Positions 1-64,000 of a stretch of 64,000 nucleotides of DNA are shown here, piece after piece (within the stretch, counting starts at the first letter, position 1; each line of letters begins with the position of its first letter). Under the pieces are notes generated by a model. That model made no database searches. It had not been told where the DNA came from and saw only the letters and a program-made list of their open reading frames with translations. The position numbers were made by a program, and so were the translations under genes. The stretch is taken from the NCBI GenBank assembly GCA_964016885.1, contig OZ024746.1:930001-994000 (forward strand), given 5' to 3'. The stretch is from Eledone cirrhosa. Its lineage: Eukaryota.

Positions 1-474
1 TGTATATGTGTATATATATATATATATGTATATGTGTATATATATATATATGTATATGTGTGTATATATATATATGTATATGTGTGTATATATATATATG
101 TATATGTGTGTATATATATATATGTATATGTGTGTATATATATATATGTATATGTGTGTATATATATGTATATGTGTGTATATATATATATGTATATGTG
201 TATATATATATATGTATATGTGTGTATATATATATATGTATATGTGTGTATATATATATATGTGTATATATATATATGTATATGTGTATATATATATATA
301 TATGTATATGTGTATATATATGTATATGTATATATATATATATGTGTATATATATGTGTATATATATATATCTGTATATGTGTATATATATATAAATGTA
401 TATGTGTATATATATATATGTATATGTGTATATATATATGTATATGTGAATATATATATGTATATGTGTATATC
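1..474. repeat. Degenerate (TA)n/(TATG)n microsatellite
   Basis: Alternating TA with interspersed TG; gives spurious YIYI ORFs. Confidence 0.98.
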
Positions 475-623
475 TGTTAGAACACGAAAAGTGTGAAACA
501 ACAGAATGTTCACTTTTCGTGTTCTAACATATATGCCTAGCTTCTTCATAAATTTTTCGGGAATAGCCGTGGTGGTGGTGATCGTATGTCATTGGCTAAT
601 TTTCAACCAATCAGAGTAAGTGT

Positions 624-735
<112 letters not shown>

Positions 736-736
736 T

Positions 737-1030
737 ATTGCCCCTCTCTCTATATATATCTTACGCTTTCGCTTTACACTTCTCCCCTTCAATAACACAT
801 TTCCCCCTCTCTATATATCTCTTCCACTGTTACTTACGCCTGTTTCTCTCTATCTGTTCCGTCTCTATATATATCTCTCTTACTCTTTCGCTTTGCACTC
901 CTCCCCTTCAATACCATCTCTCCCCCTCTCTATATATTTGTTACTCTATCGCTGCACGCTCCTCTCCTTCAATATATCAATTACACACGCTTTACACTTC
1001 TTTATCCCCAGCGCCCCTATATACACCCCC
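737..1030. repeat. Degenerate ~60-bp pyrimidine-rich tandem repeat
   Basis: Recurring ccctctctatatat...tttcgcttt(a/g)cact...ccccttcaata. Confidence 0.55.
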
Positions 1031-1199
1031 CCCCCTCCCGCATCTATATTTTAATGTTCCGTTGCACCGTGAATATATGTGTCTATATATATATATACAT
1101 ATATATTGTATATACACATTCATGTATGTGTATACACACTCATGTATGTATATACACTGGTTTTATGTGTGTATTGTAAATTTGTACTGTTAAAACACG

Positions 1200-1294
1200 A
1201 AACTAACATTCGATTGACACTTTGATTACCTGTACAGGCAATAGTTATTAGAATGCTGTTGAAGTGTGTATATATTTTTGGGGGACATCCTGTA
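1200..1294 (-). mobile_element. Tc1/mariner-like terminal fragment
   Basis: Minus strand reads TA|CAGGATGTCCCCCAAAAATATATACACACTT, resembling mariner-type TIRs next to a TA target; partner TIR not seen. Confidence 0.45.
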
Positions 1295-1408
1295 TATACA
1301 CACATTATATATAATACAATAAACAGATAAATACACACATATATATATGAGCTTATTTAATTATAAATATTGTGAATTTTTAACTCAGTTCAATTATATA
1401 TATAAATG

Positions 1409-1451
1409 GCTTCTACAGGACTAGAACTGTTTCATTCGAAAGAAATCATCA
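1409..1451 (-). ncRNA. Truncated hammerhead ribozyme motif (family A)
   Basis: Minus: (a)TGATGA-tTTCtttcGAAt-GAAACAGttctagtcCTGTA-gaagc; near-identical to 14857/16506/22209 copies but C3 and the 5' strand of stem I are lost. Confidence 0.6.
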
Positions 1452-1654
1452 TAATATTGAGACGGGGGACTAGATAAAATATTTCAAATCAAATGTGTAT
1501 AAGTTATAAGTTAAAATGTATAAATAGAGACGATAGTGGAGGTATATCTGTTTAGTGGAACAGTAGACGATAGAATTAAATACAGACGAGAATCTCCCTT
1601 TAATGAAACAGCAGACGATAGAATTAAGGCAATTTAAATTTTAAGCATTTGCAT

Positions 1655-1710
1655 TTTTGCCTTTCATCGTTACGGGGTCGATAAAATAAAGTACCAGTAA
1701 TACACTGTCA
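1655..1710 (+). mobile_element. SINE central-domain fragment
   Basis: tttgcctttcatcgttacggggtcgataaaataaagtaccagtaa matches the fuller copy at 48180-48375. Confidence 0.7.
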
Positions 1711-2072
1711 CTATAAGTAGACGACTTTCAAATTGAATTGTTGGTTCCATTTCTTTAGTATTTTCAATTGTAGTTATCTACTTAAAAAGCGTTACACGGT
1801 TAGAGACATAATTGGTAAGTTATATCTTCCCTATTAAACCATTGCATTATTTCGCCTACAATAGAATAAAAATGAAATGTTCTTTAAAGAAACAGGAATA
1901 TAACTTTATAAAAAAAAAAGTTGCATCCGCTTCTTTTATCATTGATAATTTTTTCGTTTTAATATTAATTGTTTTTTGTAGTTGTTTATATTAAAAATCT
2001 TACTGTAATATTTACTTAAACGAAGGCAGACATCTAAACTTATAGATTAATCTTGAGCGAAGGACTAGATAA

Positions 2073-2111
<39 letters not shown>

Positions 2112-2609
2112 AACGAAGAATGATAAAATTTCAAGCAAAGAGTTTAATTAGGTAATGACTTACAAATTTGTTTCAGTATATAGACAAAGCCTGAAGCGCT
2201 AATTATAATAATTAGTTAATAATATTACAAAATATATTAATATTATATTAAATATATACTGAAACAAATTTGTTTAGCAGAAAGTTTCCAGACAAGAAAC
2301 ACGCATATTTTGCTATCCTCAAACACGTTTACACATGGCATGAAATATAACTAATCCGAGATGGCTAGGTTTCATCTTCTAACTGGATAAACGAAATCCA
2401 TTATGTCTTGACAACAACATGAGGTAACATTATGTTATTCACAGACACACTTTGTACACTGTTCCATATCAGAATGTATTTCCTTCGTCACATTCACAAA
2501 CAGTATTGAAAATATGTTCTTCGGCAAATAAAAATGTTTTGTTCATAATATTTCAACTAGCGATTGCTCTACTCCACGCACGACCACCATAAATTAATGA
2601 CCAGCTCAA

Positions 2610-2790
2610 CACAAGTATTGGTAGAGCGTCAGACACCATGCTTTGCAGTATTGTTATGGTCCTTTGCATTCTAAGTTCAAATCCTGCCGAGGTTAACTTC
2701 GACTTTCATACTTACTAATTCGATAAAATAAAGTACCAGTAATGGACTGCCGTAATGGATTTGTGCCGAAAAATAGAAACACTATTAATG
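2610..2790 (+). mobile_element. tRNA-derived SINE copy
   Basis: B-box-like agttcaaatcc, then gccgaggttaactt...gataaaataaagtaccag shared with 48180-48375. Confidence 0.75.
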
Positions 2791-3337
2791 TGCAATAAGA
2801 GCAAAATATAACGACATTCCTCAATTATTTTATCTAATGTTGTAATAACACAAGGAAATGTTGTTTGTGTATTTTTTTTTATATTTGCTCATAGGCTTTC
2901 ACAATTTCGCTCAGCCAACAACTATTAAAAAGTGAGTTGCTTAAGATAACAATTTAATCACAAATTGTTGCTATCTTTTAATACACACCAACAAGTCATC
3001 AAATTATGTACAATAAAAACAAATCTTATTAATTTGCTCAGGGAATATAAAGAAAATGTATATACACTGATAATTGCAATTGTATGTAAATATTTTGTAT
3101 TTGTATTGTTTATTTTATGTCTTCTATTATGTATAATATATTGATTTAATATTGATTGTTTTTTGTAGTTGTTTATATTAAAAGTCTGAAAATATTTTTA
3201 TACATCTTACACTAATATTTATAAGATAATTTATAATAACAATTACATAATCTAATTACATTACAACGATAATTTATTATTAATATATATCCTGTTTAAC
3301 TAGAGTTATTACAAGCGTTGCCTTAAAAAAATATTAA

Positions 3338-4294
3338 ACTAGACATGAAAAATGCGCAAGCTCAAAAGTGCCACAGAATGTTATAATAAACCTTCAAAAG
3401 TGTGGGACTAGAGTTGTTGCTAAAAAATATTGTAATCATTATATATCGTACATTCTATGGCATCCTTTATAAAAATAGCTTAAACCAACGAAGCCTTTAT
3501 TTTTACGCTATTTCACTTAGTTAATTCTTAGAGTGTAACATATAAAAATAAATACATCTATGTTTAATGTAATAACAGCTATAAATAATTACGTAATATT
3601 ATTATCATATACTCATAGTAACAAAATAATTGTGTTGAAAATTAATATGATGCTTATATGAACGATCAAATCTATAATGATAATTTCTTAAATATACTAA
3701 TAGTAAAATAATTTAGTTATCTATTGTTACATTTTCATAGAACTATAATATTAACAATCGTATTGCATTATCAAATTTTTATCACTACAAACTTTCATAT
3801 TGGAATTACCTTAAGCCACTTATTATTACTTCGCTTTCGTACTTTTACAGCTGTAGATATTGCGCTGTATCTTATATCTAATATCAATATCTCATGGTAA
3901 TTTGCATGCAGTGTAAAATAGGTTTATTAATAACTTTAATATGAAATGTATTATACAGGGCTGCGGAGTCGGCTAAAAATTGACTGGCTCCAACTCAGGA
4001 TCCGATACTCTATTATTTCCTAAATTTCAGCTCCGCAGCTCTGTTATTATATTAATTAATTTATTTTATAGTTGTAAATCATATTTTTATATGTTACACT
4101 CTAAGAATTAACTAAGTGAAATAGCGTAAAAATAAAGGCTTCGTTGGTTTAAGCTATTTTTATAAAGGATGCCACAGGATGTACGATATATAATGATTAC
4201 AATATTTTTTAGCAACAACTCTAGTCCCACACTTTTGAAGGTTTATTATAACATTCTGTGGCACTTTTGAGCTTGCGCATTTTTCATGTCTAGT
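3338..4294. mobile_element. Non-autonomous element with ~213-bp terminal inverted repeats (MITE/fold-back)
   Basis: 3338-3550 is the near-perfect reverse complement of 4082-4294; termini ACTAGACATG...CATGTCTAGT. Confidence 0.85.
3956..4043. mobile_element. Tiny hAT-like MITE nested in the long-TIR element
   Basis: TIRs CAGGGCTGCGGAG / CTCCGCAGCTCTG; 8-bp flanks gtattata / ttattata (7/8 match) fit an hAT-type TSD. Confidence 0.65.
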
Positions 4295-4527
4295 ATATAT
4301 ATGTATATATATATATATGTATATGTGTATATATATATATGTATATATATATATGTATATATATATATATGTATATGTGTATATATATATATGTATATAT
4401 ATATATGTATATGTGTATATATATATGTATATGTGTATATATATATGTATATGTGTGTATATATATGTGTATGTGTATATATATGTGTATATGTATATAT
4501 ATGTGTATATGTATATATATATGTGTA

Positions 4528-4558
<31 letters not shown>

Positions 4559-4707
4559 ATATACATGTATATATGTATATATACATATATATATATGTAT
4601 ATATATATATACATATATATATATGTATATATATATATACATATATATATATGTATATATATATACATATATATATATGTATATATATATATACATATAT
4701 ATATATG

Positions 4708-4738
<31 letters not shown>

Positions 4739-4877
4739 GTGTATATGTATATATATGTATATGTATATATATGTATATATGTATGTATATATATGTATAT
4801 GTATGTATATGTATATATATGTATGTATATGTATATGTATATATATATATATGTATGTGTATATATATATATATATG

Positions 4878-4934
<57 letters not shown>

Positions 4935-5128
4935 ATGTATATATATATATGTATGTATATGTATATATATATGTATGTATATATGTATGTATATGTATAT
5001 ATATATATATGTATATATGTATGTATATGTATATATATATATATGTATGTATATATATGTATATATATATATATGTATGTATATATGTATATATATATAT
5101 ATGTATGTATATATGTATGTATATGTAT

Positions 5129-5164
<36 letters not shown>

Positions 5165-5176
5165 GTATGTATATGT

Positions 5177-5212
<36 letters not shown>

Positions 5213-5493
5213 GTATGTATATGTATGTATATATAAGTATGTATATGTAAGTATATGTATATATATATATATGTATGTATATGTATATATATATGTATGT
5301 ATATGTATATATATATGTATGTATATGTATATATATATGTATGTATATGTATATATATATGTATGTATATGTATATATATATGTATGTATATGTATATAT
5401 ATATGTATGTATATGTATATATATATGTATGTATATGTATATATGTATGTATATGTATATATATATATGTATGTATATGTATATATATATATG

Positions 5494-5559
<66 letters not shown>
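4295..5559. repeat. Degenerate (TA)n/(TATG)n microsatellite
   Basis: Low-complexity tract. Confidence 0.98.
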
Positions 5560-5560
<1 letters not shown>

Positions 5561-5562
<2 letters not shown>

Positions 5563-7405
5563 AATAATTATCAAAAAAATTTTGGATAGAGTCATCCCAC
5601 AAATAAGAAAACATGTTAATTTACCACTCTGGGAAAACACTTCCCAGGTAATTAACTGGTTTAAAAATATTAGATGTAAATCTTCTGCTTCATTTCTACA
5701 ATTTGATATAGATAATTACTATTCGTCTATATCACCTATACTCCTGAACAAAGCTTTGATATTTGCTAAAAATAGATCTAATTTAACTTTGGATGACATT
5801 AATATTATTACACATGCTAGACTAACACTTATTGAATTTCAGAATGAATACTGGACCAGAAACACATATAGTAATCTATTTGATATTACTATGGTTTCAA
5901 GCGATTCTGCCCAAATTACTGATCTTGTGGGCCTCTTTCTTCTTTTTAACATAAATGCTTCCTTTCCCCACCTTAAAGGTGGTTTATATCGTGATGACTG
6001 TCTTCTTCTTTCCAACAACCTTAGCCTCTCAGAAATAGAAAAAAACAAAAAGCTTATTAGAACTTTCCTTAAAGACTATTATAGTCTTCATATTACTTTT
6101 GAAAACACAAGTAAAGTAGTTAATTTCTTAGATATAACTTTAGACTTAGCTACGGGTATCTACCAACCTTACCATAAACCCAACCAAAACTTACACTACA
6201 TACACTCACAATCTAATCACCCTAAATCTATCCTTAAAAACCTTGCATATAATATATCACTTAGAATTTCTAACCTTTCGTCTAACCAAGATGTATTTGA
6301 TAAAAATGCGACCTTCTATAACGAAGCTCTAGATAGAAGTGGCCACAAAAATAGATTGGAATATATACCTTCTACTAAAAACACTATAAACATACAACCT
6401 AATATTACCAACAAACACCAAATGAAAAGTACACACCTAAATGCCACTCACACTATACCCCAAAATACCAACATAAAACCAATTTTCTCTAACTCCTCTA
6501 ATATAAAGTATAGTAACTCTCAAAAAACTACTCATCATACAACTCTAATAAATGTTAATAATAAAACTCCTAATAAACAAGATAAAACACCTAAATCAAT
6601 AAATCTAACTAAAAATGTGCGTGGTGAGGTCATTAACATTAATCCTCCTAGTAAACATCACGATGCAACCTATAAAAATAATAAACAACATAGAAACCGT
6701 AATAGACGAGTTACTTGGTATAATGCTCCATTTAATTTACAAATTAAGGATAATATTGCTAAAAATTTTTTTAATATCCTAGAGAAAAACTTCCCGCCAA
6801 ACCACAAATACCATCAAATCTTAAATAGATCAACAGTTAAATTCTCATACTCAACAACCAAAAACATAAAACAAAATATAAGTGCCTATAATGCATATAA
6901 ATGTAAAAAAACCATAAGTATACCACCAATACATCAAACTAACCATAATATCTCCTCAAATACAGAATTAACGAAAGGTTGTAACTGTAGAAACAAAGCA
7001 AACTGCCCATTAAAAGGAAATTGTCTTGTTAACAACATAGTTTATAAATGTAAAGTTAAAACTAAAGATTCTATTTGCTCATATATAGGAGCTACTTCTA
7101 ACAATTTTAAGGTAAGGTTTAATACCCACAAACATAGTTTTAAAAATGCCGCACTGGCTAATACAACATCTCTAGCAGAAAAAATTAATAGTTATAGAAA
7201 TAAGAATATAGAATATGATATGACCTGGAGTGTGCTCAAAAGAGCCACCCCTTATCAAAATAATAGAAATGAATGTAGATTGTGTTCCCAAGAACTATTT
7301 GAAATAATGAAATCTAAGGATATCCTATTAAATAAGCGACAGGAATTAATTATATCGTGTAATCATAAACTGAGAAAAACATTTAAATATTATAAACCTA
7401 ATTAA
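5561..7405 (+). CDS. PLE reverse transcriptase + GIY-YIG endonuclease, 5'-truncated (Naiad-like)
   Basis: [13 protein letters not shown]; [22 protein letters not shown]; GLYRDD; [10 protein letters not shown]; YHKPN...SNHP; [16 protein letters not shown]; IVY...YIGAT...RFNTH; CRLCSQE...LNKRQE...CNH. The track's N-terminal YI repeats are microsatellite. Confidence 0.9.
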
Positions 7406-8270
7406 TAATATATATTTTAGAAATTAATATATAATTTAATTTAAATGTAGTTAACCTATAATTTTAATTTAATTAAAATTCTACTACAGATGAAATTAAA
7501 AAATATTGTGTAATCATAAATTGTGAAAAACTTTTAAATATTTTTAACATAATTAATATATACTTTGGAAATTAATTTATAGATTAATTTTAGTTTATTT
7601 AACCTTTTATTAAAATTCTTTTACAGATGAAATATAACAAAATATCGTGTAATCAATAACAGAGAAATACTTTTTAATATTATAAACCTAATTAATGTAC
7701 AATTTAGAAATTAATTTATAAATTAATTTTAATTTAGTTAACCTATAATTTTAATTTAGTTAGCTTAAAATTAAAATTCTAATACAGATGGATTGCAGAA
7801 TATCATGTAATCAAAAACTTTTAAATATATACCTAATTAATATATTCTTTACAAATAAATATATAGATTAATTTTAATTTTTGTTAACCTATAATTATAT
7901 TCTACTATAGATAAAATACAAAATATGCTTTAATTATTATAAACCTAATTAACATATACTATAGAAATTAATATATAACTTTTAGTTTAGTTAACCTATA
8001 ATTAATATTCTACTACCGATGAAATACTTGATTTGGCTTTCCCTATTACTAAATTCATTTCCTAAAATTGATACCATAATGTTAATATTTTTAATTTAGT
8101 TATGCTATAATTAATACTCTACTACTGTTTAACTTCAAAATTCCGCTTTAAATATTATAAACCTAAGTAGTATATACCTTAGAAATTAATATATTAACTA
8201 TTTTTACTTTAATTAACCTATAATTAATAGTCTACTTATATTAAAATGTATAATTTTGCCTTCTTTCTTA
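7350..8270 (+). repeat. Degenerate AT-rich tandem repeats (~100-150 bp units) derived from the PLE ORF end/3' UTR
   Basis: Recurring tgtaatc...aaacctaattaa...agaaattaat...gttaacctataatt...ttctactacagatgaaat. Confidence 0.75.
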
Positions 8271-8647
8271 CATTTCCTAATACTGAAACTACTATGTAAA
8301 CACATATTATGATCTAATTGCAGATTAATATTCTATGTTCCTTGAAACCTATATTTATGTATGTCTGAGTTGTGTGTGAGCGTGTGGTTGTGTGTATATA
8401 TATACATGGATATATGTGTGTGTATGTATATATACGTATATGTATGTGTGTGTGTGTATATATATGTGTGTGTATATATATGTGTGCATATATATATGTA
8501 TATATATGTGTATATATATATATATATATGTATGTGTATGTATGTGTGTATGTGTGTGTACATATATGTATATATATGTGTGTTGTGAGTATGTGTGTAT
8601 ATATATGTGTGTGTGTATGTGTATATGTATGTATATATATATGTATG

Positions 8648-8729
<82 letters not shown>

Positions 8730-9336
8730 TGTATTTTATGTATGAGTATATGTTTTACTTGTTTATTTCTTTTAATATATTTCTTTTTATTTCTAAATTT
8801 ATAGATACATTTTTATAAATAGGCTGTTGTCTGACACCCTCTGTAATTACTTACTCCCTTACCTATTTTTAGTTCTGCATCTAGATGTAAGTGTATGTGG
8901 CCGTGTTTATGTGTGCGCCTCAATATCCATATAGTTATAATAATAATATATACGTGTGTGTGTGTGTGTATATGTGTATGTGTGTGTTCGTGGGTATGTG
9001 TATGTTTATGTGTATATGTGTGTGTGTGTATGAATGTATGTATATGTGTGTATATATGAGTGTATATATGTATGTATACGTATGTGTATTTTGTCTGTGG
9101 ATTATAAACATACAGAGACATTAGCCCTGAATTTTTGTATTTACATACATTTTTTCGACATGCGCATGCATGTGAACATACATTTTTATGCATATCTGTG
9201 AACGAAGTTACTTACATATATACACACACCTAACTGTATTTTCTTGATATATTTTTATGTATTTCATTGGTCTATTTAAAATCTGTTCCCAAACAGACCT
9301 GTAATTTTGAATTGTTGTTATTATCAATAAATATAC

Positions 9337-9489
9337 TTCATTATTTCTGAAGACGGCATATGTATGTGTTGGTATGTATATTCTATTTGATAGTTTGTAT
9401 AATTTTGTATAATTTTGTACATAGATCTTTTGAATATGAATGCCAATTCTAACACATATATGTCCTAGAAACGATCGTTAAATAATGAA
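9337..9489 (+). ncRNA. Type I hammerhead ribozyme with ~114-nt stem II
   Basis: Stem I TTCATTATTT/AAATAATGAA (10 bp); CTGAAGA 9347-9353; long stem II; GAAAC-GATC-GT-T; palindrome AACGATCGTT; predicted cut after 9479. Confidence 0.85.
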
Positions 9490-9685
9490 CTTTTTTTGTT
9501 TAATATAAGGAACTGTTTCATTGTTTTATTCATTATTTTTTTAATATTTTATCTTGACTCTGTATTCCGTTTATCTTTCACCGAAAGTGATTTTTGAATG
9601 CATCTCTTCTTTCCATGATATCCGGATTACATTGAGTTCTTCATACGGATTGGACACTACCGTAAACTTTTGGTAGATTTATCTA

Positions 9686-9686
9686 C

Positions 9687-9719
<33 letters not shown>

Positions 9720-10459
9720 TATGTATGTATATATATATATATGTATATATGTATATATATGTATATATGTATGTATATGTATATATATGTATATATATAT
9801 GCATGTATATGTATATATATGTATATATATATGTATATATGTATGTATATGTATATATATGTATATATATATGTATATATGTATATATATGTATATATGT
9901 ATATATGTATGTATATGTATATATATGTATGTATATGTATATATATGTATATATATGTATATATGTATGTATATGTATATATGTATGTATATGTATATAT
10001 ATGTATATATATGTATATATATATATGTATATATGTGTATATATGTGTATATATGTGTATATATATGTATATATATGTGTATATATGTGTATATATATGT
10101 ATATATATGTATATATATATGTATATATGTATGTATATGTATATATATGTATATATATATGTATATATGTATATATATGTATATATGTATGTATATATAT
10201 GTATATATGTATGTATATGTATATATATATGTATATGTATATATATGTATATATATGTATATATGTATGTATATGTATATATGTATGTATATGTATATAT
10301 ATGTATATATATATATGTATATATGTGTATATATGTGTATATATGTGTATATATATGTATATATATGTGTATATATATGTATATATATGTATATATATAT
10401 GTATATATATATATGTATATATGTGTATATATATATGTATATATATATATATATGTATA

Positions 10460-10514
<55 letters not shown>

Positions 10515-10669
10515 GTATATATATATATATGTATATATATGTATATATATATATATGTATATATATGTATATATATATATATATATGTATATATATGTAT
10601 ATATATATGTATATATATGTATATATATATGTATATATATGTATATATATATATATATGCATATATATG

Positions 10670-10701
<32 letters not shown>

Positions 10702-10877
10702 TATATGTATATATGTATATATGTATGTATATATGTATATATGTATATATATATGTATATATATATGTATATATGTATATATATATATATATGTATATAT
10801 ATATGTATATATATATGTATATATGTATATATATATGTATATATATATGTATATATATATGTATATATGTATATATG

Positions 10878-10908
<31 letters not shown>

Positions 10909-11025
10909 GTATATATGTATAGGTATATATGTATATATATATATGTATATATATATATGTATATGTATATATATATATATGTATATATATATGTATATAT
11001 GTATATATATGTATATGTATATATG

Positions 11026-11072
<47 letters not shown>

Positions 11073-11120
11073 GTATATATGTATGTATATGTATATATGT
11101 ATATATATATAGATATAGAT
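9686..11120. repeat. Degenerate (TA)n/(TATG)n microsatellite between two convergent PLEs
   Basis: Low-complexity tract. Confidence 0.98.
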
Positions 11121-11283
11121 AGGTAAATATACACGGGTGTGTATGATTGTGTATAGAAGATTATATTAATAAGAGGAATTCCAACTTTGTCTGATTTACT
11201 CGTTTTATTTACAATCCTTTAAAATATATATAATGGTATTATAATGAAATAGTATGATAGAATATTAAATTCTAAGTGTTAAT

Positions 11284-11322
11284 TGAACAAGTACTTTCAT
11301 GCTTTCGCAATCTTCAGGTTCA
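11284..11322 (-). ncRNA. Minimal type I hammerhead ribozyme
   Basis: Minus: TGAAC-CTGAAGA-tTGC-GAAA-GCAt-GAAA-GTAC-TT-GTTCA; 5-bp stem I, GNRA-capped stem II, palindrome AAGTACTT. Confidence 0.88.
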
Positions 11323-11384
11323 TGATATGTGGTGACAGTCGAGTTTGCAATTTTCAACTGTAATGAGATGGGTAAATTTCCTAC

Positions 11385-11530
11385 CTTTTATACATTTTAT
11401 ACAGAGAAAAGTGGCTCCAGAATGCAAAGCCCTGTAAACTGTATTTCGACCAATCAGTGTGTAGTTTCACTGAATTACTACAGCTGATTGGTTTAAGCGT
11501 CACGGCTGGTTGAGCATGCTAACGACCAAT
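11385..11530 (-). promoter_or_regulatory. Putative pLTR promoter (TATA + CCAAT boxes)
   Basis: Minus TATAAAAG at 11385-11392; CCAAT motifs at ~11450, ~11487, ~11526; upstream of the HHR. Confidence 0.4.
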
Positions 11531-11697
11531 AGTCATATCCAACGTATCAATTGTTTTGCTTTTTTGAAATGATGAAAATAGCATTTTCTATTAATCATCA
11601 CCATCAACATCACTTTTATTATTATTATTATTGTTGTTGTTGTTGTTGTTAGTGGTCGTGGTCATAGTGGTAGTAGAAGTAATACCCCTAGGCGTTA

Positions 11698-13768
11698 TTA
11701 TTGTTCATTTAGCTTGGGTTTGAATTTATCAATAAAATTCTTTTCTTTGATTTTTCTCTTGATTTCATTTGGGCTGTGTAATTTGTAGAATGGGAATATT
11801 ATAAATATTCCCTGACCACATGTTGCCAGGTGGCCGCTTAGGGGTATCTGACGGACATTTGGGTCTCTGATTTGTTGACGGTGTACCCGTGCACGTTCCG
11901 ATAGTGCATTTCCAGTTTGACCGACATATAGTTCTTCACAATTCGGGCATTTAATGCAGTAAATTAGATTTCTGCTTTTGCAGTTCATATTTGCATTTGT
12001 GAATATTTTTCCAGTTTTTGTTTTCATATATTGACCGGCGTGTATGGATTGACATGTGCCGCATCGATTATCATTGCATTTAGATACAGTGAATGATTGG
12101 TCTTTGTTGTTAAGGTCAAACTTTGCTTTTGTTAGCAATTGCTTCAAATTTTTTGGCTGTCTTTTACTAAGAGTCAAAGATCGATCTGTGATTAAGCCTT
12201 TTAATTCATTACTTTGAGCAATGATCGGTAGGTTTGCTTTGGCAGTGTTGAAGATATTCTGGTGACATGGGTTGTGTGTCATTATAAATGGTATGACCAG
12301 TTCTTGGTTTCTTCTTCTTTGGGTTGTTCTAAGTTGTTGTATAGGTATTTTTATAGCCCGCTGTATGCCATTTTCTATAAGTAGAGATGGGTATTTTTGT
12401 TTGAGCAAAAATTCTCTTAGTTCTGTTAGGCGTTTGTACCTGGTATTCGTATCTTCTACAATGGTACAAATTCTTCTGGCTAGGCAGTATGGGATGTTGC
12501 GTTTTGTATGAGGTGGATGGCACGACTTAAAATTCAGATATTGATGGGTGTCTGTGTGTTTATAATATATATCCGTGGTAATGGTGGTGTCGTTTTTGAT
12601 TATCATTATATCTAGGAATGGTAATTTGGTCCTACTCATCTCTTTTGTGAATTGGAGAGATGGGTGTAGGTTATTCAGGAGGATATTGAACTCATCCAGA
12701 GTATCTAGAGATTCTGTCCAGATGATGAAACAGTCGTCAAGGTATCTCTTCCAAGATTTTTCAATGTACTTTCTAAAGTCAGTACTATATTTTTCCTCTA
12801 TTTCTTGGTAGAGTTGTTGTTCTAAGTATCCCATTACAGAGTTCGCGTAAACGGGAGCAAACTTCGTTCCCATCGCTGTGCCTCTAATTTGGATGTAATT
12901 CTTTCCATTGAAGAAGAAAGTGTTGTTTTCCAGAATAAGTTTAACTGCGTCTAATATAAATGTCGCTGTGAATCTAATGGGAATCACTTCTCTATGTTTT
13001 TCCACCCAGTATTTAACCGCCTTTATTCCTAAATCATGTGTAATGTTGGTGTAAAGGCTTACCACATCAAAACTGAGTAGAAGTGAATTCGTTTCCGTGG
13101 TTTTGGGAAGATGGGACAGGAAGTCGATATCATCCCGGATGAAACTGGGTATGTGAATACATAGTGGTTTCAAAATAATGTCAACAAAATTGCTTAGACG
13201 GTGAGTGGGGCATGTTGGACCAGCTATAATAGGTCTAAGTTTTAAGTCTTTTGGGTGTAATAATTTAATGTACTCACTGTTTTGTTCTCTTACTGCCAGT
13301 TGTATTTCTTTTGACTTGTGAACTTTCGGTAGGCCATACAGGTTGCTGGGTTTCGGCTCAAAATTGGTGATGTAGTCTCTTTCCTTATCAGTAAATGAGT
13401 TGTGGTATTTTGAAGCCAGGTTGTTGATCTTCTTCATGATGTTGTGGTCTATATTTGACGGTATTTCATGATAGAATGTTGTGTCTTTCAGTTGTTCCTC
13501 AACCAAATCCTTGTAGTATTCAGTATCCATTATAACAACTGCACCCCCTTTATCTGCTTGTTTAATTATTATTGTTTTATCATTTTGTATACGTTTAAGT
13601 GCAGACATTTCTGATTTGTTAATGTTTGGCCTAACATTAGTATTACGTCTAAGAGGAAATTTAGACAGGATGTCAATGTATTGGTCGAGATAGATATTTC
13701 TTCCTTTTGGCGGAGTGAAATTTGATTTATTCTTTACTAGTGATTCATCACTCTCATTATTTTTATCA
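11698..13768 (-). CDS. PLE reverse transcriptase + Cys-rich linker + GIY-YIG endonuclease (Neptune-like)
   Basis: [12 protein letters not shown]; YGLPKVHK; LRPII; [11 protein letters not shown]; [14 protein letters not shown]; WKRYLDD; LPFLDI; CNDNRCGTC; [23 protein letters not shown]; no stops over ~690 codons. Confidence 0.93.
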
Positions 13769-13792
13769 TACATATATATATATACATATATG

Positions 13793-13857
<65 letters not shown>

Positions 13858-14113
13858 GTATATATGTATATATGTATATATGTATATATGTATATATATA
13901 TATGTATATATGTATATATATAAATGTATATATGTATATATATATATGTATGTATATATATATATATGTACAATATATAGAGAAACACACAGATACATGA
14001 ATATATCCACATCCATCCTTGAGTTAATGGTGCCAACCTTAACCGATGTTGCTCTATGAATAACTGGGACAAACCAATCCGAATGGATTAGACTGAACCA
14101 GTATCAGAGCTAT

Positions 14114-14152
<39 letters not shown>

Positions 14153-14227
14153 GTATATATATATGTATATATATATACATATTCTTCTGAGTTTTTGGCT
14201 TGTATTGGCCGATAGTGCTTCTTATAG

Positions 14228-14281
14228 CTTTATTTGCCCTGGTGAGTCCTTAATAGGACGAAACATTGTTGGCTAATAAAG
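14228..14281 (+). ncRNA. Type I hammerhead ribozyme motif (A6G core variant) in a ~140-bp island
   Basis: CTTTATTtGCC-CTGGTGA-GTCCT-taat-AGGAC-GAAAC-att-GT-T-GGCtAATAAAG. Confidence 0.75.
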
Positions 14282-14390
14282 ACTTTTGATGTATTGAAGG
14301 CTTCTTTGGTTTATTTTCATAATATATATGTATATATGTATATATGTATATATATATATGTGCATATGTATATATATATATATATGTATA

Positions 14391-14451
<61 letters not shown>

Positions 14452-14454
<3 letters not shown>

Positions 14455-14785
14455 GGAACAAGTAAGCTAAGCTCAATTTCTTTCACCCGCACCATGCGAA
14501 AACTAGTATTGAGTACTTTGGTGCGTTATGTTCCACCTGGTTCCTTACCACATTTCCTTCGTTTCCTTCGTTATCTAGCTCCTATCCCCGTAGTAGAGCA
14601 CTTTCCAACCTTACCACGCCGTATCCAGACTTTTCCGCTAAGCTCAATTTCTTACACCCGCACCATGCAAAAACATGGGGTCTTACTTGTTCCTATTACC
14701 CACTCTACTACCCTAAGTATTGAGTACTTTGGTGCGTTATGGTCCACCTGGTTCCTTATCACATTTCCTTCGTTTCCTTCGTTAT
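14452..14785 (+). repeat. Rearranged tandem duplication of a pLTR-like tail
   Basis: 14466-14573 is repeated at 14637-14785; short inversion 14452-14466 vs 14682-14696; carries the shared GTATTGAGTAC tail motif. Confidence 0.6.
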
Positions 14786-14786
14786 G

Positions 14787-14845
<59 letters not shown>

Positions 14846-14856
14846 TAATATAGATG

Positions 14857-14907
14857 AGATTCTACAGGACTAGAACTGTTTCATTCATTAGAAATCATCA
14901 GGAATCT
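14857..14907 (-). ncRNA. Type I hammerhead ribozyme (family A)
   Basis: Minus: AGATTC-CTGATGA-tTTC-taat-GAAt-GAAACAG-ttctagtc-CTGT-A-GAATCT. Confidence 0.85.
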
Positions 14908-14929
14908 GGGTATCAAAAAATAAATATGG

Positions 14930-14991
14930 TATTTATAGGTCTCTACAAGTGGTAGTAGAGGGTGGGGAGTTGGATGGGTGCAGGTCATTGG
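14930..14991 (-). promoter_or_regulatory. Putative pLTR promoter
   Basis: Minus TATAAATA at 14930-14937, ~23 nt upstream of the HHR; CCAAT at 14987-14991. Confidence 0.45.
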
Positions 14992-15634
14992 TTGATAGAA
15001 AAGGGAATTCATTAAAAGCTACAAAGCTATAGTTAATTTTTATTTTTATTTATATTTATTTATGTTTTTAGAGTAACAAAGGCAGACAGAATTCTATAAA
15101 CAGGTTCCGGATGGCATACCATTCCTTGTCAATAAGTTTCTCTTAAGCTAACAGATGTCTATAAAATCAGTGGGGGGTCAGTCAAGCTCGATAGAATTAA
15201 AGAAGAGGGAGATTCTTTAAAAGCTAAAGTCATTAAGGTTCTACTAAGTGACAAAGGTCTAGGGAATTCTGCAGACAGATTCAAAATACTGAGTGCATAT
15301 CTTACTATTATCTTCGAACTTCTCTTAAACTAATCAATATGCCAAAATCAACAGACACATTCACAAAAAAAACAAAAAAACAAAAAAACAAAAAAACAAA
15401 AAAACAGAAAAACAAAAAAACACACATAAAAAACAAAAAAACACACGTACTCACTCACACACTTACGCGCAACCATAAACACACACACAAACACATATAC
15501 ACACATAAAACACACACACATATATAAAAAATATATAAATATATATAAAAATATATATTCTCATGTACACACACATACATACACACATACATACATACAT
15601 ACATATATAAAATACATATACACATATACATACG

Positions 15635-15724
<90 letters not shown>

Positions 15725-15743
15725 TACACATATATACAAACAC

Positions 15744-15803
<60 letters not shown>

Positions 15804-15867
15804 ACACACACACACATATATATATATACACACATATATATATATACATACATATATATATATACAC

Positions 15868-15912
<45 letters not shown>

Positions 15913-16071
15913 GACATACACATACATACACACACACACACATATATACACAAATAAATAGACTCACACGCATACATACAAGCACGAGTATACATATGTA
16001 TAAATATCTATACACACACACATACACACACATATATATATACATATATATATATATATACATATACATAC

Positions 16072-16106
<35 letters not shown>

Positions 16107-16280
16107 CACACATATACATATATATATATATATATATATCTATACACACACATACAAATACATATATATATATATATATATATATCCATACATACACAAA
16201 CATACACATACATACACAGACCTATACATAAATATACACATATATATACAGACATATAACGCACATATACACACACATGT

Positions 16281-16311
<31 letters not shown>

Positions 16312-16320
16312 CATATATAT

Positions 16321-16443
<123 letters not shown>

Positions 16444-16446
16444 TAT

Positions 16447-16494
<48 letters not shown>

Positions 16495-16505
16495 TTTTGA
16501 TACCC

Positions 16506-16556
16506 AGATTCCTGATGATTTCTAATGAATGAAACAGTTCTAGTCCTGTAGAATCT
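16506..16556 (+). ncRNA. Type I hammerhead ribozyme (family A)
   Basis: AGATTC-CTGATGA-tTTC-taat-GAAt-GAAACAG-ttctagtc-CTGT-A-GAATCT; GUA cut site. Confidence 0.87.
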
Positions 16557-16639
16557 CATCTATATTAAAACTGTTATACTCTGCTATGTATTGAGTACCT
16601 TACTTACTGTGGTTACCTCCGATTCAACCCGGAATAACG

Positions 16640-16701
<62 letters not shown>

Positions 16702-16741
16702 TGTATGTATATATATATATATGTATGTATATATATATATA

Positions 16742-17930
16742 TCATCATCATCATCATCATCAACGTTTAACGTCCGTGTTCCACGCTTGCATGGGTTTGG
16801 ACGGGGGTAGTCCCACTTGAGGCAAGAGTGATTGTCTTGCTCGCATAGGACTGTCTGGCAGGTTTTCTACAGTTGGATGCCCTTCCTAACACCAACCACA
16901 TTTACAGTGTGGGTCTGGGAGGTTTTTACCGTGTTGCCTACACGGCCACATTACAGCGTGGACTGTGTGTTTTTTTGTCGTGACACCTACACGATCTCAA
17001 TTGTTTCGGCCTGGATGGTGTGGCACCAACATAACTTTACATAGAACGGGGTGGTGTGGATGGGGTGGGGGTGGTGGGGGTATTTTGTTAGAGATGCCTA
17101 CTGGCTGTAGTAGGTTTTACTATGTATTTAGGTAAGGCGGGTCTTCTCTATTACTGAGTACCGCCAAAGGTCTCGGTCCAGTGACATTGTCTTGGAGAGG
17201 TGTAAGTGTGTGAGGTCGGAGTTTATCAGCTCGTCCCAGGTTTTTCTAGGTCTGCCTATTCCGTGACTACCGTCTATCTTTATTGCCCTGCACTTTGTTA
17301 TACAGCTATCGACTTTCATGCGCATCACGTGTCCATACCAACGTAGCCTTCTCTCGAGTAAACAACATCTGATCCCTCTTATTTCTAATTTTTTCCTTAG
17401 TTCGTTTATGCTTTGCCGTTCACGTATATTACTGTTACACATCCAGCGGAGCATGCAAGCTTCGTTCCTCTCTAGTCTGCGTATATCCTCTGCACACAAT
17501 GCCCCGGTCTCACTGCCATGCAACATTGCTGTTCGTATGCAGGCATCGTACAACCTGCCTTTCATTTTTAGGGAGAACCCTTTAGCAGCTAATAGTGGTA
17601 TAAGCTCTCTGAACTTTTTCCAACCAGTTCTGACTCTAGCTACTGTACTTTCAGAGCACCCTCCCCCACTGCTGATTTTATCACCCAGGTAACGGAAACT
17701 GTCCACTATTTCTATAGAACCCTCTGCGCAATTGAAGGAGCTAGTATTTTGTGGGCACTTGCTGCTACTTATTGCACCAGAGCACCGGCCACATGTAAAA
17801 TCTATGTTCTTAGTTAGCTTACCTGTGATCCCACTACATCTTTTATGCACCCATACTTTGCATTTAGGACATAAAATGGAGTTTCTACCTACTCCTTTCC
17901 TACACACCAAGCACGACCATTTCCCAGAAG
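16742..17930 (-). mobile_element. RTE-clade LINE, 5'-truncated
   Basis: ORF end: Cys-rich finger, [46 protein letters not shown]; 3' UTR with (GAT)n tail. Confidence 0.92.
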
Positions 17931-18372
17931 TATATATATATGTATATATATATATGTATGTATATATATATATATATGTATGTATATATATATATATGTA
18001 TATATGTATGTATGTATATATGTATGTATGTATATATGTATGTATGTATATATGTATATATATATATATATATGTATGTATATATGTATGTATGTATATA
18101 TGTATGTATGTGTATATGTATATATATATATATATGTATATATATATCACCGTATGTATATATATATGTATATATATGTATATATATGTATATATATGTA
18201 TATATGTATATGTATATATATATATGTATATATATATATGTATATATATGTATATATATGTATATATATATATGTATATATATGTATATATATATATGTA
18301 TATATATGTATATATATATATGTATATATATGTATATATATATATGTATATATATATATGTATATATATATG

Positions 18373-18405
<33 letters not shown>

Positions 18406-18956
18406 GTATATATATATATATGTATGTATATATATATGTATGTATATATATATGTATGTATATATATATGTATGTATATATATATGTATGTATATATATA
18501 TGTATGTATATATATATATGTATGTATATATATATATGTATGTATATATATATATGTATATATATGTATATGTATATATATGTATATAGATAAATATGTA
18601 TATAGATAGATATATATGTATATAGATATATATGTATATAGATATATATGTATATAAATAGATATATATGTATATAGATAGATATATATGTATATAGATA
18701 GATATGTATATAGATATATATATATATGTATATACAATTAAGTTAAAAATGTACATCCACATATGTATACTGAAATACTAGTATGCATATGAATACACAC
18801 ACGTGTACATATGTAGATGTACCGAGTTTTTCACTGGTCACTTTACTGTGAGTGTCCAGCTATTCTGTATGTAAACACACAGAAAAACCGGTTTTTAGAG
18901 TCATACTGGTTTTTGAGGAAATACCTTTCCTCTATTCTCCAGAAAGCCAGACAAGG

Positions 18957-19001
18957 AATATTGGACTAGTTTCGATGTTGTTACATCTCATCAGCAATAT
19001 T
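18957..19001 (-). ncRNA. Minimal type I hammerhead ribozyme (family B)
   Basis: Minus: AATATTG-CTGATGA-GATGT-aaca-ACATC-GAAA-CTAG-TC-CAATATT; GUC site. Confidence 0.93.
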
Positions 19002-19422
19002 TACCTATCTTCCGGCCTTTCTAGAGAATCGTAAAAGCACATATCGTTATATGTTTTTTCTATGAAAATTAGTAGTGGGCAGACTAATTTGCATAGAGCG
19101 TGAGTACGTACCGGTTCAACGGAGACGATAAAAACAAATAACGAAACGAAATTAAATTTCGTTTCGTTTGTAACTCACTTTTGTATGACTGACGCTTAAA
19201 CAATTAAGTTAAAAATGTACATCCACATATGTATACTGAAATACTAGTATGCATATGAATACACACACGTATACATATGTAGATGTACCAAGTTTTTCAC
19301 TGGTCACTTTACTGTGAGTGTCCAGCTATTCTGTATGTAAACACACAGACAAACCGGTTTTTAGAGTCATACTGGTTTTTGAGGAAACACCTTTCCTCTA
19401 TTCTCCAGAAAGCCAGACAAGG

Positions 19423-19467
19423 AATATTGAACTAGTTTCGTTGTTGTTACAACTCATCAGCAATATT
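19423..19467 (-). ncRNA. Minimal type I hammerhead ribozyme (family B)
   Basis: Minus: AATATTG-CTGATGA-GTTGT-aaca-ACAAC-GAAA-CTAG-TT-CAATATT; compensatory stem II change relative to 18957. Confidence 0.92.
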
Positions 19468-19539
19468 TGCCTATCTTCCGGCCTTTCTGGAGAATCGTAA
19501 AAGCTTTTACGATTCTCCAGAAAGGCCGGAAGATAGGTA

Positions 19540-19584
19540 AATATTGCTGATGAGTTGTAACAACAACGAAACTAGTTCAATATT
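19540..19584 (+). ncRNA. Minimal type I hammerhead ribozyme (family B)
   Basis: AATATTG-CTGATGA-GTTGT-aaca-ACAAC-GAAA-CTAG-TT-CAATATT. Confidence 0.92.
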
Positions 19585-19875
19585 CCTTGTCTGGCTTTCT
19601 GGAGAATAGAGGAAAGGTGTTTCCTCAAAAACCAGTATGACTCTAAAAACCGGTTTGTCTGTGTGTTTACATACAGAATAGCTGGACACTCACAGTAAAG
19701 TGACCAGTGAAAAACTCGGTACATCTACATATGTACACGTGTGTGTATTCATATGCATACTAGTATTTCAGTATACATATGTGGATGTACATTTTTAACT
19801 TAATTGTTTAAGCGTCAGTCATACAAAAGTGAGTTACAAACGAAACGAAATTTAATTTCGTTTCGTTATTTGTTT

Positions 19876-19966
<91 letters not shown>

Positions 19967-20118
19967 GATATATATGTATATGTGTATATATAGATATATA
20001 TGTATATGTGTATGTATATGTGTATATATAGATATATATGTGTATATATATATATGTATATATATATATATGTGTATGTGTATATGTGTATAAGTATATA
20101 TATGTATATATATATATG

Positions 20119-20165
<47 letters not shown>

Positions 20166-20326
20166 GTATATGTATATATATGTATATGTATATATATATG
20201 TATATATATGTGTATATATGTATATGTATATATATATATGTATATATATATGTATGTATATGTGTATATGTATATATATATATGTGTATATATATATGTG
20301 TATATATATGTGCATATATATATGTA

Positions 20327-20357
<31 letters not shown>

Positions 20358-20392
20358 ATATATATGTATATATATATATGTATATATATATG

Positions 20393-20427
<35 letters not shown>

Positions 20428-20428
20428 G

Positions 20429-20460
<32 letters not shown>

Positions 20461-20604
20461 TATATATGTATATGTATATATGTATATATATGTATATATG
20501 TATGTATATATGTATATGTATATATGTATATATATGTATATATGTATATATATATATATATGTATATGTATATATATGTATATATATGTATATGTATATA
20601 TATG

Positions 20605-20703
<99 letters not shown>

Positions 20704-20713
20704 GTATATATAT

Positions 20714-21175
20714 ATACGTAGTTAAGAAAGCCACAACAATGTAGAGGGGAATCTCGAGGTAGGAAGTGAATGATAGATAGGAGAAACAGGTGAAAGTGAA
20801 AATTGAGAGAGAAAAAGATCAAAACAAAACAAAGGTAGAAGGGTTACTGTAGTGGAGATTTAATCCCAATATTTCGGGCTCACGCCCATCAACGGGGGAA
20901 AAGTTCCAAAAGGGGGGGAACAGGCCAAGCGGAGAAAGTTGTGATGTCGTTAAGACAGGAATGCCGTTATTAATATTGGGATTAAATCTCCACTACGGTA
21001 ACCCTTCTACCTTTGTTTTGTTTTGATCTTTTTCTCTCTCAATTTTCACTTTCACCTGTTTCTCCTATCTATCATTCACTTCCTACCTCGAGATTCCCCT
21101 CTACATTGTTGTGGCTTTCTTAACTACGTATTTTACACATTTCACAATGCTTCAAGCAAACTTTAACACCCTCTT
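20714..21175. mobile_element. Fold-back island: 160-bp inverted arms, 98-bp spacer, 3' tail
   Basis: 20714-20873 is the reverse complement of 20972-21131 (one mismatch seen); tail 21132-21175; (TA)n flanks. Confidence 0.88.
20864..20899 (-). ncRNA. Hammerhead-like motif with divergent core (CCGTTGA)
   Basis: Minus: TCCC-CCGTTGA-t-GGGC-gtga-GCCC-GAAA-TA-TT-GGGA; stems I and II intact, palindrome AATATT. Confidence 0.55.
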
Positions 21176-21180
21176 ATATG

Positions 21181-21313
<133 letters not shown>

Positions 21314-21314
21314 G

Positions 21315-21359
<45 letters not shown>

Positions 21360-21376
21360 GTATATATATATATATG

Positions 21377-21421
<45 letters not shown>

Positions 21422-21668
21422 GTATATGTATGTATATGTATGTATATATACATGTATATATGTATATGTATATATGTATATGTATATATATATATGTATA
21501 TATGTATATGTATATATGTATATGTATATATGTATATATGTATATGTATATATGTATATGTATATATGTATATATGTATATATATGTATATATATGTATA
21601 TATATATATGTATATATATATATGTATTTATATATATGTATATATATATATATGTATATATATATATG

Positions 21669-21713
<45 letters not shown>

Positions 21714-21778
21714 ATATATATCTATATATATATATGTATATATATATATGTATATATATATATGTATATATATATATG

Positions 21779-21837
<59 letters not shown>

Positions 21838-21852
21838 CTATATATATATATG

Positions 21853-21884
<32 letters not shown>

Positions 21885-22137
21885 TATGTATGTATATATA
21901 TATATCTATATATATATATGTATATATATATATGTATATATATATATGTATATATATATATGTATATATATATTATGTATATATATGTATATATATATGT
22001 ATATATATGTATATATATATATGTATATATGTATATGTATATGTATATATATGTATATATGTATATGTATATATATGTATATGTATATATATGTATGTAT
22101 ATATATGTATGTGTATATATATGTATATATATATATA

Positions 22138-22195
22138 TGTCCAAACCCATGCAAGCGTGGGACACGGACGCTAAACCTGATGATGATGATGATGT
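22138..22195 (+). mobile_element. RTE 3' tail fragment
   Basis: gtccaaacccatgcaagcgtgg...(gat)n matches the 3' end of the RTE at 16742-16800. Confidence 0.75.
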
Positions 22196-22208
22196 ATATA
22201 TAGAAGGA

Positions 22209-22257
22209 GCTTCTACAGGACTAGTACTGTTTCATTCAGATGAAATCTTCAGGAAGC
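22209..22257 (-). ncRNA. Type I hammerhead ribozyme (family A variant)
   Basis: Minus: GCTTC-CTGAAGA-tTTCA-tc-TGAAt-GAAACAG-tactagtc-CTGT-A-GAAGC. Confidence 0.85.
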
Positions 22258-22265
22258 ACTGAAGA

Positions 22266-22312
22266 TTCCAGAAGATTTCATCTGAATGAAACAGTACTAG
22301 TCCTGTAGAAGC
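22266..22312 (+). ncRNA. Hammerhead copy damaged at the fold-back junction
   Basis: TTC-CAGAAGA-...-GAAACAG-tactagtc-CTGTA-GAAGC; core U4A. Confidence 0.55.
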
Positions 22313-22760
22313 TCCTTCTATAAAATAAAAAAATTTTACTCTGCCATGTATTGAGTACCTTACTTACTGTGGTTATCCCGACTCAACCCGGGACCTACGT
22401 ATATATGTATATATATATATATGTATATATATGTATATATATGTATATATATATATATGTATATATATGTATATGTATATATATGTATATATATATATAT
22501 GTATGTATATATGTATGTATATATATATGTGTATATATATATATGTGTATATGTATATATATATATGTGTATATGTATATATATATATGTATATATATGT
22601 ATATATGTATATGTATATGTATATATGTATGTATATGTATATATGTATATATATATATGTATGTATATATGTATATATATATGTATATATATATGTCTGT
22701 TTATATATATGTATATATATGTATATATATATGTATATATATATATGTATATATATATGT

Positions 22761-22800
<40 letters not shown>

Positions 22801-22805
22801 CTATG

Positions 22806-22920
<115 letters not shown>

Positions 22921-22984
22921 GTATATATATGTATGTATATGTATGTATATATGTATGTATATATATATATATGTATGTATATGT

Positions 22985-23039
<55 letters not shown>

Positions 23040-23073
23040 TATATGTATGTATATTTATGTATATATATGTATG

Positions 23074-23113
<40 letters not shown>

Positions 23114-23157
23114 TGTATATATATATATATATGTATATATATGTATGTATATATATG

Positions 23158-23194
<37 letters not shown>

Positions 23195-23227
23195 GTATAT
23201 GTATATATATGTATGTATATGTATATG

Positions 23228-23264
<37 letters not shown>

Positions 23265-23590
23265 GTATATGTATATATATGTATGTATATGTATATATGT
23301 ATATGTATATATGTATATGTATGTATATATATATGTATATATGTATATGTATGTATATGTATATGTATGTATATATATATGTATATGTATGTATATATGT
23401 ATGTATATGTATGTATATATGTATGTATATGTATGTATATATATATGTATATGTATGTATGTATATATGTATGTATATGTATGTATATATATATGTATAT
23501 GTATGTATATATGTATGTATATGTATGTATATATATATATGTGTATGTATATATATATGTATATATATGTATATATATCTATGTATATAT

Positions 23591-23712
23591 GCCCACACTG
23601 TAAATGTGGTTGGTGTTAGGAAGGGCATCCAGCTGTAGAAAACCCGCCAGACAGTCCTATGCGAGCAAGAGAACCACTCTTGCTCGCATAGGACTGTCTG
23701 GCGGGTGTTCTA
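23591..23712 (+). mobile_element. RTE 3' UTR fragment folded back into a 36-bp hairpin
   Basis: Matches the RTE UTR at ~16830-16910; 23636-23671 inverted at 23677-23712. Confidence 0.8.
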
Positions 23713-23741
23713 TGTATATATATATATATATATACATACAT

Positions 23742-24065
23742 GATCATCATCATTTCATTTTACGTCCACTTTTTCCCTGCTTGCAAGGGTGGGACGGGAA
23801 CTGAATCTGGTTTGATTTCTACAGCTGGATGCACTTCCTAACACCAACCTCATTTTACAGTGAGTGCTGGGTGCTTTTTTTTGCCGTGGCACCTCCACGA
23901 CCACTTTGCAGTGGAATGATAGGGACCTCAGTCCCTATCATCTCATTTCTACAGCTGAGTAAACTGGAGCAATGTGAAATAAAGTGTCTTGCTCAAGGAA
24001 ACAAGAATTGAACTCACAATCTTTTGATTGCAAGGCCAATGCTCTAACCACTAAGCCATGTGCCT

Positions 24066-24068
<3 letters not shown>
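23742..24068 (-). mobile_element. tRNA-derived SINE with RTE-type 3' end
   Basis: Minus GGAGGCACATGGCTTAGTGGTTAGAGC (A box)...GAGTTCAATTC (B box); 3' part matches the RTE UTR; (GAT)n tail. Confidence 0.85.
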
Positions 24069-25490
<1,422 letters not shown>

Positions 25491-25494
25491 CACA

Positions 25495-26523
25495 CACCCT
25501 TCTCTCCCCGCTCCACCCACACCCTCGCTCCACACTCACTCATCCCACTAACACCTCTACTAATACACACACAGACCCTCCTCACTCCAACTTTCACACC
25601 TACCCATCCTAGCCCCTTTACCATTCCACCGACTGCTGCTATGCCCACTGACCACCTCCCAGCACAAACAAACACACAGCACTCCCACCGCTTGACCACT
25701 TCCTGTTGCGCGCGCACCCCACATCTCTCCTCTTCCGACCATCTCTTCATGGAATACTCGTATGTGGAACACCACAGAATCCACTAAACATCATAGGATT
25801 TTACCAACATTTCAACCATCCTCTTACGGAATCACCTATATAACTCACCCACACACACACCCCCAATATTTTGTTTCTCCCACACGCCACCTACACCCAC
25901 AACACGCTTGACCCCCCCCCCCACACACACGTGCTTTCCACCACATATTTACACCCTCAGCCTCCTGATTCCTCTCCCCCCACCCCTCTATCCACAAACG
26001 CACAGACACTCCGACCTACAACCCCCCACACACACCTCTTCCTGAACATTCAACCCCGTTCTTCCCTCAACCCTTACTTTCACATACACACACACACATA
26101 CGTACACCTACACACACACACCACCTTCAGCCCTCCCCGCTCGGACACCCCGTATCCCTCTCCCCACTCCACCCACCACCACCCCTACACACCCCACACC
26201 CTTCCACCACCTGTTTTACCCCTTTTTAATTTCAGTTTATTTTGATCATGCTTTTATATTTAATTTTATTTCATTCCTTGTATTTTGATCATGCTTTATT
26301 TTTACTTTTATTTTTAATTTCATTCGCACCGTTTCCTTTCGCTATATGTCTCTCCACCACTCCCCTACACACCCTTTGAACTCTGTTCCCACACACTTCT
26401 GACCTGAGGAAAGGCTTATGCCCGAAACGTCGTTCCCCACCATCACCCCACTCTCCAGAGCGTGAAATTAATAAACATTCGTTGTACAGCCTCTCTGTTT
26501 TGTTCCTGTTCAAATTTTTCCAT

Positions 26524-26525
<2 letters not shown>
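25495..26525 (+). mobile_element. PLE 3' remnant (C-rich pLTR-like region) ending in HHR and tail
   Basis: Possible ORF end ([10 protein letters not shown]...ISTIL) near 25745-25830; HHR at 26401; AATAAA ~26470; ends at (TA)n. Confidence 0.55.
26401..26434 (+). ncRNA. Minimal type I hammerhead ribozyme
   Basis: GAC-CTGAGGA-aaGGC-ttat-GCCc-GAAA-CG-TC-GTT; GUC site; short stem I. Confidence 0.7.
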
Positions 26526-26568
<43 letters not shown>

Positions 26569-26833
26569 CATATATACATATATCATAAATCATGTCCTTA
26601 GAATTATTAGATAAAATATATACCATTTACTCTTCCAATATATATACATATATATATGTATTTTAATTTTGATTGTATCTCATATAAAATAATACAGCTG
26701 GCTTTCCACAAAATACATATAGTTAGCACCCCAAACATATAATTGGGATTATACTAAGGTATATCCTAAAGTTTGTTGAGTGAGATGGTTGCCTGTCAGA
26801 GTATAGCTTAAGACTTTCTCTGTTTATGTATTA

Positions 26834-26865
<32 letters not shown>

Positions 26866-26866
26866 C

Positions 26867-26979
<113 letters not shown>

Positions 26980-27008
26980 CATATACATATATATATATAT
27001 ATACATAC

Positions 27009-27041
<33 letters not shown>

Positions 27042-27114
27042 CATACATATATATATATACATATATATATATATACATACATATATATATATATACATAC
27101 ATATACATATAACT

Positions 27115-27632
27115 TTGAATAACTTTGAAATGTTTTGGCCAGTATTGGCCCAGGCCATGTCTAACTTAATAGCCTGGCGAAGTCTTTCAATTCAGGATTT
27201 GGGCACCATGGCCCATTCGAGAAGAGAATTACTGTTTGCGGAGACATATCCGGGTGTGGGTGGTTTGTCCGGGATTACTTGGAGGAATTTGTCCAAAGAC
27301 TTCTTGAATTTTGTGTGGTCAGTTTCTGTTTTGACGTGTCCTGGTGTGATGTTGAAGAGAGCAGGGCCGATTGAGGTGAAATAATTGTGCCGTATTGTTG
27401 TTATGAGTTGCGATTTAGATTTTTGAATGGGACGGATAGCACGGGGCCCAAGCCTTGGGTGTATCTTGAAGGCGATGCCAACATCATTTGGGCAGTGATG
27501 ATGGAACATTTTCCACATCATGCAGATAATATAACGCTCACGGCGACGTTGGAGTGAGTAAAGTTTCAGGTTTTCTAGTCGACCCCAGTAGTCAAGGTCT
27601 GACATGCCATCTATCTTTTTCGTGATTGCCCT
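27115..27632 (-). mobile_element. CR1/Jockey-group LINE 3' fragment
   Basis: [21 protein letters not shown]...GPALFN...FKKSLDKFL, typical of a CR1-like ORF2 C-terminus. Confidence 0.8.
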
Positions 27633-27651
27633 TTATATGTATATATATACG

Positions 27652-27743
<92 letters not shown>

Positions 27744-27804
27744 CATATATATATACATACATACATATATATATACATACATACATATATATATACATAT
27801 ATAC

Positions 27805-27847
<43 letters not shown>

Positions 27848-27848
27848 G

Positions 27849-27879
<31 letters not shown>

Positions 27880-27883
<4 letters not shown>

Positions 27884-28620
27884 GGAGGTGAGTTTTATTG
27901 TAGTACAATAAAGCAATGCAGATATCGGATAAGAAGCACTCTACAGTTTGTAGGACTGGAGTATGCATAATATAAGATCAAAAGATGGTTAAAGGAGTTC
28001 CATGTATTTTATTATGCGCATTTCAAAAACAAACATCATCATGCAATAATATTTGTGTTTTCATCAGATAAAACAGGAGAACATGATATGAAGGCTAAAA
28101 AACACTTGTGGATAGTGCAGTTTTAAATCAACATATGAAAAGTGGTTTTAGATTGATGTGTGATATTGGGAAAAATATTTTATTTAGAGAGGGGGGGGGG
28201 ATGAAAAAGGGAAGGAGATGAGAGGGAGAGATGGGTGATAGAGAGAAAGAGATAGTTTTTATAACTGAGAGGAGATATATTTTTTTACATAGAGAGGTTG
28301 AAAACCGTTGGAAGATAATGTATAAATTAAAAATTTTGAAAATTAACGAAGGGAGGATATGTGCGAGGAAAAAATATTTTATTTAGGGAGGGGGGGGGGG
28401 GGGGGTGTAAAGGATGAAAAAAAGGGGAGGAGATGAGAGTGAAGGTGGAGAGGGAGAGATGGGTGATAGAGAGAAAGAGATAGTTTTTATAACTGAGAAA
28501 AAGATATATTGTTTTAACATAGAGAGGTTGGGAACCGTTTGAAGATAATGTACAAATTAAAGGAATTTGAAAATTAACGAAGGGAAATTATGTATGAAGA
28601 TAGAGAGAAAAAAATAATAA
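27880..28620 (-). mobile_element. ORF-less pLTR/retrozyme-like element (family C)
   Basis: 27880-28136 homologous to 33190-33615; internal tandem duplication ~28170-28370/28370-28610; (TA)n flanks. Confidence 0.75.
28007..28073 (-). ncRNA. Type I hammerhead ribozyme with extended stem II (family C)
   Basis: Minus: TTTTAT-CTGATGA-AAACACAAATATTATTG-ca-TGATGATGTTTGTTTTT-GAAA-TGCGCA-TA-ATAAAA; palindrome ATGCGCAT. Confidence 0.82.
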
Positions 28621-28890
28621 TATATATATACATACATATATATATACATATACATACATATATATATATATACATATATATACATATATATATATACATA
28701 TATATACATATATATATACATATACATATATATATATACATAGACATATATGTATATACATACACATATATATATATACATACATATATATATATACATA
28801 TACATACATATATATATATATACATATATATACATATATACATATATATATACATATATATACATATATACATATATACATATATATACA

Positions 28891-28924
<34 letters not shown>

Positions 28925-28925
28925 C

Positions 28926-28968
<43 letters not shown>

Positions 28969-29167
28969 TATATACATATATATATATATACATATATATA
29001 CATATACATATACATATATATATATATATATATTTATATACAAATATATATATATACATATATATATATACATATATATTTATATGCATATATATATATA
29101 TATATATTTATATACATATATATATATATTTATATACATATATATATATATAGATATATATATATAT

Positions 29168-29300
29168 ATATTGTTATACTTTGGGAGGGTCATGTTGCCA
29201 ATAAGAAACATGGCAACATGACCCTCCCAAAGTATAACAATATCGGTTTCAACACACGATTTCAGATAAAGAATCTTGCTAAACAAATTCAGAAACGAAA
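29168..29300. repeat. Perfect 33-bp hairpin with 10-nt loop and one-sided tail
   Basis: 29168-29200 is the reverse complement of 29211-29243; (TA)n flanks. Confidence 0.9.
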
Positions 29301-29357
29301 TATATATACATACATATATATAGATATATATACATATATATATACATATATGCATAT

Positions 29358-29416
<59 letters not shown>

Positions 29417-29447
29417 CATACATATATATATACATATATATATATAC

Positions 29448-29494
<47 letters not shown>

Positions 29495-29533
29495 CATATA
29501 TACATATATATATATATACATATATATATATAC

Positions 29534-29580
<47 letters not shown>

Positions 29581-29595
29581 CATATATATATATAC

Positions 29596-29712
<117 letters not shown>

Positions 29713-29727
29713 TATATATATATACAC

Positions 29728-29777
<50 letters not shown>

Positions 29778-29778
29778 G

Positions 29779-29835
<57 letters not shown>

Positions 29836-29872
29836 CTATGTATATATGTATATATATATCTATGTATATATG

Positions 29873-29941
<69 letters not shown>

Positions 29942-30374
29942 CTATGTATATATGTATATATCTATATATCTATATATGTATATATATCTATATATGTATA
30001 TATCTATATATGTATATATCTATATATGTATATATATATATCTATATATGTATATATATATATATATATATCTATATATGTATATATATATATCTATATA
30101 TGTATATATATATATCTATATATGTATATATATATATCTATATATGTATATATATCTATATCTATATATGTATATATATATATCTATATATGTATATATA
30201 TATATCTATATATGTATATATATCTATATCTATATATGTATATATCTATATCTATATATGTATATATATATATATCTATATATGTATATATATATATCTA
30301 TATATCTATATATGTATATATATATATCTATATATGTATATATATATATATGTATATATATATATCTATATATG

Positions 30375-30501
<127 letters not shown>

Positions 30502-30627
30502 GTATATATATATATGTATATATATATATGTATATATGTATATATATATATGTATATATATATATACACATATATATACATATATATATATATACATATA
30601 TATATACATATATATACATATATATAC

Positions 30628-30722
<95 letters not shown>

Positions 30723-30817
30723 CATATATATATGTACATATATATATATACATATATACATATATATATATACATATATACATATATATATATACATATA
30801 TACATATATATATATAC

Positions 30818-31000
<183 letters not shown>

Positions 31001-31078
31001 CATATATACATATATATATATATACATATATATATATAGAGAGATTACAGTAATCAAAGTTCAGTTTAAGTCATTTAT

Positions 31079-31127
31079 TTGCTTACAATTGTTTCCTCCA
31101 AACCGAGGTTTAGATTCTTCGGAGCAA
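31079..31127 (-). ncRNA. Type I hammerhead ribozyme (U4C core variant)
   Basis: Minus: TTGCT-CCGAAGA-aTCTAAACC-tc-GGTTTGGAg-GAAA-CAATTG-TA-AGCAA; palindrome ACAATTGT; TATAAATA immediately upstream (31129-31136). Confidence 0.78.
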
Positions 31128-32688
31128 CTATTTATAACATACTTGACCTCCTTTTCAACCCAAGAAACACATAAAACATATGCGCATATTGATCAACAGT
31201 GGGGTGACATTCATCAAATGAAACAGCATGGCAATTTACATATAAAGTGTTACATGATAAAAATAAAATAAAATAAAATAAAATAAAAGCAAGAGTGAAA
31301 ATAAAGATAAACATGAAGCGTTGGCAGTCTATGAAGATAAAGCAATCTCCCGTGTAGCATGCACGCTTGTCTTATCTATACATGATTAGAGTGCGTCAGA
31401 ATGATATTTGCAGGGTCAGGCAGTTGAAGCAGGCAATCGATCTTATAATATAGGCTGAATTATTAAGTCATTAATTCTCATACATCTGTATGATATACAG
31501 TCTCGGATGCGGGGAAACACCAAAATATCAAAAACCTTCAACATACTATAAACCTTATTGTATCGTAGGCAAGGTCGTACCACTGTCCTTGCTCACACCA
31601 CCACTCACATAATCCATGAGACGCAATATATATAGAGAACACGCGTCTATCGTATAATTCGCAGTGGTTCAGCCTATAGTCAAGCTATAAACGGTATCCA
31701 GTCGGTTCTTAATTAATATATCATGCTGTCCAAATTCCGGAAGTGCCTGAATGATTAAGGGGAATTAATGCGTAAGGGGAGGTAACTAGCTAGTTATTTT
31801 AGTTACATTACTATGCTAAACTACATTAATGGTGAATCAAATACGTGCCTATCATGTGAAGTTATAACTAATATCTAGAGTATGGTACCCATTTATAAGT
31901 TAGAGAGTTGTTCATTAAGAAGTACAAGGGTGTATATACTAGGATGATTGCCAACCAATAATTAAGGGGTGTCATATCTGAACGTTCTATAAGAGGAGTC
32001 AGACTCTCAAGTCACTGCTCCATGCAAATGTAATATAACAGTAGGACCTGGTATGGTCCCACTATTATATATGCCACCCGGTAGGCTCCGGGTCATTGCT
32101 TGCCTGCATCTCCAGTAAATCTTCGGTATGGTCTGGAGATCCGATCTCTCACATAAACGCACTAGTCTGGCCATCAGGTAATAGACAACCCCCGTCTCAA
32201 ATATAAATCAATTATGTATCACATCTCCAAGCTAGAGTGGAGTCTATTAATAGGTATTAAAGGAGTCCACATCAAGATGATTACTTTCATAATTCAATGA
32301 ACTGATCGTTTACAGTATATACTCACTTAACAATACGATTATCTATCTAATCATCAATCTATCTCTTGGTGGTAATCTATGCACAGGACTATGCTATCAC
32401 AACGAGTACCGTGTCCCCAGTTTATACTAATCTTATATTTGTGCAATGCAGAATAAGTAGTCCACGGTCGGGATATCAGTATTAGAGGCACAAGGGGGTA
32501 TTCCCAGGGTAGGTGGCACTCAAAAGCTGTCAGTATTATCTTTAGAGTATAGAGATGGGTGTGGATGTGAGGTGTAAGGTGTGCTACTGATGTTAATTGC
32601 TAGGGGTGGTGCCGGTTCCAGTCTGACATTATTATATATAGGGTCTAAAGTTTTGGAACGAGTGTCGGAAGCGGTGTTGGCAATTTGC

Positions 32689-32888
32689 NNNNNNNNNNNN
32701 NNNNNNNNNNNNNNNNNNNNNNNNNNNNNNNNNNNNNNNNNNNNNNNNNNNNNNNNNNNNNNNNNNNNNNNNNNNNNNNNNNNNNNNNNNNNNNNNNNNN
32801 NNNNNNNNNNNNNNNNNNNNNNNNNNNNNNNNNNNNNNNNNNNNNNNNNNNNNNNNNNNNNNNNNNNNNNNNNNNNNNNNNNNNNNNN
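32689..32888. other. Assembly gap (200 N)
   Basis: Run of n. Confidence 1.
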
Positions 32889-32914
32889 TATATATATATA
32901 TATATTATATATAT

Positions 32915-33073
<159 letters not shown>

Positions 33074-33093
33074 ATATATATATATATATTATA

Positions 33094-33197
<104 letters not shown>

Positions 33198-33229
33198 AGA
33201 TCAAAAGATGGTTAAAGGAGTTCAATATA

Positions 33230-33296
33230 TTTTATTATGCGCATTTCAAAAACAAACATCATCAAACAATAATATTTGTGTTTTCATCAGATAAAA
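33230..33296 (-). ncRNA. Type I hammerhead ribozyme (family C)
   Basis: Same fold as 28007-28073; differences confined to the stem II loop. Confidence 0.82.
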
Positions 33297-33422
33297 CAGG
33301 AGAACATGATATGAAGGCTAAAAAAACACTTGTTGATAGTGCAGTTTTAAATCAACATATATGTTGATTTAAAACTGCACTATCAACAAGTGCTTTTTTA
33401 GCCTTCATATCATGTTCTCCTG

Positions 33423-33489
33423 TTTTATTTGATGAAAACACAAATATTATTGTTTGATGATGTTTGTTTTTGAAATGCGCATAATAAAA
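33423..33489 (+). ncRNA. Hammerhead copy (family C) with C3U core change
   Basis: TTTTAT-TTGATGA-...-GAAA-TGCGCA-TA-ATAAAA. Confidence 0.65.
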
Positions 33490-33612
33490 TATATTGAACT
33501 CCTTTAACCATCTTTTGATCTTATATTATGCATACTCCAGTCCCACAAACTGTAGAGTGCTTCTTATCCGATATCTGCATTGCTTTATTGTACTACAATA
33601 AAACTCACCTCC

Positions 33613-33756
<144 letters not shown>

Positions 33757-33798
33757 TATATATAATATATATATATATATATAATACATATATATATA

Positions 33799-33846
<48 letters not shown>

Positions 33847-34329
33847 ACATTGTGAACTTATCAGGGTCGTCATATTGATTTGGTCTGACATTTTAACTGA
33901 TCCCCTTCTGTATTTAATTTACATTTTAATTAACTTCATTTGATATTTCATTAAAATATCAAACAACATTCCTGACCTTCAGTACTGCTGGGGGGGGGGG
34001 GGGCAGTACTGCTGGGGGAGACAGTACTGGGGGTGGGGGACATTGAATGGAAAATGTACAAGAAATATCAATGTGAAATAAAGTGAAAGAGAGGTGAAAT
34101 TATCCCCCCCCCCCCTTTGGGTCACGTTCACTTAAAAATAATTTTTAAATAATTAAAATATACACGGACATGTATATAATGTAAAATGAAAATGGAAGTC
34201 CCATATATATATATATATATATGTATGTATATATATATATATATGTATATATATATGTATATATATATATATATATATGTGAGTGTATGTGACCTATATA
34301 CACTGGTCACACACACACATATATATACA

Positions 34330-36742
34330 CACGCAAGCTTTCAACGACACTGTCGGAAGGCATGGGTTTGCCTCTCCGTATGCCGAGTTGCAAACCGACA
34401 GACTTATCTGGGTTTAGTCTTGCTCCTGTCAACATTTCGTATTCCTGTAATAGGTTGCTGATTACCCTGATTTCCGAGGTTTTCGACACCATTGCGGTTA
34501 TGTCGACGGCATAGGCCAACGCTGCTTTCCGCAGTCTTGGTTCGATCGGGATGCCCTGCAACAGCTCCAACTTCTGCAGTAACGGCTCGAGAGTCAGTAC
34601 ATACAGAATGAGTAGCTATTCACCGATTGGTAGCCATTCACCTTGACTACTGAGCAGATGCTGGTGTGCATGGCAGCGATCCAGCCTCTGAAGACGGGAC
34701 CAAAGCCGGCCGCCTTGAGAACCGCTTCCAAGTATTGATGGTCGACCCTATCAAATGCCTTAGACTGATCTAAATTGATCAGAGCCCCACCGAAGCCAGG
34801 TTTATACCCTACCCTCTCTATGATGTATCGCATGAGGTAGAGGTTGTTGTGTATGGACCTGGTCGAGATTGCACACGTTTGCACTTCCCCTACCAGGTTC
34901 TCGACGACAAGCGCCAGCCTCGCTGCTAACACCTTGGCCAAAATCTTTAATTCTGTGTTGAGCAGAGTTATGGGCCTGAAATTGCTTATCTCATCCCCCT
35001 TGTTCTCATCTTTCCTGATCCGCGTTACTACGCCTCTGCCTACAGAACTGGGAATCCTCCCGTTCTGCTGCCAATTGCAGTAGACCGCTTCGAAGACGCC
35101 AGAGAACAAGTCTGGCATGCCTATTTAAAACTCATAGGGTAGACCATCTAAACCGGGTGATTTGCGTTTCCCTCAGCGGCCTAGGGCATCTTCTATTTCG
35201 CCCGCTGTGATCGGCCTTTCACAGCTCTCTGCATCCGTGCTCGAGAGTCTTGGTACGCCGTCTAGGTAGGAGCTGAAGTCCATCACCTCGCTCGACGTAC
35301 CGCTTTGCCCGAACAGTTGTGCAAAATGCTGCTGGAAGGCCGTGCACATCTGCTTGGATTCAAGTATAATGCGTCCATCTTTGTCTTGCAAAGACCGAAT
35401 TGTGGATTTGTTGCCACTTTTCGCCTCTGCCACTCGGGCCCATCTAACAGCTTTGGCTCCCTCGTTTCTTAGAGCACGTGTTCTACTTCTGACAATACAA
35501 CCTTCGCGTTTCACGTTGGAGAACTGGTCTAGTGCCGTTCTCGCCGCTAGCACGTCAGCTGTACTGCTATTCCTAAGTGCCTCTTCTACTTTAGCTACCA
35601 GTTCCTTTTCAGTTTTGTTTTTTTCTAAAGCTACTTCCTTGCTAAATGCTATCGATCTCCACCACCTGTTGTTGACGATCGCCCTCCGTCAACTGGAACT
35701 TAACTAAGGTGCTAATCCGTTTATTGTATGCCTTACGCGCCGGGAGCGACATGTTTAGCTTCCAGTATCCGAGTCCCTGTCTATGTCTTCTATCAAGGTT
35801 GACTATGCAGGTGACTAATTTGTGGTCTGAATAGGCAACCATGTGCATTTGTGTACAGCTTAATGTTTCCTTATCATTCTGTCTAATTAAAAATTTATCT
35901 AAATACGATCTAGAAGACCCAGTGCGGTTGCTCCACGCCCACAGTGGTGCACTAGGGAAGTCTAGTCGATATCTATCAGCCAATTGGAATTGGCTGATGA
36001 AATTTTTGAGGCTATTACACCCCTCTATTATCACAAGCTCCTACATAGTCCCAACGTGCCTCCAAGATGCCATTCCAGTCCCCCGCTAACACTAAGGAGC
36101 GAGACGTTCCCAGGAATGGCTCCAGACACTTGAAGAACTCTGGTTGTGATGTCCCAGTCGGGGCATATACGGCCACCGGTCTGAAAGCTCCACCTTCACT
36201 ACCATTCACGTCCAGGACCACCAGGCTGCCCTCCAGGTCCAAGTGAATCGTCTGTATTTTAAGATCCAAGTTTTTTCGAAACAGAACAGCAACTCCCCCT
36301 CCATCTCCTGGCTGACAGAGAGATGCGTAGATCTCAAAATCATGGAGCATGGGGGTTAGCTGCTGCTTGTTGTGAATCCTGGACTCGGTGATGGCTATCA
36401 CATATATACAATGTGACCTGAGATCATTTAAAAGCTGGGCCTGTTTCCAGGACATGCTCAGGCCATTTACATTCAAACATCCAGCTTGTATAGTCACCAT
36501 GTTGGTGAAGAAGAGTTAAGGAGACAAAAGGCAGCAACACTTACCTTTTCGTTTCCTGGAGGTCGGGTTGTTCGAATTCCATGTCCAGATTGGTGGTGTT
36601 TGGGGAGGGAGGGAATCCTTTTAGCAGGACACGGTTAAGGGGTTTTTGGCAGGGGGGGGGGGGCATCATGTGGGAAGTTCTCTTTTAAAGTTTCGTACTG
36701 TAGGGTTGTTACCTTGATAAGTTTGAGGTTTGGGGGTGGGTC
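34330..36742 (-). pseudogene. L1/Tx1-clade LINE: frameshifted ORF2 (APE endonuclease + partial RT) and likely ORF1 end
   Basis: CLNVNGL, ITESR, VYAP, LAGDWN, YLDKFL, YSDHKLV, YWKLN; FRPITLLNTELKILAK, LDQSKAFDRVDH; split over five or more ORFs. Confidence 0.9.
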
Positions 36743-36743
36743 G

Positions 36744-36780
<37 letters not shown>
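36744..36780. repeat. (TAGA)n microsatellite
   Basis: About nine units. Confidence 0.95.
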
Positions 36781-37039
36781 GGTTGTATGGTCAAGTGTGT
36801 ACTGATACATTGGTCATCAAATGATCAACTAAGATCAAAGAAATAATGGATAGATAATTCTCTAAAAAAGAATAGGTGGCGGCGTCGTCGTTGTTGTTGT
36901 TGCTGTTGTTGCTGTTAAGCCAGACCAACTCCAATGGCAACTGTGAAATCTATGAAAGGACAACTCACAGGTTAAAAGTGATCAACATTAAATATATTTC
37001 AGTCTGTTATTACTTCTACCATGTCTTTATACATAGACA

Positions 37040-37337
37040 CACCAACACCACCAACACCACCACCAACACCACCACTAGTATCAACACCACCACCACCACA
37101 CCATCACCAACACCAACACCACCATCACCAATACCACCACCATCACCAATACCACCACCATCACCAACACCACCACCACTAGTATCAACACCACCACCAT
37201 CACCACCACCACCACCATCACCACCACCACTAGTATCAACAACACCACCACCATCACCAACACCACCACCACCACTAGTATCAACAACACCACCACCACC
37301 ACCACCACCACCATCACCACCACCACCACCACCACTG
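37040..37337. repeat. Degenerate (CAC)n trinucleotide repeat
   Basis: Low complexity. Confidence 0.95.
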
Positions 37338-38769
37338 CTCAACAGATCCCCCAGCCCTTCTATACCATTTACACTATTATATTCATACCTTCAGTATGTA
37401 GGACCCTGACATATTTTGAAATTAACTTTTGGAGGTAAAAAAGAAGTACATCATTTTCTGGAAAATATGGCAAGTGGGATGGGATGTCTTAAAAATGACA
37501 AACAATAGCAGTTGGGGGGCTCTGTGTATTCAAAATCTCACTACCACTTTACTTTCTGTCATTTACCACCAGAAAACACACAAACAAACGTATAAAATGT
37601 TTGTTTCTAAATAACTTTCATTGAATTTCCAGTTTGTCTCCAGTAATCTTGAATAGTTTGTATATAAACTGGGAGAAGTGTTTTATAAAGTGAAATAAAC
37701 TGTTTTTGACAAGCTGAAAGGAATCATCAGAAACAAGCATCTTACTTTGAATATTTTGTTGCAGAAATATATTAAATATTTTGGTTAAGAAAATATATTT
37801 TTCAATTTTATTGATTACTTATTTTATTTTCCTATGATGATATGAATTTATTTAGTATGGAAAACAGACAAGCAAGGATTCTGCAGGGGGGGGGGGGGGG
37901 ATAACAGCATGTTGTCTCAGGCTAATTGGATAATATAGAGGGGAACTGGTTGTAAAATGCTTAATAGAAAAACGAAAATGATGAAAAACATCAAGAAAAA
38001 TATATTTTAAAAAAACAGCATATATATTTATATTTTCCCCCTTCTTTAGCCTGAAGGAAAATAAGTTTGTAACCTTTATTTGTAAACAGAGTTATGATAT
38101 GATCTCAATCAAAAGCCAACAGCCTCATCTATTTTCTGCTGAACTCCTCCAGTCAATTGCTGCCTATGAGATTCTGACATTTTTTTATTCTATTTTTTGA
38201 CCCTGCAGTACGACTATTTGCCAATGTGATTGCACTTTCACATAATTCTATTGTAGCCATGTTATAATGTCATAAATTCCTTATTAACAATATAACCGTC
38301 AGTGAACACCAATGGGACCTCTAAAGAAGGAGGGGAGGCTGCAATAAAGCTGGAGGCTATGTAAGAAAAATGACCTAAAGGCTGAATGTTAAAACCAGCC
38401 AAAGAGAAGAAGGAAGGGAAAAACAAGGGAAAAGACGTCAATTTAGCAAGGATGGGTAAGAGAAGAGAATATGATTATGTAGACAAGATCCCTGGTGTAT
38501 TTAGGTACAGTTTTATATTTGCATGTTTAGGCAGCTGGAAAACTTCCCTGGATATTTTTGGTTTTTAACATAGCAACAAAAGCAATAACAATAAATACTT
38601 GCCTAAAATTGTGTAAAACTATTTGAATATGATTTAATAAGAGCATTATTTAACTGCAAATTCAGCAAAATCAAAGTGAATTTCCTGATAATCTTCTTAA
38701 GCATTGATTTCATTTTAACAGTAACTCTCTTAAAGTGAAGATTTCTTCTACTGAGGTCTCTTACTCCAT

Positions 38770-39860
38770 GACAACCACTATCACCACTACCACTACCACC
38801 ACCACCACCACCATCACCACCACCACTACCACACCACTATCACCACCACCACTACCACCACCACCACCACCATCACCACCACCACTACCACACCACTATC
38901 ACCACCACCACTATCACCACTACCACTACCACCACCACCATCACCACCACCATCACCACCACCACTACCACACCACTATCACCACCACCACCACCACCAC
39001 TATCACAACCACCACCACCACCACCACTATCACCACTACCACCACCACCACTATCACCACCACCATCACCACCACCACCACCACTATCACCACCACCATC
39101 ACCACCACCATCACCACCACCACTACTATCACCACTACCACAACCACCACCACCACACCACTATCACCACCACCACTATCACCACCACCACCACCACCAC
39201 CATCACCACCACCACTACTATCACCACTACCACAACCACCACCACCACACCACTATCACCACCACCACTATCACCACTACCACCACCACCACTATCACCA
39301 CCACCATCACCACCACCACTACTATCATCACCACTACTACTATCACCACTACCACAACCACCACTACCACAACCACCACCACCACACCACTATCACCACT
39401 ACCACCACCACCACCACCATCACCACCACCATCACCACCACCACTACTATCACCACTACCACAACCACCACTACCACAACCACCACCACCACACCACTAT
39501 CACCACTACCACCACCACCACCACCATCACCACCACCATCACCACCACCACTACTATCACCACTACCACAACCACCACTACCACCACCACCACCACACCA
39601 CTATCACCACCACCACTATCACCACCACCACTATCACCAATAATACCACCACTACCACCACTATCCCCCTCACTACTCCCCCCCACCCCCACTACTCCCA
39701 CCACCACTGCCACCACCACCAATAACCCCCCACCCATACCCCACCACCACCAGCACCACCACCACCACCACTATCACCCCCCGCACCACCATCACCACCA
39801 CCAACACCACTATTACCCCCCCACTCACCTCCACACCCACCTCATCACCCCACCCCACCT
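38770..39860. repeat. Degenerate (CAC/TAC/ATC)n trinucleotide repeat
   Basis: Low complexity. Confidence 0.95.
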
Positions 39861-39929
39861 CATATGGTCATTCCATGAGAGTATCTTGGTCAGCCTATGA
39901 ACCACTCAGCCAACCCTCCTATACACCTT

Positions 39930-41620
39930 TAATAATTGTTTCTACTTTTGGCACAAGGCCAGTAATTACTCCAGTGTATTACTGGTACTTTATTTTATTG
40001 ACCCCGTAGGATGAAAGTCAAAGTTAACCTGGGCAATGTGTAAATAGCAGACACGTAGTAATGTAGATATGTCCAACATTTGTTGATGTTTAGCAAAATC
40101 TAACAATGTCTGCAGTACTTACGGCCCCCTTCAGCCACCCATGACCATGGTGTTGCATATGGAAAGTTCCCCTGTGAGGGGCAAGCCTGGATAAAGTGTG
40201 TTTGTGGAAGACAGTTTCCCCACACCGTCAATGTTGTCCAAGGATACAACTTGGTGACATCACAACTCATTTCTTCAGCTGAGTCAACTGGAGCAATGTG
40301 TATTAGAATGTTTTTCACCTGGTCCGGGATTGGAACTCACAACCTTACAATTGTCACCTTAATGCTCCTCTAACTACTAAAACACATACCTTCACACTTT
40401 TACCTAATTCTTAGATATTCATATCCTATGGTTTTACCCAAATTATCATAATACATCTGGTTTCATGTTAAAAGCTCCTATCTACAATGTAAATGTTGAT
40501 ATATTGTAACAATATCTCAAGTTACAATATTTAAATGTCTTATAGCTCAGATGACAGTAAATTAACAAAGTTGTTAGGAGGTAAGATAGAAATCTTTCTA
40601 GTATTTAGATCCCTCGACACTGAGTTCAAATCCTGTTGAGGCCAGTGTTGACTTTCATAGTTAATAAAGTACAACTCTAGTACTGGGGTTGATTTGTCTC
40701 CCCTCCTCCTCCTCCTCTCTCTCTCTCTCTCTCTCTCTCAACAAGGAGAAGAATTCACATGTAGTAAAACCTGGAGAGGAATGGGCAGTGCTAGGTTTAA
40801 AACATCCAACATGGTGCGCTTACAATTTCATATGGAGATTAGTGACTGTACTTTAAGAAACAAGAGTTTTAGGATCATTAACAATGTTTTATGACCAGGT
40901 TCCCTTCCTGGCGCTAATCCTCTTAGTCACTTCTTAAGACATTCAGAGATGGTATGGTCTCCTCATGGAGTTGAAGGGACACCATCATGGCATATATAGG
41001 GCACTTTTTAAGCCTAGCAGAGTCCATCCCTCTCCAGGTCTGAACACACCAAATTTCTTCCACAGAAGGATTGAAAGTGAGAGAGAAGGAGATATAGAGA
41101 AAGAATTTACCCAGTACTTGACTGGTACTTTTTTTTATCAACCTTAAAAGGATGAAAGGCAAAGTTGACCTCGGCTGGAACGAATACCACAAATCATTCT
41201 ATCCAACGTTCTAATAACTCTGACCATGTAGGAATACCATGTAGGAATACCATGTAGGAATACCATGTAGGAATACCATGTAGGAATACCACGTAGGAAT
41301 ACCATGTAAGAATACCATGTAGGAATTCCATGTGGGAATACCATGTAGGAATGCCATGTAGAAATACCATGCACCTATTCTAAACCAGATACACACAGAA
41401 AATATTTTAATATTTACAGTTTCTACAACATGTGGTAAGGGTGTTGGACATATGATCATAATGTCATGGGTTCAATTCCTCGGCTGAAAATGAATACCAG
41501 TAATATCTGGAGGTTTACCTCTGAGATAGACTGGCACCCTGTCCAGGGGAAAGTATTGCACTCTCAGCCGTTTCAAACCAGGCGAAACACCGACCTAACG
41601 AGCCTCCCGACAAACTTTCG
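39930..41620. mobile_element. Cluster of degenerate SINE fragments on both strands
   Basis: 39935-40035 (-), 40100-40395 (-), 40600-40925 (+), 40925-41225 (-), 41430-41610 (+) share B-box and central-domain motifs with the other SINE copies. Confidence 0.65.
41224..41371. repeat. 13-bp minisatellite (CCATGTAGGAATA) ~11 copies
   Basis: Direct tandem repeats. Confidence 0.95.
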
Positions 41621-42393
41621 ACTACATATCCCAGTCATTATCCTCAGATTGAAGGTTTCAATTACTGTTATTATTTTACTCTGATAGGGGTTCTTTAACA
41701 AACTGCTAACATCTCTAAGGAAGCTCTACAGCTTATCTTATTGATAACAGTTTATCTTGTAATACAACAAATAAATCAATATAAAGTTCTGGAAGTTTTA
41801 TCACAACTTTAATGTAGTTCACATGAAATAAAGCAACTGACATTCCCATATGTTCTGCTAAAAACATACCAAAAACACAGTGTTCAGCACATCTTATTAA
41901 TTACCTTCACTGTATATTCTGGATTAGCTGAGGCTGTGTCAGTTTAGAGGTTTAGCTCCCCCCCCCCCCCCCAACATTCCCCAGCCTGTCACAGAAGAAA
42001 GATAAACTTTTAAAATAAATGACGAAAATTTTTTATAAAACTTCATTGGAATGTATATATTTTTTTGTTTAGTTATTTTTAATTAGGCAGAGAGTAAAAT
42101 GATAAGGAGGTGAGGGAGGGGGGTATACTTCGTTGGATCTCCCTGCCCACACCTCCACTATATTGCTTTACCCACCTCATTATTTTATTAACTCCAGAAA
42201 AATGTAGTCACAATGAATATTATGTAAGACTCTAAGATGGTGTTGTGTGGTTTAAGGTGTCTTGTAACTCCAGAGTTTCAGGTTTACTACCACTGGGTGA
42301 CATCTTGACCAAATCTCTTCGACTGTAGCTTCAGATTGATCAATGTCTTGGGAGTGTATTTTTGTAGACAGAAACTGTAAAGAAGCCTGTCAA

Positions 42394-42432
<39 letters not shown>

Positions 42433-42433
<1 letters not shown>

Positions 42434-42782
42434 CATCATCATCATCATCATCATTTCATTTCATTGTACGTCCGCTTTTTCCCTGCTTGCAAGGGTGGGA
42501 CGGGAACTGATTCTGGCTTGATTTCTACAGCTGGATGCCCTTCCTAACACCAACCTCATTTACAGTGAGTGCTGGGTGCTTTTTTTTTGCTGTGGCACCA
42601 CCACGACCACTTTGCAGTGAAATGATAGGGACCCCAGTCCCTATCATCTCATTTCTACAGCTGAGTAAACTGGAGCAATGTGAAATAAAGTGTCTTGCTC
42701 AAGGAAACAACACATCACCCGGTCTGAGAATTGAACTCACAACCTTTTGATTGCAAGGCCAATGCTCTAACCACTAAGCCAT
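42433..42782 (-). mobile_element. tRNA-derived SINE with RTE-type 3' end
   Basis: Homologous to 23742-24068 and 43826-44160. Confidence 0.85.
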
Positions 42783-42821
42783 ATATATATATACTGTATA
42801 TATATTATATATATATGTATA

Positions 42822-43819
<998 letters not shown>

Positions 43820-43825
43820 GGTGAT

Positions 43826-44160
43826 GGAGGCACATGACATGGCTTAGTGGGTAGAGCATTGGCCTTGCAATCAAAAGTTTGTGAGTTCAATTCTCAGACC
43901 AGATAATGTGTTGTTTCCTTGACCAAGACACTTTATTTCACATTGCTCCAGTTTACTCAGCTGTAGATATGAGATGATAGGGACCGGGGTCCATACCATT
44001 CCACTGCAAAGTGGTCGTGGGGGTGTCATGGCAGGAAAGCACTCAGCACTCACTGTAAATGAGGTTGGTGTTAGGAAGGGCATCCAGCTGTAGAAATCAA
44101 GCCAGAATCCCGTCCTACCCTTGCAAACAGGGAAAAGCAGACGTAAAAATGATGATGAGG
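43826..44160 (+). mobile_element. tRNA-derived SINE with RTE-type 3' end
   Basis: TGGCTTAGTGG A box, GAGTTCAATTC B box, RTE-like tail ending (GAT)n. Confidence 0.88.
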
Positions 44161-44214
44161 ATATATATAATCAAATATATAGACGGAAAAATTATCTTTT
44201 AAATCATATTTAAT

Positions 44215-44342
44215 TCCTTACACAAGTTTCAAGAGAGTTTGACATCAAATTATTTGAATAATGTTAGGTGAAAATTTGGATAATCAATATCTATACACAC
44301 AAAATGATATAGAGATATTTGCACTTCTCCATCTTCGGAGGA
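44215..44342 (-). ncRNA. Hammerhead ribozyme candidate (U4C) with ~101-nt branched stem II
   Basis: Minus: TCCT-CCGAAGA-tGGAGA...TCTCTt-GAAAC-ttgt-GT-A-AGGA; internal hairpins in the insert. Confidence 0.6.
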
Positions 44343-44636
44343 TTAAAAAAATGTATTAAGTTGAAGCAGAATATATCCAAAATTTAATTCCCACCTTACA
44401 CAGGATGGGGACATCTATTTTTTTTTAGACCAATATAATATAAACACATTGAGGTAATTCTGAAACTACTTGACAATTATATACTGCCATATATAATTCT
44501 CTACATACGTTTGAGCTTTATATATATATATGATATATATATAAATCAAGAAGGTTCAGTCAAAACTGGTTTGACCATTACTCAACAGAGTACTCAATAC
44601 ATGGGGTAGTAGAGTATGGTTATATTATGAGTCTGG

Positions 44637-44677
<41 letters not shown>

Positions 44678-44694
44678 ATTTATATATATATAAA

Positions 44695-45635
44695 TTCTGG
44701 CTATGGAAACAGCAGTTGGAAGCAAGAGGACTGAGAGTGAGCCTAGCTAAGACAAAAGTGTTGATGAGTAGAAAAGAGGACAAAACTCTGATTCCGTCAG
44801 GGAAATGGCCATGTTCGATATGCAGAAAAGGAACTGGCATAAATTCTATAAAATACACACAATGCAGATCCTGGGTACACAAGAGATGTAGCGGGATAGC
44901 AGGCAAACTAACAAGTAGGGAGAAATACGTATGCAGTGGATGTACAGGGAAATTAGACAGTAGAAGTCGCATTGATAGACACATTTTTCAAATGCAGGCG
45001 GGTGCTATAGAAGTGGTGGATAACTTCTGGTACCTAGGAGATCAGATTAGCATGGGAGGAGGGTGTTCCGAGGCCATAGTATCTAGAATAAGGACGGGTT
45101 GGAAGAAGTTTAGGGAGCTGCTTCCTCTGCTGACGAAGAAGGGTTTCTCCCTGCGTATGAAAGGCCGGTTGTATGATGCCTGTGTGAGGAGCGCAATGTT
45201 GCATGGTAGTGAGACATGGGCAGCAACTGCAGAGGATATGCGACGGCTGGAGAGAAATGAGGCAAGCATGCTCCGTAAATGCAGTGTAAATGTGCGTGAA
45301 TGACCCAGCTTAAATGTGTTGAGAGAGAAACTGTGTCTGAGAGGGATAGAATGTAGTGTATGGGAGAGGAGACTGAGGTGGTATAGACATGTGATGCGCA
45401 TGGAGGATCAACGATGGGTGAAGAAGTGCCAGGAAATGCCAGTTGAAGGAAGACGTGGTAGAGGTAGACCACGAAAAACATGGGCGGAGGTGGTGAGAAC
45501 AGACCTCAGATCATTGAAGCTCACGGTGGAGATGACGAAGGACCGTGATGAGTGGAGAGATGCTATGCTGAATAAGACCGATCCCATACTTGCAAGCAGG
45601 GAAAAGTGGACGTAAAATGATGATGATGATGATGA
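44695..45635 (+). mobile_element. RTE LINE 3' part (second subfamily), frameshifted
   Basis: GLRVSLAKTKVL, Cys-rich finger, FWYLGD, LHGSETW, GRGRPRKTW; (GAT)n tail. Confidence 0.9.
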
Positions 45636-46849
45636 TAGAACAAAGCTTATTGAATAGAATGGGCACAGCTTTGGTTGTCTCCTCACTCAATAATCTAATT
45701 AAATCTGTATTATTAAAATTCGAACCTAACTGATTAGAGAGTACACTTATACATTAATCAGTGAGGAAGATGTCTTTGTGTGGGTAGTAAATTTATATAC
45801 GTTTGTGTTTTTCCATGTTGGTATTTATGTTCACTGTTTATGTCCATTATTAACCAGGATAATGTCGTATATTTTATACAAACACAGAATATCATTTCTA
45901 CAACTATGAATTGTGAAAGAAATTCATTCTTTCTTTTAAATTTTACCAATATAATCGTTATCTAGACCCTAGCAAATGTATCCCTGTAAAATATGCTTTA
46001 TTAAGAAAGTCATGGGGAAACAAATTTGAGAAGCCACTGATAGACATGCCAGTAACACAAGGTCACTTGGGATCACTCACACAAGTTTTGTGGGAGTATA
46101 ACGATTGAATTATTTCTTCTTCTTCTTCTTCTTCTTCTTCTTCTATGTTGTCAAGCCATCTTGCTCATGGTCTACCCCTGGGGCTCCCACCATTTGGTTT
46201 TGCCAGGTCTGATATAAAAATGGTTAAACATGTGTTTGAAATATAACTGATCAATACTTTAAAATAAACATCTTTTATATCACAAGCATCTGATGTGTTT
46301 TAAGGCTGTTTGGTATCAGAATGGTTAATGTGAGAGCTTTTAATTTGGTAAGTTAATAGTTAAAACCTCGGTATCGACATTGAATAAGATGTAAAGATAT
46401 TATCTTACGTTGATTGTCAGACTTGTTATCCCAAGTGTAATCTGAAGTATAGAAAACTTTCTCATCAATCAGTTAACAGGAGACTTTTGTGATAAGTCTT
46501 CTTACGAATTTGAATAATGTTTAAAGATCTGATAGCATTCACACAGCTATTCAACATAAATATAGGAAATAATAATTTTTAGCGTTTATCAGATTTTTTA
46601 TGTTAATAATTATTACATATATATGTGTGTGTATATATATAGAGAGAGAGAGAGATGAGTTGATAACACAACCATACAAAGGCAAAGAATATTTCAAAGC
46701 TCAAATCTGATTTTATAGTCCACAGCAAGATAGGTAAAAGACAGTTCAGAGTTTAATCTAATCGGAAAACTTTCAATCACAGAACATATATAAAATAATG
46801 AAGATTAAATTACATTAAATTAATTGATTGATTTACAAATGTTTCTATC

Positions 46850-47880
46850 AATAGTATCTAGAATAAGGACAGGCTGGAAGAAGTTTAGGGAGCTGCTTCC
46901 TCTGTTGACAAAGAAGGGTTTCTCCCTACGCACGAAAGGACGGTTATATGATGCCTGTGTGAGATGCGCGATGCTGCATGGTAGTGAGACATGGGCAGCA
47001 ACTGCAGAGGATATGCGACGCTGGAGAGAAATGAAGCAAGCATGCTCCGTTGGATGTGCAATGTTAATGTACGTGAAAGACCGAGCATAAACGAGTTGAG
47101 AGAGAAACTGTGTATAAGAGGGATAAGTTGTGGTGTGCTGGAGAGAAGACTGAGATGGTATAGACATATGAAAAAGTGGATGTAAAATGATGATGATGAT
47201 GATGATATATATATATCATCATCATCATCATCATTTTACGTCCGCTTTTCTCTGCTTGCAAGGGTGGGATGGGTCCTATTCAGCACAGCATCTCTCCACT
47301 AGTCACAGTCCTTCGTCACCTCCGTGAGTTTCAGCAATCTGAAGTCTGCTCTCACCACCTCCGCCCATGTTTTTCATGGTCTTCCTCTACTGCATCTTCC
47401 TTCTACTGGGATTTCTTGGCACTTCTTTACCCAGGGATCATCCTCCATGCGCATCATATGTCCATACCATCTCAGTCTTCTCTCCTGCACACCACAATTT
47501 ATCCCTTATCTAAGTCTCAAATCCTTATTAATATCTCTGAAATCATCATCATCATCATCATCATCATCACCGTTTTACGTCCGTTCTTCCACGCTAGCAT
47601 GGGTTAGACGGGTTGTCCTGTTGTGTGCAGTGTCTGGTCGGCTGACCATGCCTTGCTCATACAGGAACTGATCTGGCTTGATTTCTACAGCTGGATGCCC
47701 TTCCTAACACCAACCTCATTTACAGTGAGTGCTGGGTGCTTTTTCGTGGCGCCTACACGTCCACTTTACAGTGTGGGCTGGGTGCTTTTTTGCCGTGGCA
47801 CCTCCACGACCACCTTGCGGTGGGAGGTGTGGGGGCATATTGTTTATATGCTTCAGCATGTACCCATGGGAGGTCGGGAC
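46850..47880. mobile_element. RTE fragments: 46850-47205 (+), 47216-47510 (-), 47542-47880 (-)
   Basis: Homology to 44695-45635 and 57279-57710. Confidence 0.85.
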
Positions 47881-48181
47881 TTCAAATGTATCTGAAAATA
47901 ATTATGTTAATTCTGTTTGATGCTTTATAAATGGATAAACCTCAGTTAGAAATAATTACCCATTACAAGATTAGAAACTAAATTTGACAGAGTTGCTGGA
48001 GCAGACAAATGCAGCATTTATTCTAGCTTTTTATGTTCTTAGTTCAAATACTGAAAAGGTTGGCTTTGCCTTTCGGAGTCAATACAATAAAGTACCAGCA
48101 ATACACTAGAGGTCAGTATAATCAACTTTCCCTTCTCCCAAAATTGTTGGATTTCTGCCTAAATCAGAAACCATTATTAGA

Positions 48182-48375
48182 GGGCGGTGAATTGGCAGTA
48201 TCGGTAGAGGGTTGGACGCCATGCTTTCTAGCATAGTTACGTCCCTTTACAGTCTGAGTTCAAATCCCGCCGAGGTTAACTTTGCCTTTCATCTTTACGG
48301 GGTCGATAAAATAAAGTACCAGTAATCTACTGGGCAATTGCTGGCCTTGTGCCTAAATCAGAAACCATTATTAGT
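48182..48375 (+). mobile_element. tRNA-derived SINE with conserved central domain (MetaSINE-like)
   Basis: GGCGGTGAATTGGCAG...GAGTTCAAATCCC; tttgcctttcatc...ggggtcgataaaataaagtaccag; partial tandem copy at ~48050-48180. Confidence 0.75.
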
Positions 48376-48784
48376 TAGTGGTTCTGTAGTGGAATCAATT
48401 GATTCCAGTTTCTCAAAACCAAGTTAATTCCTGCGCCTTAAACCATTCTGTTAGTCTTCACAAACTAATTTATTGTAAATTTCTGATAGTTATCATAAAT
48501 TCCTGTCATTTGGTTAAAAATAATTAATTCTTTCTACAACTGGAACTATTATTTAATTATATCTGCTTACTACTTCAAATTCTTGTCATTTTCGCTAAAA
48601 TTACTGATAATTCTTGCTACAATTATAAGTAATTGATAATTATAGATATATCCCTAACATTGAAACCATCATCATCATCATCAATATCACCATCATCCTT
48701 ATCATCATCATCACCATCATCATCATCACTATCATCATCATTGTCATCATTTTACATCAATTCATTCATACATACACACACACA

Positions 48785-51700
48785 ACAACTGAACTATTTA
48801 CACACAACAACTGAACTATATACACACAACAACTGATCTATATACACATACAACAGCTGAACTATATCCACACACAACAACAGAACTATATACACACAAC
48901 AACAGAACTATATACACACAACAACAGAACTATATACACACACAACAACAGAACTATATACACACAACAACAGAACTATATACACACACAACAACAGAAC
49001 TATATACACACAACAACTGAAGTATATACACACAACAACTGAACTATATACACACAACAACTGAACTATATACACACAACAACTGAACTATATACACACA
49101 CAACAACTGAACTATATACACACAACAACAGAAATATATACACACACAACAACTGAACTATATACACAACAACTGAACTATATACACACAACAACTGAAG
49201 TATATACAAACAACAACTGAACTATATACACACAAAACAACTGAACTATATACACACAACAACTGAACTATATACGCACACAACAACTGAACTATACACA
49301 CATCAACTGAAATATATACACACACAACAACTGAACTATATACACACAACAACAGAACTATATACACACACAACAACAGAACTATATACACACACAACAA
49401 CTGAACTATACACACAACAACAGAACTATATACACACACAACAACTGAACTATATACACACAACAACAGAACTATATACACACACAACAACTGAAGTATA
49501 TACACACAACAACTGAACTATATACACACACAACAACTGAACTATACACACAACAACTGAACTATATACACACACATCAACTGAACTATATACACACACA
49601 ACAACTGAACTATATACACACAACGACTGAACTATACGCACAACAACTGAACTATATACACACAACAACTGAACTATATACACACACAACAACTGAACTA
49701 TATACACACACAACAACTGAACTATATACACACATCAACTGAACTATATACACACACAACAACTGAAGTATATACACACACAACAACTGAACTATATACA
49801 CACACAACAACTGAAGTATATACACATCAACTGAACTATATACACACACAACAACTGAAGTATATATACACACAACAACTGAACTATATACACACATCAA
49901 CTGAACTATATACACACACAACAACTGAACTATATACACATATCAACTGAACTATATACACACACAACAACTGAACTATATATACACACAACAACTGAAG
50001 TATATATACACACAACAACTGAACTATATACACACATCAACTGAACTATATACACACATCAACTGAACTATATACACACACAACAACTGAACTATATATA
50101 CACACATCAACTGAACTATATACACACAACAACTGAACTATATACACACATCAACTGAACTATATACACACATCAACTGAACTATATACAGACACAACAA
50201 CTGAGCTATATACACACACAACAACTGAACTATATACACACATCAACTGAACTATATACACACACAACAACTGAACTATATACACACATCAACTGAACTA
50301 TATACACACACAACAACTGAACAAATATATACACATAACAACTGAACTATATACACACATCAACTGAACTATATACACACAAAACAACTGAACTATATAC
50401 ACACACAACAACTGAAGTATATACACACACAACAACTGAACTATATACACACATCAACTGAACTATATACACACACAACAACTGAAGTATATACACACAC
50501 AACTGAACTATATATACACACATCAACTGAACTATATACACACACAACAACTAAACTATATACACACACAACAACTGAACTATTTACACACATCAACTGA
50601 ACTATATACACACACAACAACTGAACTATATACACACATCAACTGAACTATATTCACACACATCAACTGAACTATATACACACACAACAACTGAACTATA
50701 TACACACATCAACTGAACTATATACACACATCGACTGAACTATATACAAACAACAACTGAACTATATACACACATCAACTGAACTATATACACACATCAA
50801 CTGAACTATATACAGACACAACAACTGAACTATATACACACACAACAACTGAAGTATATACACACATCAACTGAACTATATACACACACAACAACTGAAC
50901 TATATATACACACAACAACTGAAGTATATATACACACAACAACTGAACTATATACACACATCAACTGAACTATATACACACATCAACTGAACTATATACA
51001 CACATCAACTGAACTATATACTGACACAACAACTGAACTATATACACACACAACAACTGAACTATATACACACATCAACTGAACTATATTCACACACAAC
51101 AACTGAAGTATATACACACATCAACTGAACTATATACACATACAACAACTGAACTATATACGCACACAATAACTGAACTATATACACACATCAACTGAAC
51201 TATATACACACATCAACTGAACTATATACACACACAACAACTGAAGTATATACACATACAACAACTGAACTATATACACACACAACAACTGAACTATATA
51301 CACACATCAACTGAACTATATACACACACAACAACTGAAGTATATACACACACAACAACTAAACTATATACACACACAACAACTGAACTATATACACACA
51401 CAACAACTGAACTATATACACACAACAACTGAACTATATACACACATCAACTGAACTATATACACACACAACAACTGAAGTATATACACACATCAACTGA
51501 ACTATATACACATACAACAACTGAACTATATACGCACACAACAACTGAACTATATACACACATCAACTGAACTATATACACACATCAACTGAACTATATA
51601 CACACACAACAACTGAAGTATATACACACACAACAACTGAACTATATACACACATCAACTGAACTATATACACACACAACAACTGAAGTATATACACACA

Positions 51701-54700
51701 CAACAACTGAACTATATACACACACAACAACTGAACTATATACACACACAACAACTGAAGTATATACGCACATCAACTGAACTATATACACACATCAACT
51801 GAACTATATACACACACAACAACTGAACTATATATACACACAACAACTGAAGTATATATACACACAACAACTGAACTATATACACACATCAACTGAACTA
51901 TATACACACACAACAACTGAACTATATACACACATCAACTGAACTATATACACACACAACAACTGAACTATATATACACACATCAACTGAACTATATACA
52001 CACAGCAACTGAACTATATACACACATCAACTGAACTATATACACACATCAACTGAACTATATACTGACACAACAACTGAACTATATACACACACAACAA
52101 CTGAACTATATACACACATCAACTGAACTATATACACACACAACAACTGAACTATATACACACATCAACTGAACTATATACACACACAACAACTGAACTA
52201 TATATACACACATCAACTGAACTATATACACACAACAACTGAACTATATACACACATCAACTGAACTATATACACACATCAACTGAACTATATACTGACA
52301 CAACAACTGAACTATATACACACACAACAACTGAACTATATACACACATCAACTGAACTATATACACACACAACAACTGAACTATATACACACATCAACT
52401 GAACTATATTCACACACAACAACTGAACTATATACACACACAACAACTGAAGTATATACACACACAACAACTGAACTATATACACACATCAACTGAACTA
52501 TATACACACAACAACTGAAGTATATACACACACAACAACTGAACTATATACACACACAACAACTGAAGTATATACGCACATCAACTGAACTATATACACA
52601 CATCAACTGAACTATATACACACACAACAACTGAAGTATATACACACACAACAACTGAACTATATACACACACAACAACTGAACTATTTACACACATCAA
52701 CTGAACTATATACACACACAACAACTGAAGTATATACACACACAACAACTGAACTATATACACACACAACAACTGAACTATATACACACACAACAACTGA
52801 AGTATATACGCACATCAACTGAACTATATACACACATCAACTGAACTATATACACACACAACAACTGAACTATATATACACACAACAACTGAAGTATATA
52901 TACACACAACAACTGAACTATATACACACATCAACTGAACTATATACACACATCAACTGAACTATATACACACACAACAACTGAACTATATACACACATC
53001 AACTGAACTATATACACACACAACAACTGAACTATATATACACACATCAACTGAACTATATACACACAACAACTGAACTATATACACACATCAACTGAAC
53101 TATATACACACATCAACTGAACTATATACACACAACAACTGAACTATATACACACATCAACTGAACTATATACACACACAACAACTGAACTATATACACA
53201 CATCAACTGAACTATATACACACACAACAACTGAACTATATACACACATCAACTGAACTATATACACACACAACAACTGAACAATATATACACACAACAA
53301 CTGAACTATATACACACATCAACTGAACTATATACACACATAACAACTGAACTATATACACACATCAACTGAACTATATACACACACAACAACTGAACTA
53401 TATACACACATCAACTGAACTATATACACACACAACAACTGAACTATATATACACACAACAACTGAAGTATATATGCACATCAACTGAACTATATACACA
53501 CATCAACTGAACTATATACACACACAACAACTAAACTATATACACACACAACAACTGAACTATTTACACAAATCAACTGAACTATATACACACACAACAA
53601 CTGAACTATATACACACATCAACTGAACTATATTCACACACAACAACTGAACTATATACACACACAACAACTGAACTATATATACACACATCAACTGAAC
53701 TATATACACACAACAACTTAACTATATACACACACAACAACTGAAGTATATACACACATCAACTGAACTATATACACACATCAATTGAACTATATACACA
53801 CACAACAACTGAAGTATATACACACATCAACTGAACTATATACACATACAACAACTGAACTATATACGCACACAATAACTGAACTATATACACACATCAT
53901 CTGAACTATATACACACATCAACTGAACTATATACACACACAACAACTGAAGTATATACACACACAACAACTGAACTATATACACACATCAACTGAACTA
54001 TATACACACACAACAACTGAAGTATATACACACACAACAACTGAACTATATACACACACAACAACTGAAGTATATACGCACATCAACTGAACTATATACA
54101 CACATCAGCTGAACTATATACACACACAACAACTGAAGTATATACACACACAACAACTGAACTATATACACACACAACAACTGAACTATTTACACACATC
54201 AACTGAACTATATACACACACAACAACTGAACTATATACACACATCAACTGAACTATATTCACACACAACAACTGAACTATATACACACATCAACTGAAC
54301 TATATACACACATCAACTGAACTATATACACACATCAACTGAACTATACACACACAACAACTGAACTATACACACACAACAACTGAACTATATACACACA
54401 CAACAACTGAACTATATACACACATCAACTGAACTATATACACACAACAACTGAACTATACACACACAACAACTGAACTATATACACACACAACAACTGA
54501 ACTATATACACACACAACAACTGAACTATATACACACATTAACTGAACTATATACACACACAACAACTGAAGTATATACGCACAACAACTGAACTATATA
54601 CACACATGAACTGAACTATATACACACACAACAACTGAAGTATATACACACATCAACTGAACTATATATACACACAACAACTGAAGTATATACACACATC

Positions 54701-56286
54701 AACTGAACTATATACACACACAACAACTGAAGTATATACACACACAACAACTGAACTATATACACACATCAACTGAACTCTATACACACACAACAACTGA
54801 AGTATATACACACACAACAACTAAACTATATACACACACAACAACTGAACTATATACACACACAACAACTGAACTATATACACACATCAACTGAACTATA
54901 TACACACACAACAACTGAAGTATATACACACATCAACTGAACTATATACACATACAACAACTGAACTATATACGCACACAACAACTGAACTATATACACA
55001 CATCAACTGAACTATATACACACATCAACTGAACTATATACACACACAACAACTGAAGTATATACACACACAACAACTGAACTATATACACACACAACAA
55101 CTGAAGTATATACGCACATCAACTGAACTATATACACACATCAACTGAACTATATACACACACAACAACTGAAGTATATACACACACAACAACTGAACTA
55201 TATACACACACAACAACTGAAGTATATACACACATCAACTGAACTATATACACACACAACAACTGAACTATATACACACACTTCAACTGAACTATATACA
55301 CACATCAACTGAACTATATACACACATCAACTGAACTATATACACACACATCAACTGAAGTATATACACACAACAACTGAACTATATACACACATCAACT
55401 GAACTATATACACACATCAACTGAACTATATACACACATCAACTGAACTATATACACACACACCAACTGAACTATATACACACACAACAACTGAAGTATA
55501 TACACACACAACAACTGAACTATATACACACACAACAACTGAAGTATATACGCACATCAACTGAACTATATACACACATCAACTGAACTATATACACACA
55601 CAACAACTGAAGTATATACACACACAACAACTGAACTATATACACACACAACAACTGAACCATATACACACATCAACTGAACTATATACACACACAACAA
55701 CTGAACTATATACACACATCAACTGAACTATATACACACATCAACTGAACTATATACACACATCAACTGAACTATATACACACACATCAACTGAAGTATA
55801 TACACACAACAACTGAACTATATACACACACAACAACTGAACTATATACGCACACAACAACTGAAGTATATACACACATCAACTGAACTATATACACACA
55901 ACAACTGAACTATATACACACAACAACTGAACTATATACACACATCAACTGAACTATATACACACATCAACTGAACTATATACACACACATCAACTGAAG
56001 TATATACACACAACAACTGAACTATATACACACACAACAACTGAACTATATACGCACACAACAACTGAACTATATACACACATCAACTGAACTATATACA
56101 CACAACAACTGAACTATATACACACATCAACTGAACTATATACACACATCAACTGAACTATATACACACACATCAACTGAAGTATATACACACAACAACT
56201 GAACTATATACACACACAACAACTGAACTATATACGCACACAACAACTGAAGTATATACACACATCAACTGAACTATATACACACG
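48785..56286. repeat. 7.5-kb satellite, 21-25-bp unit AACTGAACTATATACACACA(CA)(AC/TC)
   Basis: Roughly 320-330 units estimated from length; recurring variants (GAAGTA, TACGCA, CTAAAC, TATTTA, TACTGA). Confidence 0.98.
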
Positions 56287-56373
56287 TACAAGTTTATATT
56301 CCTATTCATTTGTGGTGGAAATCTGAAAACTATGAAAATATTTTATTGCTGTTTTGTAACTTCAATAACTTCT

Positions 56374-56957
56374 TTAACCCTATTGAAACTGAATCCCTGA
56401 CACTGTGCAGTGTTCTGGTACAAAATTGTTTATTTTAAAGTGTTTAGATTTATCTAGGTACCTTCCATAACAATTTTATTTAAGAACCTTTGTTAACTTA
56501 TACTCCAAACATCAGCTTAACCCTTTAGTTACCAACCCAGCCCAAACCAGCTCTGGTTCTATGAAATAAAACCTCCCATTTTAACCCTTTAGTTACCAAC
56601 CCAGCCAAAACCAGTTCTGGTTCTATAAAATAAAACCTCCCATTTTAACCCTTTAGTTACCAACCCAGCCAAAACCAGTTCTGGTTCTATGAAATAAAAC
56701 GACCCATTTTAAAGGATTCCAATTTCAATTAAAATCTTCCAACATAATTTATATAAGAACCTTACATTAAATTACTATCTTAGTAGTGAAATAATAAATA
56801 ATTTTAGTAAATCCCTCAAAATTCTTCATTAGAAATGTGGTCATCAAAGGGTTAAGAATGAGAAAGTTATTATATTTGTAAATCCCTCCAAATTTTTGAT
56901 TATTTTCAAAATGATAAGCCATGTTTTTCATTAGAAATATGGTAATTAAAGGGTTAA
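56374..56957. mobile_element. Nested piggyBac-like MITEs (TTAA|CCC...GGG|TTAA)
   Basis: Outer 56374-56957; inner 56517-56855 flanked by TTAA; left end CCCTTTAGTTACCA vs reverse complement of right end CCCTTTAATTACCA; internal homology between inner and outer copies. Confidence 0.7.
56517..56710. repeat. 64-bp tandem repeat x3 of the MITE left end
   Basis: TTAACCCTTTAGTTACCAACCCAGCC... three times. Confidence 0.9.
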
Positions 56958-58012
56958 TGACATAGACAGTGTCTTACATTTTAAATATGGTAATGAAAGG
57001 GTTAATGACATAGACAGTGTCTTTCATTAGAAATATGGTAATGAAAGGGTTAATGACATAGACAGTGTCTTTTATTAGAAATATGGTAATGAAAGGGTTA
57101 ATGACATAGGCAGTGTCTTTCATTAGAAATATGGTAATGAAAGGGTTAATGATATAGGTAGTGTCTTTCATTAGAAATATGGTAATGAACGGGTTAAAGA
57201 CATAGACAGTGTCTTTCATTAGAAATATGGTAATGAAAGGGTTAATGACATAGACAGTGTCTTTTATTAGAAATATGGAAGACCTGGGATGAGGTGATAA
57301 AAGGCGACCTTACCCAATTACACCTCTCAAAGGCGATGACACACGACCGTGACCTCTGGCGCCACACAGTAATACAGAGTACCCGACCTCCCATGGGTAC
57401 AAGCTGAAGCATATAGACAATATGCCCCCACACCCTCCCACTTCAAGGTGGTCGTGGAGGTGCCACGGCAAAAAAGCACCCAGCCCACACAGTAAAGTGG
57501 ACGTGTAGGCGCCACGGAAAAAGCACCCAGCACTCACTGTAAATGAGGTTGGTGTTAGGAAGGGCATCCAGCTCTAGAAATCAAGCCAAAATCAGTTCCT
57601 GTATGAGCAAGGCATGGTCAGCCGACCAGACACTGCCCACAACAGGACAACCCGTCTAACCCATGCTAGCATGGAAGAACGGACGTAAAACGGTGATGAT
57701 GATGATGATGGTAATGAAAGGGTTAATGACATAGACAGTGTCTTTCATTAGAAATATGGTAATGAAAGGGTTAATGATATAGGTAGTGTCTTTCATTAGA
57801 AATAGGGTAATGAAAGGGTTAATGATATAGACAGTGTCTTTCATTAGAAATATGGTAATGAAAGGGTTAATGACATAGGCAGTGTCTTTCATTAGAAATA
57901 TGGTAATGAAAGGGTTAATGATATAGACAGTGTGTTTCATTAGAAATATGGTAATGAAATGGTTAAGGACATAGACTGTCTTTCATTAGAAATATGTTAA
58001 TGAAAGGATTAA
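56925..58012. repeat. 48-bp minisatellite containing the MITE right end, interrupted by an RTE fragment
   Basis: CATTAGAAATATGGTAATGAAAGGGTTAATGACATAGACAGTGTCTTT, ~14 copies. Confidence 0.93.
57279..57710 (+). mobile_element. RTE 3' end inserted in the minisatellite
   Basis: Starts at GAAGACCTGGGATGAGGTG (KTWDEV); UTR homologous to 47542-47880; (GAT)n tail. Confidence 0.88.
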
Positions 58013-59399
58013 TATGGCTCCACTAAAATATTTTCTATTAACACTGTTATTTGTCAAACAAGAATAACATGAAATACATTTGATGTTATTAACCTTATTC
58101 CTTTCACATTATATATATTGCTATCCTGCTACCCTAGTAAATAGCTGCTACAATACGTAGATATCTGGTGCATTGCTTTCGTTAAACAATTCCAGCAATA
58201 TTAGCAGGAAATGAAATAAGATAACTATATTACAGCAGCCAGTGTGTCAGTGAGGTTTAATGTGATCAGCTCTGAATCTCTGAAACTAAGTTACAAACAC
58301 ACATATGGCTAGTGATATTATGACTGGTCACTTGCATCTCACAGAAAAATCACTCACTTCTCTTTGTCTTTAGAGAAAAGCAGCATTCTGCCAATTGTTA
58401 TCACTGCAGATAATCTTCATAACTGACTCAGCAGAAATAGTTTAGCAGTCCGGACAGAGGATTGTTTTTATGACCAACACATAAACATTCAATTTAGACT
58501 TTGATGAAAACAATTTTGTGCTACCCTTCCATCATCTACTACCACCTGAGTTTTCAACCAATACTGGTCACTTTATGTAGCAAATGACCTTAACTCTATG
58601 AAGATGTCTATCTTTTTCTGGCATCAATTGATTTCCAAAGAGTACATGAAGCCCAAATAGATTGTTTTGGGTGTTTATGGCAAGGAGATAAACTCACTAT
58701 CTGTCCTGACAAATACTAACCATGTTGATGGATCACAGAAAAATTCGTCATGCAAATGGAAGCAGTGAATGTGAAGAACTGCAGATACTAATAAAAGCCA
58801 GAATTAATAGCTTTAGGATTAAGGTATCTCTGAATAAATGGTCAATAAAGAGAACAAACTAAATATGCTATGGCTTTGGTTATGTTATACTTTTAGCTTA
58901 TCATACATCTCTCTGTGAGAGTGCTATAAAAGCAAATTCTAGCTGGCAAGAGATGGAAATGTCAGCAGAGCTACTGAATGTAAAGTTAGGTTCTAAATTT
59001 GAATCTTTAGGATAGTTCAGGATTAGCTCAGCAATTTGGAATCCCTAGTGTCATGTTTGTTTTCCATAAAGGTTGTTAGGAATTCTCCTCTGTGGCAGCA
59101 CTGGAATGAAAACTATATTTCTGTCTACTGCTCCCCACTGAACATAACTTAGATAATTATTTGTAGCTAAGATAGCACTGTACATATATTACTGTATGAG
59201 ATATCAATATAGTTATATTGATGGATAATATATATTAATGTGTGATATCAATATTGATGGACAATATATATTACTGTATTAAATGTCAATAAAGCCGTGA
59301 TGGACATCAAGAAAGATATTCAATAGAAAGAGTTGACTTGTGAAAATATAACTTAGAAATATAAATATTAAGTTTCCTCTAAGTCTAACGTCTGTCTCA

Positions 59400-59785
59400 A
59401 GGCAGGAGGTTCGTTAGGCCGGTGATTATCCCAGTTTTGTGGTGTCAAGCAACTGAGAGTACAAGAGCCCCTCTCCCCTGGACAGGATGCCAATCCATCA
59501 AAAGGTTATGTTAAGTCTATGTATAATGTTAAGTCGCATTTTTTAAAAACCTGGCAGAGAACATCTCCCAAGGTCTGAATACAGCAGATTTCTTCCAGAG
59601 AAGGAAACAGAGAGAGTGAGAGAAAGGAAGTGAGAAAAACCCCAGTACTTGACTGGTACTTTTTTTATCGACCTTGAATGGATGAAAGGCAAACTTGACC
59701 TTATCGGGATTTAAACTGAGAGAACTGAAATGAATACCACAAGACATTCTGATGTTCTAACGACTCTGCCAATTGGCGGCTTTTA
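59400..59785 (-). mobile_element. SINE fragments
   Basis: Reverse complement of the SINE central domain and 5' GCCGCCAATTGGCAGAG head. Confidence 0.65.
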
Positions 59786-59846
59786 AAAGAATATATTGAG
59801 GAATAATTAGTTGTAAGAGCTCCAGTAAGTTTATGAAAATATCTAT

Positions 59847-60450
59847 AAACATAATGGTGATAATGTGTGATATCTCAACATATGGTGATAATGTGTGATA
59901 TCTCAACATAATGGTGATAATGTGTGATATCTCAACATATGGTGATAATGTGTGATATCTCAACATAATGGTGATAATGTGTGATATCTCAACATAATGG
60001 TGATAATGTGTGATATCTCAACATAATGGTGATAATGTGTGATATCTCAACATAATGGTGATAATGTGTGATATCTCAACATAATGGTGATAATGTGTGA
60101 TATCTCAACATAATGGTGATAATGTGTGATATCTCAACATAATGGTGATAATGTGTGATATCTCAACATAATGGTGATAATGTGTGATATCTCAACATAT
60201 GGTGATAATGTGTGATATCTCAACATAATGGTGATAATGTGTGATATCTCAACATAATGGTGATAATGTGTGATATCTCAACATAATGGTGATAATGTGT
60301 GATATCTCAACATAATGGTGATAATGTGTGATATCTCAACATAATGGTGATAATGTGTGATATCTCAACATATGGTGATAATGTGTGATATCTCAACATA
60401 ATGGTGACAATGTGTGATATTTCAACATAATGGTGATAATGTGTGATATC
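59847..60450. repeat. 28/29-bp minisatellite (AACATAATGGTGATAATGTGTGATATCTC) ~21 copies
   Basis: Direct tandem repeats. Confidence 0.97.
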
Positions 60451-60574
60451 AGATGAACACTAAGTTAATTAATTTGATGATTACATAATGAATATGATAA
60501 ACATTTAATTATAACTTGCTATATAGTTAATGACTAATTATTTAATGTAACAACATTGATTAAATGTAGCAAGA

Positions 60575-60697
60575 AAATGACCGAGGCAATTTAGTACAGG
60601 GCAACAGTCTCTTCAAATGACCGAAGGAATTTAGTACAGGGCTACCAACTCCTCAAATGACCGAGGGAATTTACTACTGGGCAACAGACTCCTCAAA
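60575..60697. repeat. 40-bp tandem repeat x3
   Basis: AAATGACCGAGGCAATTTAGTACAGGGCAACAGTCTCTTC variants. Confidence 0.85.
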
Positions 60698-60844
60698 AGT
60701 TTTGAATATAATAAACCCATTACAAGTATTTTATTGTATATTTAAGAGATACATTTAATTTTATATACCTTAGTTCACTTAGCTGTGGGTTATAAACAGG
60801 TCTGACACAGCACATTAGGCAACCCCCTAGAACTCTGGCAAAGA

Positions 60845-61110
60845 CTCAAAAAAGGGAGATGGAATCTGAGGTGGTGCACTGTACAGACATGTGAAATGCA
60901 TGGATGAAGAAGTGCCAGGAAATGCCAGTGGATGGAAGCTGCAGTAGAGGTAGACCAGGGCTGATGTTGTGAGAGCTAACCTCAAATAACTGAGACTCAG
61001 TGATGAGATGAGGAAGAAATGTGGTGAGTGGAGAGATGCTGTACTGAGAAGGACCTGCCCAACCCATGCAAATGTTTAAAAATGGACATAAAAGCGATCA
61101 TAATGATGAT
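60845..61110 (+). mobile_element. Degenerate RTE 3' fragment
   Basis: Homology to 45340-45630. Confidence 0.7.
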
Positions 61111-61659
61111 ATTATATATAGGTTCATATATGATTTTATCATGAAACATGCTGTGCTAGTGTTATTGCTAATGTTTAAAAATTTCTTTAAACATAACATT
61201 TCACATCTGCTGATCATGAGAAAATTAATAGATCAATATCTTATCTAATCACAAACTTCACTTCTACAATAGCTAACTTGTAATGACAGCTAAATGACAT
61301 TTTCACAAACATAATGGATACTGTTCAACAACTTAGAGAAGATTAAAAACCTTCATAAAGGGTAGTAAAACATTGAGTTCAAACAGTTTTACTACCCTTC
61401 TATCATTTACCTTTCCTCCTATTCTAACCCATCTTCCCAAGCTTCAAGCATGGAAAAGTGGATGTAAAAACAAAGATCATAATGATGATGTCTAAAAATC
61501 ATTCATAGTGACCATATATCTATAAGAGTGGACAAAATCTTGGTTTAGGGGTTAAGAAGTTTGCTTTAAAATCATGAGACTTTGTGATTTGATCCCACTG
61601 CATGGCAACTTGTGCAAGTTTTGTGAGTGAAATCAGATAGACAGAGACTAGTCAAGAGA

Positions 61660-61880
61660 ATTAGACGGCTTGTCCTGTTGTGGGCAGTGTCCAGTCGGCT
61701 GACCTTGCCTTGCTCATACGGGAACTGATTTTGGCTTGATTTCTACAGCTGGATGCTCTTCCTAACACCAACTTCATTTACAGTGTGGGCTGGATGCTTT
61801 TTTGCCATGGCGCCTCCACGGCCACTTTGCAGTGGGAGGAGGTGGGGGCATATTGTCTATATGCTTCAGCTTGTTCCCAT
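61660..61880 (-). mobile_element. RTE 3' UTR fragment
   Basis: Homology to 47600-47870. Confidence 0.8.
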
Positions 61881-62234
61881 ATTTCCCATATATAGAAATA
61901 AATGATGAATACCATGGATTGATATTGGAATCTAGTTAGGTTCCTCATTGAAAGGTATATCATCCAAACAACCACAAGGAAATACCTGAGAGGGTTATAT
62001 AACCTTTACCGTAATATTCTGAAGTAGGTGTGTTTATTTCTATATTATTAGCATACTTATTTTGTTTGCTAATTATGGTAAATATTAAGTTGTGCACTAA
62101 GTAGCTGATGTATATGATAAAGTTATATCTATGTATACACAGATCCAAGGTAAGACCTCGCCGGTGTGGTTATAACACATTTAGAGTGTGTTGATATGTA
62201 AACATGTCAAATATAGTATTTTCCTGTGAATTGA

Positions 62235-62830
62235 AAAAAAAAATGATATTTTGGGGCCGTGTCCACGAGTGATGGAAGGCAGGAGGCTGAATTAAGTGCA
62301 AGAATTGCAGAAGCTGGTGCAGTAATGTGCCAGCTTCAGCATTCAGAAGAAGGGAGGTAGGTGTAAAAGCCAAACTCACTATCTTCAATTTGGTATTTGT
62401 GCCAACCCTTACCTATGGTCATGAATCTTGGGTAATGACCAAAAGAATATGATGATGGTTACAAGTGGCCAAAATGGGGGTTCCTCCGAAGGGTCTTTGG
62501 AGTAACGTCACTTGATAGAGTGTAGCTCGGAGATCAGAGAGTCACTCGAGGTAGAGCTGTTACTTCTCCGAATTAAGAGATCACAGTTCCAATACTATGG
62601 ACATGTGGTTAGAATGTCTCAAGAAAGAATCACTGGACAGATTTTACGGGTAAACCCAACTGACAGGAGACTCAGGGGTAGACTTGAGCAAGATGGTTGG
62701 ATAACATCCATGAGCTAGGCTGGTCATGCTTGGGAATCCAGCTGAATTAGTTGGAGACTGTTGCTTCTGACAGGACCCACTGGAAGGAGTGTTTGAGGAC
62801 TCTGCCCCACCACGACCTTCTCAGGAATAA
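62235..62830 (+). mobile_element. Old RTE-type LINE C-terminal fragment (different subfamily)
   Basis: PTLTYGHESW, QYYGHVVRM, RRLRGRL motifs, broken by stops and frameshifts. Confidence 0.7.
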
Positions 62831-62927
62831 GTGGGTAAAGTAAAAGATTATCATCACCGTTTAACGTCCATTTTCAATGCTAGCATGGGTTAGACGATAG
62901 TATATAGAGAGCAAAGTGGTGTGGGGG

Positions 62928-63165
62928 GAGACAGACAGATAATACACAAACAGGCAGGCAGATAGACAGACATACAGACATGCAGACAGATAGATAGACA
63001 AACCAACAGAGAGGCAGAAAGAGAGAGACAGACAGATGGATAGGCAGAGAGAGAGACAGACAGATAGATGGGCAGAGACAGACAGACAGACAGACAGTCA
63101 GATAGATAGGCAGAGAGAGACAGACAGTCAGATAGATAGGCAGAGAGAGAGAGAGACAGACAAGC
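62928..63165. repeat. (GACA/GATA/GA)n microsatellite
   Basis: Low complexity. Confidence 0.93.
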
Positions 63166-63839
63166 AGGTAAATAGTAAGTAGACAAAGAAGAAGTATTTC
63201 AAGAATGCTGGTAGAGAGGATGTGTGTTTGGAATTTGGAAAGATTCAACAGACTTGACAAAAAGATGGACTTTAAAGATATAGTTTTAAACATATTTAAA
63301 ATGAAATACCTCCTGCTGTTAAAATCTATTATTTCCACCTTATATTTATATATTCATTTTATTTTTAAGATTGTCAATGTTGTTAGATTGACATATCAAT
63401 ATGTTTTCTATGTGTAGTTTGTGATGTGAGGACAACCTTTTCTGATAGTGTAGACTGAAGCAAAACAACAGAAAATGGAGTCAAGAAAAAAAGAAGAAAA
63501 CATTTGTGTTTGTGTGGAATTGCTGATATAGAGAAATATGTATGTGTACACATATATTGATACACACACAGTTATCCATGCATGCAAGCACATTTATAGT
63601 TATAGTATATATTCATACAATATAACACACATACCACACACAAGATAACTTGATAAAGTGTAATACAGTAGCAGTTAGCTTGTACAATCTGTGTCAGTAA
63701 TTGGATGTGAGTGTGAGTGTGCATATATATATATATATATATTAAAAACATGAGAAGAAAGAAGAATACTGCGTGGTTTGCACATGGGTTACATATGATA
63801 AAAATAGTCCTTCGTCAGGGATTTTCCGACCATCATTGG

Positions 63840-63879
<40 letters not shown>

Positions 63880-64000
63880 AAGAGTTAAACAAAATTCAAT
63901 GAGTATATCAAAGAATGAGTTTTACAGTAGATTGGAAGCACTCTACGGAAAATAATTTTTCGGAGTTATTAATATTAGAATATAAATATTAATAAAATAG

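Follow-up and report, generated by a model that had tools for sequence, protein, structure and literature searches.

Paired fixed ends in the inverted insertions of a 466-nt hammerhead retrozyme family suggest mobilisation by Penelope-like elements in Eledone cirrhosa

In the genome of Eledone cirrhosa, a non-coding 466-nt repeat that by its sequence is a real, young, high-copy non-LTR retrozyme family, and as such a previously known kind of element, is inserted into (TA)n microsatellites, in most of the sampled loci, as two head-to-head arms that terminate at two different fixed points (referred to as end A and end B respectively). The near-strict pairing of one A with one B is new evidence on retrozyme mobilisation. 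We consider it likely that the reverse transcriptase (RT) and GIY-YIG nuclease of a Penelope-like element (PLE) copy the retrozyme into (TA)n in trans, through coupled priming at two sites. Animal retrozymes were defined by Cervera and de la Pena (2020, PMC7229834), who showed circles in three species and named PLEs as candidate mobilisers, and retrozymes were later linked to PLE terminal repeats by distribution and homology, with the mechanism left open (Li, Clavereau and Pollet, 2026, 10.64898/2026.07.22.740005); these and the other papers identified here by accession are cited for those portions of their text that were available. Our literature search, mostly of main texts in open-access journals, returned no report of a signature of tail plus inversion in a retrozyme.

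One member of the family lies in the window (i.e., the whole 64,000-nt stretch of DNA that was analysed), and its features are listed in Table 1, where the unit coordinate u is the window position minus 19037. It contains a direct repeat with an offset of 466 (18735-19038 versus 19201-19504; 9 mismatches in 304 positions) and a palindrome of two 376-bp arms with zero spacer and 3 mismatches (19128-19503 and 19504-19879), in agreement with the 466-nt period, the spacerless 752-bp palindrome, and the hairpin at about 19140-19168 given in a preliminary description of this DNA. The 73-nt tail is present at the end of arm A (19807-19879) and missing at that of arm B, where a few bases at 18735 are common to the TA flank and the unit. 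With (TA)n on both flanks, a target-site duplication (>4 bp when present in retrozymes) cannot be delimited. The longest stop-free frame in the unit is 60 codons, and its GC content is 0.36.

Table 1. Features of the study locus (window coordinates).
Feature	Position	Strand	Remark
Entire insertion	18735..19879	.	Two head-to-head arms of the 466-nt hammerhead repeat within a (TA)n-type microsatellite; related loci have the same anatomy
Arm B	18735..19503	-	1.65 units, RNA sense minus; terminates at family end B (u ~164, window 18735)
Arm A	19504..19879	+	Inverted, RNA sense plus, 376 nt; terminates at family end A (u91)
Predicted cut-to-cut monomer	18964..19429	-	466 nt; prediction from sequence
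Tail	19128..19200	-	73 nt between ends A and B
Hairpin	19140..19168	.	29 nt, within the tail; inversion junctions enriched around it
Type I hammerhead motif 1	18941..19012	-	Stem II GAUGU/ACAUC, GUC triplet; predicted cut 18964/18963
Type I hammerhead motif 2	19407..19478	-	Stem II GUUGU/ACAAC, GUU triplet; predicted cut 19430/19429; within the palindrome
Type I hammerhead motif 3	19529..19600	+	Mirror of motif 2
ATGCAAAT box	19087..19094	-	Intact in 89/96 loci and 25/27 paralog matches
Left target microsatellite	17931..18734	.	(TA)n-type
Right target microsatellite	19880..20713	.	(TA)n-type

Two hammerheads on one strand and a third on the other had been described at this locus, and all three motifs are present with intact CUGAUGA and GAAA. 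The tandem pair is on the minus strand, with core starts at 18994 and 19460, and the third motif is on the plus strand, with its core start at 19547. Each unit has a 7-bp stem I, a 5-bp stem II, and a short helix III; a dimeric hammerhead model is given in PMC4209133. Scores against the Rfam entry Hammerhead_HH9 (RF02275) are 38.9, 34.9, and 37.7 bits for the three motifs respectively (E 1e-7 to 2e-6), below its gathering threshold of 52 bits, and a scan of the window at the Rfam gathering level returned zero ribozymes; the motifs would act as hammerheads and stand outside the HH9 entry. Rfam microRNA matches, with scores far under their thresholds, were discarded as hairpin or microsatellite noise. 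The predicted fold of the monomer has a z of -11.6 against 100 shuffles. Elsewhere in the window are a weak tRNA match between microsatellites (24000-24059, minus strand, 32.4 bits), perhaps a tRNA-derived repeat, and a 7.5-kb minisatellite with a 24-nt unit (48770-56285).

The preliminary description had asked for other genomic copies, and there are many: the 3.0-Gb genome contains 7,819 exact ribozyme cores (0 in the reversed control). Identity to the unit is ~98-100% over full units in the best 40 loci and goes down to about 87% in other loci, and arrays of the 466-nt period reach ~30 units. At the level of the family, the earlier designation as a retrozyme therefore holds, as the repeat is built, from dimers to multimers, of tandem units a few hundred bases long that each contain a type I hammerhead motif, lacks an ORF, has a GC content of 36% (i.e., <50%), and is present in thousands of copies. 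The analysis covered 102 distinct loci, of which 38 were selected for similarity, 25 for their position along contig C1, and 39 for an end A within (TA)n; left out were L128 (the same as L127), L115 (array of L116), L117 (without a unit), and overlapping loci of single arrays in L001-L030. An older homologous family (L082:1220-1760 and L161-L190; 3,966 candidates, 30 loci fetched) has a period of ~423 nt, a conserved ribozyme core with a different but paired stem II, and the octamer box. A remnant at L080:1340-1480 (minus strand), with a ATGCAAAT box upstream of a hammerhead-like core, is possibly a third family.

The ATGCAAAT box, which we take to be an octamer motif, may by its sequence be a promoter element, and would presumably fit a snRNA-type promoter like that of newt satellite 2. 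The latter, a tandem repeat that also bears a hammerhead and is set beside this family by description, has a snRNA-type internal promoter, as cited in PMC2220036. In the array L107 (G000:C1:30831000-30840990), the octamer box is broken by three changes in every unit.

Words of the unit also occur in 20 listed sequencing runs (16 studies), and this occurrence across organisms was discounted as probable carry-over of a very abundant repeat. No RNA run is among those listed. Runs X4 and X7 each contain one contig wrapping round the unit (depth 4.5 and 9.7 respectively), and horizontal transfer or circles, considered on the basis of these contigs, were set aside with the same reading of probable carry-over. 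Raw reads of another listed organism (X23) contain 0 unit reads in 1.9 Gb.

The change of stem II from GATGT/ACATC to GTTGT/ACAAC, and of the cut triplet from GUC to GUU, is present as described earlier, but the proposal that a compensatory change arose between these two copies does not hold, both forms being family-wide subfamilies. Among 365 units, 265 have one form, 99 the other, and 1 is mismatched (i.e., 364/365 pair), and the study locus happens to join a GAUGU/GUC copy (copy 1) with a GUUGU/GUU copy (copy 2). The covariation therefore counts as one or few inherited events, corresponding to two subfamilies. GUU is the commoner cut triplet (303 units, versus 60 with GUC and 2 with GUG). 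Selection on the ribozyme is weakly indicated by the absence of shared variants from the 13 catalytic core columns (95 of 452 columns have them overall), the whole-motif test being non-significant (p = 0.085).

Excision of a 466-nt monomer from the study locus, as previously suggested, is doubtful, as the palindrome is predicted to mask stem II of the upstream (second) ribozyme. For transcripts beginning at 19503 or 19540 this stem has a predicted probability of 0.98, which falls to <=0.001 for starts at 19600 or beyond; the ribozyme would then be buried in duplex once transcription starts at least 100 nt into arm A. With the upstream ribozyme masked in this manner, the locus would be a poor source of monomers, and multi-unit arrays elsewhere would be better candidate sources.

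The palindrome is no peculiarity of the locus: head-to-head inversion is the usual form of the family, with 72 junctions detected automatically in the 102 loci, on top of which come short inverted stubs under the alignment limit. The outer ends are located at u91 (end A) or u160-166 (end B), 73 nt apart. Genome-wide there are 2,088 exact junctions of end A with (TA)n, compared to 6,111 internal copies of the same point, and 737 end-B junctions, counted on the reverse strand only since the forward count (1,935) is inflated by a variable gap. The 72 inversions comprise 61 A+B, 2 A+A, and 0 B+B pairs, with 9 unassigned. Of the two A+A cases, L116 belongs to an array that in fact terminates on its left in B (in L115), and L027 is a 33-nt piece within the hairpin, adjoining another repeat. 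Inspection by eye of the 39 loci chosen by end A gave the same picture: all 29 visible inverted far ends are B (25 aligned inverted arms and 4 short stubs), 3 far ends are out of sight, 7 loci have no inverted arm, and a second A end was found in none. The older ~423-nt family has two matching ends 51 nt apart; among its 30 fetched loci at least nine have one of each, and none was seen with two alike.

An assembly or fold-back read artefact is an extremely improbable source of the palindrome at the study locus. No read or contig across 19503/19504 and no strand-change joint was seen, in a comparison of run contigs with the monomer alone, as an artefact would have it; against this, the arms differ at 3 sites, two of which are known family variants, arm A terminates exactly at family end A, and run X1, which may come from the sample of the assembly itself, has contigs with loose (TA)n ends at 19128, 19197, and 19202.

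A second proposal, made for Penelope in PMC3846280, is that the inverted arm arises by self-priming fold-back of a single cDNA rather than by two target-primed syntheses. Palindromes are reported at PLE inversion junctions in the same paper, and the centre of the study locus is perfectly symmetric, with an arm A that is copy-2-like near the centre (u393-452) and copy-1-like further out (u234 and u253). One outward event from the centre, whether fold-back or conversion, would account for the mosaic arm as well as the perfect centre, which is probably due to a later fold-back or conversion from copy 2. For the family, however, simple fold-back fails as an explanation: symmetry within 5 nt is uncommon, being seen at only 6 of the 72 junctions, of which 4 lie in the self-complementary hairpin; the lengths of the two arms show no correlation (rho 0.07, n=61; medians 591 and 585 nt); and the stop of the far end at the other fixed point is left without a reason. 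As the general origin of the inverted arms we therefore regard it as unlikely.

Twin priming is known for L1, where it gives one fixed 3' end and non-overlapping arms. That a LINE-type element mobilises the repeat, with the inversion produced in this way, is very improbable: other RT-like ORFs do occur near some copies, but both outer ends are fixed and of the 3' type, the arms duplicate the same sequence, poly(A) is absent, and the pairing of A with B also argues against it.

The insertions instead have the traits of PLE insertion, namely an inverted, 5'-truncated copy placed head to head, a one-sided tail (here of 73 nt), and a (TA)n target. Inverted copies, one-sided tails, and a bias towards (TA)n or microsatellites have been described for PLEs (PMC8557442, PMC3846280), and since the inverted copy and tail of the retrozyme match them, a Penelope-type enzyme is likely to move it. 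In work on Poseidon of Anolis, the purified PLE protein cut both strands, extended them, and began synthesis at two internal sites on either side of the tail; a PLE dimer is predicted, and ribozyme cleavage is not needed (PMC11167929). In the model proposed here for the retrozyme, both target strands would be nicked within (TA)n, and the resulting 3' ends would each prime synthesis at an internal point of one and the same RNA, or of RNAs with a common source, A serving one strand and B the other. Both cDNAs would stop at scattered points and then be joined, mostly with short overlaps; 44 of the 72 inversion junctions overlap. Against the Penelope model, the 73-nt tail exceeds the 30-40 bp of the papers cited here, and the in vitro start sites of PLE are alike on both strands (PMC11167929), which does not predict a strict A+B rule.

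Candidates for the machinery are abundant in the same genome, where 10,596 GIY-YIG domain candidates were found, 150 of them listed and scored. Near-intact ORFs of 938 and 1,096 codons both contain an RT, with a Pfam GIY-YIG domain in the first only, and their Cys-rich linker, as defined in PMC8557442, suggests the Neptune clade. Near-intact PLEs likewise end in (TA)n, and L082 contains an inverted insertion with two ends ~65 nt apart. An RT plus GIY-YIG ORF, as expected of an autonomous PLE, was not found within the 466-nt element. It also counts against the model that blastn and a two-family profile (4 of its 13 rows poorly registered), run over 40 of the 150 listed GIY-YIG loci (of 10,596 candidates), revealed no autonomous element whose terminal repeat is homologous to the unit; everything matched in these 40 was a copy of the retrozyme or of its paralog, apart from one further remnant bearing a hammerhead.

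Several PLE remnants were observed along the way. A near-intact Neptune-like element has a hammerhead-like motif with a U3-A8 core variant in both terminal repeats (L071:6431 and 1452, minus strand). The window itself contains a 5'-truncated Neptune-like PLE ORF (11704-13773 and 11289-11317, both on the minus strand), 48-52% identical to L071 and L073, and in the 3' region of this PLE lies a hammerhead-like motif whose short helix III follows the plan seen in the 466-nt retrozyme. At L093:2748-2936, a retrozyme arm lies head to head with the last 63 codons of a Neptune-like ORF, separated by a short TA run; a chimeric retrozyme-Neptune insertion was considered there and dropped, as the TA run at the junction fits a later landing beside an old fragment equally well.

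Within the same microsatellite as the study locus, a second palindrome (20714-21130; 159-bp arms, 99.4% alike, ~98 bp between them) is the terminal-repeat stump of another PLE with 1,601 candidates, and 5 of 15 fetched loci have an adjoining ORF 53-56% identical to the L081 protein. The 466-nt unit could similarly be the terminal repeat of an unfound autonomous PLE, its loci being truncated stumps expanded by unequal crossing over. This neighbouring stump and the local amplification visible in arrays are in its favour, but the arms wrap from unit to unit, none in the 102 loci was seen continuing in sense into PLE coding sequence, and both arms are often multimeric, which makes this reading decidedly unlikely.

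The arms also carry information on the template. Arm ends fall within 5 nt of the ribozyme cut in 2 of 137 cases (2.9 expected), and in view of this lack of a pile-up a cut linear monomer was ruled out as template. Most arms run past the first cut (49 of the 61 A arms and 51 of the 61 B arms), and 22 A and 26 B arms run past two. Arm ends are in excess around the hairpin at u103-145 (32 versus 12.7 expected), partly since the hairpin aligns both ways, and mildly so at u373-392 (10 versus 5.9 expected, p 0.07). The two arms of a locus share subfamily and rare variants. Their terminal segments differ at 0.005 shared-variant sites per base (n=56), whereas segments compared across loci differ at 0.038 (n=3,719 pairs). 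In 11 of 66 loci, private variants are found on both arms, and 19 of 27 rare variants common to the two arms recur in all of the segments that cover them. Arms differ at two or more sites in 13 of 56 loci, and the study locus, whose arms differ at 4 shared-variant sites, breaks the same-template rule. Arms of the same subfamily could partly be explained by one subfamily being active at a time.

The template is then either an uncut multimer or a circular monomer, two options that we rate as about evenly balanced. In the former case, the template of the same PLE machinery would be a linear multimer, produced by read-through of a uniform source array, with circles absent or irrelevant and the ribozyme without a role in mobility; this complete reading is a serious contender, if a little short of even. 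It accords with the lack of effect of hammerhead mutants on PLE insertion in vitro, where uncut RNA is the main substrate (PMC11167929), with the failure of 8 of 9 frog dimer elements to cleave (10.64898/2026.07.22.740005), with the presence of different subfamilies in copies 1 and 2 of the study locus, which is impossible from one monomer circle, and with the 8 of 27 rare both-arm variants that are in only some segments. Against it stand the ~20 units of L107, identical across both arms of an inversion down to their rare variants, the maintenance of the ribozyme core and a paired stem II in the diverged paralog family, and the circles shown for coral, mussel, and axolotl retrozymes (PMC7229834).

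In the latter case, a pair of Penelope RTs would act on one circular 466-nt ribozyme RNA, one starting at A and the other at B with opposite strands of a nicked (TA)n target as primers, and both would roll round until they stop and their products are joined, a reading that we hold only tentatively, at somewhat less than an even chance. Circle and uncut multimer are indistinguishable here because arrays have also grown in place: periodic variants in L119 and L120 indicate local amplification after insertion, so that long arrays are unreadable as rolling-circle products.

The family resembles metazoan non-LTR retrozymes in its tandem non-coding units, its low GC content, its type I hammerheads, one per unit, whose helix III is short and palindromic, its dispersed monomers to multimers, and the presence of PLEs in the same genome. 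Its unit is just above the 150-450 bp of PMC7229834 and within the 51-972 bp of 10.64898/2026.07.22.740005, and inverted arms, a tail, fixed ends, and microsatellite targets are not reported for retrozymes in the available text of these two papers. Expression and circles have been shown for retrozymes of other species. With the insertions of endonuclease-bearing PLEs (PMC3846280, PMC8557442, PMC11167929) it shares the head-to-head inverted truncated copy, the tail at one end, the AT-rich or (TA)n targets, and a hammerhead upstream of the two ends. Unlike them, it has no ORF, its tail measures 73 rather than 30-40 nt, both of its arms can be multimers, and the search of 40 among the 150 listed GIY-YIG loci gave no homologous terminal repeat of a resident autonomous element. 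MRC1 and other non-autonomous elements of Chlamys (PMC8557442) are likewise non-coding PLE derivatives with multicopy head-to-tail insertions, but their 3' end resembles that of their autonomous partners, and their group is reported as lacking canonical hammerheads.

The ribozyme repeat and the single locus are ordinary for their kind, and the value of the family lies in the A+B pairing and the same-variant arms. Both the mobilising enzyme of animal retrozymes and the origin of the inverted copy and tail of Penelope have been called open in the papers cited; with their near-strict rule of one A and one B, the thousands of young, non-coding insertions link these questions and speak against simple fold-back. 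The family also offers a small test system, in which the 466-nt RNA and its two predicted start sites can be combined with a (TA)n target and with near-intact Penelope-type proteins of the same genome. If the circular-template reading is true, the family would preserve in the genome a record of rolling-circle retrotransposition with dual priming for an animal retrozyme, and the Penelope tail and inverted copy would be explained by a single model.
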